Positions 1 to 64,000 of a DNA stretch of 64,000 nucleotides are shown here, piece after piece. Under the pieces are notes generated by a model that was not told where the DNA came from, did no database searches, and saw nothing but the letters and a program-made list of their open reading frames with translations. The stretch's first letter is position 1; each line of letters opens with the position of its first letter. Where the stretch lies: the UHGV virus genome UHGV-1368191; one strand, 5' to 3'. This stretch comes from a virus. Made by a program: the position numbers and the translations under genes.

Positions 1-430
1 GCTATGTAGACATCAGCTATTGTAGCACTTGATGGAATAATTCCCCTATATCTATCATAAACCTCTTTTGCCTTGTTCATATCAAACTTCTCACCAAACA
101 TTTTTCTGCCATTGTGAGTGTGATACATATGGGCTACTATCTGCCTTGCAGATGACTCATCAAAATGACCTAATGTTGCTCCTTCATCTCCAGAAAGCAT
201 CATTCTGAATAACTTTTCTTTGTCAGAAGTATCAAGCTCATCCAATATATCTGCAAGTTGACCGTCACTATGCCTGTTTACATAATAGTCATCCTCATAC
301 TGAGGGTATCTTCCCATAGCATCCCTGGAATATCTTCCTCTGAGGGCACCTTTCATTCTTAAGGCAAACTCTGAGTCAGGTATGTCCCTACCCCTATTCC
401 TAAGATACTCCCTTAATAAATATTCATCCA
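1..430 (-). CDS. hypothetical protein, partial. The N-terminal 143 aa lie inside the window, with the start codon at 430-428, and the gene continues past base 1.
   Basis: Hand translation of the minus strand gives MDEYLLREYLRNRGRDIPDSEF... with no stop before the window edge. It is colinear with the downstream minus-strand genes. Confidence 0.4.
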
Positions 431-435
431 TAACC

Positions 436-816
436 CTATTCTTTAGAAGTTAATATACTTTTTAATTCGGTAAGGTCCTTTTCATTAAGGACTATATTCT
501 TGTCTATGAATGGTATTCCCATTTCTATCCTGCCTCCACCTATAATCAAGTCCCCAAGTACAGGAACATTCAATCTAAAAGGCTGGGTATTCATTAATGA
601 AGCAGTCATTTCACTGACTATTGCTTCTGCATCTATATTACCATTCTCATCTGCAATGAGGTCCAACATTCCTGTTATACCTCCTACTTTCTTCTTCAAT
701 ACCCTAGAAGCTATTGGCCTGAAGAAACTTACTACAGGATTGGTTCTAGACATAGTTTCAAGTTGAGTGTCTATGAATTGCTGTAAACCTTCTATAAGTT
801 GTATTTTATTCATCAT
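436..816 (-). CDS. hypothetical protein (126 aa)
   Basis: ORF-track ORF in the minus-strand operon. Its stop overlaps the start of the next gene (813-816). Confidence 0.5.
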   Translation of the reverse strand: MMNKIQLIEGLQQFIDTQLETMSRTNPVVSFFRPIASRVLKKKVGGITGMLDLIADENGNIDAEAIVSEMTASLMNTQPFRLNVPVLGDLIIGGGRIEMGIPFIDKNIVLNEKDLTELKSILTSKE

Positions 817-1280
817 AAGTTAGCTTTTATAAAGTCCTCATAAGTTACATCAGGGTGTTGTTTACTGTACTCCTTAAATCTGTTGAATAGTTCCATTTCC
901 CTGTTAGTATCATTTATAATTTTAGTCTTGAGCTTCCTTACTAATCTCAACTGTTTGGATAATAGTTCCTTACCCCTTTCAGTTCCTTCAATCCTACCTT
1001 TTACAAGATTGAGGATTTCATTTTGCACAGCTATTTGAATTTCAGTATATACTTCTGCATACTCTTGATCCTGAAGTAGTCTTTCTTTCTGTTCATCACT
1101 CATAGGAGCAATCTCAGCATCTATCTCATCCCATATCAGCTTTTGAGGCTGTTGATTCTGCATTTGCATCTGCTTTAACTTCTGTTTATAGACCTCCATT
1201 CTTCTTATCTGTGCATCAAGGTCATCCAAATTTCCCATCATTGGGTCTCCACCTAGAAATACTTGATTAACTGGATACAT
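813..1280 (-). CDS. hypothetical coiled-coil protein (155 aa)
   Basis: ORF-track ORF with a charged, Q/K-rich sequence. It overlaps the neighbouring gene in an ATGA arrangement. Confidence 0.5.
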   Translation of the reverse strand: MYPVNQVFLGGDPMMGNLDDLDAQIRRMEVYKQKLKQMQMQNQQPQKLIWDEIDAEIAPMSDEQKERLLQDQEYAEVYTEIQIAVQNEILNLVKGRIEGTERGKELLSKQLRLVRKLKTKIINDTNREMELFNRFKEYSKQHPDVTYEDFIKANL

Positions 1281-1326
1281 AATAGATTCAATTTTTAAGG
1301 GGGAGAATGAAAGTTCTCCCCTTATT

Positions 1327-2217
1327 TTAGATTATTCTTCCACCATAGCAAGAACCACAGCAACCACAAAGTGGGTTATATGTAGTCTCAGTATGAGTAG
1401 TTGTACCTACTGTAGGTTCAGCTATAGTCTGAGGTACAAATGTAGAGTTCACATAGTTGACAATCTTATTGTCAGCACAGCATCTTCTTTCAGCTTCAAG
1501 GTTAACAGCTGCACAAGCATTAGCTGCCACTCCATTGATTCTCATATCAAGAACCTTAGCTCTCCATGGTTCAACAGCATCAGCAACAGCCTGCTTAGTC
1601 TCAAGGGCACTTATTCTCTGTGATAGGGTATCAAAGTTATCCCTTTGTCCCTTATAAAGATCAAAGAAAGCCTGATTCTGCTTTGCATTCATCACATCAA
1701 AGCTGTCTCTTGTAGACTTATAAAGACCAAAGTCGGCTTCTACTTGTGACCTGTATAGACTATGGTCTGCATCTATTTGTGACTTCCATAACTGGAATTT
1801 CTCATTTACATCAACTTCCCTTGCAGCTCTGGCATTGTTCATAGTGCCTACCTTAAGACCCCACATTTCATTAGTAAGAGCCAAAGCATCACTACATTCC
1901 TTTTCCCATGCTTGGAAGGCTGTAGGGGCTGTTCCATTAGCACCACTCATAGTAGTATTAATGTTAACATTCTCAGGTACATTATTACCAAATAAACCAA
2001 ATCCTCTACCTCTATTTAGTGCTAACAGACCTAGTGCAGTACCTGCGATTCCTAAGCCCAAAGCAGTCCCTCCTACTCCCTTAGAAGCAAAAGGAGTGCC
2101 ATAAGCACCATACCTTCCATATCTGCCATAGCCATAACCATCACAGCAGTATTTGTCACAGTAATACCCAGCAGGAACTTCCTTTACTGTCTCTTTCTCC
2201 TTTTCAATAACTTCCAT
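1327..2217 (-). CDS. Gly/Tyr/Cys-rich protein (296 aa), possibly a structural or virion-surface protein
   Basis: N-terminal CDKYCCDGYGYGRYGRYGAYG and C-terminal CGCCGSCYGGRII. Three internal D..LY(R/K)(S/G) repeats (DHSLYRSQ, DFGLYKST, FFDLYKGQ). Confidence 0.55.
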   Translation of the reverse strand: MEVIEKEKETVKEVPAGYYCDKYCCDGYGYGRYGRYGAYGTPFASKGVGGTALGLGIAGTALGLLALNRGRGFGLFGNNVPENVNINTTMSGANGTAPTAFQAWEKECSDALALTNEMWGLKVGTMNNARAAREVDVNEKFQLWKSQIDADHSLYRSQVEADFGLYKSTRDSFDVMNAKQNQAFFDLYKGQRDNFDTLSQRISALETKQAVADAVEPWRAKVLDMRINGVAANACAAVNLEAERRCCADNKIVNYVNSTFVPQTIAEPTVGTTTHTETTYNPLCGCCGSCYGGRII

Positions 2218-2324
2218 AGTTTTTGAAATTAATCATCATACTTTACATTAACATTCTCTTGTAAGCAGCTTACATATGCAAAGGTATGTAATTAATTCCA
2301 ATAAAGGCAACAATACTAATCTAT

Positions 2325-2360
2325 AGAAAACAAAAATGCCTAAGAGATTGACTCTTAGGC
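2325..2360 (-). terminator. rho-independent terminator (minus strand)
   Basis: Perfect 9-bp inverted repeat gcctaagag/ctcttaggc at 2338-2360 with a 5-nt loop. On the minus strand it is followed by TTTTTGTTTT (plus-strand A-run 2327-2337). It lies just downstream of the stop of gene 2390-2743. Confidence 0.6.
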
Positions 2361-2389
2361 ACTTATAAAATTTGGAAATTAGTAATGTT

Positions 2390-2743
2390 TTATCTATGTT
2401 TAACGCCAATACTGTCAAGGTGCTTATAATAGACATCTACTATCTTGTTGTAGATATAGGTAATAACATAGGCATCAACTTCATCATTGTCAGCTTGAGG
2501 TCTATAACCAATATAGTTCCATATATGATTCTTTACGTGTACAGCTTCATGTACTATACTACTACCATGTTTTGCATCTATCATTACCATAGAAGCTCCA
2601 TATTGGCTAAGGGTGATAGCTTTTGCTGGAACCTTAAACTCTTCTTCAGGAAGATAAGGCTCCAGTTCTCTCCAATCATCAAATATGATAATTGTCAACT
2701 TATATTCAAATATAGGCACTACTAATTTCTTTTTGGTAATCAT
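2390..2743 (-). CDS. hypothetical protein (117 aa)
   Basis: Minus ORF colinear with the surrounding operon. The same-size plus ORF at 2372-2725 was judged the antisense artifact. Confidence 0.45.
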   Translation of the reverse strand: MITKKKLVVPIFEYKLTIIIFDDWRELEPYLPEEEFKVPAKAITLSQYGASMVMIDAKHGSSIVHEAVHVKNHIWNYIGYRPQADNDEVDAYVITYIYNKIVDVYYKHLDSIGVKHR

Positions 2744-2768
2744 ATTTTATTCCTCACTAGTCCATTCT

Positions 2769-3329
2769 TTACCCTGATACAGGCATTTTTTGAGAAATAG
2801 AAATTATATTATTATTAATTGTATCTTGTTTATCATTAACAACACCTATACCATTATTAATAGCTTGAGTTGTACTTTGAACATGAGTATCAATATTATC
2901 CAACCTAGTATTAATATCTCCTGCTGCATTGTTCAACGCTTGTGTATTAGATTGAATATGTGTGTCAATACTATCAAGTTTAGTATTGGATAAATCAACA
3001 GCTTCCTTAACTTCCCCAATACTTGCTTTAACACCATCAGTATTTTGATTCATAGTAGTGCCTAACTCAGATATAGTAGTTTTTACTTCATCAAGTTTAG
3101 CTTCTACAGTATCAGTATTAAGATTAATAGTATCAGCAGTGATACTTATCTCTGTCTGATTTGATATTATAGTATCAAGCTTCTCCCCTAAGGAAGTTAG
3201 AACCTCTTTTATGCTATTAGACTGAGCTTCCATTAGACTTTTTAGAGTCTTAATAGTTCTAATTAGCTCAGAATTTACTCCTCTTATATATGATTCATTC
3301 ATACTATTTATTCCTATGATCTTTAACAA
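2769..3329 (-). CDS. repeat-containing coiled-coil protein (186 aa), possibly fiber- or baseplate-associated
   Basis: Internal duplication LDSIDTHIQSNTQALNNAAGDINTRLDNIDTHVQSTTQAINNG, and NTDTVEAKLDEVKTT / NTDGVKASIGEVKEA. Confidence 0.5.
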   Translation of the reverse strand: MLKIIGINSMNESYIRGVNSELIRTIKTLKSLMEAQSNSIKEVLTSLGEKLDTIISNQTEISITADTINLNTDTVEAKLDEVKTTISELGTTMNQNTDGVKASIGEVKEAVDLSNTKLDSIDTHIQSNTQALNNAAGDINTRLDNIDTHVQSTTQAINNGIGVVNDKQDTINNNIISISQKMPVSG

Positions 3330-3603
3330 ACTTATCTAAGTCTCTTCTCTTCCATGATAATTCCTTGAAACCTGGTTCTTTAGCACCTCTAGGAAGTTTA
3401 CCTTCCCTGACATAATTATCAAAGGTAGCCATGCTTATATTTAGATAGCGACAGGCTTCATATTTACTTAGCCTCTTCCCCTTATCAGTAAATCTCTTCA
3501 AACTATCTACTATTTCTATAGCTTCTCCCTCAGATATATTTGAATTGCCTGCATCAATATCATCTACTATCTTCAGTAACAAGCTTCTTATGACTCCTAA
3601 CAT
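3304..3603 (-). CDS. small HTH DNA-binding protein (excisionase/AlpA-like HTH_17 pattern)
   Basis: LSKYEACRYLNISMATFDNYVREGKLP matches the Xis/AlpA-type helix-turn-helix pattern. 99 aa. Confidence 0.45.
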   Translation of the reverse strand: MLGVIRSLLLKIVDDIDAGNSNISEGEAIEIVDSLKRFTDKGKRLSKYEACRYLNISMATFDNYVREGKLPRGAKEPGFKELSWKRRDLDKFVKDHRNK

Positions 3604-3961
3604 ATAAATAAAGTATTAAAAACAATGAAATACCTGCAATACTCATAATAAGTACAAATAAGTCTCTATCAGATATATCTATTCCTATATACCAATCATA
3701 TATGTTGATGATGTCATTAATAGCTATATAATGCAGGAATATTCTATGATATTCACAGAACCTGAATACATAGGAAGAAATATACATGAATACCAATGGT
3801 ATTAAAGACATTCCTGCTATACTTGCAAGTATAGGTAAATCAATACCTAAATAAGAGGATACTGTATTTACTAAATATGCCAAAGCAATAATCATAGGCA
3901 TTATCTTTAGTAAATACAGCTCCACTTTATAAAGACTCTTACCTTTTAAGGCTGCCTCCAC
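3560..3961 (-). CDS. integral membrane protein with about four TM helices (133 aa)
   Basis: Four hydrophobic segments (MPMIIALAYLVNTV, ILASIAGMSLIPLVFMYI, VLIMSIAGISLFLILYLYV and others). Confidence 0.5.
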   Translation of the reverse strand: MEAALKGKSLYKVELYLLKIMPMIIALAYLVNTVSSYLGIDLPILASIAGMSLIPLVFMYISSYVFRFCEYHRIFLHYIAINDIINIYDWYIGIDISDRDLFVLIMSIAGISLFLILYLYVRSHKKLVTEDSR

Positions 3962-4129
3962 AACTATATCTTCTTCTATTTTTTGTAATACCAGCTTTTG
4001 GTGACATTGGTTTTGGTCTTCTCTTTCCTCTTGCCATAATTTTACACTTTTAGTTATTTACCTTTCTTACCCTTACCTTTTCCTTTACAACCACATTTCT
4101 TTGTCATAGTTAGTTAATATTAAAATAGA

Positions 4130-4711
4130 TTATACATCTTCATATGTTACCTCTTTCCATATATCATTTTCCCTATCATATACAGCTCCGACACTTCTTC
4201 CTGGGGTTGCCCCTATACAATAATCGGTTTCCTGTAAGTAATTAATAGGATAATCTTTAGGAGCTATAGCAATAAAAGGACCATCTGAAGCAGGAAGTCC
4301 CCTACAGATATTCTTTAATTCTCTTTTAGTATCTTCTATAGTCTCACTAGGGGTAAAAGACTGAGAGTAAGTCGTAGGTATAATTGGGAGTTCACCATTA
4401 TGAACCACTAATCCACTCCTAACTGTACCCTTAATAAATTGTTCATAGTCATCTAAAGTTTTACAAACAGCTGCATACTGTGCTCCATAATTAAATGCAT
4501 TAGGCTGTATATAGAGCCAATTATCTTCTAGAGTAATAGGAGCTGAGCTTAATACAGTTCCTTTATTATCCACAAGCATATAGCTTTGTTTACCCTCAGT
4601 TACAACAGGTTTGAGAAGTATCTCATTTTCAGTGACCATATTAGGGTCTCCCTCAACAAGTCTTTTTCCTTCTATTAGGAAAACTCTTCTTTTGTTTCCA
4701 CTTCCTTCCAT
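4130..4711 (-). CDS. hypothetical protein (193 aa)
   Basis: ORF-track ORF. Its start overlaps the stop of the GT2 gene. Confidence 0.5.
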   Translation of the reverse strand: MEGSGNKRRVFLIEGKRLVEGDPNMVTENEILLKPVVTEGKQSYMLVDNKGTVLSSAPITLEDNWLYIQPNAFNYGAQYAAVCKTLDDYEQFIKGTVRSGLVVHNGELPIIPTTYSQSFTPSETIEDTKRELKNICRGLPASDGPFIAIAPKDYPINYLQETDYCIGATPGRSVGAVYDRENDIWKEVTYEDV

Positions 4712-5568
4712 AATATTTCATGAATTATTTTTGTTATAAATAACTCTATCTCTTTTATTTCTTTTTTATATTTAGATAAATTCATTCCTGAGAATTTACA
4801 CTTATAAAAGGTTTCTATTACATGCTCAGGGGAAATGATTTTATTATCTATTCCCTCTTGGAATTTCCAAAGGTCCTTAAGCATCTTCATCCTATAAATC
4901 TCCTTTTCAGCAGTAGGAGTTACATGACAAAGACTATCAGGATTCTGGTAGTAATGGTAACCTACATAGGGAATTAATTTTCTTCCGTTAGCATAAGACA
5001 GTAACTTGATGAAAGTAGGACTATCTTCGAGAAATCTCCATTTACAATATTCCACTTTATTCCATAAAGTACTTCTTATCAAGGATAGATTGAGAAATCT
5101 ATAAGAAATATTACTTCCCATCGCAAATACTTGATTCTTCTTTAAGTAGCACTCTACAACAGGCAAGAAGTCACTTATAATCTCATCATCCTTCTCTATT
5201 TCAACTACCATTCCTCCAGATGTTATATCAGCATTAGATTCAATAGCTGCCTTAACAAGTTCCTCTATCCAGTTATTATCTATCCAATCATCAGAATCAA
5301 CAAATAATGTATAGTCACCAGTTATGGCTTTTATTCCATTAAATCTACTACATCCTGCCCCTAAATTCCTATCATGATATATAACCTTTATTCTAGGATC
5401 TGTTATAGACTTAATCTTCTCTACAGTTCCATCAGTGCTACAATCTTCTACTATAATAAGCTCTATATTCTTATATGTAGAGTTCAAGACACTCAATATA
5501 GCCCTTTCAATATAATTCTCTACATTATAAGCTGTCATTACTATAGATACTTTAATCTCTTCTCCCAT
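4675..5568 (-). CDS. family-2 glycosyltransferase (GT2, soluble type)
   Basis: N-terminal VSIVMTAYNVENYIERAILSVLNSTYKNIELIIVEDCSTDGT and DSDD motif, which is the classic GT-A/GT2 signature. No C-terminal TM helices. Confidence 0.8.
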   Translation of the reverse strand: MGEEIKVSIVMTAYNVENYIERAILSVLNSTYKNIELIIVEDCSTDGTVEKIKSITDPRIKVIYHDRNLGAGCSRFNGIKAITGDYTLFVDSDDWIDNNWIEELVKAAIESNADITSGGMVVEIEKDDEIISDFLPVVECYLKKNQVFAMGSNISYRFLNLSLIRSTLWNKVEYCKWRFLEDSPTFIKLLSYANGRKLIPYVGYHYYQNPDSLCHVTPTAEKEIYRMKMLKDLWKFQEGIDNKIISPEHVIETFYKCKFSGMNLSKYKKEIKEIELFITKIIHEILWKEVETKEEFS

Positions 5569-5579
5569 AAAAGTCTATT

Positions 5580-5855
5580 CTAGTCTAAAGTTCTAGACAT
5601 CAGTTTTGCCACTTGTTCCCTTAGCTCACTGACCTCTTTCTCCAATTCAGCGTTTCTTGAGGTTAAGTCATCCAGTCTTCTCTTGTTATCATCAGATAAT
5701 TTCTTATAGAACTCTAATGATTCCTCCATATTACTGATGACACTTTTATCAACTTCAGCACTATATTTCTTCCTAGTGAAGAACCAAGACACCCAAGCAG
5801 AAGTAAAAGAGGTGACTACTCCTATAATAGCCGTGATTATTATTCCAGAGTTCAT
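5580..5855 (-). CDS. type-II membrane protein with an N-terminal TM helix followed by a coiled coil (i-spanin-like architecture)
   Basis: MNSGIIITAIIGVVTSFTSAWVSWFF TM segment, then a charged heptad-like region RNAELEKEVSELREQVAKL. ATGA overlap with the upstream gene. Confidence 0.4.
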   Translation of the reverse strand: MNSGIIITAIIGVVTSFTSAWVSWFFTRKKYSAEVDKSVISNMEESLEFYKKLSDDNKRRLDDLTSRNAELEKEVSELREQVAKLMSRTLD

Positions 5856-6238
5856 TTCTTTAAGATTTTAGTTATTAAGTAACCCAGTAGTCCTAATATC
5901 CCTACAATAAGTCCTCCTCCACATACCATTAAAACTTGTTGCCAACTCTTCAACCTATTTACTTCTTTGGTAACTTCTACTTTTTGGATCTTAGTTATAG
6001 TGTCTACCTTATTTACTGTATCCCTGTATTCCTTTATCCTATAGAGGATTTTATACTTATCTTGGAAAACAGTATCTCCTCTTTGTATTATTCTAATACT
6101 GTCTTTTTGGATAAAGGTGTCTACTTTAGTTCTGTCTATATACTCGGTTTTTACTGTTTCCACTGGGACTTCAATGTACTTTGTAGAAGCACAAGAACCT
6201 AATATAAACAGAAGAAGTACTATTAATATCTTTCTCAT
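5852..6238 (-). CDS. lipoprotein with a C-terminal TM anchor (128 aa)
   Basis: Signal peptide plus lipobox MRKILIVLLLFILGSC, and C-terminal GGGLIVGILGLLGYLITKIL. Confidence 0.5.
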   Translation of the reverse strand: MRKILIVLLLFILGSCASTKYIEVPVETVKTEYIDRTKVDTFIQKDSIRIIQRGDTVFQDKYKILYRIKEYRDTVNKVDTITKIQKVEVTKEVNRLKSWQQVLMVCGGGLIVGILGLLGYLITKILKK

Positions 6239-6333
6239 TCGGCAAATATATTAAAAATAAATCACCTATACAAGAGTATAAGTGATTTATTTATAGTCAG
6301 TAAGCATTATGAAGTTATCACTGGTTTAAAATA

Positions 6334-7575
6334 TCATGCACTTCCTACCTTACTTTTAAGTTCAATGATTTCCCTTTCAAGAGCTTCTATCTTAAGGATT
6401 AACAAGGAGATATAATCCACTGACTTAACCCCCTTAGCATCAGTATTGACAAGTTCCTCAAGACCTTGCTTTTCAACTTCTTGGGCTATAACACCATACT
6501 TAGTTGTCTTACTCTTGTCATCCTTAAAGTTGAAACTTAGTAATGATATATTACCTACTTTCTTAATAGTATCCTCATCAATGATATTTATGTTCTCCTT
6601 AAGAGCTACATCAGAGGCCTCATAGAATGCTGGAGCTGTAATTTTCTGATTGAATATAGTTCCATTAGTGTTAGAGTTTATCTGCAAGCCAGTAGAACTA
6701 TATGTTATAGTAGCTCCACCTCCCTGTAAGCTTATAGAATTACCAGTTATCTGAATCTTATCACCAGCATTCTCTCCACCAAGAGTTAATCCACTTGGAG
6801 TAAAAGACCCAGTTGTAGAACCACCTGCACTACTTTTAAATGTAATACCTCCAGTACCAATCATAGTCAAGGCACCAGTCATTGTATCACCAGCTTTCTT
6901 AACATATCTACCATCAGCTGTACTTTGGGATATACCACTCTCTGGTAATGTCACTGTGTCAGAAATATCCGCTAATCCATTTCTCTTAATAGTAACTGTC
7001 AGATTACTTCCTGAAAGTGATAAATCCACTGACTCTGGATAGTTATTTCCATCAGAGCCACTAGTGGAAATAGTACCCTTGGTAAGAGTAAGAACCCCAC
7101 CACTGAAAGTAGCATTGGTTATAGCATTGAAGCTACCTGGATTGTTAATTGATACATTAGTGACTAAGTTAGCTGGTTTACCCTCTACATCATCCCAATT
7201 AATAGTAGTTTGTCCTGGAGTTATATTACCTTTTGTGAAGGATAAAGTATGATTACTGAAGGTAACTCCAGTTATTACATTTCCCTCTCCTTGAGGTAAA
7301 TTAACAGTTGTTACTAATCCTGAAGGAATACCTGAAGTTATATCAGTCCATGCATGATTATGGGCAGAAGGAGTAAAAGTACTAGGTTTATCTTGAATAT
7401 CTCCCCAATTTACCTCACCATCTTGTAACCATGTAGGTTTATTGGTAATATTGTCCCAATTGATACTAAGACCACTAGTCTGTTCCCCCACATAGCCCTT
7501 TATCTTATTCCACAGTATAGATACACCGTTGCTATCTAGAAATCGCATATTAAATATGACTAATATTATACACAA
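6334..7575 (-). CDS. tail fiber/spike protein with a C-terminal peptidase S74 intramolecular chaperone domain
   Basis: C-terminus KYGVIAQEVEKQGLEELVNTDAKGVKSVDYISLLILKIEALEREIIELK matches the auto-cleaving chaperone domain of endosialidase-type fibers. Ser/Thr/Gly/Asn-rich beta-rich body. Confidence 0.7.
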   Translation of the reverse strand: MCIILVIFNMRFLDSNGVSILWNKIKGYVGEQTSGLSINWDNITNKPTWLQDGEVNWGDIQDKPSTFTPSAHNHAWTDITSGIPSGLVTTVNLPQGEGNVITGVTFSNHTLSFTKGNITPGQTTINWDDVEGKPANLVTNVSINNPGSFNAITNATFSGGVLTLTKGTISTSGSDGNNYPESVDLSLSGSNLTVTIKRNGLADISDTVTLPESGISQSTADGRYVKKAGDTMTGALTMIGTGGITFKSSAGGSTTGSFTPSGLTLGGENAGDKIQITGNSISLQGGGATITYSSTGLQINSNTNGTIFNQKITAPAFYEASDVALKENINIIDEDTIKKVGNISLLSFNFKDDKSKTTKYGVIAQEVEKQGLEELVNTDAKGVKSVDYISLLILKIEALEREIIELKSKVGSA

Positions 7576-8528
7576 ATTAAGTCTATATCAGTACTAGTAA
7601 GAGGAGTAGCCACAGTACCATCAGCCGCCAAAAGTTGCTCTCCAGTTCCTCCTGATATAATATATCCCCCACCAGAAGTTACTTTTTGAGTACTTGGGTT
7701 ATAAGTAAGTCCTCTCATCTTATTTACGGAGTTAGTCTCAGATGCTGTATTATTGACTGTAAATCCTCCTAGTAAATTATAAGAACCATTAGTTGTGTTT
7801 ACAGCATTCTGTAATACTTTATGGTCATTTACCTGAGCACCTTCAGCTATTCCATTCAGCTTATTATACATGCCAGCTGACATCAGTCCTGCCTGTGCTG
7901 TATTAGCTGCCTCAAGGTTAAAATTAGCAGTACCTGGAGAACCATAATTAAGCCCTGATTTAGTAGCTCTATTAACATTAATAGTGATACTATCAGCATC
8001 AATGGTACCTCTAGAAACTGAGGAAACCATGGTTGCTGGAAGACTGTTCAGAGCATCTCTGTTAGCCTTTCCTTTGTCCCCAGGATAAGCTGTAGAACTA
8101 GTTTCTCCAAGAGCTAATGACTTGCTTATCTCTATATAAGTTGAACCTGACCATCTATATGCCAAATTAGTATCCAGAGCTACATAAATCTTACCTGTTT
8201 CTCCTGTTCCAGGGAAACCTGATTTATTGGGGAATTCGAGCACATCATCCACATAAGAAGGTAATTGGGAAGAGGGAACAAGTCCATTCCCATCTAGGGT
8301 AGCTACACCATTAGCAACTCCCATTTCACTTCTTTTTACCTGAGCATCATTGGTAAGATTAGACAATCCTACATCTGATTTAGTCAGTACTGGATTAGTG
8401 TGTATCTCATATCCATTTACAGTGTAGCTACCTACTAAATCTATAGCCTGGTTTACTTTAGTATCCACATAGGATTTTGATTTAGACCACAGATAAGCCA
8501 GACCTACATCATTTAAAAATCTAGTCAT
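7566..8528 (-). CDS. tail fiber protein (320 aa) sharing an approximately 85-aa module with the 619-aa fiber
   Basis: LPSYVDDVLEFPNKSGFPGTGETGKIYVALDTNLAYRWSGSTYIEISKSLALGETSSTAYPGDKGK is about 70% identical to a segment of ORF 8951-10810. Confidence 0.6.
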   Translation of the reverse strand: MTRFLNDVGLAYLWSKSKSYVDTKVNQAIDLVGSYTVNGYEIHTNPVLTKSDVGLSNLTNDAQVKRSEMGVANGVATLDGNGLVPSSQLPSYVDDVLEFPNKSGFPGTGETGKIYVALDTNLAYRWSGSTYIEISKSLALGETSSTAYPGDKGKANRDALNSLPATMVSSVSRGTIDADSITINVNRATKSGLNYGSPGTANFNLEAANTAQAGLMSAGMYNKLNGIAEGAQVNDHKVLQNAVNTTNGSYNLLGGFTVNNTASETNSVNKMRGLTYNPSTQKVTSGGGYIISGGTGEQLLAADGTVATPLTSTDIDLICV

Positions 8529-8541
8529 TATTTTTAAGTTA

Positions 8542-8925
8542 CTAAGTTAAAATATCATTTAATTTATCTTCAGAAATAGGCTCACAGTTGCACCCTTCAG
8601 GTTCTGGCTCTGGTTCTGGTTCAGGAGTTGGATACTCAGGGTAATCAGGATAATCAGGATTCTGTGACCATTCCTTATCAGGAATACCAACCAGTCCAGC
8701 AAATAAATCATCTATAAATTTCTTGGAGATAACAGGTATATTATCTACCAAGAAATTCAAGACAGCACATAAGGGAATTCTCTTGTTTACAGCATCTTGC
8801 AGAAAAACCAGTTCATCAGATAGCTTCATGTTATCAGTGATAGGGAACTGTGAGTCTTTTATTCCCCTATCATTTTTAAGAAGCCAGTCCCTTATCTTTT
8901 TATAGTCAGTTTCAGTAAAGAACAT
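8542..8925 (-). CDS. hypothetical protein with a PEPEPEPEPE low-complexity tract (127 aa)
   Basis: ORF track. DYPDYPEYPTPEPEPEPEPEGCNCEP. Confidence 0.45.
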   Translation of the reverse strand: MFFTETDYKKIRDWLLKNDRGIKDSQFPITDNMKLSDELVFLQDAVNKRIPLCAVLNFLVDNIPVISKKFIDDLFAGLVGIPDKEWSQNPDYPDYPEYPTPEPEPEPEPEGCNCEPISEDKLNDILT

Positions 8926-8950
8926 AATATTATCTTTTATGTAATCTTAA

Positions 8951-10810
8951 TTAGTCATTTTCCAATGCTTCTATTCTACTAGTTAATTCAGTTATCTGTG
9001 TTTGGAGTGTAGATACTTGTGCAGATAAATCTGATATGATTTGAGTTTTTAGATTATCTATAGAGATTGTCCCACCTGCTGCATGCAAGAGATCAGATGA
9101 GGTTTTGCCATATATGTTAACGCCTTCTTTATATATAGTTAAACCTGCTTTACCTGGAACTGTAGTTGTCCTATCCGTTAGCCATACATAAGGAGTAGTG
9201 CCATCAGACATGCCAAGCATTATACCGTTGGATTTGGGAGTTCCAAGAATTCTAAAAAAACCTGATCTGATATAAGTATCAGCATATCTATTTTCTTCGT
9301 TTATTGCAATAGAATTCTCATTAATAATTAAGTTATCTTTATTACTGCCATAAGCATTTACTATAGTTCCCCCACCACTTAAAGGAAGATATCCTTCCAA
9401 CTCGGTTCTCGATGCAAATTCAGACATATCTACGTCACCACTACCTAACAGTGTTTGACCATTGATAGTCTTGATATTGGTACCACTAACTAATTTATCC
9501 TGCTTAGATGCTATCTGATTAGTTACAGTAGTAGCAAAATTAGGATCATCACCTAAGGCAGCAGCTAACTCATTAAGAGTATCTAATGTTTCAGGTGCTG
9601 AATCTACTATAGCTGCCTTTACTTGAGTAGTTATATCTGATACAGATGTTGTACCTCCAGCCGCATTAAGTAAATCTGAGGTAGTTTTTCCATCTATAGT
9701 TACTCCACTCCTGGTAAAGGATGCACTTCCTGGGGTGTAATATTCATTGTATAAATGAACTCCATCTCTATCAAGTTGTGCCCAGTGTCTATATCCTGGT
9801 CCTTCAGGAAGATAGCCACACACCTCTACACGTCCAGCCTCTGCCCTAAGGCAAGCAGCTTCAGTTATTCCTTTTCCTGTAAGTTCTATAAAAGGAACAT
9901 CGAAATTCTTTATATTAAAACTAATATGATTAGACTCCCGTATATCATCTGGAGTGAGAGTCATCATTCCCCCAGTCAAAGGTAAGTAACCACTTAACTC
10001 CTCATTAAATTTCTCATCAATACTATTTGATAACTTATCTATACTATTCTGTAGATTGGTATCAGCTTGATTCATCTCTTCCTTGGTAGCATAAGTATTT
10101 CCCAAATTAGAGATTGTTCCATTAATATCAGTTATATCTCCCTGTAGAGCAGCTATATTATCAGCATTCTGTTTACCTTTATCACCAGGATATGCAGCAG
10201 ATGCTGTCTCCCCTAAACCAAGTGACTTACTTACCTCTATATATTGTGTACCAGTCCATCTATAGGTAAGATTAGTGGTAGTATCTACATATATCTTTCC
10301 AGCTTCTCCTGTCTCAGGGAAAGTATTTACAGAGCTATACTCCAATACATCATCAACATAGCTTGGAAGATAAGCCGCTGGAATAAGACCATCTACAGTG
10401 TTAACTAAGGTAGTAACATCTATACTGTCTAACTTTGCCTTATCAGAAAAAGACATCATACCATTTTCTGTGGATGATGCAGTGCTAATACTAAGGGTTT
10501 TATCTACACTAAGGAGAGGACCATCTATAGCTTCGTAGGTATAACTATATTGTATCCAATATTCATTATCTCTAGAAAAGCCTGTCATGTCAATACGACT
10601 ACTCTTTAGTGCATTCTTTTTTATATAGTCGTCTTCTTCTTGCCTATCAGAAATTTCTTGGTTAATAGCGTTCCACAGTTTAGTATTATCAGTAAAGTCT
10701 AGACCTTCCCATCCTGATTTACCAAACCACTTTATAGTGTTCTGAGTAATCCATAAGCTGTTTACAGAAGGTTCTGTATTACTTACTACTATATTATTTA
10801 TCCTTTTCAT
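8951..10810 (-). CDS. tail fiber/structural protein (619 aa)
   Basis: Contains the shared LPSYVDDVLEY...AYPGDKGK module and two copies of SDLL(N/H)AAGGT...S(V/I)(S/D) fiber-like repeats. Confidence 0.6.
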   Translation of the reverse strand: MKRINNIVVSNTEPSVNSLWITQNTIKWFGKSGWEGLDFTDNTKLWNAINQEISDRQEEDDYIKKNALKSSRIDMTGFSRDNEYWIQYSYTYEAIDGPLLSVDKTLSISTASSTENGMMSFSDKAKLDSIDVTTLVNTVDGLIPAAYLPSYVDDVLEYSSVNTFPETGEAGKIYVDTTTNLTYRWTGTQYIEVSKSLGLGETASAAYPGDKGKQNADNIAALQGDITDINGTISNLGNTYATKEEMNQADTNLQNSIDKLSNSIDEKFNEELSGYLPLTGGMMTLTPDDIRESNHISFNIKNFDVPFIELTGKGITEAACLRAEAGRVEVCGYLPEGPGYRHWAQLDRDGVHLYNEYYTPGSASFTRSGVTIDGKTTSDLLNAAGGTTSVSDITTQVKAAIVDSAPETLDTLNELAAALGDDPNFATTVTNQIASKQDKLVSGTNIKTINGQTLLGSGDVDMSEFASRTELEGYLPLSGGGTIVNAYGSNKDNLIINENSIAINEENRYADTYIRSGFFRILGTPKSNGIMLGMSDGTTPYVWLTDRTTTVPGKAGLTIYKEGVNIYGKTSSDLLHAAGGTISIDNLKTQIISDLSAQVSTLQTQITELTSRIEALEND

Positions 10811-10812
10811 AT

Positions 10813-13260
10813 TTATTTACTACTTACATTATCTCTATTTTTAACCTGTCTCTTACTTATCTCATCCTTGAGTTGGTTATCTGCCTTATGCTTTTCTTTT
10901 TCAAACTCAAGCTTCTCCCTATCCAGTTTCAACTTCTGATCGAATTCCCTCATCTGTTCTAGAAGTTTATCCTTAGCTTCTTGACTATATTCTTCAGGAG
11001 CTACACCATCTTGTTCAAAGTCATTTTCTCTTGCCTGTGCAGATATTTGAGCTACTAATATCTTGGTCTCATTATCCCTAATATTAGCCTGTTCTTTCTG
11101 TTGCAATTCAGCTTGTTTTTGCTCCATTTGCATCTGAGCTATCTGCTGTTGGCTCTCAAGTTGTTGCTGTTGAGCCTGTGCCTGTCTTTCTTGAATGGCC
11201 TTCTCATCTCTTTCAATTAGTCTTTGTTTCTCTGCCAAGGATGAAGAAGTATATAACTTAGTGATAGTGGAGAAAGAAAGAGTCTGTGTTTGTAAAGCAG
11301 CTTGGGCTAAAGTTTCCAGTTGTTGTTGCAGCTTTTGTGTGCCATCACTACTATCAACAACCAATCCATAGTCATTCTCAGCAAATTCATCACCATCAAT
11401 ATCCATTATCTTGGTTGATGTATCTGAAAGAATATATTGGAACTTCTTACTCCTACCCTTAAGAGCTATCTTAGCTGTTTCAAGAAAACATTCAAGTGCC
11501 CTTCTCTTTACATCTTCATGAATAGAGAAAAGCCACTCTGTAATGTGGGAACTTTGTAGTGTAGCCCTTTCAACTCCACCTACAGTTTCCCTGTTACTTA
11601 CTTGGCCTTCTCTTTGCCTAGTGATGCCCACTACATCAGACATCTCCATTTTAATAAACTCAAGGAGATTTTGTAATTGTTGGATATAATTGCCTATATT
11701 GGAACTTATCATTCCCTTACCAGCATTATTAAGAGCACCAGCGAGTTTACCCAGAGCAGGTCCTGAAGTGCCTTCTTTAAAGCTGTCTATCACAGCTAAG
11801 TGATTTATCTTGGCATAATACATCCATTTAGTGATGTCCCATCCCTTTGGAATCTTGCTTAAATCCATCTCAAGAATATCGCCCCAGTGATTAGCTATAG
11901 CCTTATTCAGTCTATCATGAATAGCATCATAAAGATAGGCATAAGGCTTCATCATATCCACAAAGGAAAAGGGTCTTTTATCATTAAGATTATATAATGA
12001 ACCTACTATACCAAAGTGGCATCTAGATGGATTACTTAACCTATTATACTGTATAAGCCTGGGTCTCATATTAACAAAGATACCATCCTTGCTATCACCT
12101 ATCATAACTCCTTCCCAAGCCTCATTTATCCAGAATCTTTGTGCTTCCTCTCCTAAATCTTTATTTACAGAATAAGTTTCTGGGTAGAAATTATATATCT
12201 CCTCACCAGTTTCTGGATCAAAAGATTTCACCTTCAAAATAGCTTTCTTAGACTTCCAGTACATCCTAAGTACCCTGACATTACCAGCTAAATCATAAGG
12301 AAGAAGTGAGCTTGTTATATCACCACTGAATAAATTCGCTGGGTCAAAATAGTAGTTTCCATTTACAGCTGTAATCTCATCACCCACCATACTGGCATTA
12401 ATGAAACCATATCTTTCATCTATATTATCCATAGTGTCAGTTACAGCTTGCCCTAAGTGGTCAGGAATATTCTCAAGGTACTTTATGTCCTTATCACTTA
12501 ATACATCATAATAAGTATCTATTACTCTACCAGGACTCCAATAATCCTCAAGTATTATTATATCAGCATCTTCTATCTTGTTACTGTATCCAGACCTGAA
12601 TACTCTTATCTTAAGTGGGTTAATTCTTTCAATAACAGGCTCTCCACCTACTATATCACACTGATAAATCTCCTCACCAGATATCATTCCATCCTTGAAT
12701 CCCTCATTGAATATGAGAGGTATATTATACTCCTTTATATAGTGGTTAAGGAGAGCGTTGGCTCTTATTTCCCTTAAGTCCTGCCACTCATAAGTATAAT
12801 AGTCATTCAGCTTTTCAAGTCTTTGATTAAACTCATCCTCAGTAGCTGAGGTATCAGCTATAAGTTGTTGCAAGTCCTGCAATAAAGCTGCCTTCTTGTT
12901 ATTCTCTATCTCACTTATGGAATTAGGATTAGTAACTACTACCTTAAAGTCAAATACTCTTCTCTTCTCCTCACCAAGGAGTACATTCATCTTACTGTTA
13001 AGAATAGCATAGTGCTGTATCTTATCAGGAATAAAGCTAGCTTCTACCTTATCTGGGTTAAGCACAAGCTCCATATCCTCCATATGAAGTTTCCCAAGCA
13101 TAAGGTCATAATTTATTACCTTATGCCTAACACTCTTTCTTACAGGAGCAAAATTAAAGAAAGTCTTAGTTTGTGCCCAAAGTAAGTGTTGCTTTCTCCA
13201 GGTTTTCGTCTTCTGTCTAAATGATAACATTTGTCGAGGAAAATTATAAGAATCCGCCAT
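10813..13260 (-). CDS. putative portal protein (815 aa)
   Basis: Its size, its position immediately downstream of the terminase large subunit, and its Q-rich C-terminal coiled-coil tail support this call. Assigned by synteny and size only. Confidence 0.45.
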   Translation of the reverse strand: MADSYNFPRQMLSFRQKTKTWRKQHLLWAQTKTFFNFAPVRKSVRHKVINYDLMLGKLHMEDMELVLNPDKVEASFIPDKIQHYAILNSKMNVLLGEEKRRVFDFKVVVTNPNSISEIENNKKAALLQDLQQLIADTSATEDEFNQRLEKLNDYYTYEWQDLREIRANALLNHYIKEYNIPLIFNEGFKDGMISGEEIYQCDIVGGEPVIERINPLKIRVFRSGYSNKIEDADIIILEDYWSPGRVIDTYYDVLSDKDIKYLENIPDHLGQAVTDTMDNIDERYGFINASMVGDEITAVNGNYYFDPANLFSGDITSSLLPYDLAGNVRVLRMYWKSKKAILKVKSFDPETGEEIYNFYPETYSVNKDLGEEAQRFWINEAWEGVMIGDSKDGIFVNMRPRLIQYNRLSNPSRCHFGIVGSLYNLNDKRPFSFVDMMKPYAYLYDAIHDRLNKAIANHWGDILEMDLSKIPKGWDITKWMYYAKINHLAVIDSFKEGTSGPALGKLAGALNNAGKGMISSNIGNYIQQLQNLLEFIKMEMSDVVGITRQREGQVSNRETVGGVERATLQSSHITEWLFSIHEDVKRRALECFLETAKIALKGRSKKFQYILSDTSTKIMDIDGDEFAENDYGLVVDSSDGTQKLQQQLETLAQAALQTQTLSFSTITKLYTSSSLAEKQRLIERDEKAIQERQAQAQQQQLESQQQIAQMQMEQKQAELQQKEQANIRDNETKILVAQISAQARENDFEQDGVAPEEYSQEAKDKLLEQMREFDQKLKLDREKLEFEKEKHKADNQLKDEISKRQVKNRDNVSSK

Positions 13261-13323
13261 AATTATCCTCCTTTCTCTTTATATATCATCATAGTCTATC
13301 ATATCAAATTTTATCGCAAAGAT

Positions 13324-13362
13324 ACTAAAAAGGTATTACTTACCCAATAGGATAAGTAATAC
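13324..13362 (-). terminator. hairpin plus U-run between the TerL and portal genes (minus strand)
   Basis: 10-bp inverted repeat gtattactta/taagtaatac (13333-13362) with a 10-nt loop. On the minus strand it is followed by CTTTTTAG. Confidence 0.45.
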
Positions 13363-13369
13363 TTTTAGC

Positions 13370-16300
13370 TTACCCTATATCTTTTACTAAATTTACTGAT
13401 TTATTAAATCTCTTATCATAATTATTGGTAAAGAAAGGATCATTCCCTAAATAATCTTTAGGAGTGGTTTTTTCCATATCTGGGTGTCCTTGATATAGTA
13501 TCATCTTCTCCTCTCTATAAAGCATTAATTGAACCAAGCTCATTATCCTATCCACATTTATATCAGAGTTAAAAAGTATCAACTCTTTCAATAATGCCCT
13601 GTTCTTTATAAAATGTAGATTTGGAACAGTTATCTCATTCTCTTCAACAATGCTTGTAACAGGCTTTAGTAGCCAATCCCTAATAAGTGTAAAACCGAAG
13701 TTCTTTATAGGGGTGGTAGCTGAAACTCCCTTACTTGTATTACCATATCCAACAGTTTTTATCAATTGTCTCTGCTTAAGATATTCTGGTGTATCAGCCA
13801 ACAAGTGTAAGCAATTCATCCTACTAAAATAAGAAAATGTATTCTTCTTGTTATTTTCATATAAGCACTTAGCATTATAGAAGATACACATCTTCCTACA
13901 TAGCTCATTTAAATCATCTGAAAACATTGGTCTTCCAGTATACTCAGCCACTATTCTATCAGTCCATAAATCAAGCACAAATATAGACCCTAAAGATAGA
14001 GTATTAGATACATCATTCTCATAGTTATCCAATGACATTATATACCTTTCACTAGGTACTTTATCTCTTATTTTAACAGGCATCTCAAAGATTTCTAATG
14101 CTCCTTCAGCCTTATTATCCTTAAGAGGAAAATCCCTAATGGGTAAATCAGCTGTAGGTTTAAATTCAATATTGCCGTCTTTACTTTGCACTAGAGTCCC
14201 AGTATACACATCATCAAATGAATGGGGATTATTATCCAGCTCATTAAGTCTTTCAGTGAGTGCCACTACAGGAAATATATTACCATTTGCCCTTAATATA
14301 GCCTCTTGAGGAGTCACTGGAATTTCTGCTATAGCCTTAGTAATAGCCTTAATGTCTGTAGAATTATACTTAACTACATACCTATTTTTCAATATTTCCA
14401 GTAAAGCCTTAGTGACATCAGAAACACCATCTTTATTATAGCATCCCTTCCTATTTAAATACCCTGGAAAGAAGTAGACAAAATTCCTTCTTCCTTGACC
14501 CTCTTTATCATATACATTAGGTATCGCCTGCATATTATAACCTAGAGGATTATACATAATTTCCTGGGCAGAGGCAAAGTCAGACTCATCATCACCAGCA
14601 GTACCCTGCATATATATCATACCATAAACTATATCTCCTTCCTCAACAGATGGTCTTAAGGTACCATATAGTCCTAAAAGGTTAGGAAAAGTATTATGAG
14701 TAATAGTTAAATCACCCAATACAAATAAGTGATTTCTATCTACTGTAAATCCATAATATTCATCTACCTTGTAAGGCTCTACTTTAAAGGTATAATCATT
14801 CCAACATCTTCTACTCTTGTATGATATAGCTCTTATGCCCTTTTTCCTAATTATCTTGGTTGGAATAACAGATAGGTCTCCACTAATTCTAAGTCTATAA
14901 TGTAGAACACCTTTCTTCTTTCCAGTACCAATTCTTGATGTCATAGAACATTTAAGCCCATTGCATTCGCACATAAATTTTATATCATCCAATATATGTT
15001 TTCTATCATATCTTTGAGTTATCTCAAAGAAGTTCTTCTTGGAATTATAGGTACCATCAGTATCTATTAGCCCAGCAATAACTTGCAGTTGTACTTCTGG
15101 AGCATTTACCTTATAATCTTGTGGAATATGCTTATTATTATATAGGTTATATTCTGAAAAGAGCCTATTATATACATGAGTAGATTTGCTTATGTGAAAT
15201 ACTTTACATGTATCAGACTGCTTTAAATTTCTTATAGTACCTTCATAATTATCTGATAACCAACTCAACACTTCTGTATCTTCATTAGCAATATCCAATC
15301 TTGTTGAGTCTCCATCACCTAACCATAATCCTAAGAAATAAGGATTTATAGCCACAGGGATATAAGGGAAATGTATTATTGCTTTTGGAATATAATACCC
15401 TTTATTCAAATTCTTAATCTCTAAAAGTTCAGGAGCAGTTAAAGTGTGTTCTGTATAAGTATTATTATTCCAATTATATCTTTTGAAATATACTGGATGG
15501 TGGCTATTCACTATTTGATAATCTCCATTTGATAGTGTTATTTTATACAGTTGGTCTATACCATTATATAATTCTTGCACTATTCTTGGAGTATTATCAT
15601 CCCCCATCAATATATCTCCTATTACAATATCCTCTACATTCTTAATAGAACCATCATACATCAAAACCTTAGTGCCCTTTATGTGACACCCAAACTCCTC
15701 GATTGCTATCAAGACTCCTCTCTTACCTCTTAATTTAGATTCATCATCTTTTGAGGACACCCCAATAACTTCATTTAGGGTACCTCTTTGAGTACCAGTA
15801 TCTAGGTCTAGATATCCAGCTTTCCAGTTCATATCCTGCATAGAACTCCTGAGTTTTCTTGCTGGGAATTGTGTATTTTGGGCACAAAAATCTATATAAG
15901 ACTGGAACTTATTCAATATACCATCCTTAGTAAGATACTCCTTTTGATATGCTGTCACAAAGCATTTCACCTCCTTATTGACTTCCAATGACTCTCCTAG
16001 TAGAAATCTTTTAGCTATCATAGCCGCCAAGGAATATGATTTACCCTTAGATCTACTAGCCAACTCAGCTCCATGATGACCATTATTTCTTGCCATATTA
16101 GCATAATGGAACTTTAAATAATGCCCTTCCCAGACCTCAGGAAAATCCCAGACTCTAAGAGCTTTTCTTGAGTTTCCCTGTATCTTTGAAAGCAATATAG
16201 GGCAATAATTTAAAAAGAAATAGTAATCACCAGTAATCCATTCACCATCAGATTCCCTTACATATCCCTCAGAACATCTTCTTACTTCTTCCCTAATCCA

Positions 16301-16612
16301 CCTGCCATATTCACTATTAGGATTAGCATTGGGTCTTAAGTTAGTTATTTTTCCTGTCTGTTTATAGTGAATAGCAGTTGGTCTAAAATAATCCATATCC
16401 TCAAGAATATGAGGAGAAGTCAGGTTTATTATAATCTTACCCTCAGAGTCCTTAGGCATATCTTTAGCCCTTAGCCTTTTAGGAGAAATAAGATTCTTTA
16501 TATAAGGTATATTATTTATAAAATCATAAAACTGATCCTGTATCTCCTGAGGTTCTTTATCAAGATTTAAATCTTCAATAGGGGTTTGATATTCATTAAA
16601 TCGCACATCCAT
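13370..16612 (-). CDS. terL: terminase large subunit interrupted by a LAGLIDADG-type intein
   Basis: Walker A-like SRSKGKS and Walker B LIAIEEFG, followed by an intein: Cys309 (HIKGTKVL...), dodecapeptide motifs LGLWLGDGD and IAGLIDTDG, and C-terminal ...LTITHN|T. Host-protein sequence resumes FPNLLGLYG...MQGTAGDDESD. Intein-free length is about 748 aa. Confidence 0.8.
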   Translation of the reverse strand: MDVRFNEYQTPIEDLNLDKEPQEIQDQFYDFINNIPYIKNLISPKRLRAKDMPKDSEGKIIINLTSPHILEDMDYFRPTAIHYKQTGKITNLRPNANPNSEYGRWIREEVRRCSEGYVRESDGEWITGDYYFFLNYCPILLSKIQGNSRKALRVWDFPEVWEGHYLKFHYANMARNNGHHGAELASRSKGKSYSLAAMIAKRFLLGESLEVNKEVKCFVTAYQKEYLTKDGILNKFQSYIDFCAQNTQFPARKLRSSMQDMNWKAGYLDLDTGTQRGTLNEVIGVSSKDDESKLRGKRGVLIAIEEFGCHIKGTKVLMYDGSIKNVEDIVIGDILMGDDNTPRIVQELYNGIDQLYKITLSNGDYQIVNSHHPVYFKRYNWNNNTYTEHTLTAPELLEIKNLNKGYYIPKAIIHFPYIPVAINPYFLGLWLGDGDSTRLDIANEDTEVLSWLSDNYEGTIRNLKQSDTCKVFHISKSTHVYNRLFSEYNLYNNKHIPQDYKVNAPEVQLQVIAGLIDTDGTYNSKKNFFEITQRYDRKHILDDIKFMCECNGLKCSMTSRIGTGKKKGVLHYRLRISGDLSVIPTKIIRKKGIRAISYKSRRCWNDYTFKVEPYKVDEYYGFTVDRNHLFVLGDLTITHNTFPNLLGLYGTLRPSVEEGDIVYGMIYMQGTAGDDESDFASAQEIMYNPLGYNMQAIPNVYDKEGQGRRNFVYFFPGYLNRKGCYNKDGVSDVTKALLEILKNRYVVKYNSTDIKAITKAIAEIPVTPQEAILRANGNIFPVVALTERLNELDNNPHSFDDVYTGTLVQSKDGNIEFKPTADLPIRDFPLKDNKAEGALEIFEMPVKIRDKVPSERYIMSLDNYENDVSNTLSLGSIFVLDLWTDRIVAEYTGRPMFSDDLNELCRKMCIFYNAKCLYENNKKNTFSYFSRMNCLHLLADTPEYLKQRQLIKTVGYGNTSKGVSATTPIKNFGFTLIRDWLLKPVTSIVEENEITVPNLHFIKNRALLKELILFNSDINVDRIMSLVQLMLYREEKMILYQGHPDMEKTTPKDYLGNDPFFTNNYDKRFNKSVNLVKDIG
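14693..15688 (-). mobile_element. intein (332 aa) with a double-motif LAGLIDADG homing endonuclease, inserted after the Walker B motif of TerL
   Basis: Begins with Cys (codon 15688-15686), ends with His-Asn, and is followed by Thr as the first host-protein residue. Two LAGLIDADG-like motifs. Confidence 0.7.
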
Positions 16613-16625
16613 AGTAGTTATTTAT

Positions 16626-17180
16626 CTATATTAGGACCCCGTCGTCCATCAGGGTTTTGCTGCCTTGATTTCCTCTAGCCCTTCCTACTTCCTCTAAATC
16701 TTTTCTAAGAGTTTTCTCAGCCTCAACTAAATCTTTAGCCAGCTGTGGAACTTGTTTTATGGCTGTGGTTACACTATTTATAGTATAAGCAGGTTTACCC
16801 TTATCATCTACTGCCTCTAAGTTTATATTCTCCAAGAATGTACCTACTTTATCTATAGCTATCTTGGTTTTCCTTAATAATTCTGAAGAAGTAGTAGTAC
16901 ACATTTTCTTATATAGTTCTATACATTCTTTCTCCAGTGAATCAAACTTTGGGACTCTTATACCATTAGCATTACAGACTTCTATAAGTCTCTGGTCTTC
17001 GTCTATAATATATTGAAACTCACTTCTAGGGTCATACACAAAATAAAGTATCATAAGAAAATTTAAAAATCCTGTTTTATCCTTACTTTTATCCTGAGTA
17101 TACCTTCTCCTAAAAGGCTTTAATAACAATAGATTATCATCTACTTTTATTTCATAATTCTCTATTTTCACTAGATTCAT
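16626..17180 (-). CDS. hypothetical protein (184 aa). The position upstream of terL would fit a small terminase subunit, but this is unproven.
   Basis: ORF track. Call rests on synteny only. Confidence 0.4.
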   Translation of the reverse strand: MNLVKIENYEIKVDDNLLLLKPFRRRYTQDKSKDKTGFLNFLMILYFVYDPRSEFQYIIDEDQRLIEVCNANGIRVPKFDSLEKECIELYKKMCTTTSSELLRKTKIAIDKVGTFLENINLEAVDDKGKPAYTINSVTTAIKQVPQLAKDLVEAEKTLRKDLEEVGRARGNQGSKTLMDDGVLI

Positions 17181-17508
17181 ATCCCTTAAATTTACCTTCC
17201 ATCATATTGTTAAACTCACTATCACTATATAAGCTCATCAGTCTCCTGGTTACCTGGTCAGCAAGCAGAATCCTAGCTGCCTCTTCCTTAAAGGATGTAG
17301 AACCAGTTATAGTATGCTCAAATCTGTTAATCTCAATAGTAGTCCCCTTGTTTACATACCATAGGGAATACCTGAAAGTCTTCATTGACTTAGTGATATT
17401 ACCACTCAGTACTTCCTTCTTCAGGACAAAGTGAGTATCTGTATCATACTTCTCCTTTATCCACTCATTATATATATCCAATAATCTATTCAGCATAATG
17501 AATTTCAT
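17152..17508 (-). CDS. hypothetical protein (118 aa)
   Basis: ORF track. Confidence 0.45.
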   Translation of the reverse strand: MKFIMLNRLLDIYNEWIKEKYDTDTHFVLKKEVLSGNITKSMKTFRYSLWYVNKGTTIEINRFEHTITGSTSFKEEAARILLADQVTRRLMSLYSDSEFNNMMEGKFKGYESSENREL

Positions 17509-17538
17509 AAAAAAAAGACCTGGCCTTTACTGGCCAGG
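17509..17538 (-). terminator. rho-independent terminator (minus strand)
   Basis: GC stem cctggcc/ggccagg with loop tttact at 17519-17538. On the minus strand it is followed by an 8-nt U-run (plus-strand A-run 17509-17516). Confidence 0.7.
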
Positions 17539-17588
17539 CCTTATCACCTTAATCAACAAAACTTAATCAAAAAATGAAAAAGAAAAAT

Positions 17589-18014
17589 TTATACAAGCAG
17601 TGCCTTACCCGCGTCTTTCTCTGTAATTACTGATGGGTTTTCCTCAAACTCCTCTACCTCAGCTACAAACTTTATGTCATTATCCTGAAGATAGAGATAA
17701 GTCTCCCCATCAATATCAATAGTATCAAATTTATAACCTACTACAGGATTATCAGTAATAACACCATCTTTAAGAGAACCTTCCTCATGCTTCATAACAG
17801 CATATCTTTTAGGATTTATAAACACTGTATCACCAACATTTATACCCCTAACCATGGGTCCTACAGCTATTACTTTTTGATACTCTTTAACAGCACCAGA
17901 TTTTGAGGCATCTGTAAGATTAGTGCCGTATATCTTGATGTTGTTATCATATTTATCCATTGTGGTTATCAACCCATTAAACATGGGTTTAACACTTTTA
18001 ATTATAGGTATCAT
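17589..18014 (-). CDS. hypothetical protein, possibly a GroES/Cpn10-like fold
   Basis: Pattern KSVKP...SGAVKEYQKVIAVGPMVRGINVGDTVFINP resembles the co-chaperonin pattern ...AVG.G....VKVGD.V.F.. Weak. Confidence 0.3.
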   Translation of the reverse strand: MIPIIKSVKPMFNGLITTMDKYDNNIKIYGTNLTDASKSGAVKEYQKVIAVGPMVRGINVGDTVFINPKRYAVMKHEEGSLKDGVITDNPVVGYKFDTIDIDGETYLYLQDNDIKFVAEVEEFEENPSVITEKDAGKALLV

Positions 18015-18225
18015 TACTGTTGTCAGTTAAATCCAAATTATCTAATCTTAGTTTAAGGGCACTCAAATAAGTAGCCATTCCATGATATTGCAATATCATC
18101 ATATTATACTGAAATGGACCTACTTTATCAGAGAAACCTTCTGATGAAAGAGCTTCGTCTAACTTATTAAATCTATCCTGAAGTTGTGTATATTCCTCAA
18201 GAAGTCTCTTCTTGAAATCTTCCAT
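17998..18225 (-). CDS. hypothetical protein (75 aa)
   Basis: ORF track. Confidence 0.4.
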   Translation of the reverse strand: MEDFKKRLLEEYTQLQDRFNKLDEALSSEGFSDKVGPFQYNMMILQYHGMATYLSALKLRLDNLDLTDNSNDTYN

Positions 18226-18484
18226 TACATATATCTTTAAAGTGTTTATAACTGCTCTTTAATGCTTTATATCTGTCATAAGTGCATGCTAATTTACCAA
18301 TACTGGGAATGTTAAAGTTACATTTCAACTTATTGAATTCCTCCTCACTTAAATCCTCTTTTAAAGGAAGCTCCTTTATATGGTTTCTTATAAATTCCCA
18401 AAAGGACTCATAAGCAAGCTCCACTACTTCCTGGGGGATATTAAGCTCTTCTGCTACTTCAATTACAGCATCTTGGTAAGTCAT
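18197..18484 (-). CDS. hypothetical protein (95 aa)
   Basis: ORF track. Confidence 0.4.
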   Translation of the reverse strand: MTYQDAVIEVAEELNIPQEVVELAYESFWEFIRNHIKELPLKEDLSEEEFNKLKCNFNIPSIGKLACTYDRYKALKSSYKHFKDICNGRFQEETS

Positions 18485-18867
18485 TCAAAATCAAATAAAA
18501 GCATTAGTTTAAAATTTCCATTTTCCTCAATTATCCTTGGTATATACCTTGGGTTTATTTTCCCATCCACTATGACATTGCTTTTTCTGAGTTTTCCCAT
18601 GATAACTTGGAAGTGGGGAAGAGTTATATTGCACTCTTCCCTTACTTTCCTCTTAGTATCTTCACTCATTGTAACCTTGTCAAGGATATCATTGTCAAGG
18701 ATACTCTTACTTAGTTCATATCTCTGCTTGACAAAAGAAGTAGCCACTTCCATTTCTCTTTCAGTAAGGTGGTGAAATGGTTGTAAGAACATAAACCACA
18801 TCTTAAAGAAAGAGTAGTCAAGTTTACAAGGTATTCTTACTACACTATCCACTCCCCTCTTACTCAT
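18481..18867 (-). CDS. hypothetical protein (128 aa)
   Basis: ORF track. Confidence 0.45.
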   Translation of the reverse strand: MSKRGVDSVVRIPCKLDYSFFKMWFMFLQPFHHLTEREMEVATSFVKQRYELSKSILDNDILDKVTMSEDTKRKVREECNITLPHFQVIMGKLRKSNVIVDGKINPRYIPRIIEENGNFKLMLLFDFE

Positions 18868-18869
18868 GA

Positions 18870-19193
18870 TTATGCCTCCTTTTTTGTCCCTTCATGAGCA
18901 GTTTCCTCACCTACTATCTCATTCTCAGGAGTAGCCATAAGAGTCTCAATCTCTTTAGCACACCGCATCTTAAATTCATCAGAAAGATACTTATTATCCT
19001 TCTCTATGACATTAAAAAGATAATCAAGTCTCTTATAGAGATTAGTAAGATTGGCCTGTCTTAGAGCTTCAGTAAATTGTGCTCTTTGATTTAACAGTTG
19101 TTGATTCTGAACACTCAACTGTTGACAAGCATTTTCCAATTGCTCATAAGTCAACTTAGTAACCTCTGTAGTCTTTTCTAACTTCTTCTCCAT
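18870..19193 (-). CDS. hypothetical coiled-coil protein (107 aa)
   Basis: ORF track. Confidence 0.45.
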   Translation of the reverse strand: MEKKLEKTTEVTKLTYEQLENACQQLSVQNQQLLNQRAQFTEALRQANLTNLYKRLDYLFNVIEKDNKYLSDEFKMRCAKEIETLMATPENEIVGEETAHEGTKKEA

Positions 19194-19404
19194 TTTTATT
19201 CTCTTTTAATTGTACAAATTTCTTTCCATATTTTTTTTCATACATACCCTCCCATGTATGTATATCAGAATATTCTATATCAGTACACCCACATTCATCA
19301 CAATAGTCATCCATTATATCATCAGTTCTGATAGCTAAGGAAAGACATTGTTTACAGTAGGCTACTGGAATGCTATTATAATCTCTAACTTCTACATCTT
19401 CCAT
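19156..19404 (-). CDS. small Cys-rich (zinc-ribbon-like) protein
   Basis: CKQC...CDECGC motif pairs. Confidence 0.4.
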   Translation of the reverse strand: MEDVEVRDYNSIPVAYCKQCLSLAIRTDDIMDDYCDECGCTDIEYSDIHTWEGMYEKKYGKKFVQLKENKNGEEVRKDYRGY

Positions 19405-19567
19405 ATATTTTAGCCATAATAAATTAACCAGTAATCATCTCTCAAATGAAATATCTCAACAATGTCTTCCTTAGGTATCTGAAGTTCATTTACTCTTTTG
19501 ACTATTTCCCTTATAGTAGGGAAGGTCATACACATCATTTTCTTATTTGCCTTCTCCATAAAATATC

Positions 19568-19637
19568 CTTATTTAGTTACGGAGGTAGGAATCGAACCTA
19601 CAGAGACTGGCTTATGAGACCAGTTTGAATACCAATT
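19568..19637 (-). tRNA. trnM(cau): tRNA with CAU anticodon (Met, initiator or Ile2-lysidine type) with a compact D-arm
   Basis: Minus-strand cloverleaf: anticodon stem CTGGT/GCCAG, loop CTCATAA, T-arm GTAGG-TTCGATT-CCTAC. Acceptor has a C1xA72 mismatch, as in bacterial initiator tRNA. Confidence 0.55.
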
Positions 19638-19643
19638 CTCCCC

Positions 19644-19715
19644 GTGATATTGAGTGGGATAGCAGATTTGAACTGCCCACCTCAGCTTGGAAGGCTGATA
19701 TGTTACCGCTAACAC
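19644..19715 (-). tRNA. trnG(ucc): tRNA-Gly (UCC)
   Basis: Clean 72-nt cloverleaf: acceptor GTGGGAT/ATCCCAC, D-arm GTGT-TAGCGGTA-ACAT, anticodon arm TCAGC-CTTCCAA-GCTGA, T-arm GGCAG-TTCAAAT-CTGCT. Confidence 0.8.
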
Positions 19716-19932
19716 CAATCCCACAAAAGGCCAAAGATTTGATTCTGGTACTTTGGCATTGCAAGGTTAACCTTAACTTGCACCCCTAATCACCTACATC
19801 CACTGAGCATAGATCTGCTCAAGCTTTTTAATTACGCAGGTCAGCTCCTACTGGATTTACCTAGTAGCATTAGGTGTTACTCTCCCACTGTAGGTAAGAC
19901 AGCCTTTAGTAACTGGGTTTCCTGCATCTTTC

Positions 19933-20004
19933 TACCTCTAGAGCTTCTGGAAGGACTTGAACCCTCAACTCCCTGATTACAAAACAAGTGTTCTACCATT
20001 GAAC
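19933..20004 (-). tRNA. trnT(ugu): tRNA, probably Thr (UGU)
   Basis: Acceptor GCTTCTG/CAGAAGC, D-arm TAGTTCAATGGTAGAACA, T-arm GAGGG-TTCAAGT-CCTTC. Anticodon loop TTTGTAA with one mismatch in the stem. Confidence 0.6.
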
Positions 20005-20009
20005 TACAG

Positions 20010-20093
20010 AAGCTTCAGTACCCCTGACAGGACTTGAACCTGCACTCCATAAAAGGAAAGGCATTTTAAGTGCCTTGGGTCTACCAATTTCCC
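20010..20093 (-). tRNA. trnL(uaa): tRNA-Leu (UAA) with a long variable arm
   Basis: Anticodon arm AGGCA-CTTAAAA-TGCCT, long variable arm, T-arm GCAGG-TTCAAGT-CCTGT, acceptor GCCCCTG/CAGGGGT. Confidence 0.7.
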
Positions 20094-20102
20094 CACAGGG
20101 GC

Positions 20103-20603
20103 TTATCCTTCCCCTTTAAATTCTTGGTCTGTAAGGGAGAATAAATACACATATTTATTAATATTATGTATAAAAGTCTCACATTCTGACCTAATGCCAG
20201 AGAAGATTGTATCTTGTGGAAGCCCACTATAAAAATTAAGTGTAGCTGTCCTTACTTCCCTTATAAACTCTTTAGGAGTATTTGATATACTGGATATACC
20301 AATTATGGCATTAGGCAACATTCTGCCATATATACCCATCTCCTCTTCAGCAAGACCATCTTGATAGTCAGCCAGTACCTCAAGAAAGTCATCCAAATAA
20401 GTATGGATATTCTTCCTGTGGGATGCCCAATGAAGATTTTTGCATTTAGTTTTCCAACCTTCAATCCTATTAATGAAGTCTATCAGTTTACTTGATATAG
20501 AAGGGGTGGTAACCTCTTCTTTCTCCTTTGGGAGATCAGCTATATCATCAAAGAGACCAGGGTCTATAAATAATCTTTCCATAATTAAATATTGATGTTG
20601 CAA
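20103..20603 (-). CDS. hypothetical protein (166 aa)
   Basis: ORF track. Confidence 0.5.
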   Translation of the reverse strand: MQHQYLIMERLFIDPGLFDDIADLPKEKEEVTTPSISSKLIDFINRIEGWKTKCKNLHWASHRKNIHTYLDDFLEVLADYQDGLAEEEMGIYGRMLPNAIIGISSISNTPKEFIREVRTATLNFYSGLPQDTIFSGIRSECETFIHNINKYVYLFSLTDQEFKGEG

Positions 20604-20650
20604 AGATAAGTAAAATATTTGAAATATGCAAGTATTTTACAATATTTAAC

Positions 20651-20875
20651 TTATTCAGCTATATTCATAAGTAGCAATACCATAGCTATTATATTAAGAG
20701 CCAGGCTGCCATAGTTACATATATTTAGCCCTAACTTGTTACCTTCTACATCTTTTCTCTCTTCAGGACAGTCCTCATTCTCAATAGTCATCTTCAATCC
20801 TATTGAGGTAACTACCATTCTGACTCCCATTAAGAGAGTGCTTATCAGTAAGCAAAATAATGCGAAATCTACCAT
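20651..20875 (-). CDS. small two-TM membrane protein (holin candidate) immediately downstream of the endolysin gene
   Basis: TM helices FALFCLLISTLLMGVRMVV and LALNIIAMVLLLMNIA. 74 aa. Confidence 0.4.
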   Translation of the reverse strand: MVDFALFCLLISTLLMGVRMVVTSIGLKMTIENEDCPEERKDVEGNKLGLNICNYGSLALNIIAMVLLLMNIAE

Positions 20876-20887
20876 ATTATTTAAATT

Positions 20888-21517
20888 TTACAAGTTTGAA
20901 TATTCAGTTTTTGCGTCAAATGAAGGACAGGCTTTAGATGAAAAATCTCTATGCCCATATATCTTGGCTTTAGGGTATTTTCTTTTCAAATCCTTAAGGA
21001 TATCTAATAGAGCACCTTTTTGTCTTAAAGTCCTGGTATCTTTAGGTGTTCTTCCATCCTTAGCAACACCCCCTATATAACAGACCCCTATTGAATTTGA
21101 ATTATGTCCTTCACAGTGTGCACCTATAGTATCCTCATTTCTTCCTTCATGGATAGAGCCATCTAATTCTATAATATAGTGATAACCTATATCCTTCCAA
21201 TGATTATCCTCTATATGCCACTTTCTAATAGTTTCAGTCTTTATATCCTTTCCCTCAGGAGTAGCTGAGCAATGTACTATTATCTCATTAATAACCCTAG
21301 AACAAATACCCAATTTAGACCAGGTATTCTTCCCTACTATACCATCAACTGTGAGTCCATTAGACTTTTGAAAATCCTTAACAGAAGTCTCAGTGGTAAC
21401 CCCAAAGATACCATCAGGGGTTATTCCTAATCTATTCTGTAGTGCCTTTACAGCACTTCCTTTACTTCCTCTTCTTAATGTTTCCATACCAATAATAAAA
21501 GTTCCCCATTCAAGCAT
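20888..21517 (-). CDS. endolysin with an N-terminal peptidoglycan-binding domain and an N-acetylmuramoyl-L-alanine amidase (Amidase_2/PGRP) domain
   Basis: AVKALQNRLGITPDGIFGVTTETSVKDFQKSNGLTVDGIVGKNTW (PG_binding_1 pattern). IIVHCSATPEG...GYHYIIELDGSIHEGR...AHCEGHNSNSIGVCYIGG (T7-lysozyme-like amidase_2). Confidence 0.8.
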   Translation of the reverse strand: MLEWGTFIIGMETLRRGSKGSAVKALQNRLGITPDGIFGVTTETSVKDFQKSNGLTVDGIVGKNTWSKLGICSRVINEIIVHCSATPEGKDIKTETIRKWHIEDNHWKDIGYHYIIELDGSIHEGRNEDTIGAHCEGHNSNSIGVCYIGGVAKDGRTPKDTRTLRQKGALLDILKDLKRKYPKAKIYGHRDFSSKACPSFDAKTEYSNL

Positions 21518-21637
21518 AAGGAATTACTCCTAATAAGGAATAATTCCCGAAGGGTATAACTTAGAATACTGTATCAAATACCATTTAATACCCTTCTTCA
21601 TCAATTTAAGGAACTTTTTCATAATAATTACTTTTAG

Positions 21638-22225
21638 TTATATTAGTAATTTAGCTTGAGATACTTCCATCTGTACTTGTGAGAGAGTCCCTGGAACAGT
21701 AAATATCTGCATAGGATACCCCTGTCCATATGTAAGATTTATATAACAGGATCCCCCATTCACAGATACAAAATCTCCTAAAGCATCAGCACCATTATCT
21801 AGTTGTACAGTAGTTTGAGGACTTTTAAATCCATATTCCTCACCTCCGTATACTCCTCGTACTACGACAGTATGTTGACCTCTAGTAGTATTCTCATGTA
21901 TACCTACACCATATGAACTTACATAAGTATAAGCTCCTGTAACTGGTCCTGAAGACTGGGCACTACTTACAGCTGCTACCTGTACATAGGAAAAATCCTG
22001 TGGAAGAGTATAGGTAACCATAATAAACCATCTTAATTCCGAAGGTTTATCATAACTTAACTCACTTTCCTCCACCAATTGGGTATTTTGATGTGTACCA
22101 CTAATAGTAAGCCCCTCTATACTTTTACTCATGATATCACCATATGGAGGGCACCTAGATTCTTGAACACCAAATGTACTCTCAGTCAGGGTCTGTATAT
22201 AATCCCACGTAGCTATCTTTCCCAT
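21638..22225 (-). CDS. hypothetical protein (195 aa)
   Basis: ORF track. Confidence 0.5.
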   Translation of the reverse strand: MGKIATWDYIQTLTESTFGVQESRCPPYGDIMSKSIEGLTISGTHQNTQLVEESELSYDKPSELRWFIMVTYTLPQDFSYVQVAAVSSAQSSGPVTGAYTYVSSYGVGIHENTTRGQHTVVVRGVYGGEEYGFKSPQTTVQLDNGADALGDFVSVNGGSCYINLTYGQGYPMQIFTVPGTLSQVQMEVSQAKLLI

Positions 22226-22253
22226 TTAGTTTAATTATAGTTTAATTAAAAGA

Positions 22254-22520
22254 CTATTTGTTACTATCCTTAGATTTCTCATATTTTTCTGACCAAGCCT
22301 TAGTTATACCCGCTGAAGCAAATATACCAGCTACTGATGCTATATATGCTGCAAGGCCATTAAGATCAGTCTGTATAGTGTGATTATAACACACTTCAAT
22401 TAATAGTAAAGCTACAGGAACAAGCAACAGCAAACATCCTATCAAAGTAACAGCTACCAAGAAGAAATTCTTTGAGCTTACCCCTGTATTATTATTTACT
22501 AATTTACCTATGTAATTCAT
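22254..22520 (-). CDS. small two-TM membrane protein (second holin or antiholin candidate)
   Basis: FFLVAVTLIGCLLLLVPVALLLI and LAAYIASVAGIFASAGI. Confidence 0.4.
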   Translation of the reverse strand: MNYIGKLVNNNTGVSSKNFFLVAVTLIGCLLLLVPVALLLIEVCYNHTIQTDLNGLAAYIASVAGIFASAGITKAWSEKYEKSKDSNK

Positions 22521-22537
22521 AAGATATTATTTAAAGT

Positions 22538-22608
22538 ACCCCCTAAAGGGCTTGAACCTTTATCCTATAGTTTAAAAACTATTGCTCTATCCATTGAGCT
22601 AAGGGGGA
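22538..22608 (-). tRNA. tRNA-like gene with a non-canonical 16-nt anticodon arm (U/A-rich loop). Possible suppressor or unusual tRNA.
   Basis: Acceptor TCCCCCT/AGGGGGT, D-arm GCTC-AATGGATA-GAGC and T-arm AAAGG-TTCAAGC-CCTTT are good. The anticodon arm ATAGT-TTTTAA-ACTAT has only a 6-nt loop, or alternatively a 4-bp stem with an 8-nt loop. Confidence 0.5.
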
Positions 22609-22651
22609 GGAAAAATTTAGTAGTAAAACCACTAAACTTTACAATATAAGA

Positions 22652-23776
22652 TCATGCCCTGAATAACAGTTTATTGAAACTAATACTTACAGAACCACTA
22701 CTTGGGGATACCTCAATAGGAGTATCCAATTCCCATTCCCATGTTTCCTTCAAGTCACCTACTGGACTGGTGTCAGTAATCTCATGAGTAGTTCCATTAA
22801 AAAGCATCTCTATATCCACTGTATTACAGTATGTAGCACCGCTAAAATTAAAGCGTATCTTAGTTATTGTATCATCAGAGCCTATACTTCCAGTGCGCCA
22901 TTGAATATCATCATCCAATGTTAAAATACCAGAACAGCTAACCAATGGATATTCTCTTTCTCCAACAAGAGATACAGTGCATGAGGTACTACCTGGAGAG
23001 GGACTTCCATCTTGAGCTGATATATTCACGCTTCCACTCGTTGTATAAGGAATATAAACAGCTCCACTACCATTAGCTCCCCAGTAGAAACATATAGGAA
23101 TACTTCTTCCATATATATTTATACTATTATAGGCTGAAAACACTTTATTTCCCCAATTAGATGAACTAGTGGGATTAGCTGGCCAATTAGTAGTTCCTTT
23201 ATCACTTGGGGATGGAAAATAAGAATGGTTTATTAATGTTTTACCATCTATACTCATTCCAGCTGTACGAGTGAATACAGGTACAGCTGAACCACGACTA
23301 GACCACCTACCTGTAGTTTCCACTTGTTTACCCGTAGTATCATCTTCTCCATTCCTGAACCCAAACAATATTGATGCATCAGAAGTGAATGGAGGTGTAT
23401 CTGAGGATGCCAGAAAATTAGGTACCATTATATATATAGTCCCTATATCTGAGGGAATATCTATTTTATTCTTGCCAGAATTTGATGTGTCAAGCACTAT
23501 GGAAGAAATTAACTCAGTCTTACTTTCATCCCCATATAACTCTATTGTAAACGCATGCTGTTCTATATTCTTGGTACCAAGTATGAATTGCCATTTTTCA
23601 GATGACTCTACACTCCATACCAATCTCTTCTTATCAGTATCAACAGGAGACCAGCCAGTAGCTCCCTTTCCTTCAGCATACTCTATGGTTGAGAGCTTAT
23701 TGGGTTCAGATTCAGTCCCTTCTGTACCTAGCTGATCCAGAACTTCCTGCCTAGTCAAAATCTTATTATTCGGCAT
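22652..23776 (-). CDS. hypothetical protein (374 aa), probably structural
   Basis: ORF track. Ser/Thr/Gly-rich. Confidence 0.5.
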   Translation of the reverse strand: MPNNKILTRQEVLDQLGTEGTESEPNKLSTIEYAEGKGATGWSPVDTDKKRLVWSVESSEKWQFILGTKNIEQHAFTIELYGDESKTELISSIVLDTSNSGKNKIDIPSDIGTIYIMVPNFLASSDTPPFTSDASILFGFRNGEDDTTGKQVETTGRWSSRGSAVPVFTRTAGMSIDGKTLINHSYFPSPSDKGTTNWPANPTSSSNWGNKVFSAYNSINIYGRSIPICFYWGANGSGAVYIPYTTSGSVNISAQDGSPSPGSTSCTVSLVGEREYPLVSCSGILTLDDDIQWRTGSIGSDDTITKIRFNFSGATYCNTVDIEMLFNGTTHEITDTSPVGDLKETWEWELDTPIEVSPSSGSVSISFNKLLFRA

Positions 23777-23781
23777 TTTTC

Positions 23782-24183
23782 CTACCTTTTTAAATCCATT
23801 AATCTATCAGCCCAGCTCTCTGTATAAAAATGATAGTAATTCTTATCACTGCATATATACTTATGCAACCATGCATGTACTATTGAGGGAATACCTATCA
23901 CTATAAGATATAAAGGACCAAGTATCTTACTCTGCTTTACATGTCCACATTCATGTTTAATTACCTTATACTTATTAGTATAATCTTGGCATATGAATAT
24001 ATACTTTCCAAGGGTGACTCCTCCTTTAGTCCTTTGAAGAAATACTCTAGCCCCTACAGATTCTGAATCACTGTTACTTACTTCAGTAATCCTGTTATCC
24101 TCTGACATATTCTTCCAAAGTAATCCACACAGATTCTGTGGTAACTGCCATACCCAATCCTTGATAAACTCTCTTAACTTCAT
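23782..24183 (-). CDS. putative HExxH zinc metallopeptidase-like protein with a TM segment
   Basis: KHECGHVKQ (HExxH motif) followed by hydrophobic LGPLYLIVIGIPSIVHAWLH. Confidence 0.4.
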   Translation of the reverse strand: MKLREFIKDWVWQLPQNLCGLLWKNMSEDNRITEVSNSDSESVGARVFLQRTKGGVTLGKYIFICQDYTNKYKVIKHECGHVKQSKILGPLYLIVIGIPSIVHAWLHKYICSDKNYYHFYTESWADRLMDLKR

Positions 24184-24187
24184 ACTA

Positions 24188-24439
24188 TTATATCTTTAAT
24201 TTAGGTTTCCCCATTACCTTTAATCTCATATATGACGGAGTATAATCTCCATAAACCTCATCAAAAGCCTTTTTATATCCAACTTTCTTAGAGAGTTCTT
24301 TCCTCCGTCTTTCTTTAGACCTCTTCCACTTCTTATATCTAGTGGTAGTCTTAAATTGTTCAGCCATCTCAAAATCATCTACTGTATAGCACCTAGATGA
24401 AATACCAGCTAAAGCAAACTTTCTTTTCAATCTGTTCAT
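24188..24439 (-). CDS. small basic protein (83 aa). First gene of the leftward operon.
   Basis: ORF track. K/R-rich. Confidence 0.4.
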   Translation of the reverse strand: MNRLKRKFALAGISSRCYTVDDFEMAEQFKTTTRYKKWKRSKERRRKELSKKVGYKKAFDEVYGDYTPSYMRLKVMGKPKLKI

Positions 24440-24982
24440 AATAATCCCTTAGAGTTGACAAATCCAAGTTATGTATTCCTTGAATCTTTAACATATGGAA
24501 TTATTCTATGGCGGTTATATTCTTCCCTAAAGTCCTTTTACCCTCAACCTTTTCTCATGCTACTTGGTAGGACACACAGCATTTTTCCATAAGTCATTTT
24601 TTGTCTTCATGGAGGATTAACCTCGGTACTATATGTACTTACACCCCTCTTTGACCATCCCTCTTTAGTAATTAGCTGATTGAATGGTGGGCCATCCCTG
24701 GCAATAGATGTAGCAAATCTATTAAGACGGTGCAAATATACTAAAAAAATTTGAAACTACCAAATTATTTAAGAAAGTTTAACTTTATGTTACCAATATA
24801 GTACTTTCTTTAAGAAGTTTTAATAGATAGATAACCTTAATTCTTTTTCTTTTAATTTTTTTTTTGATTTTTCTTTTATTTCTATGAGGGGATAATAGTC
24901 ACCCAATACCCTCCCCTGCCTTCGGCATTGGGGTTTCTACCCCCTTGCGTTTCCTTATTATTAACCTTTAAAACTTAGCAAG
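24440..24982. promoter_or_regulatory. divergent intergenic region between the leftward late operon and the rightward replication module. Candidate divergent promoters and/or origin.
   Basis: 543 bp without ORFs. Long A/T tracts (ttttcttttaattttttttttgatttttcttttattt) followed by a GC-rich structured segment (cccaatac...ctgccttcggcattgggg, ggggtttctaccccc). Confidence 0.35.
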
Positions 24983-25252
24983 ATGAGTACATTCAATTGC
25001 AAAAATCGGATGGCAGCTGCAGCCTTGAAGCAGCAAATGGGGGACAAGATCAGATTCATTAAGAACCCCAAGAAGAATAATCAAATATTCTTCACTTGCG
25101 GTTCTGTGACTGGCGCAGTCAGCAAGAAGGTGGACATCAACACAGTCCAACTTGAGGAGCTGGACTATGCTGAGGTGTTCATTGATGCTGTGGGGCAGTA
25201 CATACCCTGCCTGTTTATGCACAGCACAACCAACGAAGTGAGGGCGCTCTAG
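24983..25252 (+). CDS. hypothetical protein (89 aa) in an atypically GC-rich segment
   Basis: Plus ORF with mammal-like or high-GC codon choices (CTG, AAG, CAG, GGC). It was preferred over the overlapping minus ORF 24968-25222, which is C/H/L-rich. Confidence 0.4.
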   Translation: MSTFNCKNRMAAAALKQQMGDKIRFIKNPKKNNQIFFTCGSVTGAVSKKVDINTVQLEELDYAEVFIDAVGQYIPCLFMHSTTNEVRAL

Positions 25253-25291
25253 CCCTCACTTCTTCTCTATCTTTCATTAAGATAGTACCAA

Positions 25292-25399
25292 AATAACTCT
25301 TTTTACTGCCAATATTCTTTTCACTATATCCCAATGATAGTGTATTAGCAAAGAATAGTAACTAATATTATAAGATATTGGCAGTTAAAAAGAGTTAAC
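25292..25399. repeat. 22-24-bp inverted-repeat pair flanking about 60 bp
   Basis: aataactctttttactgccaatat (25292-25315) versus atattggcagttaaaaagagttaac (25375-25399). Reverse complements match with one indel. Confidence 0.6.
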
Positions 25400-25511
25400 T
25401 TCTCTACTTCTAACAATCTAAAACAACAATCTAAAGCGTTTTAGCTATGAGAGAAATAAGAAATAAATATGTAGTGACATACCATCATATTAATGGTGTG
25501 TCACATTATGT

Positions 25512-25781
25512 ATGCACAAGAACCAAGAGAAGTATAAGGAAATTTGCTTGGAAAACCTTGTTCAAGAGAATAAGGAATTTCAAGAGGTTAGAGTACTTTA
25601 CTATAAAAAGGATAGACCTATGAAAGACGAAGATAGTGGCTTTAAAGCCTTCATAATCCTAACAGCGTTAGCTGTAGGGATAATAATCTTTATTATTCAC
25701 TTGTCCTTCAATATATCCAGGAAAAGTGACTATCCTGTAAGAGAAGCTATAACAGAAACAATTGGCGACTATGAAGACTGA
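25512..25781 (+). CDS. small membrane protein (89 aa)
   Basis: TM helix FKAFIILTALAVGIIIFIIHL. Confidence 0.35.
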   Translation: MHKNQEKYKEICLENLVQENKEFQEVRVLYYKKDRPMKDEDSGFKAFIILTALAVGIIIFIIHLSFNISRKSDYPVREAITETIGDYED

Positions 25782-26114
25782 CAAACCTATTTTCATTGAG
25801 AAAGTAGCTACTTGCTTCTTTAATAAGGGCAAAGTTGAGCTATATACTTTTTCTGTCAAATCATTGAAGAGGTAATCTTAATCCTTTGATATATGGCTCG
25901 GAAATATACATACCATAGGGAAAACTGCAACACTCTTGTAAGAGAGGTTATAGTAGACATCTGGGGAAGAACAATAGTAATCTCTGGTACACATGCCTTT
26001 GAGTATAGTATAACTGTAATATCTATCACAGGTAGAGCAGTCACTACAACATACAAGAATGGCAGGGAAGCAAGAAAAGAATTCCAAAAATATAAAAGGA
26101 GAAAAAGATAAACT

Positions 26115-26339
26115 ATGGCAAAGATAATAGCGAAAACAATATTATTGTGGGTCACAGCACTGGTAGTGCTTTTGACAATACTTGGGTTGCCCTCAGTCTT
26201 TGAGCATCCTGTAACCCTTCTTCTTTGTGGGTTAAGCTCAATCATCCTTGTATCATTGTGCAGGGAATACATAAGTGTGAGGGAGTTATACATTCTCTCA
26301 GGAACCAAATTTCTTGAAGACATTTGGGGAAGAGAGTAA
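26115..26339 (+). CDS. small two-TM membrane protein (74 aa)
   Basis: ILLWVTALVVLLTILGL and LLLCGLSSIILVSL. Confidence 0.35.
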   Translation: MAKIIAKTILLWVTALVVLLTILGLPSVFEHPVTLLLCGLSSIILVSLCREYISVRELYILSGTKFLEDIWGRE

Positions 26340-26445
26340 CTTTCACATATAGACGCTTGTTTTAATTGTTTTCACTACTGCTGGTCTGTGAAGATAGGCA
26401 GTAGTACTTTTAAGTACATTAATCTAAAAAATATTATAAAGAATT

Positions 26446-26760
26446 ATGACAAATAGCACATTTGTAAATCTTACACCGCATACAATAACTTTGAATAATG
26501 GTGTGAGTTACCCTTCACAGGGTATAGCAAGAGTTAGTAACTATTTTACTGACTTTGACATTAATAATATATGCACAGTAGTATATGGGGATGTCACAGG
26601 ACTTCCTGATCCTAAACCTAATACTGTGTATATAGTGTCTGCCCTTGTCCTTGCTGCACTTAAGGGTAAGCGTGATGATGTGGTTGCACCAGCTACAGGA
26701 CATCCTGATTGTGTAAGGAAGGATGGATTTATAGTGAGTGTACCTGGGTTTGTGAAGTAA
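26446..26760 (+). CDS. hypothetical protein (104 aa)
   Basis: ORF track. Confidence 0.4.
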   Translation: MTNSTFVNLTPHTITLNNGVSYPSQGIARVSNYFTDFDINNICTVVYGDVTGLPDPKPNTVYIVSALVLAALKGKRDDVVAPATGHPDCVRKDGFIVSVPGFVK

Positions 26761-26974
26761 CTTTCATAATAACTCTTAAACTACAATAATATGGATAAGT
26801 GTTATTATTGCAAATACTATTCAGTTCACTCAAGTAAAGCTTCTTCATGTGATTGTCCTTCATCCATAAAAGAAAAGGAATGTCAGAAGGCTGTCAATAG
26901 AAGGAGTATATTTGAAAAAGAGTAATTTGACTGTCTTTTAAACAGTAATTTAGTTTCAATAGCCATGTTGTTGT

Positions 26975-27010
26975 AGGTTGCAGGTTTGTGAAAATATGCA
27001 ACCTTTTTTA
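26975..27010 (+). terminator. hairpin plus T-run (plus strand) ahead of tRNA-Arg
   Basis: Stem aggttgca/tgcaacct with a 14-nt loop, followed by tttttt. Confidence 0.4.
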
Positions 27011-27012
27011 AT

Positions 27013-27084
27013 GTCTCCATAGTTCAATGGACAGAACAAAGGTCTTCTAAACCTTAAATGTGAGTTCGATTCTCACTGGAGATA
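27013..27084 (+). tRNA. trnR(ucu): tRNA-Arg (UCU)
   Basis: Acceptor GTCTCCA/TGGAGAT, D-arm GTTC-AATGGACA-GAAC, anticodon arm AAGGT-CTTCTAA-ACCTT, T-arm GTGAG-TTCGATT-CTCAC. Confidence 0.75.
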
Positions 27085-27113
27085 CAATAAGCAAACTAAC
27101 ATCGGATTAACCA

Positions 27114-27422
27114 ATGAGTACACGTAGAAAATGGACTGATGATGAAGAGAAAGTAGTCATCAGTAAAGTGGAAGCAAGTCCCTATAACTTAGAAAAAGCA
27201 TTTAGGGAAGCTTCTTCTGTAATTGATAGAACTCCTAGTGCTGTTAGATATAAATGGCATCAAGGAGGACTAAGGGAAAAGAGTGATAAACTCTTTATGA
27301 CTTATGGGAGAAAAGGAACACTCAATAATAATAGAAAGATTGTATCAAGCACCACTTCTGACAATACTCTAAAGACAAAAAAGAGTAAGTGGAGAAGAAT
27401 ACTTGACATCCTATTTGAATAA
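27114..27422 (+). CDS. Myb/SANT-like DNA-binding protein (102 aa)
   Basis: RRKWTDDEEKVVISKVEASPYNLEKAFREASSVIDRTPSAVRYKWHQ matches the W...EE...R....QC..RW SANT/Myb repeat pattern. Confidence 0.5.
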   Translation: MSTRRKWTDDEEKVVISKVEASPYNLEKAFREASSVIDRTPSAVRYKWHQGGLREKSDKLFMTYGRKGTLNNNRKIVSSTTSDNTLKTKKSKWRRILDILFE

Positions 27423-27442
27423 ACAAAATAACAAGATAAGAC

Positions 27443-28339
27443 ATGCAAAAAGACTTAGTCTTCTTTAAGAAGGAAGGTGAAGAAGGAGTAGCTCTCACTT
27501 CAACAAGTGCCAACCACATCGCTAACTTGGCTAAGGAGTATATTCAAGGCACAGAAACATATCTGAATAGTATATGCTTTCTCAATATTGAGGTAGCATT
27601 AGTAGGTAGTACTAGTGCAAATACCATTCAGACAGGAGAAACATCTGAGGTTCTAGAAGACCTACAATCAGTACTTGGGAAGGTAGCACAGGCTAAATCT
27701 CTTATAGCTTGGTTAAGAGAAGGTATTAAAGCTAAGGAAAACCTGATTCAGGGCTTGCAGACTATCAGCCTTGGGGATTGGTGTAAGGAGAATGGAATAG
27801 TTGAGCCTGAATCTCCTGACTATGGTCATATATTGACTGAGGAAGAGTATTATGCTTCTCTCCCTATTAAGGAGAGAAGCAGATACTATCAGTTAGAGAC
27901 TGAGGCTGCTGTATTGGGCAAGTATATCCATCCTGATGGACACTTGGCTCTTGCAAGAAAGGAGTTAAAGGACAAGATTTATCATCCTCATAAAGTGGAT
28001 GGTGAAGGCAGGGATGCCCTTATCTATACCTATACTCCTACTACAAGTGTAGCTTTAGTAGACAATGTATTCTATGAGCTTCAAAAGAAGCACAGAGAAG
28101 TACAGGCTCAACTGAATTCTATGAAGCACAACTGTGAACAAGCCATTAATGAGTCCACTAATGAGGTGAACACAGAGTATACTATTACTTCACAGAAGTA
28201 TGAGGCTGAACTTGGAAATGTGCTAGGAGCCTTCAAGAGATGGAAAGATGAAAAGGCACAGGAGTACAGCAAACTGAAAATCACTGTGCCTAATTCTCTG
28301 ATGGGTATCTACAATACCATAAACTCTTTGGGTAGGTAA
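27443..28339 (+). CDS. hypothetical protein (298 aa)
   Basis: ORF track. Followed by a GC hairpin ggggtgttcacccc. Confidence 0.55.
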   Translation: MQKDLVFFKKEGEEGVALTSTSANHIANLAKEYIQGTETYLNSICFLNIEVALVGSTSANTIQTGETSEVLEDLQSVLGKVAQAKSLIAWLREGIKAKENLIQGLQTISLGDWCKENGIVEPESPDYGHILTEEEYYASLPIKERSRYYQLETEAAVLGKYIHPDGHLALARKELKDKIYHPHKVDGEGRDALIYTYTPTTSVALVDNVFYELQKKHREVQAQLNSMKHNCEQAINESTNEVNTEYTITSQKYEAELGNVLGAFKRWKDEKAQEYSKLKITVPNSLMGIYNTINSLGR

Positions 28340-28590
28340 ATGCAGGTCCTGGGGTGTTCACCCCAAACTGCGTTGAATACACATAGTGGATACTATAATA
28401 ATATTAATGAATCATATCGGCTTAAAGTAATTGGGTAATACTTCGCTATTACCTATGACTACCATTTCAATTAATATGCCCTATGAAGCTTGATTGCTGA
28501 GGGTTGCTTTTGCTCTTGATGAGATGGTAGGTTCTTGCTTTTGATATAGTCATTGATATAGTTGGTATCTGCTATGTGTAACTTACCTTT

Positions 28591-28660
28591 GTATCTTGGT
28601 GTAATTGGTAGCACACTGGCTGTTGGGCTAGAGGTTAGGTTCGAGTCCTAAGATACACCA
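28591..28660 (+). tRNA. tRNA-like gene with an encoded CCA. Anticodon probably UUG (Gln), but the anticodon arm is one nt short.
   Basis: Acceptor GTATCTT/AAGATAC plus A plus CCA, D-arm TGTA-ATTGGTAG-CACA, T-arm TTAGG-TTCGAGT-CCTAA. Anticodon arm CTGGC-TGTTGG-GCTAG has a 6-nt loop. Confidence 0.5.
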
Positions 28661-28690
28661 TATTTATTGTTTCATTTCTAAAAAGAAAAG

Positions 28691-29056
28691 ATGGAAAAGA
28701 ATGAAGAAAAAGTTCTGGAGAGAAATCTGGAACAAAAGGCATTTGAAAATGTCGCAGAAGCCATTAAAGGTGGCAAAGAGAGTGGTAGTTTGACCAATGT
28801 TGAACTTGTTGAAAACTTGGTGGAAAGCTACAAGGGTAAGACAGTGCAAGCACCTTTTGAGGTGATTATAACAAGTTCAGTATTCTTCAAAGCAAAAGAG
28901 TTGATAGGTGTTATTGAAGCCTTGAAGAATACTCTTCATGCTAAAATAGTAGAGGAACTGAAAGAAGAAGCAGATAAGGGGAAAGCTGCAGTGAAAAATG
29001 CAATAGGTGCCCTTATACTTAATGAAATTATGAAGAATAGATCTGAAGAAGATTAA
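28691..29056 (+). CDS. hypothetical protein (121 aa)
   Basis: ORF track. Confidence 0.5.
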   Translation: MEKNEEKVLERNLEQKAFENVAEAIKGGKESGSLTNVELVENLVESYKGKTVQAPFEVIITSSVFFKAKELIGVIEALKNTLHAKIVEELKEEADKGKAAVKNAIGALILNEIMKNRSEED

Positions 29057-29061
29057 TAAAA

Positions 29062-29496
29062 ATGAACAACGAAATTAAAGTAAGTCTGACTATTTCACTT
29101 CAAGGAGGTGTGATGGCCAGCAAGGAAGAGTGCCTTAAAACAACTCAAAAAACTATTGAAAAGAAAACCAAGAAGGGTAAGGTGTACAAGAAAACCATTG
29201 ATGTCCAGGTTGAAGATTGGAGCATGATGAACAAAAACACCTTAAAGGTGGCTGATAAAGGGGGCAAAAACCCTGAGGTTATTACTTTCTATACAAGAAA
29301 GACTTGGCCTGTTACTCAATCCATGAACATCTATAAGGAGGCCTATAATTATATGGTCTCCAAGGAATGCCCAGCATGGGAAAAGCCATTTAAGTGGGCA
29401 CAGATGAACACTGAACAAAGACTTAAATCCCACTTACAGAGAATCGCTGAAAGTCTTAATGGAACTCTGATGTCCTATAAGGTATTTGATGACTGA
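29062..29496 (+). CDS. hypothetical protein (144 aa)
   Basis: ORF track. Confidence 0.5.
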   Translation: MNNEIKVSLTISLQGGVMASKEECLKTTQKTIEKKTKKGKVYKKTIDVQVEDWSMMNKNTLKVADKGGKNPEVITFYTRKTWPVTQSMNIYKEAYNYMVSKECPAWEKPFKWAQMNTEQRLKSHLQRIAESLNGTLMSYKVFDD

Positions 29497-29714
29497 TTAG
29501 CACTACTATAAATATATAAATATATAAATATGAGATTCTTCTTGATATTAATGATTTTATTAAGTGTGATAGCACTTATAAAATCTTTTATTAGGTATGA
29601 CCCAAAGATTGATTTAGTGAAAAATAACAATAAATATACTATCCTTCTTTGGTATAATAGCTATACCTGTGATAATGAGTTTGCTGAAAGAAAGTTTATT
29701 AAACTAATTGAGAT

Positions 29715-30854
29715 ATGACTAGAGAAGAAGTAGATAAACTTGCCCTGTCCACAATAGATAAGACAAAGTATTTAATACTGGAGCTAATCACGGGTTTTGG
29801 TAAATCAAAAATTGCCATAGATCTAATAAACCATATCTGTGATAGAGTATTCAAGAAGGAGGAGTCTCCCACATCTGTTCTTATATTAGTGGCTAAAACT
29901 GTACATAAGCAAACTTGGAGAGATGAGATAAAGAAATGGGGAGGTCTTAATACTGATGATGTTACTTTTGAGTGCTATGAATCATTAAGGAAACATGAGG
30001 GAGAGTACTTTGATGTAGTGGTAGCTGATGAAATGCAACATTTGAGTGAAAGAAGGCTGGAAATCCTCAAGAGCATTCATATAAATGAGGCTTTCATAGG
30101 ATTATCAGCTACCATAAAGAGAGACATGAAGTATATGTTTACTTATGATTTTGGGGCTAAGGTAATAAGTTGTGGACTAAAGGAGGCTGTTGAAGATGAG
30201 ATACTCCCAGAACCTAAGGTGTATCTTCTTCCATTGAAGCTTGACTGCAAGGACTATTCTTATAAGGTAAAAAAGTTCAATAGAACTATAAAAACTACTC
30301 AACAAGGATACTATAACACTATCTCCTCCTTAATAGAATGGTATAAGAACAGATACTATGGGTCAAGAAATGAAAGAATGAAAAACCTTTGGTTATCCAC
30401 AGCTGGAAAGAGACTCAAATGGCTATCTGAGCAAAAAGAAACTGTAGTAATGAATATACTAAGTAAATTCAATAACTACAGGACTCTTACCTTCTGTAGT
30501 GGTATAGGGCAATCTGAGAGGTTAGGAAAATATAATATAACCTCAAAGAACAAGAAATCATTGGAGTATCTTGATATGTTCAATAACAATAAAATCAAGC
30601 ACATCACAGCCTGCTCTATCCTTAATGAAGGAGTCAATCTATATAATTGCAGGATAGGAATATTCTGTAATTTGAACAGCTCTGAGATAATAACAAAACA
30701 AAGGACTGGAAGACTGCTTAGACATAAATCTCCAGTTATAATACTTCCTTATTTCAAAAATACCAGGGAAGAGGAACTGGTGGAAAAGATGACTGAGGAA
30801 TACTCTAGGGAATCATTAATAACCATTAATAATATAAATGACATAAAGTTATGA
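29715..30854 (+). CDS. superfamily-2 helicase (DEAD/DEAH-box-like)
   Basis: Walker A ITGFGKSKIA, motif II VVVADEMQH, motif VI KQRTGRLLR. Confidence 0.7.
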   Translation: MTREEVDKLALSTIDKTKYLILELITGFGKSKIAIDLINHICDRVFKKEESPTSVLILVAKTVHKQTWRDEIKKWGGLNTDDVTFECYESLRKHEGEYFDVVVADEMQHLSERRLEILKSIHINEAFIGLSATIKRDMKYMFTYDFGAKVISCGLKEAVEDEILPEPKVYLLPLKLDCKDYSYKVKKFNRTIKTTQQGYYNTISSLIEWYKNRYYGSRNERMKNLWLSTAGKRLKWLSEQKETVVMNILSKFNNYRTLTFCSGIGQSERLGKYNITSKNKKSLEYLDMFNNNKIKHITACSILNEGVNLYNCRIGIFCNLNSSEIITKQRTGRLLRHKSPVIILPYFKNTREEELVEKMTEEYSRESLITINNINDIKL

Positions 30855-31279
30855 AGAATAGAATTACAATCCTTAAGGAAAAGTACATTATTAACAAGGA
30901 AAAGAGAACCATAGTGTGCATTCTTCGGTGTGAAGTATCCCCTGAAAGATTGCATAACTATGAATACATTTATCCTTTGTTCAGGGAAGTCAATAGCAAA
31001 TTTCCCTTTATGGAAGGTTACCAATTTACTGTTGTAGGTAAGTCAAAATGCCTTGATTCAGATGAATTTGATGAGACTCTGGGAAAGAGGATAGCTGAGA
31101 GTAGAGCCAAGATAAAGATGTTTAAGACAGGGCATATGCTATGGAAGAGATATTGGCATACATTATCCCTCTTAGTTTCTGGATGCATAAAGAAAGCTGT
31201 AGCATGTAGAGATGAACATAGGGTTGAATGTAACCATTTAAAGACCTTATTGGAAAATGAAACTAATAATAGACACTGA
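30851..31279 (+). CDS. hypothetical protein (142 aa)
   Basis: ORF track. ATGA overlap with the helicase gene. Confidence 0.45.
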   Translation: MKNRITILKEKYIINKEKRTIVCILRCEVSPERLHNYEYIYPLFREVNSKFPFMEGYQFTVVGKSKCLDSDEFDETLGKRIAESRAKIKMFKTGHMLWKRYWHTLSLLVSGCIKKAVACRDEHRVECNHLKTLLENETNNRH

Positions 31280-31850
31280 TAAAATAGATGAGAAGCTGGG
31301 AATAGATGGATTCTTTTACTTAACCTCATTGGCTCTTGAATGCCCAATAACAGTAGATACTGTGAAGAAACTGAATTCTATGGGAGTGATTTTTACAAGG
31401 AGCTTTAAGGAGGGTCTACCTTATGATGTCACTACTACAAAATCTTCCAGTGAATACATAGAGGAGGCTTATGCTGACATGGAAATCACTGGAAAAGAGA
31501 ATGATGATAGGTATACAGCCCTGGCAAATAAATTAAGGGAATTATATCCTACTGGCAGAAAGAGTGGCACTCAGCTTCAATGGAGAGATAGCACAGCTGT
31601 TATAGCCAAGAGACTTAAGGCCTTTACCAAGAGATTTGGGGTAGACTATACAGATGATGAGTATATAGAGGCTACTAAGAGATACATTGCCACTTTCAAT
31701 GGTAATTATCAGTATATGCAGGTGCTGAAGTACTTTATAATGAAATCTGGAGTTGAGGATGGTATGACTACTACAAATAGTCAATTACTATCCTATTTAC
31801 AGAATGAAGATACAGAGGCTGATAAAGACTGGGTAACTCAACTTAGATAA
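31257..31850 (+). CDS. hypothetical protein (197 aa)
   Basis: ORF track. Confidence 0.45.
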   Translation: MKLIIDTDKIDEKLGIDGFFYLTSLALECPITVDTVKKLNSMGVIFTRSFKEGLPYDVTTTKSSSEYIEEAYADMEITGKENDDRYTALANKLRELYPTGRKSGTQLQWRDSTAVIAKRLKAFTKRFGVDYTDDEYIEATKRYIATFNGNYQYMQVLKYFIMKSGVEDGMTTTNSQLLSYLQNEDTEADKDWVTQLR

Positions 31851-31851
31851 T

Positions 31852-33060
31852 ATGACCTTAAGAGATAGAGTACTTGAAAATCTGAGAACAAGGAGACAAC
31901 GGATTCTTGATGGACAATTGAATTGTATACCTTCTCCTTTTAAGAGGTTTAATAATGACTTTGTTGGGATAGAACAATCATGTTACTATGCAATCACTTC
32001 ATTCACCAAAGGTGGAAAGTCACAATTTACTTCATATACCTTTATATATAAACCACTGATGTTCTGTTACTATACCAAGGCAGATGTAGGTCTTAAGATA
32101 ATTTACTTTCCTCTTGAGGAAACTCCAGAGAGAATTATGCAAAGATTTATATCATGGTTATTGTGGGATTTCAGTAAGGGAGAAATAAGAATAAGCCCTA
32201 AGGATTTAAGAAGTACTACTAAAGCTGTCTCACAAGAAATACTGGACATTATAGCCTCTGATGAAATACAGGATATAATACAGTATTTTGAGGAACACAT
32301 TGTATTCCCTGATGAATCAGCTAATCCTACAGGAATAAAAAAATTCTGTGAGAAGTATGCTGAAGAACATGGAACTATCCACTATAAGAGGGGGAAATAC
32401 AGGGATACTGATGGTATAGTGAAAGAGAGAGATGTCTTTGATTGGTATGAGCAAGATAACTTAAATGAGTATAGATTAGTAATAATAGATACCATAAATC
32501 TTGTAGATACTGAGAGAGGAATGACTCTTAAACAGGCTATGGATAAACTTAGTGAGTATTGTGCTAAATATCTGAGAAATAGGTATCATTATTCACCTGT
32601 AATAATTCAGCAACAAGCTTTTGAAGCAGAAGGAAATGACGCTTTTAAACTAGGAAGGATAAGACCTTCTGTAGCTGGGTTAGGTGATAGTAAGTATATC
32701 AGTAGAGACGCTAATATTGTACTGGGACTATTCTCTCCATTTAGATTTGGTATAAAAGAGTATGAAGGCTACGATATTTCTAAGTTTAGGGATAATATAA
32801 GATTCCTGGAAGTCTGTGTAAATAGAGATGGTGAAATGGGTGGATTATGTCCTCTTTTCTTTGATGGGGCAGTATGTCAATTCAGTGAACTTCCTAAGCC
32901 TAATGATACACAGGAAATAAAGAAAATATATAAATATCTTGATAAACTCAGGAATAATAGTACAATTTCTCTCTTTATGCAAGGCACAAAAACAAAAATA
33001 GTTAAAAACTTGCACAATAGAGGATTATTTAGTAAGTTTGCAAACCTTTTCAATCACTAA
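31852..33060 (+). CDS. RecA-fold ATPase, DnaB-like replicative helicase C-terminal-domain type
   Basis: P-loop-like SFTKGGKSQF, Walker B-like RLVIIDTINLVD, Q motif VIIQQQAFEAEG, RDANIVLGLFSP. Confidence 0.5.
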   Translation: MTLRDRVLENLRTRRQRILDGQLNCIPSPFKRFNNDFVGIEQSCYYAITSFTKGGKSQFTSYTFIYKPLMFCYYTKADVGLKIIYFPLEETPERIMQRFISWLLWDFSKGEIRISPKDLRSTTKAVSQEILDIIASDEIQDIIQYFEEHIVFPDESANPTGIKKFCEKYAEEHGTIHYKRGKYRDTDGIVKERDVFDWYEQDNLNEYRLVIIDTINLVDTERGMTLKQAMDKLSEYCAKYLRNRYHYSPVIIQQQAFEAEGNDAFKLGRIRPSVAGLGDSKYISRDANIVLGLFSPFRFGIKEYEGYDISKFRDNIRFLEVCVNRDGEMGGLCPLFFDGAVCQFSELPKPNDTQEIKKIYKYLDKLRNNSTISLFMQGTKTKIVKNLHNRGLFSKFANLFNH

Positions 33061-33331
33061 TATGGAAAAAGACAGAAGAAAACATATAATATGTCCCTGC
33101 TGTGGAGAGTTCTTTGATGAGACTGAAGCTAAGGTAGCTAAAACAGAACACAGAACAGATGATAGTTGGAAATATTGTCCACACTGTAATATAGCAATCC
33201 ACACTCCTCAAGCCCAAGCCATAGGGGACTACATGGATACTGTAGAGAGCTATATAAGACTTCTTAAGGAGAATAAGTATATAGAATGTGTAAAATATAT
33301 ATGTAATTTAACTGAAAACAAGAAAGAGTAA
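33038..33331 (+). CDS. zinc-ribbon protein (97 aa)
   Basis: CPCCGEF...CPHCN cysteine pairs. Confidence 0.45.
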   Translation: MQTFSITNMEKDRRKHIICPCCGEFFDETEAKVAKTEHRTDDSWKYCPHCNIAIHTPQAQAIGDYMDTVESYIRLLKENKYIECVKYICNLTENKKE

Positions 33332-34032
33332 TGGCAAAAATTGTAGCTATTTTAGGCTCATCAGGTGATGGTAAAACTACTTCTACCATAATAAATCCTG
33401 ATGGGAGTTTTGACCTTGATAACTATCAGGGTATGGACCCAAAGTCTCATTTTATTCTTAATCTGGATAGGAAATCATTGCCCTTTCCAGCTGGAATGTG
33501 GGGACAGGAGTATAAAAACTATTTTGAGCCTAAGGACTTTGCGGAGATTAAAAACATGATAGAATGGTGTGCTAAGCAACCCAATATAAAATCAGTTGCC
33601 ATAGATACCATTAATATCTATCTTGCCATGAAGGAATTCAATGACAGGAAGAAAATGACCTATGACCAATGGAAGGATGTAGCCAATGATGTAATAGAGC
33701 TTAATATGCTCTGTAATACTGTATTGAGAAATGACCAAATAGTCTATATCATGGGTCATACTATGCTTCAAACCCAGGCTGATGGAAGTGAAAAACTTGT
33801 CTTTAGTGTAATTGGAAAGAAATTGACCAAAACACAGCCAGAGGGCTTCTATCCTATGGTATTAATGACTAGAGTTGAGTATGGAGATGATGGAGAAAAT
33901 CAGTATTATTTCCAGACCAAAGCTAATCATTCATCAGCTAAAACTCCTTTAGGTATGTTTAGCAAATTTGAGATTCCAAATAGTCTTAAACTTGTGGATA
34001 CCACTATAAGGAACTATTATAAAATGGATTAA
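33331..34032 (+). CDS. P-loop ATPase of the AAA_24/Sak4-like type, involved in recombination or replication
   Basis: N-terminal Walker A KIVAILGSSGDGKTTS and Walker B VAIDTINIY, at the typical size of about 230 aa. Confidence 0.6.
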   Translation: MAKIVAILGSSGDGKTTSTIINPDGSFDLDNYQGMDPKSHFILNLDRKSLPFPAGMWGQEYKNYFEPKDFAEIKNMIEWCAKQPNIKSVAIDTINIYLAMKEFNDRKKMTYDQWKDVANDVIELNMLCNTVLRNDQIVYIMGHTMLQTQADGSEKLVFSVIGKKLTKTQPEGFYPMVLMTRVEYGDDGENQYYFQTKANHSSAKTPLGMFSKFEIPNSLKLVDTTIRNYYKMD

Positions 34033-34078
34033 CAGATTAACAGATTAATGTATTGTTTCACTTAAATCAACAAAAAAA

Positions 34079-34420
34079 ATGGAATTAGGTAAATTTGAAA
34101 TTGCTATTTGCAAGAGAACAGCACAGAATGTAAAAAGGTTCAGAGTCAAGAAGAACAAGCTCATGGTAAAGATAGCTGAGCTTAACACTGAGGTAGAGAA
34201 ACTTGACCAAATCATTGAGACCTTTGAAAAACCAGTAATGGAACTTACTGGGGGTTTGACTTCTGAAGAAGTATTGAAGAATCTTGAGTCTCCTGAAGAA
34301 ACCACTGAAGACCAGGTACCTCTTGAAAATGAAATTGAAGATCAGGTACCCCTTGGAAGTGAAACTGTGAATGAGGAGGAAGAGAATAATATAGGGAAAA
34401 TGGAAAATCCCTTTGCGTAA
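34079..34420 (+). CDS. acidic coiled-coil protein with an internal EDQVPL(E/G) repeat
   Basis: EDQVPLENEIEDQVPLGSE. Confidence 0.4.
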   Translation: MELGKFEIAICKRTAQNVKRFRVKKNKLMVKIAELNTEVEKLDQIIETFEKPVMELTGGLTSEEVLKNLESPEETTEDQVPLENEIEDQVPLGSETVNEEEENNIGKMENPFA

Positions 34421-34443
34421 ATAAACTTTAAATTAACTAGATT

Positions 34444-35325
34444 ATGGCAATTAAAATAGGAAAGAAAGCTGAAGAGAGTTCTTTTACACTGTTTCAGGGT
34501 ATTGGAGCATTTCATATACTGAGTGTAAACCCAAATAAAAGCGCATTGAGCAAGCTCACTGGAAGAGAGATAGAAGAGGAGCCTAAATATAGTGGAACAA
34601 CTGAGGATGGTCATCCTTATGTAAGAATAGTGTTCTGGGGTAAATCTGATCCATCCTCAAAGGTAAATAATGGAATTGAGACCCTTATTTCCTTCAGTTT
34701 TATGCTCCAGGATACTCCTAGAGTAGGTAATAACTCTGGCAAGACCCAAGTTATTGACAAGTATGGAAGAACAGCTTGGGCTACTCCTGAAGAGCTTAAT
34801 AATAAAGAGATTCCTGTCTATAGCAATGGCAAGGCAGCTAATATATCCGCTGACTATAGGCCTGCTTATGTAGGAGAGGAAGAACTCATTAAGTTCATGA
34901 TAGCATGGCTTAATATCCCTAATCCTATGGATTATAATCGGGATACCAAGACTTGGAGTGACAAAGCTGATATGAGTGAGAGTGAAATCTCACTTAACAT
35001 GAAAGCTTTGTTAAAGGGAGATGTAAAGGAAATCTCCTCTATAACTCCAGCTGTAGCTCCTTATGCTGTTAAGGCATGCCTAGGGGTAAGAACCACTGAT
35101 GAAGGAAGACAATATCAGTCTTTCTACAATAGGATGTTCTTGAGGAATAGTGAGTCTAACTATGGCAGGATTGACGCTGACATCAAAGATGCACAATCTA
35201 GGGGAAGTTTCCCTAATGTGGAATTCAGCACAGCTCCTCTTCATGAATATTCCGTTGAGTCTACACAATTGGGGAGTAAACCTGAACCTGCTACAGATAA
35301 TCCATGGGATGCATGGGGTAAGTAA
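34444..35325 (+). CDS. hypothetical protein, possibly a single-strand DNA-binding or annealing protein by synteny next to the AAA_24 ATPase
   Basis: Call rests on position only. No motif recognised. Confidence 0.35.
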   Translation: MAIKIGKKAEESSFTLFQGIGAFHILSVNPNKSALSKLTGREIEEEPKYSGTTEDGHPYVRIVFWGKSDPSSKVNNGIETLISFSFMLQDTPRVGNNSGKTQVIDKYGRTAWATPEELNNKEIPVYSNGKAANISADYRPAYVGEEELIKFMIAWLNIPNPMDYNRDTKTWSDKADMSESEISLNMKALLKGDVKEISSITPAVAPYAVKACLGVRTTDEGRQYQSFYNRMFLRNSESNYGRIDADIKDAQSRGSFPNVEFSTAPLHEYSVESTQLGSKPEPATDNPWDAWGK

Positions 35326-36330
35326 TTGAATATTATTATGGCTATCAGCATTGGAAAACCCAGTATAATGGTGGATGATATATTATCAAAGGTAACAGAG
35401 ATTGATATACTATACCACTATTTTGGATGTATTAAGTTTGGCACACCCATAAATTCTCCATTAAGAGAAGACAGACATCCTTCTTTTGTTCTTTATATCA
35501 ATAAAGGAAGGGTTAGATTCAAGGATTTCTCAACTGGGGAAGGTGGGGGTCTATTTGATTTCCTAATGGCTTATTGGGGGGAGAGTTACAAATCCACTTT
35601 AGAGAGGATTTGGGAGGACTTACCCAATATTTCCAATGCTGAGGCCAACAATAGCATTACTAAAACCCATTATATCAGTAGAATAAATAAGTCCTCAAGA
35701 AGTACAATGGAATGCAGGATAAGAAGTTGGAAGGACTATGATTTAGAGTATTGGGAGAGCTATGGTATAACTCTTCCATGGCTTAAGTGGGCTGATGTAT
35801 ACCCTATATCACACAAGATTATCATAAAAGATGGCAAAAGGATGGTATTTAAGGCTGATAAATATGCTTATGCCTATATTGAAAGGAAAGAAGGCAATAT
35901 AACTCTTAAAATCTATCAACCTTTTAATAGGGATGGATTCAAGTGGTGCAATAAGCATGATAAATCAGTTGTAAGTCTTTGGACTAGAATACCAGAATAT
36001 GGTGACAGGGTGTGTATATGTTCTTCACTTAAGGATGCTCTCTGTCTTAGTTGTAATACAGGAATTCCAGCATTAGCTGTACAAGGTGAGGGCTATGGTA
36101 TGTCTGATACAGCCATAAATGAGTTAAAAAGAAGATTTAAGAGGCAATATGTTCTGTTTGACAATGATAAACCAGGAATAGAGGATGGAATAAAGCTTAG
36201 TCAAAGAACAGGATTTACCAATATTATATTACCCTCATTTGATGGAGGCAAGGATATATCAGACTACTTTAAGGTTTTAGGTAATAAAGAATTATTCAGG
36301 AATAAGATATTAACTTTATTTGAGGAATAA
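35326..36330 (+). CDS. DNA primase (DnaG/T7-type, Toprim)
   Basis: CHC2-finger-like region PLREDRHPSFVLY...FKDFSTGEGGGLFDFLM in a Cys-less variant. Toprim DxD motif YVLFDNDKPGIEDG. Confidence 0.65.
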   Translation: MNIIMAISIGKPSIMVDDILSKVTEIDILYHYFGCIKFGTPINSPLREDRHPSFVLYINKGRVRFKDFSTGEGGGLFDFLMAYWGESYKSTLERIWEDLPNISNAEANNSITKTHYISRINKSSRSTMECRIRSWKDYDLEYWESYGITLPWLKWADVYPISHKIIIKDGKRMVFKADKYAYAYIERKEGNITLKIYQPFNRDGFKWCNKHDKSVVSLWTRIPEYGDRVCICSSLKDALCLSCNTGIPALAVQGEGYGMSDTAINELKRRFKRQYVLFDNDKPGIEDGIKLSQRTGFTNIILPSFDGGKDISDYFKVLGNKELFRNKILTLFEE

Positions 36331-37024
36331 GATTGATTCAGGGAACATAATATTAACACTTAAATTTGGTTTAGTTATGGAATCAAGAACTATTAAAATC
36401 ATCAACAACAGAACACAGAGTCAAACAACTCTCTATACTTCAGCAGCCACTCTGGGAGAATTGAAAAATGAACTGGATAGTCGGGGTATAGACTATGATG
36501 GACTGGATTTCTATTGTGGGGAAATGAGAGCTGAATTGAAGGAGGATTCAGCACCTCTCCCTGAGAAGGTAATGTGGAAAGGAGAAGAGAAGAACTCCCT
36601 GACCTTCTTGCTTACCCCAACAAAGAAAATATCATCAGGTTCTAGGCGGGATATCTATGCCACTATCAAGAAATACAATCTGCAAGAAGTGGTAAAGGCC
36701 AAAACTGGAGCCAATTATACTCAAGTTTCAAATGATACCCTTGAGAAGATAATAAAAGACCATGTAAAAGATTCCTCTAAGGGTAATGAGGACTCCTCTA
36801 AGGGTAATGAAGGTTCCACCACTTGTCACACCAAAACTATAGAGGAGAGAGTCAAGAACCTGGAAGAGGCTTTTCTTAAATTGGTTGTAGCTCTCTATGA
36901 TATGGATTTTCTTGACAGGGATATTTACTGTGAACTGGTTGAATGTATTGAGGACAGTGACCCTGAGGATGACTTCTTAAGTCAGAGTGAGATAGATGAG
37001 ATGTTTGGTAGCTGGGCTAAATAG
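36320..37024 (+). CDS. ubiquitin-like beta-grasp domain protein with a C-terminal extension. The true start may be the Met at 36378.
   Basis: RTIKIINNRTQSQTTLYTSAATLGELKNELDSRGIDYDGLDFYCGEMRAELKEDSAPLPEKVMWKGEEKNSLTFLLTPTKKISSG follows the ubiquitin beta-beta-alpha-beta-beta pattern. Compare ubiquitin [36 protein letters not shown]...STLHLVL. Then a DSSKGNE tandem repeat and an acidic tail. Confidence 0.5.
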   Translation: MRNKIDSGNIILTLKFGLVMESRTIKIINNRTQSQTTLYTSAATLGELKNELDSRGIDYDGLDFYCGEMRAELKEDSAPLPEKVMWKGEEKNSLTFLLTPTKKISSGSRRDIYATIKKYNLQEVVKAKTGANYTQVSNDTLEKIIKDHVKDSSKGNEDSSKGNEGSTTCHTKTIEERVKNLEEAFLKLVVALYDMDFLDRDIYCELVECIEDSDPEDDFLSQSEIDEMFGSWAK

Positions 37025-37075
37025 AATGAATGTATAGGTAGGACTTACGTCCTACCTATTTTTTTTTAATATTAC

Positions 37076-38380
37076 ATGGATAAGGTAGAATTTGAAAAGA
37101 GTTGTGCTATTCCCTTCTTTAATGAAGTATTAGAGTATCCTAAAAAGATTTATCGGATATTTGAGGACTTCTATGGAGAGGAGAGAGTAGACCTTCAAGG
37201 ATTACCAAGCTATGGGAAAGTAGTTGACTTTCTTGATAATGCCTTTATAGGGATAGATACTCCCTCAAAAAGACAAACACTTATTGATAGAGCCCCAGAA
37301 GAGAATAAGGAAATAGTGAAAACTATAATCCTGGAAGCTATAAAAGAGAGTAGCCACATAGAATTTCGGAATAATCCATTTGCCATAAAGTATATTTTTC
37401 CTTTGGTAAAAGACCGACTTATAGGGGAATTATCAGGGAATTATGAGGTAAATATAATGGTGTGGTTTCCTGATGTAACTGTTACTAATGAGTATAATGA
37501 GTCTATTAATATAAAAGACTTATATGCCAAGGTTCCAATAAACCTCTTTGGGAGAAGTCTTGGAATGATAAAAATGAACAGGAGTACCTATACAGAAAGA
37601 CAACTTAGTAGTGGGTATGTTCATAGTCATGTTCCCAGAATGAATCCTAATACTCGAAGGAATCTGACTTATTTTGAGAGAATTTGCATGGGAACTGGTC
37701 CTATTAGAACCACTATAACTAACCTAGCTACGGAGTATGATGAAAATCTATGGGAACTACTATGCTTAGAGCTTGATAATTTCACTAAAGTAGAATCCAT
37801 ATTAGGAGGTCCCTATGTTAAGTTAGGGGAGATAGGAGTAGGAAGCCAAACGACAATAGAGGGAATGTTTTCCCATAATAAACCTTTTACTGGGGCTACT
37901 TCTTTCAGTGTAAAAGACCTTCATGAATTCATCAAATGGCTTATTTCAAGAAGAGTTTTAAAGTTTTCTCTCACTCCCACTGGAGTGGCACTTGCTCAAA
38001 GTAGATATGATTTAGCTATTAAGATAAGCAATGAATTCCTGAAGTATATCAATATTAAGATCAGTGCTAAAACAGTAGATTATACAATTGACGATTTAGT
38101 GAACTCCCTTGTATTAAGAAAACTCCTCATAAAGGATGGGAAATTCTATGCTGTAATTCCCATTTCTGATGACTATAGCACTTTAGAGGGAACTGACTTG
38201 TTCACCTTTAAGGGTAAGACTATAAAGCTCCACATAACTGAAGATACAGGGAATGGAGAGAATGTGGTTCTTTTACTGGGAGATGCTATTCTTCAAGATA
38301 TATGTAGAATTATTTTGGAAATAATAAATTATCATTATGGAAGGGAAAACAGAGTTGATAAAGGAATCTACTTTATTTGA
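37076..38380 (+). CDS. hypothetical protein (434 aa). Weak E2/UBC-like motif in mid-protein.
   Basis: YVHSHVPRMNPNTRRNLTYFERICMGTGP resembles the HPN...G.IC active-site region of E2 enzymes. Speculative. Confidence 0.4.
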   Translation: MDKVEFEKSCAIPFFNEVLEYPKKIYRIFEDFYGEERVDLQGLPSYGKVVDFLDNAFIGIDTPSKRQTLIDRAPEENKEIVKTIILEAIKESSHIEFRNNPFAIKYIFPLVKDRLIGELSGNYEVNIMVWFPDVTVTNEYNESINIKDLYAKVPINLFGRSLGMIKMNRSTYTERQLSSGYVHSHVPRMNPNTRRNLTYFERICMGTGPIRTTITNLATEYDENLWELLCLELDNFTKVESILGGPYVKLGEIGVGSQTTIEGMFSHNKPFTGATSFSVKDLHEFIKWLISRRVLKFSLTPTGVALAQSRYDLAIKISNEFLKYINIKISAKTVDYTIDDLVNSLVLRKLLIKDGKFYAVIPISDDYSTLEGTDLFTFKGKTIKLHITEDTGNGENVVLLLGDAILQDICRIILEIINYHYGRENRVDKGIYFI

Positions 38381-39398
38381 TTTAGTGATTCCAGTGAGTG
38401 TTGAGAGAAAGATTAGGATTTTATGTAAAGAGATTCCTAATCTTGAGTGGTCTGGTATATTGTTTTATACAACTGAAGGGAGTTTTGATGATGGTTCCTT
38501 GAAGATTATATGCAAGGATATCTTACAAATGGATGAGGGAACTGGCACTTATACTGAGTTCCAAACTTCTCCTGATATAGCTACCTATTTGGTAAGTCAT
38601 CCTGAATTGTGTAATATGTATCAAGGATTAATCCATTCACATGCTGGATTCCAGACTTTCTTTAGTGGAACTGACTTAAATACCTTGAAAGTAGAGGGCA
38701 GTGACATGGCTCATTTTGTATCTTTAATAGTCAATAATGAAGGTACTTATACAGCTGCTATAACAAGGAAAATCTTAGTGACTGGCCACATGAAAGAAAC
38801 TATTCCTACATGGAATGGAAAGAAAGACACTAGGGAGTATGAAATCACTAATACGGAAATTCGATATCATTTCCTTAAAGTTACCAAGGAAATGCAAGAA
38901 ACTCCTGATGATGATGAACTTCTTAATAGAATAGAAGAGATCAGGAAAGCCAAGAAAGAGACTTTAGCCAATAGGGTTTTCAATATCCCTGATAATCTTT
39001 ATAAGATACCTGTGCCTGAATCTGTGTCTCCTAGAGTTATTGATAGTAAAATGGATACACTAGTGAATAGTGTATTAAGACAACTTATATCAGGAACTCC
39101 TATAATAAACACCAAGAGGATGGACTTAAAAGCCTGGAGTGAAAACATAGAGAAAATCTATAGTAGGAGATTCAAGGACATACAGAGTTTCTCTAATTGG
39201 GCAGATTCCTATATTGATTTCCTTTTTAACTCCTACCAGTGTAGTGACTATGGATATAGTGATAATGAGGACTTTCACTTTCACTCTGACTTAGCAGAGG
39301 AACTTATTGATTCATTAGACCACTTAGGGAATAATGATTATTTTGATGCTTTTATTGAAATATTGAGTACTTATATTATAGATTATGGACATAACTGA
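38337..39398 (+). CDS. JAB/MPN (JAMM) metallopeptidase domain protein
   Basis: Exact JAMM motif HSHAGFQTFFSGTD (H-x-H-x7-S-x2-D), with an upstream conserved Glu in LEWSGILFYTTEG. Confidence 0.7.
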   Translation: MEGKTELIKESTLFDLVIPVSVERKIRILCKEIPNLEWSGILFYTTEGSFDDGSLKIICKDILQMDEGTGTYTEFQTSPDIATYLVSHPELCNMYQGLIHSHAGFQTFFSGTDLNTLKVEGSDMAHFVSLIVNNEGTYTAAITRKILVTGHMKETIPTWNGKKDTREYEITNTEIRYHFLKVTKEMQETPDDDELLNRIEEIRKAKKETLANRVFNIPDNLYKIPVPESVSPRVIDSKMDTLVNSVLRQLISGTPIINTKRMDLKAWSENIEKIYSRRFKDIQSFSNWADSYIDFLFNSYQCSDYGYSDNEDFHFHSDLAEELIDSLDHLGNNDYFDAFIEILSTYIIDYGHN

Positions 39399-40410
39399 AT
39401 TAGAGGAATTGATAGACAGTGATATTACAGCTGAGAGTAATGAAGAACCTACGGGGATTTATGCTCCTATTCCTTACCCTAGTACTACTCAGAGTGATCT
39501 TTTAGTATCACAATTGTCTCAAGGATATCTTAAAATACACTCTATAGAACCATATGAGAGAGACTATAAGGTTATAGTCACTGATGACACAGGTAATTTC
39601 ACTGCATATATAGTAGCTTATTCCTTGCTCTTAAGGATAAAAGAAGCAACAGAGCAATATGCTGCCAGTCAAGGAGCTGGTGTAAGTCCTAATTCCGCTT
39701 CCCTTGAATTTGATGAAACTACAAGCAGGTTCAATGGAGCTATTTGGTATGATAAAATCACTAACCAGCACATAATCCTTGCTGGATTAGGAGGAATAGG
39801 CAGTTGGACAGCATTATTGCTAGGAAGAATGAAACCAGCTCTTCTTGCATTGTATGATCCTGATGTAGTTGAAAGGTCTAATATGTCAGGACAACTATAT
39901 GGAGTATCTGAAATAGGATATAGTAAAGCAGCCTCTATAAGAAAGATTGTTAACTGGCTATCTGACTACTTTCCTTCAGCTCTGGATATGAGATATACAG
40001 GAACTTCACCAGCAAGAGATGTAATGATTTGTGGATTTGACAATATGGAGTCTAGACAACTATTCTATAAAAAATGGAAAGCTCATGTAAGTGGCTCAGA
40101 AGACAAGAAAAAATGTCTTTTTATAGATGGGAGATTAGCCGCTGAAAGTCTACAAGTATTCGCTATTACAGGTGATGACACCAGATCCATGAAACTTTAT
40201 GAAGAGAAATGGTTGTTTGATGATTCTGAAGCTGAAGCTACTGTTTGTTCTTATAAACAGACCTCCTTCATGGCTAATATGATAGCTTCCATTATAACAA
40301 ATATTTTCGTAAACTTTGTGGCTAATCAGTGTGATCCACCTTTCCCTAGGGAGGTTCCCTTCTTTACTGAATATGATGCTGCTACTATGTTCTTAAAGAT
40401 TGAATCATGA
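39385..40410 (+). CDS. E1-like ThiF/MoeB-family activating enzyme
   Basis: IILAGLGGIGSWTALLLGRMKPALLALYDPDVVERSNMSGQLYG, comprising the Rossmann GxGxxG and the D.D.VE.SN..RQ signature. Downstream CGFDNMESRQL. Confidence 0.75.
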   Translation: MDITELEELIDSDITAESNEEPTGIYAPIPYPSTTQSDLLVSQLSQGYLKIHSIEPYERDYKVIVTDDTGNFTAYIVAYSLLLRIKEATEQYAASQGAGVSPNSASLEFDETTSRFNGAIWYDKITNQHIILAGLGGIGSWTALLLGRMKPALLALYDPDVVERSNMSGQLYGVSEIGYSKAASIRKIVNWLSDYFPSALDMRYTGTSPARDVMICGFDNMESRQLFYKKWKAHVSGSEDKKKCLFIDGRLAAESLQVFAITGDDTRSMKLYEEKWLFDDSEAEATVCSYKQTSFMANMIASIITNIFVNFVANQCDPPFPREVPFFTEYDAATMFLKIES

Positions 40411-41204
40411 GTGTTAGTAATCAATTTAAAGATACCCTCAAATCTATGTTTCGTACTCAATGGGTTAAAGATGAGATGTATATTAACCCTGGAAACCTCA
40501 TTAGTGGACTTAGTTATGGGGATGTATGGCAGTCTTTTATCAGTGTGGATTGCAGGGACTTTAGTAGTTTAAGAATACCTCTGTTTCTAGGTGGGTTCCG
40601 CAAACTTAACTCTGTTATAACCACTAATCTTAGATCAGACACATGGGATATGAAGTATTTGATGGTACCCCTGAATCTAGGCAAATATCGTGTTAATACC
40701 CTTAAGAATTTTAAGTCATCTCTTCGGGCTATAAAGGAGATGAATGAGGCTGAACCCAATTTTGGAAATCCTCTATGCCAAGTTAAAATAAATGATACCA
40801 TTTACTATGGAGGTAGGGGAGCTTACTTTGATTCTAAAGGAAATCCCCTACTTATGATAATACTAGAGTGTGGCATGCAAGAGGGATATCATGTTATAGA
40901 CAGCAATTATAAGTTACAGATTAAAAATTGTTTTGTGTATATACACCCTAGAGTCTATACATCAAAAGGAGTGCTGGAGAAGTACATAGTATCAAAGATA
41001 CTACCTTATGTAATTACCAATACTTTCTGTATAGGGACTTATAACTCATTCATGTCATCTTCCCATGACTTGTACTCCCCAGTAGTTATAATAACTGACT
41101 TTGACTATATGTTCCACAAGCCTATTATAAATGAGAGTACCTCTAATGAGGAACTCAATGACTTGTTAATAGCTAATGTAGACAGTGTTGATAGATTCAC
41201 ATGA
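40407..41204 (+). CDS. hypothetical protein (265 aa), translationally coupled to the E1-like gene and to UDG
   Basis: ATGA overlaps at both ends. Confidence 0.5.
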   Translation: MSVSNQFKDTLKSMFRTQWVKDEMYINPGNLISGLSYGDVWQSFISVDCRDFSSLRIPLFLGGFRKLNSVITTNLRSDTWDMKYLMVPLNLGKYRVNTLKNFKSSLRAIKEMNEAEPNFGNPLCQVKINDTIYYGGRGAYFDSKGNPLLMIILECGMQEGYHVIDSNYKLQIKNCFVYIHPRVYTSKGVLEKYIVSKILPYVITNTFCIGTYNSFMSSSHDLYSPVVIITDFDYMFHKPIINESTSNEELNDLLIANVDSVDRFT

Positions 41205-41914
41205 CACTAAAGGAGTACTTTGGAGATTGGTTGAAGGTATTTGACTATAAAGAATTCAATAGCATACTTGCACAACTTAACACATTATACAGAACAAGAT
41301 TAATATGCCCTAAGAAAGAAAATGTCTTTAGGGCATTTAATCTTTGTCCTTATAATAGTTGTAGGTGTATCTTTATTGGATATGACCCTTACAATGATAT
41401 TTATGAAGGAGAACCTAGAGCCACTGGTATTTTGTTTGGAAATAATAAAAATATCAGTGAAGACAAGTATTCTCCTTCATTAAAAATTGTTAAGAATGCC
41501 AGTATAGATTTGTGTATTCCACATAATTATATTACCTTTGACCCCACATTGGAGAGCTGGGCTAAGCAAGGAATCTTGATGATAAACTCAGCTCTTACTG
41601 TTGAAGCATGGAAGCCAGGTTCACATCTAATGCTTTGGAGGAAATTTATTTCCACTATGCTTAGTAATATCTCACAAATAGAAACTGGAATGGTGTATGT
41701 GTTATTTGGTTCTGAAGCTAAGACTTTTAAGCCTTATATAGGAAAGAATAACACTATACTTGAAGAGAACCACCCAGCTTACTACGCTAGGATGCATAAA
41801 GAAATGCCTCCAGGGCTATTCAGAGAGATTAACACTATTTTAAAACGTATATATAATTATCAAATCAAATGGTTTAATTATGAAAACAATGAAGAGGAAT
41901 TACATTACTATTAA
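41201..41914 (+). CDS. ung: uracil-DNA glycosylase (family-1-like)
   Basis: KEYFGDWLKVF...ENVFRAFNLCPYNSCRCIFIGYDPYNDIYEGEPRATGILFGNN corresponds to the UNG water-activating loop GQDPYH and the flanking pattern. Confidence 0.65.
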   Translation: MTLKEYFGDWLKVFDYKEFNSILAQLNTLYRTRLICPKKENVFRAFNLCPYNSCRCIFIGYDPYNDIYEGEPRATGILFGNNKNISEDKYSPSLKIVKNASIDLCIPHNYITFDPTLESWAKQGILMINSALTVEAWKPGSHLMLWRKFISTMLSNISQIETGMVYVLFGSEAKTFKPYIGKNNTILEENHPAYYARMHKEMPPGLFREINTILKRIYNYQIKWFNYENNEEELHYY

Positions 41915-42347
41915 TTGTCATTCAATGGATGGAGTTTCAACTGAAGAGGCTGAAAAGTTCTTAGTGGAACTGTTTAAGAAAATGGGAATACTCGGAGAAG
42001 AGGAAGATGAAGAAGAAAGGGAAGCTGATAAAGTCATAGATCACTTAGCACACAGGTTGGAAATAGATGATCCAAGTGCTTTAGAGGATCTATTGAGTTG
42101 GATAGATAATGTTTCTGAGCTTTCTACTTTCCTTATTCTGGCTAAGGAATATGCCCTAATGCATAACTCTGGTACTCCTAAGGCTGATGAGTATTATACT
42201 TTCAACATCCTTAATGGATGTATAATAAGGATTAAGGATGTGAAAGAGTCAGTTCTTAAGCAGATTCCCTACTTCAAAACTGTAGAAGAGGCTAAGAAGT
42301 GTAAAGAGGTATTATATCCTTGGTGGGAGAGTGTATATGGAGAATAG
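41880..42347 (+). CDS. hypothetical acidic protein (155 aa)
   Basis: ORF track. Confidence 0.45.
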   Translation: MKTMKRNYITINCHSMDGVSTEEAEKFLVELFKKMGILGEEEDEEEREADKVIDHLAHRLEIDDPSALEDLLSWIDNVSELSTFLILAKEYALMHNSGTPKADEYYTFNILNGCIIRIKDVKESVLKQIPYFKTVEEAKKCKEVLYPWWESVYGE

Positions 42348-43485
42348 AAAGATTAGGGGGGCTACTAAAGTCGAGGTTGGTGAAACTGTCTTCAAGAGTA
42401 AATTAGAAGCTAGAATAGCCGAGGCCTTTCAAGAACTAGGAATAGAGTATGAGTATGAGAAATACAAGATTACTTTATTACCTAGTTTTGACTATGACAA
42501 GGAGCACTTTAGATCTATGATTTACACTCCAGACTTCAAGGTAGGAAATGCTATTATAGAAGCTAAAGGATTTCCCTCTGACGCTTGGAAAATACGAAAG
42601 AAAATAATCATGTGGACCTTGAAGAACATTCCAGAATTGGAATATTTCGAGGTTCACTCTATTCAAGAACTTCTTGACATGGTAGAACAAGATGATAGAT
42701 TCCTAACCTATAATATACAGGTGTTTACATTGGATAATACTTTTGTTGGTGAGTACAATTCAGTTACTGATGCTGTAAATGAACTAAACATAAAGTCAAA
42801 TAAGTCTAATATATTTTCTTGTATAATAGGAAAAAGGAATAAAGCTGGGGGTTATATATGGAAAAGAGTCTCCAGGGTATTTATTCCAGATGAGAATGAA
42901 GAATGGAAGGATGTCATTGGATTTGAAGGTCTCTACTATGTCTCTAACCTAGGAAGAGTAGCTTCAGCCCAATTCCATGGAATACGTAATTTCAGGTTAA
43001 TGAGTCAGTTTTCTGATTCTTTGGGATATCACTTCGTGAAATTGAGGAATTGGAAGAAGGGTATAGTTATGAGTGCTCCTGTTCATAGATTGGTAGCTGA
43101 GGCTTTCCTCCCTAATCCTGAGAACAAACCTCAAGTAGATCATATTGACACTGATCCCTCTAATAATAATGTTGAGAACCTTAGATGGGCCACCAGCCTG
43201 GAAAACCAAAGGAATCCACTGACTTTAGAGAGATTACGTAGTTCCATAATCTCTATGAATAAACAGGGAATAGGACCAAAAGCAAGTGCTAAAAAGAAAA
43301 GAAAGAGAGTCGTATTCACTGATGGAACTTCTGTCACTAGATATGAATCAATTAGTCAAGCTTCCAAGGCTACTGGGCTTTCTACTTGCTCTATACAGAG
43401 ATGGTGTAACAGGCAGATAAAAGGATGGAGTTATGAACAATCAGAACATACAGAAACTGATCAAGGAAGCGGAGGTAATACCTAA
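42331..43485 (+). mobile_element. free-standing homing endonuclease gene with an N-terminal PD-(D/E)xK-like region, NUMOD4, HNH and two NUMOD1/IENR-like DNA-binding modules
   Basis: YTPDFKV...IIEAKG, WKDVIGFEGLYYVSNLGRV (NUMOD4), VDHIDTDPSNNNVENLRWATSLEN (HNH), and two copies of F...SV.DA...L.I....I..C..GKRNKAGGYIWK-like modules. Confidence 0.7.
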
Positions 43486-43619
43486 GTTAGAATATAATCC
43501 AGACATCTTCAAGTTCAGGACTAATGTCATGGCTACTGTCAGGGCAGTTAAGAGAAGATTGGGAGTACTGGAGTCTCTACTAGGGGAAATAGAATTTGAG
43601 ATAACTTTAAATCATTTAG

Positions 43620-44663
43620 ATGATGAAGAGCCTTAAGGAAATAAGTTGGGAGGTACCTGAGGATATCTATAGGCAAGACCCAGCACTGAGCTATAGTACA
43701 TTAGCTAGATATGAGAGAGAAGGGTTCAGTAAAGTGGATCACTTATTTGATAAAGTGGAGAGTCCTTCACTCCTATTGGGATCTATAGTAGATTGCCTGA
43801 TAACTGATGGGCAAGAGGAATTTGACAGAAGGTTTTTGGTAGCTGAATTTCCAGCTATTCCTGATAGTATTATCACTATAGTTAAGGATATATTCAGTAC
43901 ATATAGTGAAGTGTATACTTCCTTGAGTAACATTCCTGATGACTATATTATAACCTTTGCCCAGAAGTATAATTATCAACCTAACTGGAGACCTGAAACA
44001 AGGGCTAAAGTAATTAGGGAAAAGGGTTCTGAGTACTATAATCTTTTGTACCTATCTACTGATAAAACTATAGTGGATACTGAAACATATAAAGTAGCTA
44101 CTGATATGGTAGATGCCTTAAAAAACAGTCCTATTACAGGTAGCTATTTTAGCCCTGATAATCCTTTTGATGATACTATAGGGAAATATTACCAGTTAAA
44201 GTTTAAAGCTACCCTCCATAATGTAGATTACAGGTGTATGGCGGATTTGATAACAGTGAATTACAAGGACAAGATTATTTACCCAATAGATCTCAAGACC
44301 TCATTTAAGCATGAATATGAGTTCTATAAATCCTTTATAGACTGGAATTATCAGATACAAGCCAGGCTCTATTGGAGGATAATAAGGAATAATCTTGATA
44401 GGGATGAATATTTTAAGGACTTTAAGCTGGATGATTACAGGTTTATAGTGGTAAGTAGGGACTTACACCCCCTTGTTTGGTATTTCCATAACACTACAGC
44501 TTTAGGAGAATTAGTGTATGGCAGACATAATAATATAATAATGAGAGATCCTGAAGAAATAGGAATGGAGTTAAGGAAAATCCTTGATAATAAACCTATT
44601 TATCCTGAAGGGATAACCTCTAGGGACAATGATATTGTAGACTGGATAAACAATAATATGTGA
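43620..44663 (+). CDS. RecB-family (Cas4-like) PD-(D/E)xK nuclease
   Basis: Motif II CMADLITV, motif III IYPIDLKTS (DYKT-like), Q..Y motif WNYQIQARLY. Confidence 0.5.
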   Translation: MMKSLKEISWEVPEDIYRQDPALSYSTLARYEREGFSKVDHLFDKVESPSLLLGSIVDCLITDGQEEFDRRFLVAEFPAIPDSIITIVKDIFSTYSEVYTSLSNIPDDYIITFAQKYNYQPNWRPETRAKVIREKGSEYYNLLYLSTDKTIVDTETYKVATDMVDALKNSPITGSYFSPDNPFDDTIGKYYQLKFKATLHNVDYRCMADLITVNYKDKIIYPIDLKTSFKHEYEFYKSFIDWNYQIQARLYWRIIRNNLDRDEYFKDFKLDDYRFIVVSRDLHPLVWYFHNTTALGELVYGRHNNIIMRDPEEIGMELRKILDNKPIYPEGITSRDNDIVDWINNNM

Positions 44664-44664
44664 T

Positions 44665-47556
44665 ATGACAGAGCAAGAATGGCTAAATGATAATCAGCTC
44701 TCATTGGATATATGGCATAAAAAGTACCAAGTTGACAATGAGAGCTTTGAGCACTGGCTTGATAGAGTAAGTGGAGGAAACCAAGATATAAGACAACTTA
44801 TTCTTGAAAAGAAATTCCTGTTTGGGGGTAGGATACTAGCAAGTAGAGGAGTGACTGACAGAAGGGTTACTTATAGTAACTGTTATGTAATTGCACCCCC
44901 AAGGGATAATATTGAATCTATCTTTGAAACTGCAAGTAAGTTAGCAAGAACTTATAGTTATGGAGGAGGCTGTGGTGTGGATATTAGCAACCTTAGACCT
45001 AAAGGTACTATAGTCCATAATGCAGCTAAAAGTACATCAGGTGCTATAAGTTTCATGGACTTCTATAGCTATGTTACTGGTCTTATAGGTCAGTCAGGCA
45101 GACGTGGGGCATTAATGATTAGTATTAGCTGTAAGCATCCTGACATTGAGGAGTTTATTAATCTTAAAACTAAAGCTGGAGTATGTGAAAAAGCTAACAT
45201 AAGTATCAGAGTATCTGATGAATTTATGGAAGCTGCTATACAGGATAGGGATTGGATAACTGAATTTACAAGTCCTGAGACTGGTACTATAACCAAGACT
45301 TTCAAGGCAAAAGATTTGTTAAAACTCCTAGCTAAAAGAAATTGGGAGTGGGCAGAACCTGGATTATTATATTGGGATAGAATTGCTCATTATAATATGC
45401 TTGATAATGATGATGCTTTTGCTTATGCAGGGGTCAACCCATGTCTTACAGGAGATAGCTTGATTCAAACAGTGGAAGGGGAAATTCCTATAAAGGAGTT
45501 AGTAGGAAGTACTCCATTTGTATATTGTATGGATTCTGATGGTAATCTTGCTATAAGAAAAGCTGTTAAGGTTTGGAAAACAAGAAAGAATGCTCAACTT
45601 GTTGAGGTTATAGCAGGTAAGGGAAGACTAATTTGTACTCCAGACCATAGAATATTTACTACTAATAGAGGTTGGGTTGAGGCTGCTAATCTTCAAAAAG
45701 GAGATAAAATAAAGGGTCTTAATAGACAAACTACAGGGCATAAATATTGTTCTGTAAGCCTTAGTGGCACTAAGTATGAGAAGGAACATAGATTTATTGC
45801 AAGACACTTCTATGATATAGAAGATATGGATGTTCATCATATTAATGATAATGGGTTTGACAATAGATTATCAAATCTTGAAGTTATCACTCATGAGGAA
45901 CATTCAAAACTTTCTAATACTGGAAGGGTTATTGAAGTTAATAGAGATGAAACTACTGGAAGGTATCTTCCTAAAGAAGAGCATACAGGTAGAACCTGTA
46001 GAAACTTAGGAAAGGAAGTAGGTATTAATTGGTATATTCAAGAAGTAAGAACTCTTGATTATACTGAGGATGTCTATGACATGACTATAGAGGACACTCA
46101 TAACTTCATTGCTAATGGGTTTGTAGTTCATAATTGTGCTGAAGAGCCATTACCAGCAGGAGGCTCATGCTTATTGGGTAGTATTAACCTTAGTGAATTT
46201 GTAACTAATCCATTTACTGATAAGGCTAAGATGAACTGGATTAGTCTTGTAGAAGCTGTAGAGATAGCTATCTCAGGTCTTAACGAAGTACTTGATGAAG
46301 GTATGATGTTACATCCTCTTCAAGAGCAAAGAGACTCTGTAAATAAGTGGAGACAAGTTGGCTTAGGTACAATGGGATTAGCTGATATGCTAATTAAATT
46401 AGGTATTGCTTACGGTTCTAATAAAGCTCTTGAGATAACTGAAAGAGTATATAAGCTTATAGCAGCAACAGCTGTGCAAGCATCTATCAAATTAGCTACT
46501 TTTTCAGGATGCTATCCTATGTGTGATAAGGAGAAGTTAGCTAATTCCTCGTTCATTAAATCATTAAATCTTCCAGATGAAATGATTAGTGATATAAGGA
46601 CTTATGGATTAAGAAATAGTCAACTTCTTACTTGTGCTCCTACAGGTAGTATTGCTACCATGTTGCAAGTATCTACTGGAGTAGAACCTAACTTTGCATT
46701 AAAGTACACAAGAAAGACTCAATCATTGAATGGTAAAGATACTTATTATGAAGTATTTGCTAAAATAGTAGATGACTATATTGGTGATAGATATGGTGAA
46801 GATATAAAACTTCCTGATTACTTTGTAGAGTCTAAGGATATAGCTTCTATTGATAGAATCAAAATGCAGGCAGTACTACAGAAGTACACTGATGCAAGTA
46901 TTAGTTCTACAATAAATCTTCCTAAAGAAGCTACAGTGGAAGATGTGTATAACATCTATGTAGAAGCATGGAAGCATGGACTTAAGGGATGTACAGTCTA
47001 CAGGAGTGGATGCTTTAGGGAAGGTATTCTTACTACTAAAAAGCCTATCAATATGCAAGCTGTAGGTGCTCCTAAGAGACCTAAAGAGCTTCCCTGTGAT
47101 ATTCATAAGGTAAAGGTGAAAGGAGAGAACTTCATAGTATGTGTGGGTCTTTATGAGGAGAAACCATATGAGGTATTTGTCTTTAGGCTCAAGAATAACA
47201 TAGAGCTTACTGACACAAGGGGAACCATAACCAAGCTCAAGAAGGGTGTATATAGCCTTGAGTCAAAGGATTTGATAATAAATAACCTCCTTAATACTGA
47301 TATTACTGTTGAGGAGAAGGCTGCCACTCTGTATAGTTCTATGCTTCTTAGGCATGGAATCTCTCTTAAGTATATTATTAAGACAGCAAGGAAAGTCAAT
47401 GATAATATAATCTCTTTCAGTAGTGCCATGTGTAGGGTACTATCTAAGTATTTACCTAAGGATACTGGGGAATCCTGTCCTGAATGTGGTGAGAAATTAA
47501 TAAGAACTGGAGGATGTGTCTCATGTCCTTCCTGTGGTTATAGTAGATGTGAGTAA
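44665..47556 (+). CDS. nrdJ: ribonucleotide reductase (class II/NrdJ-like) interrupted by an HNH-type intein
   Basis: SYGGGCGVDISNLRPKG, thiyl-radical NPC motif split by the intein (AGVNP|C...VVHN|CAEEPLPAGGSCLLGSINL), and C-terminal Cys zinc ribbon CPECGEKLIRTGGCVSCPSCGYSRCE. No nrdB gene nearby. Confidence 0.75.
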   Translation: MTEQEWLNDNQLSLDIWHKKYQVDNESFEHWLDRVSGGNQDIRQLILEKKFLFGGRILASRGVTDRRVTYSNCYVIAPPRDNIESIFETASKLARTYSYGGGCGVDISNLRPKGTIVHNAAKSTSGAISFMDFYSYVTGLIGQSGRRGALMISISCKHPDIEEFINLKTKAGVCEKANISIRVSDEFMEAAIQDRDWITEFTSPETGTITKTFKAKDLLKLLAKRNWEWAEPGLLYWDRIAHYNMLDNDDAFAYAGVNPCLTGDSLIQTVEGEIPIKELVGSTPFVYCMDSDGNLAIRKAVKVWKTRKNAQLVEVIAGKGRLICTPDHRIFTTNRGWVEAANLQKGDKIKGLNRQTTGHKYCSVSLSGTKYEKEHRFIARHFYDIEDMDVHHINDNGFDNRLSNLEVITHEEHSKLSNTGRVIEVNRDETTGRYLPKEEHTGRTCRNLGKEVGINWYIQEVRTLDYTEDVYDMTIEDTHNFIANGFVVHNCAEEPLPAGGSCLLGSINLSEFVTNPFTDKAKMNWISLVEAVEIAISGLNEVLDEGMMLHPLQEQRDSVNKWRQVGLGTMGLADMLIKLGIAYGSNKALEITERVYKLIAATAVQASIKLATFSGCYPMCDKEKLANSSFIKSLNLPDEMISDIRTYGLRNSQLLTCAPTGSIATMLQVSTGVEPNFALKYTRKTQSLNGKDTYYEVFAKIVDDYIGDRYGEDIKLPDYFVESKDIASIDRIKMQAVLQKYTDASISSTINLPKEATVEDVYNIYVEAWKHGLKGCTVYRSGCFREGILTTKKPINMQAVGAPKRPKELPCDIHKVKVKGENFIVCVGLYEEKPYEVFVFRLKNNIELTDTRGTITKLKKGVYSLESKDLIINNLLNTDITVEEKAATLYSSMLLRHGISLKYIIKTARKVNDNIISFSSAMCRVLSKYLPKDTGESCPECGEKLIRTGGCVSCPSCGYSRCE
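45442..46134 (+). mobile_element. intein (231 aa) with an HNH homing endonuclease, inserted at the RNR active-site NPC motif
   Basis: Starts with Cys (45442-45444), ends with HN (46129-46134), and is followed by Cys as the first host-protein residue. HNH box DVHHINDNGFDNRLSNLEVITHEEH. Confidence 0.7.
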
Positions 47557-47730
47557 TTATGGTAAAATCAAGATTGACATTGAAAATAGGTGAGGAAGAA
47601 TCCTCCTATGAATGGGAACATGAGGATATAGCAGTAGGAGATATATTATCAGCTCTTAGGGGAATGCTGATGTCCCACACATATTCTGATGTATCCTTTA
47701 TTAATGTAATTAAAGATTTAGCTGAACAAT

Positions 47731-48249
47731 ATGAAACTGAAGATTAAAGTAAAAGTACTAACAGAAGGATGTATGCCTCAAATAAGTGAAAGTGGTGACT
47801 GGATAGATCTTAAAGCTGCCCAAGATGTAGAAATCAGGGCATCTCAAGCAGGGACTCAGTATCAACTTTCCAATGTTAAATATAGAGATGTCACCATCCC
47901 TGTCACTTATATCCCTTTAGGAGTGGCTATTCAATTGCCTAAAGGTTTTGAGGCTATAGTAGCATCAAGAAGTGGAAGTCCCAAGAAACTGGGAGTATTC
48001 ATTCCTAGTGGTCAAGGAGTTATAGATAATATCTATAATGGAGATGAGGATGAATGGCAATATATAGCCTCTCCACTGACTAATACATATATCCATAAGG
48101 GAGATAGAATATGTCAATTCAGGATTCAGTTAAGTCAGAAGGCTACTATATTACAGAAATTGAAGTGGCTTCTTAGCTCTGGGATAGAGCTGGTGCAAGT
48201 TAATTCCTTAGGTAATAATAACAGAGGAATGAATGTAACTGGAGTTTAA
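47731..48249 (+). CDS. dut: dUTPase
   Basis: Motifs IVASRSGS (II), GQGVIDNIYNG (III), GDRICQFRI (IV), C-terminal NNRGMNVTG (V-like). Confidence 0.7.
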   Translation: MKLKIKVKVLTEGCMPQISESGDWIDLKAAQDVEIRASQAGTQYQLSNVKYRDVTIPVTYIPLGVAIQLPKGFEAIVASRSGSPKKLGVFIPSGQGVIDNIYNGDEDEWQYIASPLTNTYIHKGDRICQFRIQLSQKATILQKLKWLLSSGIELVQVNSLGNNNRGMNVTGV

Positions 48250-48270
48250 TTTTATATGGTTTAGGTTAAT

Positions 48271-48771
48271 ATGGATTTTTCACTAATATGGGAGATAGTT
48301 AAAGTATTGCTAATGGTTATTGCAGCAGTAACCTTAGCTTGTATAGTAGATTTTACCAGAAGTAAGAAAAACAAGATGTCCTTTAGGGAATCAATGGATT
48401 TGACAGAACTTCCAGTGGTTACTTTTAGGCAAGATGGTAAGGATAAATTCAATTTCCTTCTTGATACTGGTTCTTCTCTTTCAGTCATAAATGAGCCTAT
48501 ATTAAATATAATAAAGCACACTAGTCTTGATTGTACAAGCTCTGTTTATGGCATGGAGGGGAATTGTGTAGAGACTTCATTAGTAAGTATTCCATTGAAG
48601 TATAAAGACACTGATTATGTGGAGAACTTTCAGGTAGTTGATATGAGTGCTGCCTTTGATAAAGTAAAGAAAGAAAATGGAGTGACAATTCATGGGATAC
48701 TTGGTAACTCATTCTTTGTAAAGTATAAATATGTACTTGATTTTAAAGAGCTGATAGCATATTCAAGATGA
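48271..48771 (+). CDS. membrane-anchored retropepsin-like aspartic protease (166 aa)
   Basis: N-terminal TM helix IVKVLLMVIAAVTLACIV. Catalytic-type motif FLLDTGSSLSVIN (D-T/S-G-A/S). Confidence 0.5.
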   Translation: MDFSLIWEIVKVLLMVIAAVTLACIVDFTRSKKNKMSFRESMDLTELPVVTFRQDGKDKFNFLLDTGSSLSVINEPILNIIKHTSLDCTSSVYGMEGNCVETSLVSIPLKYKDTDYVENFQVVDMSAAFDKVKKENGVTIHGILGNSFFVKYKYVLDFKELIAYSR

Positions 48772-50894
48772 TATATCTGGTCACTAATAACCAAGAGCTA
48801 TTTGAATCTGAGGACTATAAAATAATAGGGGTAGACGAAAGTCTATCCCTATTAAGTTCCTTAGATATAGTAGGTCTTGATACTGAAACCAGTGGATTAA
48901 GCTGCCATAAGGATAAGCTGCTGTCTCTTCAACTTGGCTGTTATGATTTTCAAGTAGTCATTGATTGTTCTACTATAGATGTAAGACTGTATAAAGACTA
49001 TATTGAATCAGATAGATTATTTCTATTCCATAATGCCAAGTTTGATTTACAATGGCTTTACAAGTATCATATAGTTCCTTATAATGTCTATGACTTATTC
49101 TTGGCTGAGAAAGTCATGTGGAATGGCTACCCTGTCAGGCTAACTCCTGAAGTATGGGATAAGATTCAATGCCCTAGATATGATTATGTACCAGCAGACC
49201 CTAAGAAGAAGGGTTCAAAAGCAAGTTATGTCTTATTTATGAACTTAAAGAAGTTAGGTGAGATGTACCTTGGAGTAGAACTTGATAAGTCCATAAGAGG
49301 GCAGATTATCTATAAGGGTCTTGTAGGGGATGTAATTGTATATGCCGCAAATGATGTTAAGTATCTTGAACAGATAAGGGAACTTCAACTTAAACAGCTT
49401 GAGAAACAAGGGCTGCTTATAGCTATAGAGTATGAGAATAGAGCTATACTCCCTATTGCCTATATGTGCTTCTGTGGCATTAAGATGGACAGGACAAGAT
49501 GGGAGAAGAAGATGGAGCATGACCAAGCTGTCCTTGATGGTATTGTTGATGAAATGAATAAATGGCTTATAGAACATGAGCCTAATTCAAAGTATATCAA
49601 GATAGATAGACAAGGTGATTTGTTCTCAGGCTTTAACCTTGAACCTCAAGTAACTCTTAACTGGAATAGTCAAAAGCAAGTTATTCCTTTATTCAAAAAG
49701 TATGGAGTTGATACTACAGCTCTTGATAAGGAGGATGATGAGGATAAGGACAGCATAGGAGCTAAGGTATTAGGTCCACAGAAAGATAAGTGTAGCCTTA
49801 TTCCTTTGTATATTAGGTTCAAGGAAATGAAGAAGCTATGCAGTACCTATGGAGCAAATGTGCTCAAGCAGATTGATGAAGTAACAGGTAGGCTATATAC
49901 TAACTTTAATTCATTAGGTACTGATACAGCAAGAATAAGCTCAGGAGGCAAGGATAAAACAGCTAAAGTTGATTATGTTAATATGCTTAATATGCCAGCT
50001 GATGCTGAGACTAGAGCCTGCTTTATTGCTGAAGAAGGCAACAGATGGATTTCAATTGACTACTCAGGTCAGGAATCGTATATTATGGCTGACGTAGCTG
50101 ATGACAAGGAGATGATTAGGGAACTTACCTATGGAGAGGGTGATTTACATACTCTGACTGCCAAGATAGTATTTCCTGAGATTCCTAAGGATATGTCAGC
50201 TAAGGAGGTCAAGAAGCAATATCACAAGCTAAGACAAGAAGCTAAGGGTTATGAGTTTGCATTTAATTATGCAGGCAATGATAATACCATTATGAGGAAC
50301 TTTGGACTTACTGCTAAAAGAGCTAAGGAAATCTATGATAATTATATGAGGGGCTTTAATGGCCTTAAGAGATATATTGAGTCCAGAAAGAAAGACTGGT
50401 TCAATAAAGGCTATATAGACTTAAATCCTAAGGTGGGGTATAAGGCTTATATCTATGATTGGAGTTATCTCAAGAAGTTGCAAACTAAGTTTAGGGAACC
50501 TGGATTTTGGGACTATTACAGGGAGATGAAAGTAGATGCGCCTAAATGTGATACTGTGATGATGGTAAAGGAGTTCTTCAAGAGAAGAGCTGACTCTGAT
50601 AGGCAATCTGTCAATTATCCTATACAGCATACTGGCGCATTGTGTTATAAGGTAAGTATGGTGAACTTCTTTGAATATTTAAGGCACAATGACTTATTAT
50701 TTAAGGTGCTAATTACTGTAACTCCTTATGATGAAATAAACTGTGAAGCTCCTGAAGAGATTGCAGAAGATGTAGCTCAAACTCTATATGATATAATGGT
50801 AAAATCAGGAGCTTATTTTGTGAAGAAAGTCAAACTTGATGCAGATATTAGTAGACTGGAGGATGGAACCTTGCCAACCTACTGGATCCATTGA
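48768..50894 (+). CDS. polA: family-A DNA polymerase with a 3'-5' exonuclease domain
   Basis: Exo I VGLDTETSGL, Exo III YAANDVKYL, motif A ISIDYSGQESYI, motif B RQEAKGYEFAFNYAG, motif C VTPYDEI. Confidence 0.85.
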   Translation: MIYLVTNNQELFESEDYKIIGVDESLSLLSSLDIVGLDTETSGLSCHKDKLLSLQLGCYDFQVVIDCSTIDVRLYKDYIESDRLFLFHNAKFDLQWLYKYHIVPYNVYDLFLAEKVMWNGYPVRLTPEVWDKIQCPRYDYVPADPKKKGSKASYVLFMNLKKLGEMYLGVELDKSIRGQIIYKGLVGDVIVYAANDVKYLEQIRELQLKQLEKQGLLIAIEYENRAILPIAYMCFCGIKMDRTRWEKKMEHDQAVLDGIVDEMNKWLIEHEPNSKYIKIDRQGDLFSGFNLEPQVTLNWNSQKQVIPLFKKYGVDTTALDKEDDEDKDSIGAKVLGPQKDKCSLIPLYIRFKEMKKLCSTYGANVLKQIDEVTGRLYTNFNSLGTDTARISSGGKDKTAKVDYVNMLNMPADAETRACFIAEEGNRWISIDYSGQESYIMADVADDKEMIRELTYGEGDLHTLTAKIVFPEIPKDMSAKEVKKQYHKLRQEAKGYEFAFNYAGNDNTIMRNFGLTAKRAKEIYDNYMRGFNGLKRYIESRKKDWFNKGYIDLNPKVGYKAYIYDWSYLKKLQTKFREPGFWDYYREMKVDAPKCDTVMMVKEFFKRRADSDRQSVNYPIQHTGALCYKVSMVNFFEYLRHNDLLFKVLITVTPYDEINCEAPEEIAEDVAQTLYDIMVKSGAYFVKKVKLDADISRLEDGTLPTYWIH

Positions 50895-50925
50895 CCTAGT
50901 TATTAAAAATACTAAATGAAAGGAA

Positions 50926-51399
50926 ATGAAAGAATTAAAAGTTATAGAAAGTATATCTGAACTCAAAACAGGAGACTCAATTACTTATGTTGGAACTGAG
51001 GGTTTGAAAATTCCTGGGTTTACACCCTTTAAGGAGTATTATATACAAGGGAATGATGGGTTTGAAGTGATTCTTATAAATGATAATTCTGAGATATGCA
51101 AAGTAAATTTTGATAATATCAAGAATCAGTTCAGGTTACCTGTATATGAAAAAGATGAAGTAAATCATCCTCCCCATTACACTTGGCTAAAGGATAAATG
51201 TGGGATTGAAGTTATTGATATAACAAGACATCTTGACTTTGACCTTGGCAATGCACTAAAATATATTCTAAGAGCTGGTAGAAAGCCTATTGAGACTGAG
51301 AATAAATCAGATTTCTATGCTGGCACTATACAGGACTTAAAGAAAGCTGTGTGGTATCTAAATGATAAAATTAAGATGCTTGAAGAAAATGAAAGATAA
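50926..51399 (+). CDS. DUF3310-like phage protein
   Basis: VNHPPHYT...IEVIDITRHLDFDLGNALKYILRAGRK matches the conserved HP.HY/GNA.KY core of that family. Confidence 0.45.
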   Translation: MKELKVIESISELKTGDSITYVGTEGLKIPGFTPFKEYYIQGNDGFEVILINDNSEICKVNFDNIKNQFRLPVYEKDEVNHPPHYTWLKDKCGIEVIDITRHLDFDLGNALKYILRAGRKPIETENKSDFYAGTIQDLKKAVWYLNDKIKMLEENER

Positions 51400-51554
51400 C
51401 TTTATAGTAGTACAGGGGTCTAATATTCAAGAATTGATGAATAAAGAAGGCTTTAAGGATAATGTAGAGCTTATTGAGGATGAGAGGTATTATCAACTTT
51501 ATGGAGATAATGCTTATTTCGTAAATGAAGACTGGTATAATAAAGTAATGAATC

Positions 51555-51824
51555 ATGGTGAATAAAGAATGTATAAATAATGAGAGTGACTGTCATGTTC
51601 CTCCTGTGAATAAAAAGCTCTGGATAATAGAGTTTGAAATCAGGAATGATGGCAGGGGATGTGCAGTAGTAAAGGCTGGTAATCCTAATGAAGCAAGCAG
51701 GGTACTTAAATCTGAGGGACTATATAATGGCAGTCCTATAGATTATATGATCTATAGAATTGAAGAGATAGTACCTTCTCCTGAAACAATGCTTATTTGT
51801 GAACAAATAGTTAATAAGGAATGA
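51555..51824 (+). CDS. hypothetical protein (89 aa)
   Basis: ORF track. Confidence 0.4.
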   Translation: MVNKECINNESDCHVPPVNKKLWIIEFEIRNDGRGCAVVKAGNPNEASRVLKSEGLYNGSPIDYMIYRIEEIVPSPETMLICEQIVNKE

Positions 51825-52315
51825 AGCAGTTTACACAGAGAGAACTTATTAAGATATGTATAGCAAATGGTTTCCACTTTGAAAGAATGAGTGGAGACCA
51901 TGCTGTATATATTAATAAGGAAGGAAGACATATCAGTATTCCCAATCATCTCAGGTGTGTAATAGCTAATAGACTTATTAAGGAGAATAATTTAGAAACT
52001 GATTTAAAAAAACTTAAAAGGGAAAGAAAAATGGATAATTATCCTACTATGTCTCAAATTGAAGAGAGTAATGCTCCTTGGAATGACTCTAAGGAACCTA
52101 AAGAAGTTGAAGTTATTGTAAGTATGACTATCAGTAAGGTAGTTAAAGTACAGGTCTCTGATTATGAAGTACTTGACAGCAAGGATGAATATGGTCAAAA
52201 TGAAGTGGATTTTGATAACTGTGATTTGAAAACTGCTGTAGAGGAGCAAATCACTCTTCCTACTGATGTCTGTGAAGGTTGGTACATTGATGAGTTTGAA
52301 GCCCTAATATCATAA
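51821..52315 (+). CDS. protein with an N-terminal HicA-like (YcfA) domain and an approximately 100-aa C-terminal extension
   Basis: TQRELIKICIANGFHFERMSGDHAVYINKEGRHISIPNH matches the HicA pattern k.lik.L...Gf...r..GSH..f.....r..tvP.H, with Asp in place of the Ser. Confidence 0.5.
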   Translation: MKQFTQRELIKICIANGFHFERMSGDHAVYINKEGRHISIPNHLRCVIANRLIKENNLETDLKKLKRERKMDNYPTMSQIEESNAPWNDSKEPKEVEVIVSMTISKVVKVQVSDYEVLDSKDEYGQNEVDFDNCDLKTAVEEQITLPTDVCEGWYIDEFEALIS

Positions 52316-52463
52316 AATATGAAAGTATATAAGGTAACTTGTTTTAATGGTAGTGTCCTTCTTGTAGTAGCTAATAGTTTTGGTGAAGCTGAGGATAGGC
52401 TTGTCAAGAAACATAGATTATTTTCTATTGAGAGTATAGAAATACTTGACTATGAAGTAATTT

Positions 52464-52856
52464 GTGATTAAAAAAGAGCATAATATGATTCCAGAAAAAT
52501 TTAAATGTTACAATTGCTATGATGATGGTAAAATTACTCATAGTAGACAATATAAAGTTCTTATAACAGATATAATTCCTAGAGAAGAAGCTTATGAAGA
52601 ACTGTTACGTATTTGTTATTTAGCTTTAGAGGATTATCCTGAGCTTTATGATAGTAATTATGATACTATTGTAATAGGAGTATCTTATGAAGACCAGATC
52701 CCAAGAATTGAAATATTTCTTCCTACTACATATGGTAAATGGATGGGAATTGGTGAATATGAAGAAGGCTCTGATAGTATGAACTCTTACTGGTGTAGTG
52801 GAGTACTGGATGTTGATGGAGAACTTACAAAGCAATTAGAAAAATCTTTAATTTAA
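52464..52856 (+). CDS. hypothetical protein (130 aa)
   Basis: ORF track. Confidence 0.45.
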   Translation: MIKKEHNMIPEKFKCYNCYDDGKITHSRQYKVLITDIIPREEAYEELLRICYLALEDYPELYDSNYDTIVIGVSYEDQIPRIEIFLPTTYGKWMGIGEYEEGSDSMNSYWCSGVLDVDGELTKQLEKSLI

Positions 52857-53044
52857 ATCTATTTGAATATGGTAATAACTAGAAGATTATATCGGATAGT
52901 ACTAGAAAACTATCTTTCCTATCATGTGGCAGCTGACTCTATTGATGAAGCAATAAGTATTATGAGAAAATGGAGAAAGGACTGCAAGATTACTAGTGTA
53001 AGTAAAAGCAATGATGACGTAGTATTAACTAAAGAGGATGTACA

Positions 53045-54970
53045 ATGAGACTTATAAAACCATCATTTGAAATTTGGAAACAAGAACCTGGATTAGAAGG
53101 AATATATAAAGCCATTGAGAGAGCAGGGCGTGTATGCTATAGGTCTGAGGACAAGATAACAGAAGATAGTGCTAAGCCTTTTGTAGATAGAATGATTAAA
53201 GCAGGTCACTGCTATACAGGAGATACAGAGGTACTAACTGAGAATGGTTGGATTAAATTTAGAGATTATAATGGTGAAAAAGTTGCTGTAATAAATAAGG
53301 ATTGTTCATTTAAAGGTTTTGAAAATCCAAAAAGAATAGTAAGTTATTCTTATAAAGGTAATTTTTATTATTATCCTTCACTAGGTATAGAAGTTACTGA
53401 TGGACATAATATGTTTGGGATTTTCAGAGAAAGCAAAAACGACTTTTATAAAAACAATTCGTATTCTTTATTTAAATGCAATGGATATTATAAAGATAAT
53501 AATGGCAGAGAAAAAACTTTAGGAGAAAGAATGTTTAAAACTCCAAGACATTGTCTAAAAAGCAAGTCTTTAAATCCTTATGGAGAGTTAATTGGGTTTT
53601 GGTTAGGAGATGGATGCTATAGTCCTGAAACTAAAAATAAATTAGTGTTTCATTTAAAGAAGCCAAGAAAAATAGAATATCTAAAACAATTATGTGAAGA
53701 ACTGGGATATATTTTTGAAGAAAGAAAATCTAATTATTATACTGTTACTAATAATAATATAGGGAGTTCTTTTAATTCATTGTTTTATAATAATGGCAAA
53801 AGAATATCATTACAGTACTTTCCATCATTAGATATAGCTTTTTCTATTATTGAAGGACTAATAAATTCAGATGGTAGTAGAGCAAAAAACACTAAAACTA
53901 TAACTTTTACAAATACTAGTAAAAGTATAATTGATTGGTTATTAATATATGCTCCTATATGTGGTTATTCTATTTCTAACAGAGGTATTTCCCATAATAC
54001 TACTTTACATAATCCTGTATATAAAGTATTATTATTAGATACTAACTATACCTTAAATAATGATTCTAGAGATAAAGACTCTAAAGTTATTATTACTAAT
54101 AAAGTAGAGGAAGTCTATTGTGTTACAGTATCTACTGGATTAATAATGGTTAGGGGAATAAATGGGATTACTACTATTTGTGGTAATTGTGCTATGTTAG
54201 AACATGGTACTGTATATTTAGCTATTCCAATGACTACTTATGCTCCTGAGGCAGTTAATATATATCATAACAATTCCTATTCAAAAGTAAATAAATGTAA
54301 TGAATTTATATTTACTGATAAATACGGAGATAAGGTTGCAGCATGGTGCGTAACAACTAATTTAAGAGTTTTAGTAGAAAATGATTGCTTAGAAGATTTA
54401 GAATTTCTTTGTGAACCTACAGAGTTCCATGAGAAAAGAGTTTGTGTACACTTTGTATGTGATAGAGGTGTATCACATGAGTTTGTAAGGCATAGAGTAA
54501 TGTCTTTTGCTCAGGAAAGTACGAGGTATTGCAACTACTCTAAGGATAAGTTTAGTAATGAACTTACCTTTATTATTCCTTGTTGGTGTGATGATATTCC
54601 TGATGCTTTAAGCCTAAAAGATAGTATGGATGTAAAGAAGTTTGTTTGGGGAACTGATAATTTGGCTGCTACAGTTGAAGAAAAAGGTGTAGTGAATAGG
54701 CAAGTTAGTAAGTTTACTCAAAGATTTCTATATGAAATGCAAGGAGATGAAGATACATATATAGGGCTTATAGCTGCTGGATATAAACCACAGGAAGCAA
54801 GAGCCGTTCTCTCTAACTCCTTAAAGACAGAATTAGTAATGACTGGCTTTGTATCTGATTGGAAACATTTCTTTGAGTTAAGATGTGCTGACAATGCTCA
54901 TCCTCAAGCCAGGGAATTGGCTATTCCTTTAAGAGAAGAGTTTATTAAAAGGGATTATATTAATGAATGA
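53045..54970 (+). CDS. thyX: FAD-dependent thymidylate synthase ThyX interrupted by a LAGLIDADG intein
   Basis: IKAGH|C...ICGN|CAMLEHG, ThyX signature SHEFVRHRVMSFAQESTRY, C-terminal WKHFFELRCADNAHPQARELAIPL. Confidence 0.75.
   Translation: MRLIKPSFEIWKQEPGLEGIYKAIERAGRVCYRSEDKITEDSAKPFVDRMIKAGHCYTGDTEVLTENGWIKFRDYNGEKVAVINKDCSFKGFENPKRIVSYSYKGNFYYYPSLGIEVTDGHNMFGIFRESKNDFYKNNSYSLFKCNGYYKDNNGREKTLGERMFKTPRHCLKSKSLNPYGELIGFWLGDGCYSPETKNKLVFHLKKPRKIEYLKQLCEELGYIFEERKSNYYTVTNNNIGSSFNSLFYNNGKRISLQYFPSLDIAFSIIEGLINSDGSRAKNTKTITFTNTSKSIIDWLLIYAPICGYSISNRGISHNTTLHNPVYKVLLLDTNYTLNNDSRDKDSKVIITNKVEEVYCVTVSTGLIMVRGINGITTICGNCAMLEHGTVYLAIPMTTYAPEAVNIYHNNSYSKVNKCNEFIFTDKYGDKVAAWCVTTNLRVLVENDCLEDLEFLCEPTEFHEKRVCVHFVCDRGVSHEFVRHRVMSFAQESTRYCNYSKDKFSNELTFIIPCWCDDIPDALSLKDSMDVKKFVWGTDNLAATVEEKGVVNRQVSKFTQRFLYEMQGDEDTYIGLIAAGYKPQEARAVLSNSLKTELVMTGFVSDWKHFFELRCADNAHPQARELAIPLREEFIKRDYINE
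53210..54187 (+). mobile_element. intein (326 aa) with a double LAGLIDADG homing endonuclease in ThyX
   Basis: Starts with Cys56, contains LIGFWLGDGCYS and IIEGLINSDGSRA, and ends ...TTICGN followed by Cys. Confidence 0.65.
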
Positions 54971-55155
54971 ATTTGATTTAGCAAGCCTTGCTTGCATAAA
55001 AGAATCTAATCTAAGTATTGCTAAGAATTTAATAGATATTAAATATCTATTGACACAAATACTTGATAATTTAGAGAGGAAACAAGTAAAGCAAGATAGC
55101 TGTTCCACTAAGAGAAGAATTTATTAAAAGAGGATATATCAATGAATAAAGAAGA
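54918..55155 (+). repeat. tandem duplication of the ThyX 3' end plus the start of the next small ORF
   Basis: 54918-54975 (…AIPLREEFIKRDYINE* then ATGAATGA) is about 85% identical to 55100-55155, which encodes AVPLREEFIKRGYINE* then ATGAATAA. Confidence 0.6.
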
Positions 55156-55400
55156 ATTTCTAAACTTTTGCATTAAGAATGGTCTACCCTTTGAAATAGA
55201 ATTTAAGGAGCCTTGGTATCCTAAGTCTATAGAGGTATCTAAAGAGGATCTAAATAATACCAAATGATTGATAGAAATTCTTAATCAGGCTATTTTTGAT
55301 GGTATAATTTACGGAGAATATAAAATTCAAATACAAAATGACTGAAGAAAGATACCAATATCTATCATTAGAAGAGAATATAACTAAATCAGAATAATCA

Positions 55401-55562
55401 ATGTTAAATATACTTAAACTCCTAATTATGAGACATAAATGTCATCATGATTGGGAATTACAGAAGCAAATAGTAAGGGAATCAGAATTAGGAATCTCCA
55501 TTACCTACTATTTTATATGTAAGAAATGTGGTAAAACCTCTAAAAGAAAAGTCTATCAATGA
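55401..55562 (+). CDS. small zinc-ribbon protein (53 aa), below the ORF-track size cutoff
   Basis: Hand-translated MLNILKLLIMRHKCHHDWELQ...YYFICKKCGKTSKRKVYQ. Confidence 0.3.
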   Translation: MLNILKLLIMRHKCHHDWELQKQIVRESELGISITYYFICKKCGKTSKRKVYQ

Positions 55563-55753
55563 ATCTGAAAGACCTATATTTAAGTGGAGATAAGGAAGTA
55601 GTAAGATTTAAAAGTATCTTTAACTTTCTTAATTACTGCTATACCCGAAAACTCACCAAAGAAAATAGTGAGACCTTTTATGACTCTCAAAATGAGTATA
55701 TGTATCTTAAACCCTGCAAAGTAGATTTACATACTAATAAGTAAAATAAAAGA

Positions 55754-56515
55754 ATGGAAAAGAAATATGAAATTTTAAAAGACCAATCTATTACCTTAAA
55801 TGGTCATACCCTATATAGGATAAAACCATTGAAGAGGATTTCTAATATGTTTCCAGGTGTGCTAGGAGGATTCATTGAAAGTGAGGATAATCTTTCTCAT
55901 GAAGGAGATTGTTGGGTGACTGAGAATGCAGCTGTTTATGGCCACTCTATAGTTATGGAGAATGCATGGGTAGGAGGAAGTGCCAGAATACATGGTCATA
56001 GTATTATACGTGGAAATTGCTTAATAGCAGGATCTCCTTTAATCATCAGTTCAGAAATCAAGGGAAACTCCGAAGTAACAGAGGAAGCTATAATACAGAA
56101 CTCTGTACTGCAAGACCGAGCTGTAGTTAAAGGTGATGCAAATTTAGACGATGTTAGGGTTTCTGGAAGTTCCATTATAAAAGACTTCGCCACTGTGACA
56201 AATACAGATATTGAGGGAGATGCATGTATTAGTGGAAAAGTTTGTATTAAGAAGGGCAGTGACTACACAGTAATCAAGAATTTTTGGAGTTCTTGTAGGA
56301 TTATCACCTATACCAGACCTAATAGAATGTGGAGAACTGGTTGTTTCCTTGGAACTGGTGAGGAACTTATAAAGAAAGCTTATAATGACTCAAAAGAAAA
56401 GGGGGAGCAATTTAAGTTACTTGTTGAGTATGTTGAGAAAGCCTATGCACTAAAAGAAGGGAAAAAGAAAGAATCCCTACTAAGTAGATTACTTAGATTT
56501 TTAAAGATAGTATGA
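55754..56515 (+). CDS. beta-helix (hexapeptide-like) repeat protein (253 aa)
   Basis: Consecutive G.S.I.G...V repeats: VYGHSIVMENAWVGGSARIHGHSIIRGNCLIAGSPLIISSEIKGNSEV... Confidence 0.45.
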   Translation: MEKKYEILKDQSITLNGHTLYRIKPLKRISNMFPGVLGGFIESEDNLSHEGDCWVTENAAVYGHSIVMENAWVGGSARIHGHSIIRGNCLIAGSPLIISSEIKGNSEVTEEAIIQNSVLQDRAVVKGDANLDDVRVSGSSIIKDFATVTNTDIEGDACISGKVCIKKGSDYTVIKNFWSSCRIITYTRPNRMWRTGCFLGTGEELIKKAYNDSKEKGEQFKLLVEYVEKAYALKEGKKKESLLSRLLRFLKIV

Positions 56516-56722
56516 AAAGGAGATACTTAAAATGACATGTGAAATATTATTCTTTGTAGCTATAACTTGGTGGGTATCTGTACTCTTTGCTCTACTCATA
56601 CTTGTGGTAGATGAGGAGGTTGAGATAGGTAATCTAGTAATACTTTTATTTCCAGCTAATCTTATCTTTGTGATAAAGTATTGGTGGAAAGCTATTATTA
56701 AAGCTGTAAAATCATAAATATT

Positions 56723-57097
56723 ATGGAAAAGAATTTTAAAATAGAACTCCCTGAAGGAGTTAAGATAACCGATATACAATCAACACTTAATGAAAATGGA
56801 ACTGTTGCCACAATCACTGTGTGTATGAAAGAGGAATATGTACCAAAGAATGGTGATTTTGTGAGAGTAGTGGGAAGCTGCCAAGAATGTATAGCAATTT
56901 ATAACGTAAGTAAAGAGATTGATATATACAAAAAGGGAAATAAGCTATTCTATTATGTATCACTAGGTAAGACGGATGAAAGATTACTGACGAATGATTG
57001 GATGTATAGTAGAGAAGTATTCCCAGTTACGAAGAAGCTCTCGAAGCAGGCTTACGTGAAGCAATTAAACTGGTTAAAAAGCAATGATTATGAGTAA
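56723..57097 (+). CDS. hypothetical protein (124 aa)
   Basis: ORF track. Confidence 0.45.
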   Translation: MEKNFKIELPEGVKITDIQSTLNENGTVATITVCMKEEYVPKNGDFVRVVGSCQECIAIYNVSKEIDIYKKGNKLFYYVSLGKTDERLLTNDWMYSREVFPVTKKLSKQAYVKQLNWLKSNDYE

Positions 57098-57500
57098 GCA
57101 GTGTTTAGACGTGCAGCAGATGCAGCACCTGCAAGAGCTGGGGTTAAAGTTGAAACCTTCTCTTATACATTATTATAAAATAATCAATATAGATTCAGGT
57201 AAATGGTATTTATCAGTAACAACTGGAGATATAAGTGAGGATAGCCCAACGTATCAATATATTCCCGCATACACTTTGCAGGATGTGCTGGATGCACTAC
57301 CTACTACCATCTTACATGACAAACAAATATATGAACTTGATATCAATATGTGCAATGAACGTATAGAATACGTGAAAACATCGGTTGATGATGTGCTTGT
57401 AGGATTGTGCTTTACTCAACTACTACTCATTGATGCAGCATACTCTATGCTGTGTTGGGCTATTGAGAATAAATTTGTAGAAACAAATAAAAATGAATGA
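57084..57500 (+). CDS. hypothetical protein (138 aa)
   Basis: ORF track. Confidence 0.45.
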   Translation: MIMSKQCLDVQQMQHLQELGLKLKPSLIHYYKIINIDSGKWYLSVTTGDISEDSPTYQYIPAYTLQDVLDALPTTILHDKQIYELDINMCNERIEYVKTSVDDVLVGLCFTQLLLIDAAYSMLCWAIENKFVETNKNE

Positions 57501-57518
57501 GGATATTAGATTAGAAAT

Positions 57519-57866
57519 ATGATAACTTTTAAAGAATATTTTAGTGATTGGATAAAGGTTATTAATAAGAAGGGACTGTTTAAAATTATGAGGTGGTTAA
57601 AAATAGTAAATCCTAATAACTTTTGTCCACCTATAGCAGAAAATTCCTACAAGTTTTTTCAAAACAAGAGTTGTAAGTATTTTCCTTGCCACTCTAATGT
57701 AAGTGAAAAGGACTTTAACTGTATGTTTTGCTACTGCCCTCTATATAGTAAGAAAGAGTGTGGGGGTAATTATCGGATATTAGAAAATGGGGTAAAGGAT
57801 TGCTCAGGTTGTGTAATACCTCATGGTAGAAATTCTTGGGGTATAATTCAAGGAAAATTAAAGTAG
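57519..57866 (+). CDS. Cys-rich protein whose N-terminus is paralogous to the N-terminus of the phage UDG
   Basis: MITFKEYFSDWIKVINKKGLFKIM...NNFCPPIAENSYKFFQ aligns with UDG MTLKEYFGDWLKVFDYKEFNSIL...LICPKKENVFRAFN. It then diverges into a C-x-C-rich tail and lacks the GxDPY catalytic loop. Confidence 0.45.
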   Translation: MITFKEYFSDWIKVINKKGLFKIMRWLKIVNPNNFCPPIAENSYKFFQNKSCKYFPCHSNVSEKDFNCMFCYCPLYSKKECGGNYRILENGVKDCSGCVIPHGRNSWGIIQGKLK

Positions 57867-58029
57867 TTATTGAAAATGTAAGGGATAGTAAGTCAAGTAC
57901 TTATTATCCCTTAATTTTTTTCAATATAAAGTTGTGTATCTCAACTGAAATAATTAATTTTGCAAAAACTAATTTTATTAAATATGTTAAGAGTTTATTG
58001 CACAGTAGTTACTCCTGAAATAAATGAAA

Positions 58030-61000
58030 TGGCGGAGAAAATAGGGTTACATCCACAAATAGTTAATAACCTAATTTGTGTATGGCAAACCCTTAATAAT
58101 AAACCAAATCAATATCCTTCAGAGCAAGAACTACAAGAATTAATTAAAAACAGAGAAAGCTATAATGACGCTTTTAAGTATGCTATTCCTTATTATACTA
58201 GAAGCGAAGAAAAAGGCTATGGAGTACACTTTGATGAGAATGATAACCTAGTTATTAATCCTTATCCAAAAGATACGCAGCTTAAGGATGCCTTAAATAC
58301 ACTTCCTTTAGGAGTTCCTGAAGATCTTAAATCTGAAATAACTACGTTTAAAGAGCTTTACATAGTTCAGTTATATGCTGAAAGATTATTACAGACAGAT
58401 CCTAATTATGATATACAGGATAATCCAAATGCATATATAGCAGCTGTGACTGCCTCTATTAGAATGCTTATGGAAGGCAAAAAGAGGCATCTATATGATA
58501 CTACTAGTACTCCTGTTCCTACAAATCCCCAAGTAGAAAGTGAACAGAAGACTACTAAGACTCCTACCATTGAAAAATCTATAGAGTATACACTTCCTGG
58601 ACAGGGAAAACAGACTTATACTATAAAGGGTACACATATTTATAATAAAGATGGTAAAGAGGTCTTTAAAGAAGATAGTGTACACAGAAATAGGATATTT
58701 GCCAATTTAGCGGTTAAAGAAGGAAGAGCAGTAGTGGTAGAACATGGAGATACTAGTTATGTAGTTAATAACAAAGGACATATTATCTCAGTTGCTACAG
58801 GTAAGATGATGCAGTGGGGAGAAGAAAATAGTAATAGAAAAGCTATTCTGGAGGAAGCTAGGAAAAAGTTCTCCTCCAAGATATCTACTCAACAAAGTCA
58901 AAAAACTGTAACTTCTACTTTAGATACTAGGACTATATCTAACAAGACAGCCTCTTTTGGAGTTACTATATCAGAAAACATAATGGGTAATTATTCTGAA
59001 TGGCTTAAAGATAACCCAAATGGTATAGTAGCTTACAGGGTGGACAAGGAACATTTTAATACACCACAGCTTGTTCAAAGAGGTATTATAGGTAATCCAT
59101 TTAATTGGCAAAAGTATGGTGAGGGGAAATCCCTTCAGATGTTCTATGATTGGTTAACCACAGGTAATAATTTTGGGGAGGAAAGTGCTGCTGAGGAATA
59201 TAGAAAGGCTATTATTAATAAAATACTAAGTTCTCCAGTGGGTACTCCTATTCTATACTACAAAGAGAAGTACCAGCCTAGTCACGCCACTATGATTGGG
59301 TATTTAATTAACCATAAAGATCTACTTAATACTGGGATTGTTTCCAGTACCGAAATCACTACTTCTAAAGGAACTGATTATCCCTCTAGGACTAGAGAAA
59401 ATGCTGATTGGTCTGATATAACTATGGCTTTATTTACTGTAAGGTCTAATGGAGAAACTTTAACAGCTCAGGCTGCTGGTTCAAAAGACAGAAAACAAAT
59501 TGGAAACAGAACTATAAGAAATACCAAGGATAAGTATATAGAAGCTGAACTTAGCGATGATTTAAATAACCAAGCTACAATTATTGCTAATAATCTTGAA
59601 AAACAAATAAAAGAGAAAGGTCTTCCTACCAAGGGAATAAAGCTTAATATAGCTGGTAACGGTATCTATTCTTTTAGTGAAGGAGTATCACAAGAATATC
59701 TTAATGATTTAGTTTCTAGTGTTATTCAGATTCTTCAACAAAAGGGTATTACTATATCTAAGATAAGAAGTGGAGGACAGACTGGTGTAGATGAGGCTGG
59801 TATTATAGCTGCCCAAAGATTGGGTATTCCTAATGAAGTACATACTACTGCTGATTTTAAATTTAGAGGCAGAGATGGACAAGATATAAGAGGAGAAGAG
59901 AGATTTAAGGCAAGATTTATAAATCAACAAAGCACTGAAGGTGATAACAATAGAAGAGATATCCAGATAAAAGGGGAAAACATTTCTAGTAAGGGTTCAA
60001 CTTTTGCTAAAATGTTGACTAATCCTGGGAATGATCTTACAGTAGTCTATAAAGGCAAGACATTTAGGAATGCTGAACATGCTTATCAAACATGGAAATC
60101 AGGTGAATTTGATGAAGCTGCTTTTAATAGTACCGCTTTTAAACCTGTAGGCAAAAAGCCTGTAAATAAGTCCTCAAATTTTCAAACTATGGTAGAGATA
60201 CTCACTGCCAAGTTAGAGCAACATCCTGAATTGATTCAGGGCATCAATGACAGAAGGGGCATTGAGTATCTAAATAGGTCATGGCATGAAGTTACTGGTG
60301 ATGAATACTGGGAAAAACAAGGTAACTTTATGAAGGCTCTTATCCAAGCTTATAATAGAGTTAATTCTGACCAAAATACACAACAGGAAGAGGGAACTCC
60401 TGAAGACCTTCCTGAAATAGGTATTCCTGAAGCACTTGCAAGCCAGGTACAGGTAAATAAGGAAAGTCCAAGAGCTATTCTTTCAAGGCAAATGAGTCCT
60501 CAAGAAATAACTAGGAGGGAGGATATGATAGCCAGGGATTTCTCTGATATTATTAATGATGCCCTAAGTGACATGCAAGAAGGTCTTAGAAATGATATAG
60601 AGAATGAAAAAGACCCACTAAGAAGGCTGCAATTATCCCAGAAATTAAATGCACTGGAAGATCCTGTCAAAGGTAGAAGAGCCGCTATAACAGAGCTTGG
60701 AATCGAGGAAATCTTGAATAGAATGAAAGAAGAATATCAAGAATGGATTGACATGGACAGCTCTGAGATAGACTCTTATCTAGGAAAAGGGAAAGCTGAC
60801 TATGTAAAACAAGCTTATCAAAAAGTTCTTGATAATTTTGATCTCCTGTTTGATGAGGCAAGCTCTATGATAGAACAGAAAGAGCACTTAAGAATAACGA
60901 GAGGAGATACTAAAGAAGTACAGAATACAGAAGACCAAGAACAAGTTTTAGAGGAGGAACTTGGTGATGATGATAGTGGTAACAGAGTAAGTGGGAATGA

Positions 61001-64000
61001 AGGGTATACATTCAAAATTAGATTTGTGGATCCTTTTACTTCTATTAGGGCTGAAACTAGGAAAGTCCTTAGTGACATAAAACAGATTGATACAGAAGGG
61101 AATGTAGCCACTGATGATTTAGGTAGAACTATTTATGTTAGGGAAGACTTTGCTCACTCAGCACTGCTGGCTTCCCTTAATTGGATGGATAACCCTAATG
61201 ATTTCAGTGTTAAGAATGCAGATGGTACTTATAGCTTACCCGCATTGGAAAATGCCGCTATGATATATCCTTGGATTAATCAGGTAATAGAGGAATTAGA
61301 GGCTGATCCAAACCTGATAAGTGTCTTCTATAATGATTTCAGAAAAGACTATATATCTTATTGGATGCAAAGAGATGGAAAAGTATTCCCTATGAATTCT
61401 CCTATAGACTATGAAGGAACTTTTAGGGGAATACAACGTAATTATGAGAGTGGCTCTCCACAGGATGATGACTCTATTTTTGATGTTAACCTGAAAATCA
61501 GTAAAGCTAATATAAGGAAAGCCAGAACCCTACTTACTAATGTAAGAAAGAGCCTTAGTAAAGCTGTGTATAGTGAGGATATGGAAACTATAGTTCCTTC
61601 TATACAAAAACTTCTCAATATAATTGGATTTAGCTCTACTAACCTGAATTTGACCCAATTAAAGGATATAAGTAATGTTGGGTTAGCGAACACAATCCTT
61701 GATAGTATAGCTAGAGTACTTGATAACAGTGATACTCTTCAAGAAGGACAACACTATGTTGATACTGTTAGAGACCCTCTTAATATAATAGCTAAATTAG
61801 TAGGCAAAGTTACTGAACTGGATGCTCAAGTAACATTTAGGCAAGGTAAGAACTCATATCCTTCATATGCTGTTCCAAATTATATAGAAACTGTGTTTAA
61901 AAAGCTCCTTAAAAAGGATGATGACCAGAGGAATGAGTATTTACAAAATGAATTTGGAAAGTATGCCTGGTTCAAGAATAAAAACGGGGAATGGAATAAT
62001 GAATGGCTTAGGCTTATAGAAGAGGATCCCAATGTGAGAGACATGGTAACCCTGGTTAATATGTTCAATATGGAAGGAGTTGACTATGAAAACTGGTCAC
62101 CTAGTCTTATTACTACAGGGTTCATGAATATGTATTTTGCTATTGATGAGAATCCAGACTTGGATACCCAATATGGATATTATAACTTCCCCATATTCTC
62201 TGATACAAAGATGGCCACTTTTGTCAAATTCATTAAATATACTGGTGACTATAGAAGTAAATTAATCCCATTATATAGAAAACTAGTTAATCAAGAATTA
62301 AAGAGAATAAGACTGGTAGAGGATAGGGCTAAAAAGGGTATTCCTCCAATAAGTAATTTTGATAAAAGAGGAAAAAGATTCTGTTTTCTTCCTGAACTTA
62401 ATACTCTTAAATTAGATTTTGAGGGTAAAGAAATGACTCTCCTTGATATAGTGAGAGAGTTAAATAGGAGGGGTAATGTAAAGAGTATTGATGCCTACAT
62501 TGATAGTGCTATAAACTGGACTATAGATAAACTGGCTGATGACTTTATCTCTAATCATAAAGAGGTAGTAAGTGATGAGAGTCTTGATAAAATAAAAAAG
62601 GCTACTGGAGTAAAGAGTGATGAGGCTGCTGTTGACAAGATTAGGGAATATGTATGGAATCAAATATTCGCTACTTCACAAATGGTTCAAATGGTAACTA
62701 CTGACTTAGCCTATTATGCGAGTGATACTGATTTTCAAAAGAGATTTAAGGAGGTATATGCAGCTGGAACTAAGTTGAATACTAACAGTAAATATGGAAG
62801 AAAGACAGAAAGAACTGTCTATATCAGGGACAATATAGTAACTTCTCCTACTTATATCCCTCTTAAGGAGATGTTTACTAAAGCTTATAAAGAGGAAAGA
62901 ATAACCAAGATGGATTTGGATTCTATTCTTTATAAGTTCAGAAACATAAATAGTGTAGATGGACAAGCTTATAGAAGTTTAAGTTCTTATAGATCTATAC
63001 TGGATATGCTAGGAAGGTGGACTCCTAAGATGGAGGAAGCTTTTGATAGATTAAATAAAGGCAATTGGGATATTAGTGACTTTGATATAATATGGCAGAC
63101 TATTAAACCTTTTGTCTATGGCCAAGTTGAGACTCCTGATGGGTTAGGGGGACTACTAAGAACCCCTCATCAAAACAAGAACTCAGAGTTTCTACTATTA
63201 GCTACCTATCAAGTCCTAGGAACAGTATTGAATAACTCTCCACAATTAAGAGGACTTAATAAGTTCATGGAAACGAATAATATTGATGTAGTCCAATTTG
63301 AATCTGCTGTGAAAGTAGGTTGTAGTGGAGTTATAGACATTAATGTAAGTCCTTCAAAAATTAAAAAGGCATCTGAAGACAGATTTATAGAGGTTAATGG
63401 AGAGAAATATGATGTTCCTGATATCAGTGGGTTGAACATCAGTAAAGCTTTTGACCAGATAAAGGAGTACTTTGATAATAGACTGGAAAGAGGCAGTATT
63501 ACACAGCAGGAGTATAATAATATCATTGATTACCTTAAGCCAACAGAAACTGAGGTATTTAATACCTTAGTTGAGAATACAAGAAAGAAGATTAATGATA
63601 CTGATGTTCTTACTAAGGATAATTACAACAAGACTACAGTGCATGAAATAAGCTATGATGATTACATGATAGCCCAGCCTACTCCAGAGCATCTGTTTGA
63701 TGTTGAATCTATAATAGGTTCTCAGTTCAGGAACCTTATATACTCAGATCTCCCTGAAGATATAGAAATTAATCTTGGAGATATCACTATTAAGGGAAGG
63801 GACAATGTAAAGAGATATTATTTCTCTCTTATGGTTGAGAACCTCTTGGATTCATATAAAGAGGTCAATGAGGTTTTTTCAAGCATAGAAACTCTTCAGA
63901 ACAGGCTACTTTCTATTATTAAAGGCAACCCTAAATATAATAGGGATTTGCTTAATGCCCTGGAAATAGTTGAAGTTAATGGAAGAAAGGTATTCAATGT
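58030..64000 (+). CDS. giant protein, with at least 1990 codons in the window and continuing beyond it. Putative crAss-type giant virion (ejected) protein with N-terminal SLOG-like and NADAR domains.
   Basis: Hand translation from ATG 58030 shows no stop codon through 64000. The ORF track omitted it because it is open-ended. SLOG-like motif KIRSGGQTGVDEAGIIAAQRLGIP at about 59755-59830. NADAR motifs FRNAEHAYQTWKS, MVEILTAKLEQHPELIQ and GDEYWEKQGNF at about 60030-60360. Confidence 0.7.

What the first reader, a model, noticed from the sequence alone, without database searches (positions are those of the whole stretch)
58030..64000. Open-ended giant ORF missed by the ORF track, with SLOG-like and NADAR (ADP-ribose-processing) domains near its N-terminus
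One frame from ATG 58030 runs about 6 kb with no stop to the window edge, giving at least 1990 aa. This fits the giant virion-packaged proteins of crAss-like phages that are ejected into the host.

Within it, residues about 575-600 (KIRSGGQTGVDEAGIIAAQRLGIP) show the Gly-rich Rossmann loop of SLOG/YpsA/DprA-like domains. Residues about 670-775 match the three core NADAR/YbiA blocks: SEHxxQ-like FRNAEHAYQ, KxEQHxEL-like TAKLEQHPEL, and DxYW-like GDEYWEKQG. NADAR enzymes hydrolyse ADP-ribose adducts, including ADP-ribosylated guanine on DNA.

An injected protein carrying such domains is a plausible counter-defence effector against ADP-ribosylation or NAD-based host immunity (DarTG-like, Thoeris or SIR2-type).
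Basis: partly seen in the sequence, partly recalled or inferred. Interest (0 to 1): 0.75.

Follow-up and report, generated by a model that had tools for sequence, protein, structure and literature searches.

The report
Virion RNA polymerase with ADP-ribose cassette
The giant gene is the RNA polymerase that a gut crAss-like phage packs into its particle and injects into the host. It carries a removable block of enzymes predicted to process ADP-ribose, probably to disarm host immunity on entry.

Summary
The true start is the upstream in-frame ATG 57984.

A public 96-kb contig identical to the window gives the whole gene: 3,042 aa. It is the virion RNA polymerase of a crAss-like phage. It is the orthologue of crAss001 gp50 and matches the solved phi14:2 gp66 polymerase directly (E 1e-24).

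About 740 aa lie between the conserved 75-aa leader and the polymerase body. They hold four domains:
- an unknown beta-rich domain
- a domain that weakly resembles DUF4326
- a YpsA-type SLOG domain (Pfam, above cut-off)
- a NADAR domain (model pLDDT 93). Its only real PDB fold matches are YbiA and a NADAR-ADP-ribose complex. It has the Glu-x6-Lys and His-x4-Asp-x2-Trp pattern of phage NADARs.

Phages 94-98% identical lack exactly the NADAR domain (a clean 405-nt indel) or the SLOG block. Other crAss-like polymerases carry different cargo at the same site.

An injected polymerase delivers swappable ADP-ribose-processing enzymes, most likely for counter-defence. The function is inferred, not shown.

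The parts
57879..57913 (+). Terminator-like hairpin followed by a T run. It closes the upstream gene (57519-57866), so the giant ORF starts a new unit.
   Evidence: 15-pair stem, then ATTTTTTT. One site found against 0.2 expected in shuffles.
57984..64000 (+). Giant ORF, window part (residues 1-2005 of 3,042). It continues to window-equivalent 67112. This is the virion RNA polymerase of a crAss-like phage.
   Evidence: No stop in frame. The identical contig L015 gives the full 3,042-aa gene. 34% identity to crAss001 gp50 over about 1,180 aa. The full protein hits PDB 6VR4 at E 1.1e-24.
57984..58208 (+). Conserved N-terminal leader (residues 1-75), shared with polymerase orthologues that lack the insertion.
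   Evidence: CTVVTPEINEMAEKIG..VNNLICVWQTLNNK..YPSEQEL aligns with crAss001 CITTNSTIEELAAKLQ..VKGLVELWQDKNNK..YPTASEL. Searches show the same leader in P0022, P0024, P0034 and P0026.
58572..58907 (+). Domain B (residues 197-308): three strands, a helix, three strands, then a long helix. Family unknown.
   Evidence: Confident model. 50-70% identical copies occur at varied positions in 12 other large proteins. No Pfam or PHROG hit. No significant fold match; only weak WWE-domain hits at E 0.2-0.5.
58923..59345 (+). Domain C (residues 314-454), with the GNPF...W...YR...YY...SHA signature. Possibly a divergent DUF4326.
   Evidence: Confident model. 241 cluster representatives at E<=1e-3, mostly inside proteins of 2,000-7,500 aa. 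DUF4326 is the most recurrent weak Pfam hit among 34 diverse copies (4 of 34, best E 0.024). No significant fold match.
59346..59933 (+). YpsA-type SLOG domain (residues 455-650). Its Gly-rich loop S596-GGQTGVD-603 lies at 59769-59792.
   Evidence: Pfam cpYpsA 32.4 bits against a cut-off of 26.2. PHROG 10774 E 8e-18. 54% identical to the insert in the PhiCrAssBcn1 polymerase, and about 31% to stand-alone ICP1 and other phage proteins annotated 'molybdenum cofactor carrier'.
59955..60359 (+). NADAR domain cassette (residues 658-792). Catalytic pattern: E698 (60075), K705 (60096), H768 (60285), D773 (60300), W776 (60309). This is exactly the 405 nt missing in near-identical phages. It is flanked by AATAGA at 59949-59954 and 60354-60359.
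   Evidence: AlphaFold2 pLDDT 92.6. Foldseek top hits are YbiA 2b3w (E 9.7e-5, TM 0.66) and NADAR-ADPr 8bau (prob 0.99); all other hits are noise. A profile search finds only those two PDB sequences. 14 of 16 close homologues hit Pfam NADAR. Indel.
60429..64000 (+). Start of the polymerase body (residues 816-2005), homologous to crAss001 gp50 residues 67-1338. The catalytic DFDVD (residue 2153) lies just beyond the window, at window-equivalent 64440.

Best explanation
**Shown.** The ORF (57984 to window-equivalent 67112; 3,042 aa) is the virion RNA polymerase of a Steigviridae-type crAss-like phage. This is the enzyme that related phages pack into the capsid and inject to transcribe early genes. 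About 740 aa have been inserted between its conserved 75-residue leader and the polymerase body. The insertion holds four separately mobile domains: B (unknown), C (DUF4326-like at best), a YpsA-type SLOG domain, and a His-type NADAR domain with an intact catalytic pattern. Close relatives differ by clean loss or gain of these modules. Other crAss-like polymerases carry different cargo at the same slot.

**Inferred.** The polymerase acts as a delivery vehicle, so the cassette enters the cell ready-made with the DNA, before any phage gene is expressed.
- The NADAR domain removes ADP-ribose from guanine bases put on the incoming phage DNA, or on the first transcripts, by host ADP-ribosyltransferases of the DarT1 kind. 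It is tethered to the enzyme that must read that DNA.
- The SLOG domain, and perhaps domain C, bind or break down ADP-ribose-containing nucleotides. These could be the released ADP-ribose or immune signals such as the cyclic ADP-ribose isomers used by TIR/Thoeris-type systems.

The modules are accessory. They are kept or dropped according to the defences of the local hosts.
For: **Identity**
- Synteny with, and 34% identity to, crAss001 gp50.
- gp50 matches 6VR4 at E 6e-32. The full ORF matches 6VR4 at E 1.1e-24 and contains DFDVD.
- gp50 is found in virions by mass spectrometry (PMC10172136).
- The polymerase is translocated into the host and transcribes early genes (PMC7886860).

**NADAR**
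- Fold and profile searches.
- E698-x6-K705 aligns with E43/K50 of the solved NADAR.
- H768-x4-D773-x2-W776 has the spacing of E125/D130/W133, and His at that position is the phage type (PMC11543638; PMC11125620).

**SLOG:**

**Precedent**
- Phage NADARs remove guanine-ADPr from DNA and RNA (PMC11125620; PMC11833690) and defeat DarTG1 (PMC11825919).
- SLOG, NADAR and DUF4326 fusions in DNA viruses have been predicted to process ADPr derivatives (PMC9503650).

**Modularity**
- 2,907-aa variants at 94-98% identity lack exactly the NADAR domain. A 2,647-aa variant lacks half of B plus C and SLOG.
- Other slot contents: SLOG alone (PhiCrAssBcn1, P0022), B alone (P0034), NADAR+SLOG+DUF7831 (P0026), Kinase-PolyVal + SF1 helicase + NADAR (L008).
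Against: - No enzyme activity, virion peptide or host phenotype is available for this protein.
- The window's NADAR scores only 14.5-15.8 bits on Pfam NADAR against a cut-off of 35.1.
- The SLOG fold was not modelled, and YpsA-type SLOG domains can be sensors rather than enzymes (PMC9503650).
- Domains B and C have no confident assignment.
- T4 NADAR alone did not rescue cells from DarT1 (PMC11125620), so activity in vitro need not mean protection.
- NADAR-less variants are about as frequent as NADAR-bearing ones (6 contigs each).
- I have no evidence that the host carries DarT-like or TIR-type systems.
- The cassette could be cleaved off before packaging.
Confidence: 0.55

Rival explanations
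1. Signal eraser only. The cassette does not touch nucleic acids. SLOG, NADAR and domain C together bind and degrade soluble ADP-ribose-derived immune messengers or toxins (cyclic ADPR isomers, ADPr-1''-phosphate and the like) as soon as the phage enters. Attachment to the polymerase is only a means of delivery.
For: This is the published prediction for viral SLOG/NADAR/DUF4326 fusions (PMC9503650). The domains co-occur in one cassette here and, in a different order, in P0026. The same modules also sit in other giant proteins that are not polymerases (L009, L013, and the domain C survey).
Against: Every NADAR tested so far acts on guanine-ADPr in DNA or RNA (PMC11125620, PMC11833690, PMC11825919). 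No NADAR activity on a soluble immune signal was found in the papers read. NADAR occurs at the slot without SLOG (L008, P0220) and SLOG without NADAR (PhiCrAssBcn1, P0218), so they need not work as one pathway.
Confidence: 0.2
2. Transcript housekeeping. The domains serve the polymerase's own products. For example, they could trim NAD-derived 5' caps or ADP-ribose-linked RNA ends, or clear by-products of RNA repair. They would not be countering immunity.
For: The cassette is physically fused to an RNA polymerase. The literature lists by-products of RNA processing as possible substrates of viral NADAR domains (PMC9503650).
Against: Orthologous polymerases of close relatives work without any insertion (crAss001, cr128_1). 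Variants 94-98% identical drop single modules. NADARs were inactive on phosphate-end ADP-ribosylated RNA and DNA (PMC11833690).
Confidence: 0.1
3. Inert passenger or structural spacer. The inserted domains are decaying hitch-hikers, or they only help packaging or ejection of the giant protein, with no catalysis.
For: The modules are dispensable in nature. Sequence scores against curated families are low.
Against: The catalytic Glu, Lys, His, Asp and Trp of NADAR and the SGGQTGxD loop of SLOG are invariant or nearly so across homologues down to 22-50% identity. All modelled domains fold with high confidence. The indels respect domain borders and keep the frame.
Confidence: 0.08

Closest known systems
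Virion RNA polymerase of crAss-like phages (phi14:2 gp66, PDB 6VR4; crAss001 gp50)
   Same: Orthologous body. Same genome position after the replication genes. Conserved N-terminal leader and DFDVD motif. Direct sequence match to 6VR4.
   Different: About 630 aa longer than crAss001 gp50 (3,042 against 2,412 aa), because a four-domain block lies between leader and body. crAss001 and cr128_1 have nothing there, and PhiCrAssBcn1 has only the SLOG domain.
AdfN / T4 gp30.3 and other phage NADAR proteins (anti-DarTG1 factors)
   Same: NADAR fold, Glu-x6-Lys, and His in place of the YbiA-family Glu. The related short protein P0053 also touches Pfam Phage_30_3.
   Different: Those are small stand-alone proteins made after infection. 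This one is a domain inside a virion-packaged polymerase and belongs to a divergent subfamily (LTNPGN..FRNAEHAYQTWKSGEFD). No record in the phage collection matches it by tblastn. Its activity is untested.
Predicted viral ADPr-processing fusions of YpsA-like SLOG with NADAR, Macro and DUF4326 (Iyer et al. 2022, PMC9503650)
   Same: Same domain vocabulary and the same predicted theme: early action against host NAD+/ADPr-based immunity.
   Different: That paper calls the viral versions typically stand-alone proteins and never mentions crAss phages (0 occurrences). Here the set is embedded in the injected RNA polymerase. The DUF4326 assignment of domain C is only tentative.
Polyvalent proteins of phages and conjugative elements (Iyer et al. 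2017, PMC5512222); T4 Alt; N4 virion RNA polymerase
   Same: A giant virion-delivered protein that strings together unrelated effector domains, which shuffle between giant proteins. Relatives carry the Kinase-PolyVal domain.
   Different: The scaffold is the two-barrel crAss-type RNA polymerase. That paper mentions neither crAss phages nor SLOG domains (0 occurrences of each). The cargo sits at one defined slot after a conserved leader.
DarG1, the NADAR antitoxin of DarTG1
   Same: NADAR fold. Conserved Glu and Lys, corresponding to E88 and K95 of the E. coli C7 enzyme.
   Different: DarG1-type NADARs use Asp at the third catalytic position and have a conserved Lys115. This domain has His, and there is no DarT partner.

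Membership tests
crAss-like virion RNA polymerase (phi14:2 gp66 / crAss001 gp50) | Sequence homology to the solved polymerase and to gp50 over the body | tested here: met
   34% identity to gp50 over residues 816-1997. The full ORF matches 6VR4 at E 1.1e-24, residues 2014-2304 against 1227-1524. The window part alone gives no hit, because the conserved core starts at residue 2014.
crAss-like virion RNA polymerase (phi14:2 gp66 / crAss001 gp50) | Catalytic DxDxD motif | tested here: met
   DFDVD at residue 2153 of the full ORF, read from the identical contig L015. It aligns with DFDVD of crAss001, cr128_1 and PhiCrAssBcn1. It lies outside the window, at window-equivalent 64440.
crAss-like virion RNA polymerase (phi14:2 gp66 / crAss001 gp50) | Conserved genome position: replication genes, thymidylate synthase, small genes, then the giant gene, followed by a gene of about 1,320-1,350 aa | tested here: met
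crAss-like virion RNA polymerase (phi14:2 gp66 / crAss001 gp50) | Packaged in the virion and injected | not testable with these tools
   Known only for orthologues: mass spectrometry for crAss001 gp50 (PMC10172136) and translocation for phi14:2 (PMC7886860).
NADAR superfamily (Pfam PF08719) | YbiA fold | tested here: met
   Model pLDDT 92.6. The only meaningful Foldseek hits are 2b3w (E 9.7e-5, TM 0.66) and 8bau (prob 0.99, TM 0.62).
NADAR superfamily (Pfam PF08719) | Conserved Glu and Lys seven residues apart (E43/K50 of P. nicotianae NADAR) | tested here: met
   E698 and K705 are invariant in 24 homologues. They align with SEHYFQAQK of YbiA and SEQYFMKRK of 8bau.
NADAR superfamily (Pfam PF08719) | Charged catalytic residue in the last strand (Glu in YbiA type, Asp in DarG1 type, His in phage type), followed by Asp and Trp | tested here: inconclusive
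   H768-x4-D773-x2-W776 has the same spacing as E125/D130/W133, and the His is invariant in A2. However, HMMER places a gap there, and I could not inspect model coordinates.
NADAR superfamily (Pfam PF08719) | Score above Pfam's gathering cut-off | tested here: not met
   14.5-15.8 bits against 35.1. Fourteen of 16 close homologues match at E<=1, best 1.4e-5. The family profile reaches P0053 (E 1e-11), which has a precomputed Pfam NADAR hit.
NADAR superfamily (Pfam PF08719) | ADP-ribosyl-guanine glycohydrolase activity | not testable with these tools
   Needs biochemistry.
YpsA-type SLOG (Pfam PF12694 cpYpsA) | Score above Pfam's gathering cut-off | tested here: met
   32.4 bits against 26.2 on residues 441-650. 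The score is 25.8 bits, just under the cut-off, when the whole 2,005 aa are scanned.
YpsA-type SLOG (Pfam PF12694 cpYpsA) | Gly-rich nucleotide loop SGGQTGxD | tested here: met
   S596-GGQTGVD-603, conserved in P0022, P0024 and P0026.
YpsA-type SLOG (Pfam PF12694 cpYpsA) | Rossmann-like three-layer fold | not tested
There is no PDB sequence match.
DUF4326 (Pfam PF14216), for domain C | Significant match to the family model | tested here: inconclusive
   No hit for the window copy. Weak hits in 4 of 34 diverse homologues (best E 0.024) and in P0191 (E 0.032). DUF4326 is the most recurrent family in that scan but never reaches significance.
DUF4326 (Pfam PF14216), for domain C | Rhodanese/phosphatase-like fold, as described in PMC9503650 | tested here: inconclusive
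Polyvalent proteins (PMC5512222) | Several unrelated effector domains in one giant phage polypeptide, with the domains shuffled among such proteins | tested here: met
   Four modules, each found in other contexts. Domain C occurs in 241 representatives, mostly of 2,000-7,500 aa. Relatives carry Kinase-PolyVal.
AdfN (anti-DarT factor NADAR) | Restores phage growth on DarTG1 hosts by removing ADP-ribose from phage DNA | not testable with these tools
   Shown only for T4, Bas32 and Bas60 proteins (PMC11825919).

The most novel reading that the evidence does not exclude
crAss-like phages use one defined slot in their injected RNA polymerase, right after the conserved leader, as a general loading dock for ready-made counter-defence enzymes. 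In this phage the tethered NADAR works co-transcriptionally. It strips ADP-ribose from the template DNA, or from nascent RNA, at the polymerase that would otherwise stall on it. The polymerase would thus carry its own lesion eraser. Natural variants with and without each module would then track the defence repertoire of the gut Bacteroidales hosts.
Probability: 0.25. Interest if true: 0.8.

Novelty: new variant of a known kind. Interest (0 to 1): 0.62.

Why it matters

This gene suggests a concrete strategy: immune-disarming enzymes ride into the cell on the polymerase that starts the infection. It also offers a natural experiment. Phages 94-98% identical in this protein differ by exactly one domain. 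That makes the role of a virion-delivered NADAR or SLOG domain, and the importance of ADP-ribose-based immunity in gut Bacteroidales, directly testable.

It also shows that the polymerase genes of these phages should be annotated domain by domain. The complete protein is on record only as 'hypothetical protein'.

Tried and rejected
Literal translation from 58030 is the wrong frame.
- **Near-identical phage DNA.** Megablast of the ORF against phage records found nothing.
- **Downstream sequence.** Exact 36-mer searches for the window end found nothing in viral contigs or metagenome contigs. The downstream sequence came instead from an exact look-up of the small upstream protein.
- **PDB sequence searches.** The window ORF, or its last 705 aa, gave no match to the solved polymerase. 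The reason is that the conserved core begins 9 residues past the window edge. crAss001 gp49 hits nothing in the PDB, so I rejected the idea that gp49 rather than gp50 is the homologue of the solved enzyme.
- **Other libraries.** NCBIfam has no hit for the N-terminal 830 aa. The SLOG segment has no PDB sequence match.
- **Recent foreign origin.** A composition profile shows even GC of 0.33-0.39 across the insertion, so there is no sign of it.
- **Metabolic role.** I considered a YbiA-type role (riboflavin-intermediate N-glycosidase; TIGR02464 weakly hits the relatives P0026 and P0053). I judged it very unlikely for a strain-variable domain of a virion protein.

Full report
**1. The observation**

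Translating from 58030 as written gives a frame full of stops. The open frame is that of ATG 58029-58031. In it the last stop is TAA 57951-57953 and nothing interrupts it up to base 64000. The other two frames carry 169 and 335 stops over the same stretch, so chance is excluded.

The ORF listing lacks this ORF only because it does not report ORFs that run off the sequence.

I number residues from the upstream in-frame ATG 57984. The next sections show that this is the real start.

**2. What the gene is**

A translated search of phage genomes aligns residues 816-1997 with the 'putative RNA polymerase' gp50 of Bacteroides phage crAss001 (34% identity, E 3e-69). The neighbourhood is the same in both: DNA polymerase I, flavin-dependent thymidylate synthase, a few small genes, then the giant gene.

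The window's DNA polymerase is 87% identical to that of uncultured phage cr128_1 (Steigviridae, Asinivirinae) and 71% to crAss001.

crAss001 gp50 matches the solved virion RNA polymerase of phage phi14:2 (PDB 6VR4) at E 6e-32, whereas gp49 matches nothing.

According to the literature, this polymerase is a virion component that enters the host with the DNA and transcribes the early genes (PMC7886860). Mass spectrometry detected gp50 in crAss001 particles (PMC10172136).

**3. The full gene**

An exact look-up of the small protein encoded just upstream (57519-57866) returned a 96,222-nt public contig (Logan ERR3450974_558, locus L015). It is identical to the window over all 16,482 shared bases.

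There the gene runs from window-equivalent 57984 to 67112, or 3,042 aa. A gp49-like gene of 1,319 aa follows it.

The gene caller chose ATG 57984. The residues it adds (MLRVYCTVVTPEINE) align with the conserved N-terminus of crAss001 gp50 and its relatives.

The complete protein contains DFDVD at residue 2153. This aligns with the single conserved DxDxD of the orthologues. The protein also hits 6VR4 directly (E 1.1e-24, residues 2014-2304). That region begins nine residues beyond the window edge, which explains why the window part alone found nothing.

**4. The insertion**

crAss001 gp50 (2,412 aa) and the cr128_1 orthologue (2,431 aa) go straight from a conserved leader of about 70 residues into the body. 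In the window protein, about 740 residues lie between the two. Local BLAST against the homologues collected shows that this stretch is a chain of modules, each found elsewhere in different company.

| Module | Residues | Evidence |
|---|---|---|
| Domain B | 197-308 | Folds confidently as three strands, a helix, three strands and a long helix. No family assignment. The best, non-significant, fold hits are ADP-ribose-binding WWE domains. |
| Domain C | 314-454 | Also folds confidently. Occurs in 241 cluster representatives, mostly inside proteins of 2,000-7,500 aa. The only recurrent family hint is a weak one to DUF4326. |
| SLOG | 455-650 | Matches Pfam cpYpsA above its cut-off (32.4 against 26.2 bits) and PHROG 10774. 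Carries the SGGQTGVD loop. |
| NADAR | 658-792 | See section 5. |

The same SLOG domain is inserted at the same place in the polymerase of PhiCrAssBcn1. It also exists as a stand-alone gene in ICP1 and other phages.

**5. Is it a NADAR domain?**

Pfam alone says no for this sequence: 14.5-15.8 bits against a cut-off of 35.1. The wider evidence says yes.

- **Homologues.** Fourteen of 16 close homologues touch the NADAR model, and one is named DUF1768 (the old name of NADAR) by NCBI. A profile of the family reaches small phage-type proteins with recorded NADAR hits at E 1e-11.
- **PDB sequences.** The same kind of profile finds exactly two PDB sequences at E<=10: E. coli YbiA and the Phytophthora NADAR.
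- **Fold.** An AlphaFold2 model built on 24 sequences has pLDDT 92.6. Foldseek returns YbiA (E 9.7e-5, TM 0.66) and the NADAR-ADP-ribose complex 8bau (probability 0.99, TM 0.62). Every other hit has TM below 0.25.
- **Catalytic Glu and Lys.** E698 and K705 align with the Glu and Lys that are conserved across the superfamily and needed for activity.
- **Third catalytic residue.** H768-x4-D773-x2-W776 reproduces the spacing of E125, D130 and W133 of the solved enzyme. A His at the first of these positions is the published hallmark of phage NADARs such as T4 gp30.3. That last mapping rests on spacing and conservation, not on a verified structural superposition.

**6. The modules come and go**

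The exact 3,042-aa protein is on six contigs from three repositories and is named only 'hypothetical protein'. Its 90%-identity cluster also holds shorter variants:

- **Four variants of 2,907 aa, on six contigs.** They are 94% identical before and 98% identical after a gap that removes residues 657-791, which is precisely the NADAR domain.
- **One variant of 2,647 aa.** It lacks residues about 249-646 (half of B, plus C and SLOG) and keeps NADAR.

At the DNA level the NADAR difference is a clean, in-frame 405-nt indel (window 59955-60359) bounded by the hexamer AATAGA on both sides.

More distant crAss-like polymerases fill the same slot differently:

- domain B alone (P0034)
- a His-type NADAR that passes the Pfam cut-off, plus SLOG and DUF7831 (P0026)
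- in a 123-kb IMG/VR contig, a 3,728-aa protein with a Kinase-PolyVal domain, an SF1 helicase and the NADAR-like domain ahead of the body

So the cargo is not needed for polymerase function and turns over quickly.

**7. How it most likely works**

Identity, architecture, catalytic motifs and modularity are shown. The rest is inferred as follows.

The polymerase is packaged and injected, so the cassette is present in the cell from the first moment.

Tested NADARs, including the T4 enzyme, remove ADP-ribose from guanine in DNA and RNA. Phage NADARs restore growth on hosts armed with DarTG1, which ADP-ribosylates phage DNA. I therefore take the NADAR domain to be a de-ADP-ribosylase for the incoming genome or its first transcripts.

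The SLOG domain, and perhaps domain C, would be binders or processors of ADP-ribose-containing nucleotides, as has been predicted for viral SLOG/NADAR/DUF4326 fusions.

Rivals:
- action only on soluble immune signals
- a housekeeping role on the polymerase's transcripts
- inert passengers

The second is weakened by the dispensability of the modules. The third is weakened by the strict conservation of catalytic residues.

Weak points of the main model:
- there are no experimental data
- nothing is known about the host's defences
- T4 NADAR alone does not neutralise DarT1 in cells
- NADAR-less variants are as common as NADAR-bearing ones

**8. Comparison with what is known**

The scaffold is a known enzyme. 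Phage NADAR counter-defence is known. SLOG-NADAR-DUF4326 fusions have been predicted. Virion-delivered multi-domain 'polyvalent' proteins are an established concept.

None of the papers I could search connects these with crAss-like phages or with their polymerase. The library is incomplete, so I cannot exclude an earlier description.

I rate this a new variant of a known kind. A defined slot in the injected crAss-type polymerase carries swappable ADP-ribose-related cargo, and natural near-isogenic variants exist.

Noticed in passing
L003 / L012 (JGI 3300033463, IMGVR_UViG_3300033463_000049, 102 kb), L003:50-16298: One reading frame is open for about 16 kb except for dozens of TAG codons. This is a TAG-recoded crAss-like phage whose giant gene the gene caller chopped into many small ORFs. 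The NADAR-like domain lies deep inside it, about 3,300 codons in.
   Followed up: partly
L008:6941-18127 (IMGVR_UViG_3300021255_000040, 123 kb): A 3,728-aa polymerase orthologue. Its N-terminal extension holds a Kinase-PolyVal domain (268-438), an SF1 helicase (490-923) and the NADAR-like domain (1041-1144).
   Followed up: partly
L009:1-11081 and L013:1-11018: The SLOG domain (L009), and DUF7831 plus the NADAR-like domain (L013), sit at the C-terminal end of other giant ORFs. Those ORFs are open for the whole 10 kb of upstream flank (at least about 3,670 aa). I did not establish whether they are polymerase-related.
   Followed up: no
window 59346-59933: The Pfam cpYpsA match comes in two pieces in swapped order. 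Profile positions about 45-101 match residues 458-516, while the SGGQTG loop (profile positions 1-23) lies at 596-603. The order is the same in P0022 and P0026. The domain is therefore permuted relative to Pfam's 'circularly permuted' model.
   Followed up: partly
window 58572-58907 (domain B): The best, non-significant, Foldseek hits are WWE domains solved with ADP-ribose or ATP (HUWE1, TRIP12, PARP11, ZAP; E 0.2-0.5). The three strands-helix-three strands layout is WWE-like as I recall that fold. This would fit the ADP-ribose theme but is unproven.
   Followed up: partly
window 58209-58571 (residues 76-196): The stretch between leader and domain B found no homologue in any search. It contains LKDALNTLPLGVPEDL, which faintly echoes the junction after the NADAR domain (TPEDLPEIGIPEALASQ) and the ALSPSFEAP junction of crAss001 gp50.
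   Followed up: no
window 44665-47556: The ribonucleotide reductase large subunit (963 aa) is interrupted by an intein with an HNH endonuclease. PHROG HNH hits fall at residues about 325-455. The identical gene in L015 has Pfam Intein_splicing and HNH_3 on record.
   Followed up: no
window 53045-54970: A 641-aa ORF whose C-terminal part is flavin-dependent thymidylate synthase (Thy1). Its N-terminal 330 aa weakly match a PhoH-like family. It is about twice the length of ThyX in crAss001 and cr128_1.
   Followed up: no
window 57955-57962: TAATTTTG, which fits the Bacteroidetes -7 promoter consensus TAnnTTTG as I recall it, lies 22 nt upstream of ATG 57984 and after the terminator-like hairpin. 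I did not test it.
   Followed up: no
literature: PMC10172136 describes the solved polymerase as 'a homologue of gp49'. In a direct sequence search it is crAss001 gp50 that matches 6VR4 (E 6e-32), and gp49 matches nothing.
   Followed up: yes
P0049 (NCBI, Segatella bryantii assembly, 103.5-kb contig): A fragment carrying the NADAR-like motif sits on a crAss-sized contig in a Segatella bryantii genome assembly. This is a possible host clue for relatives of this phage group.
   Followed up: no
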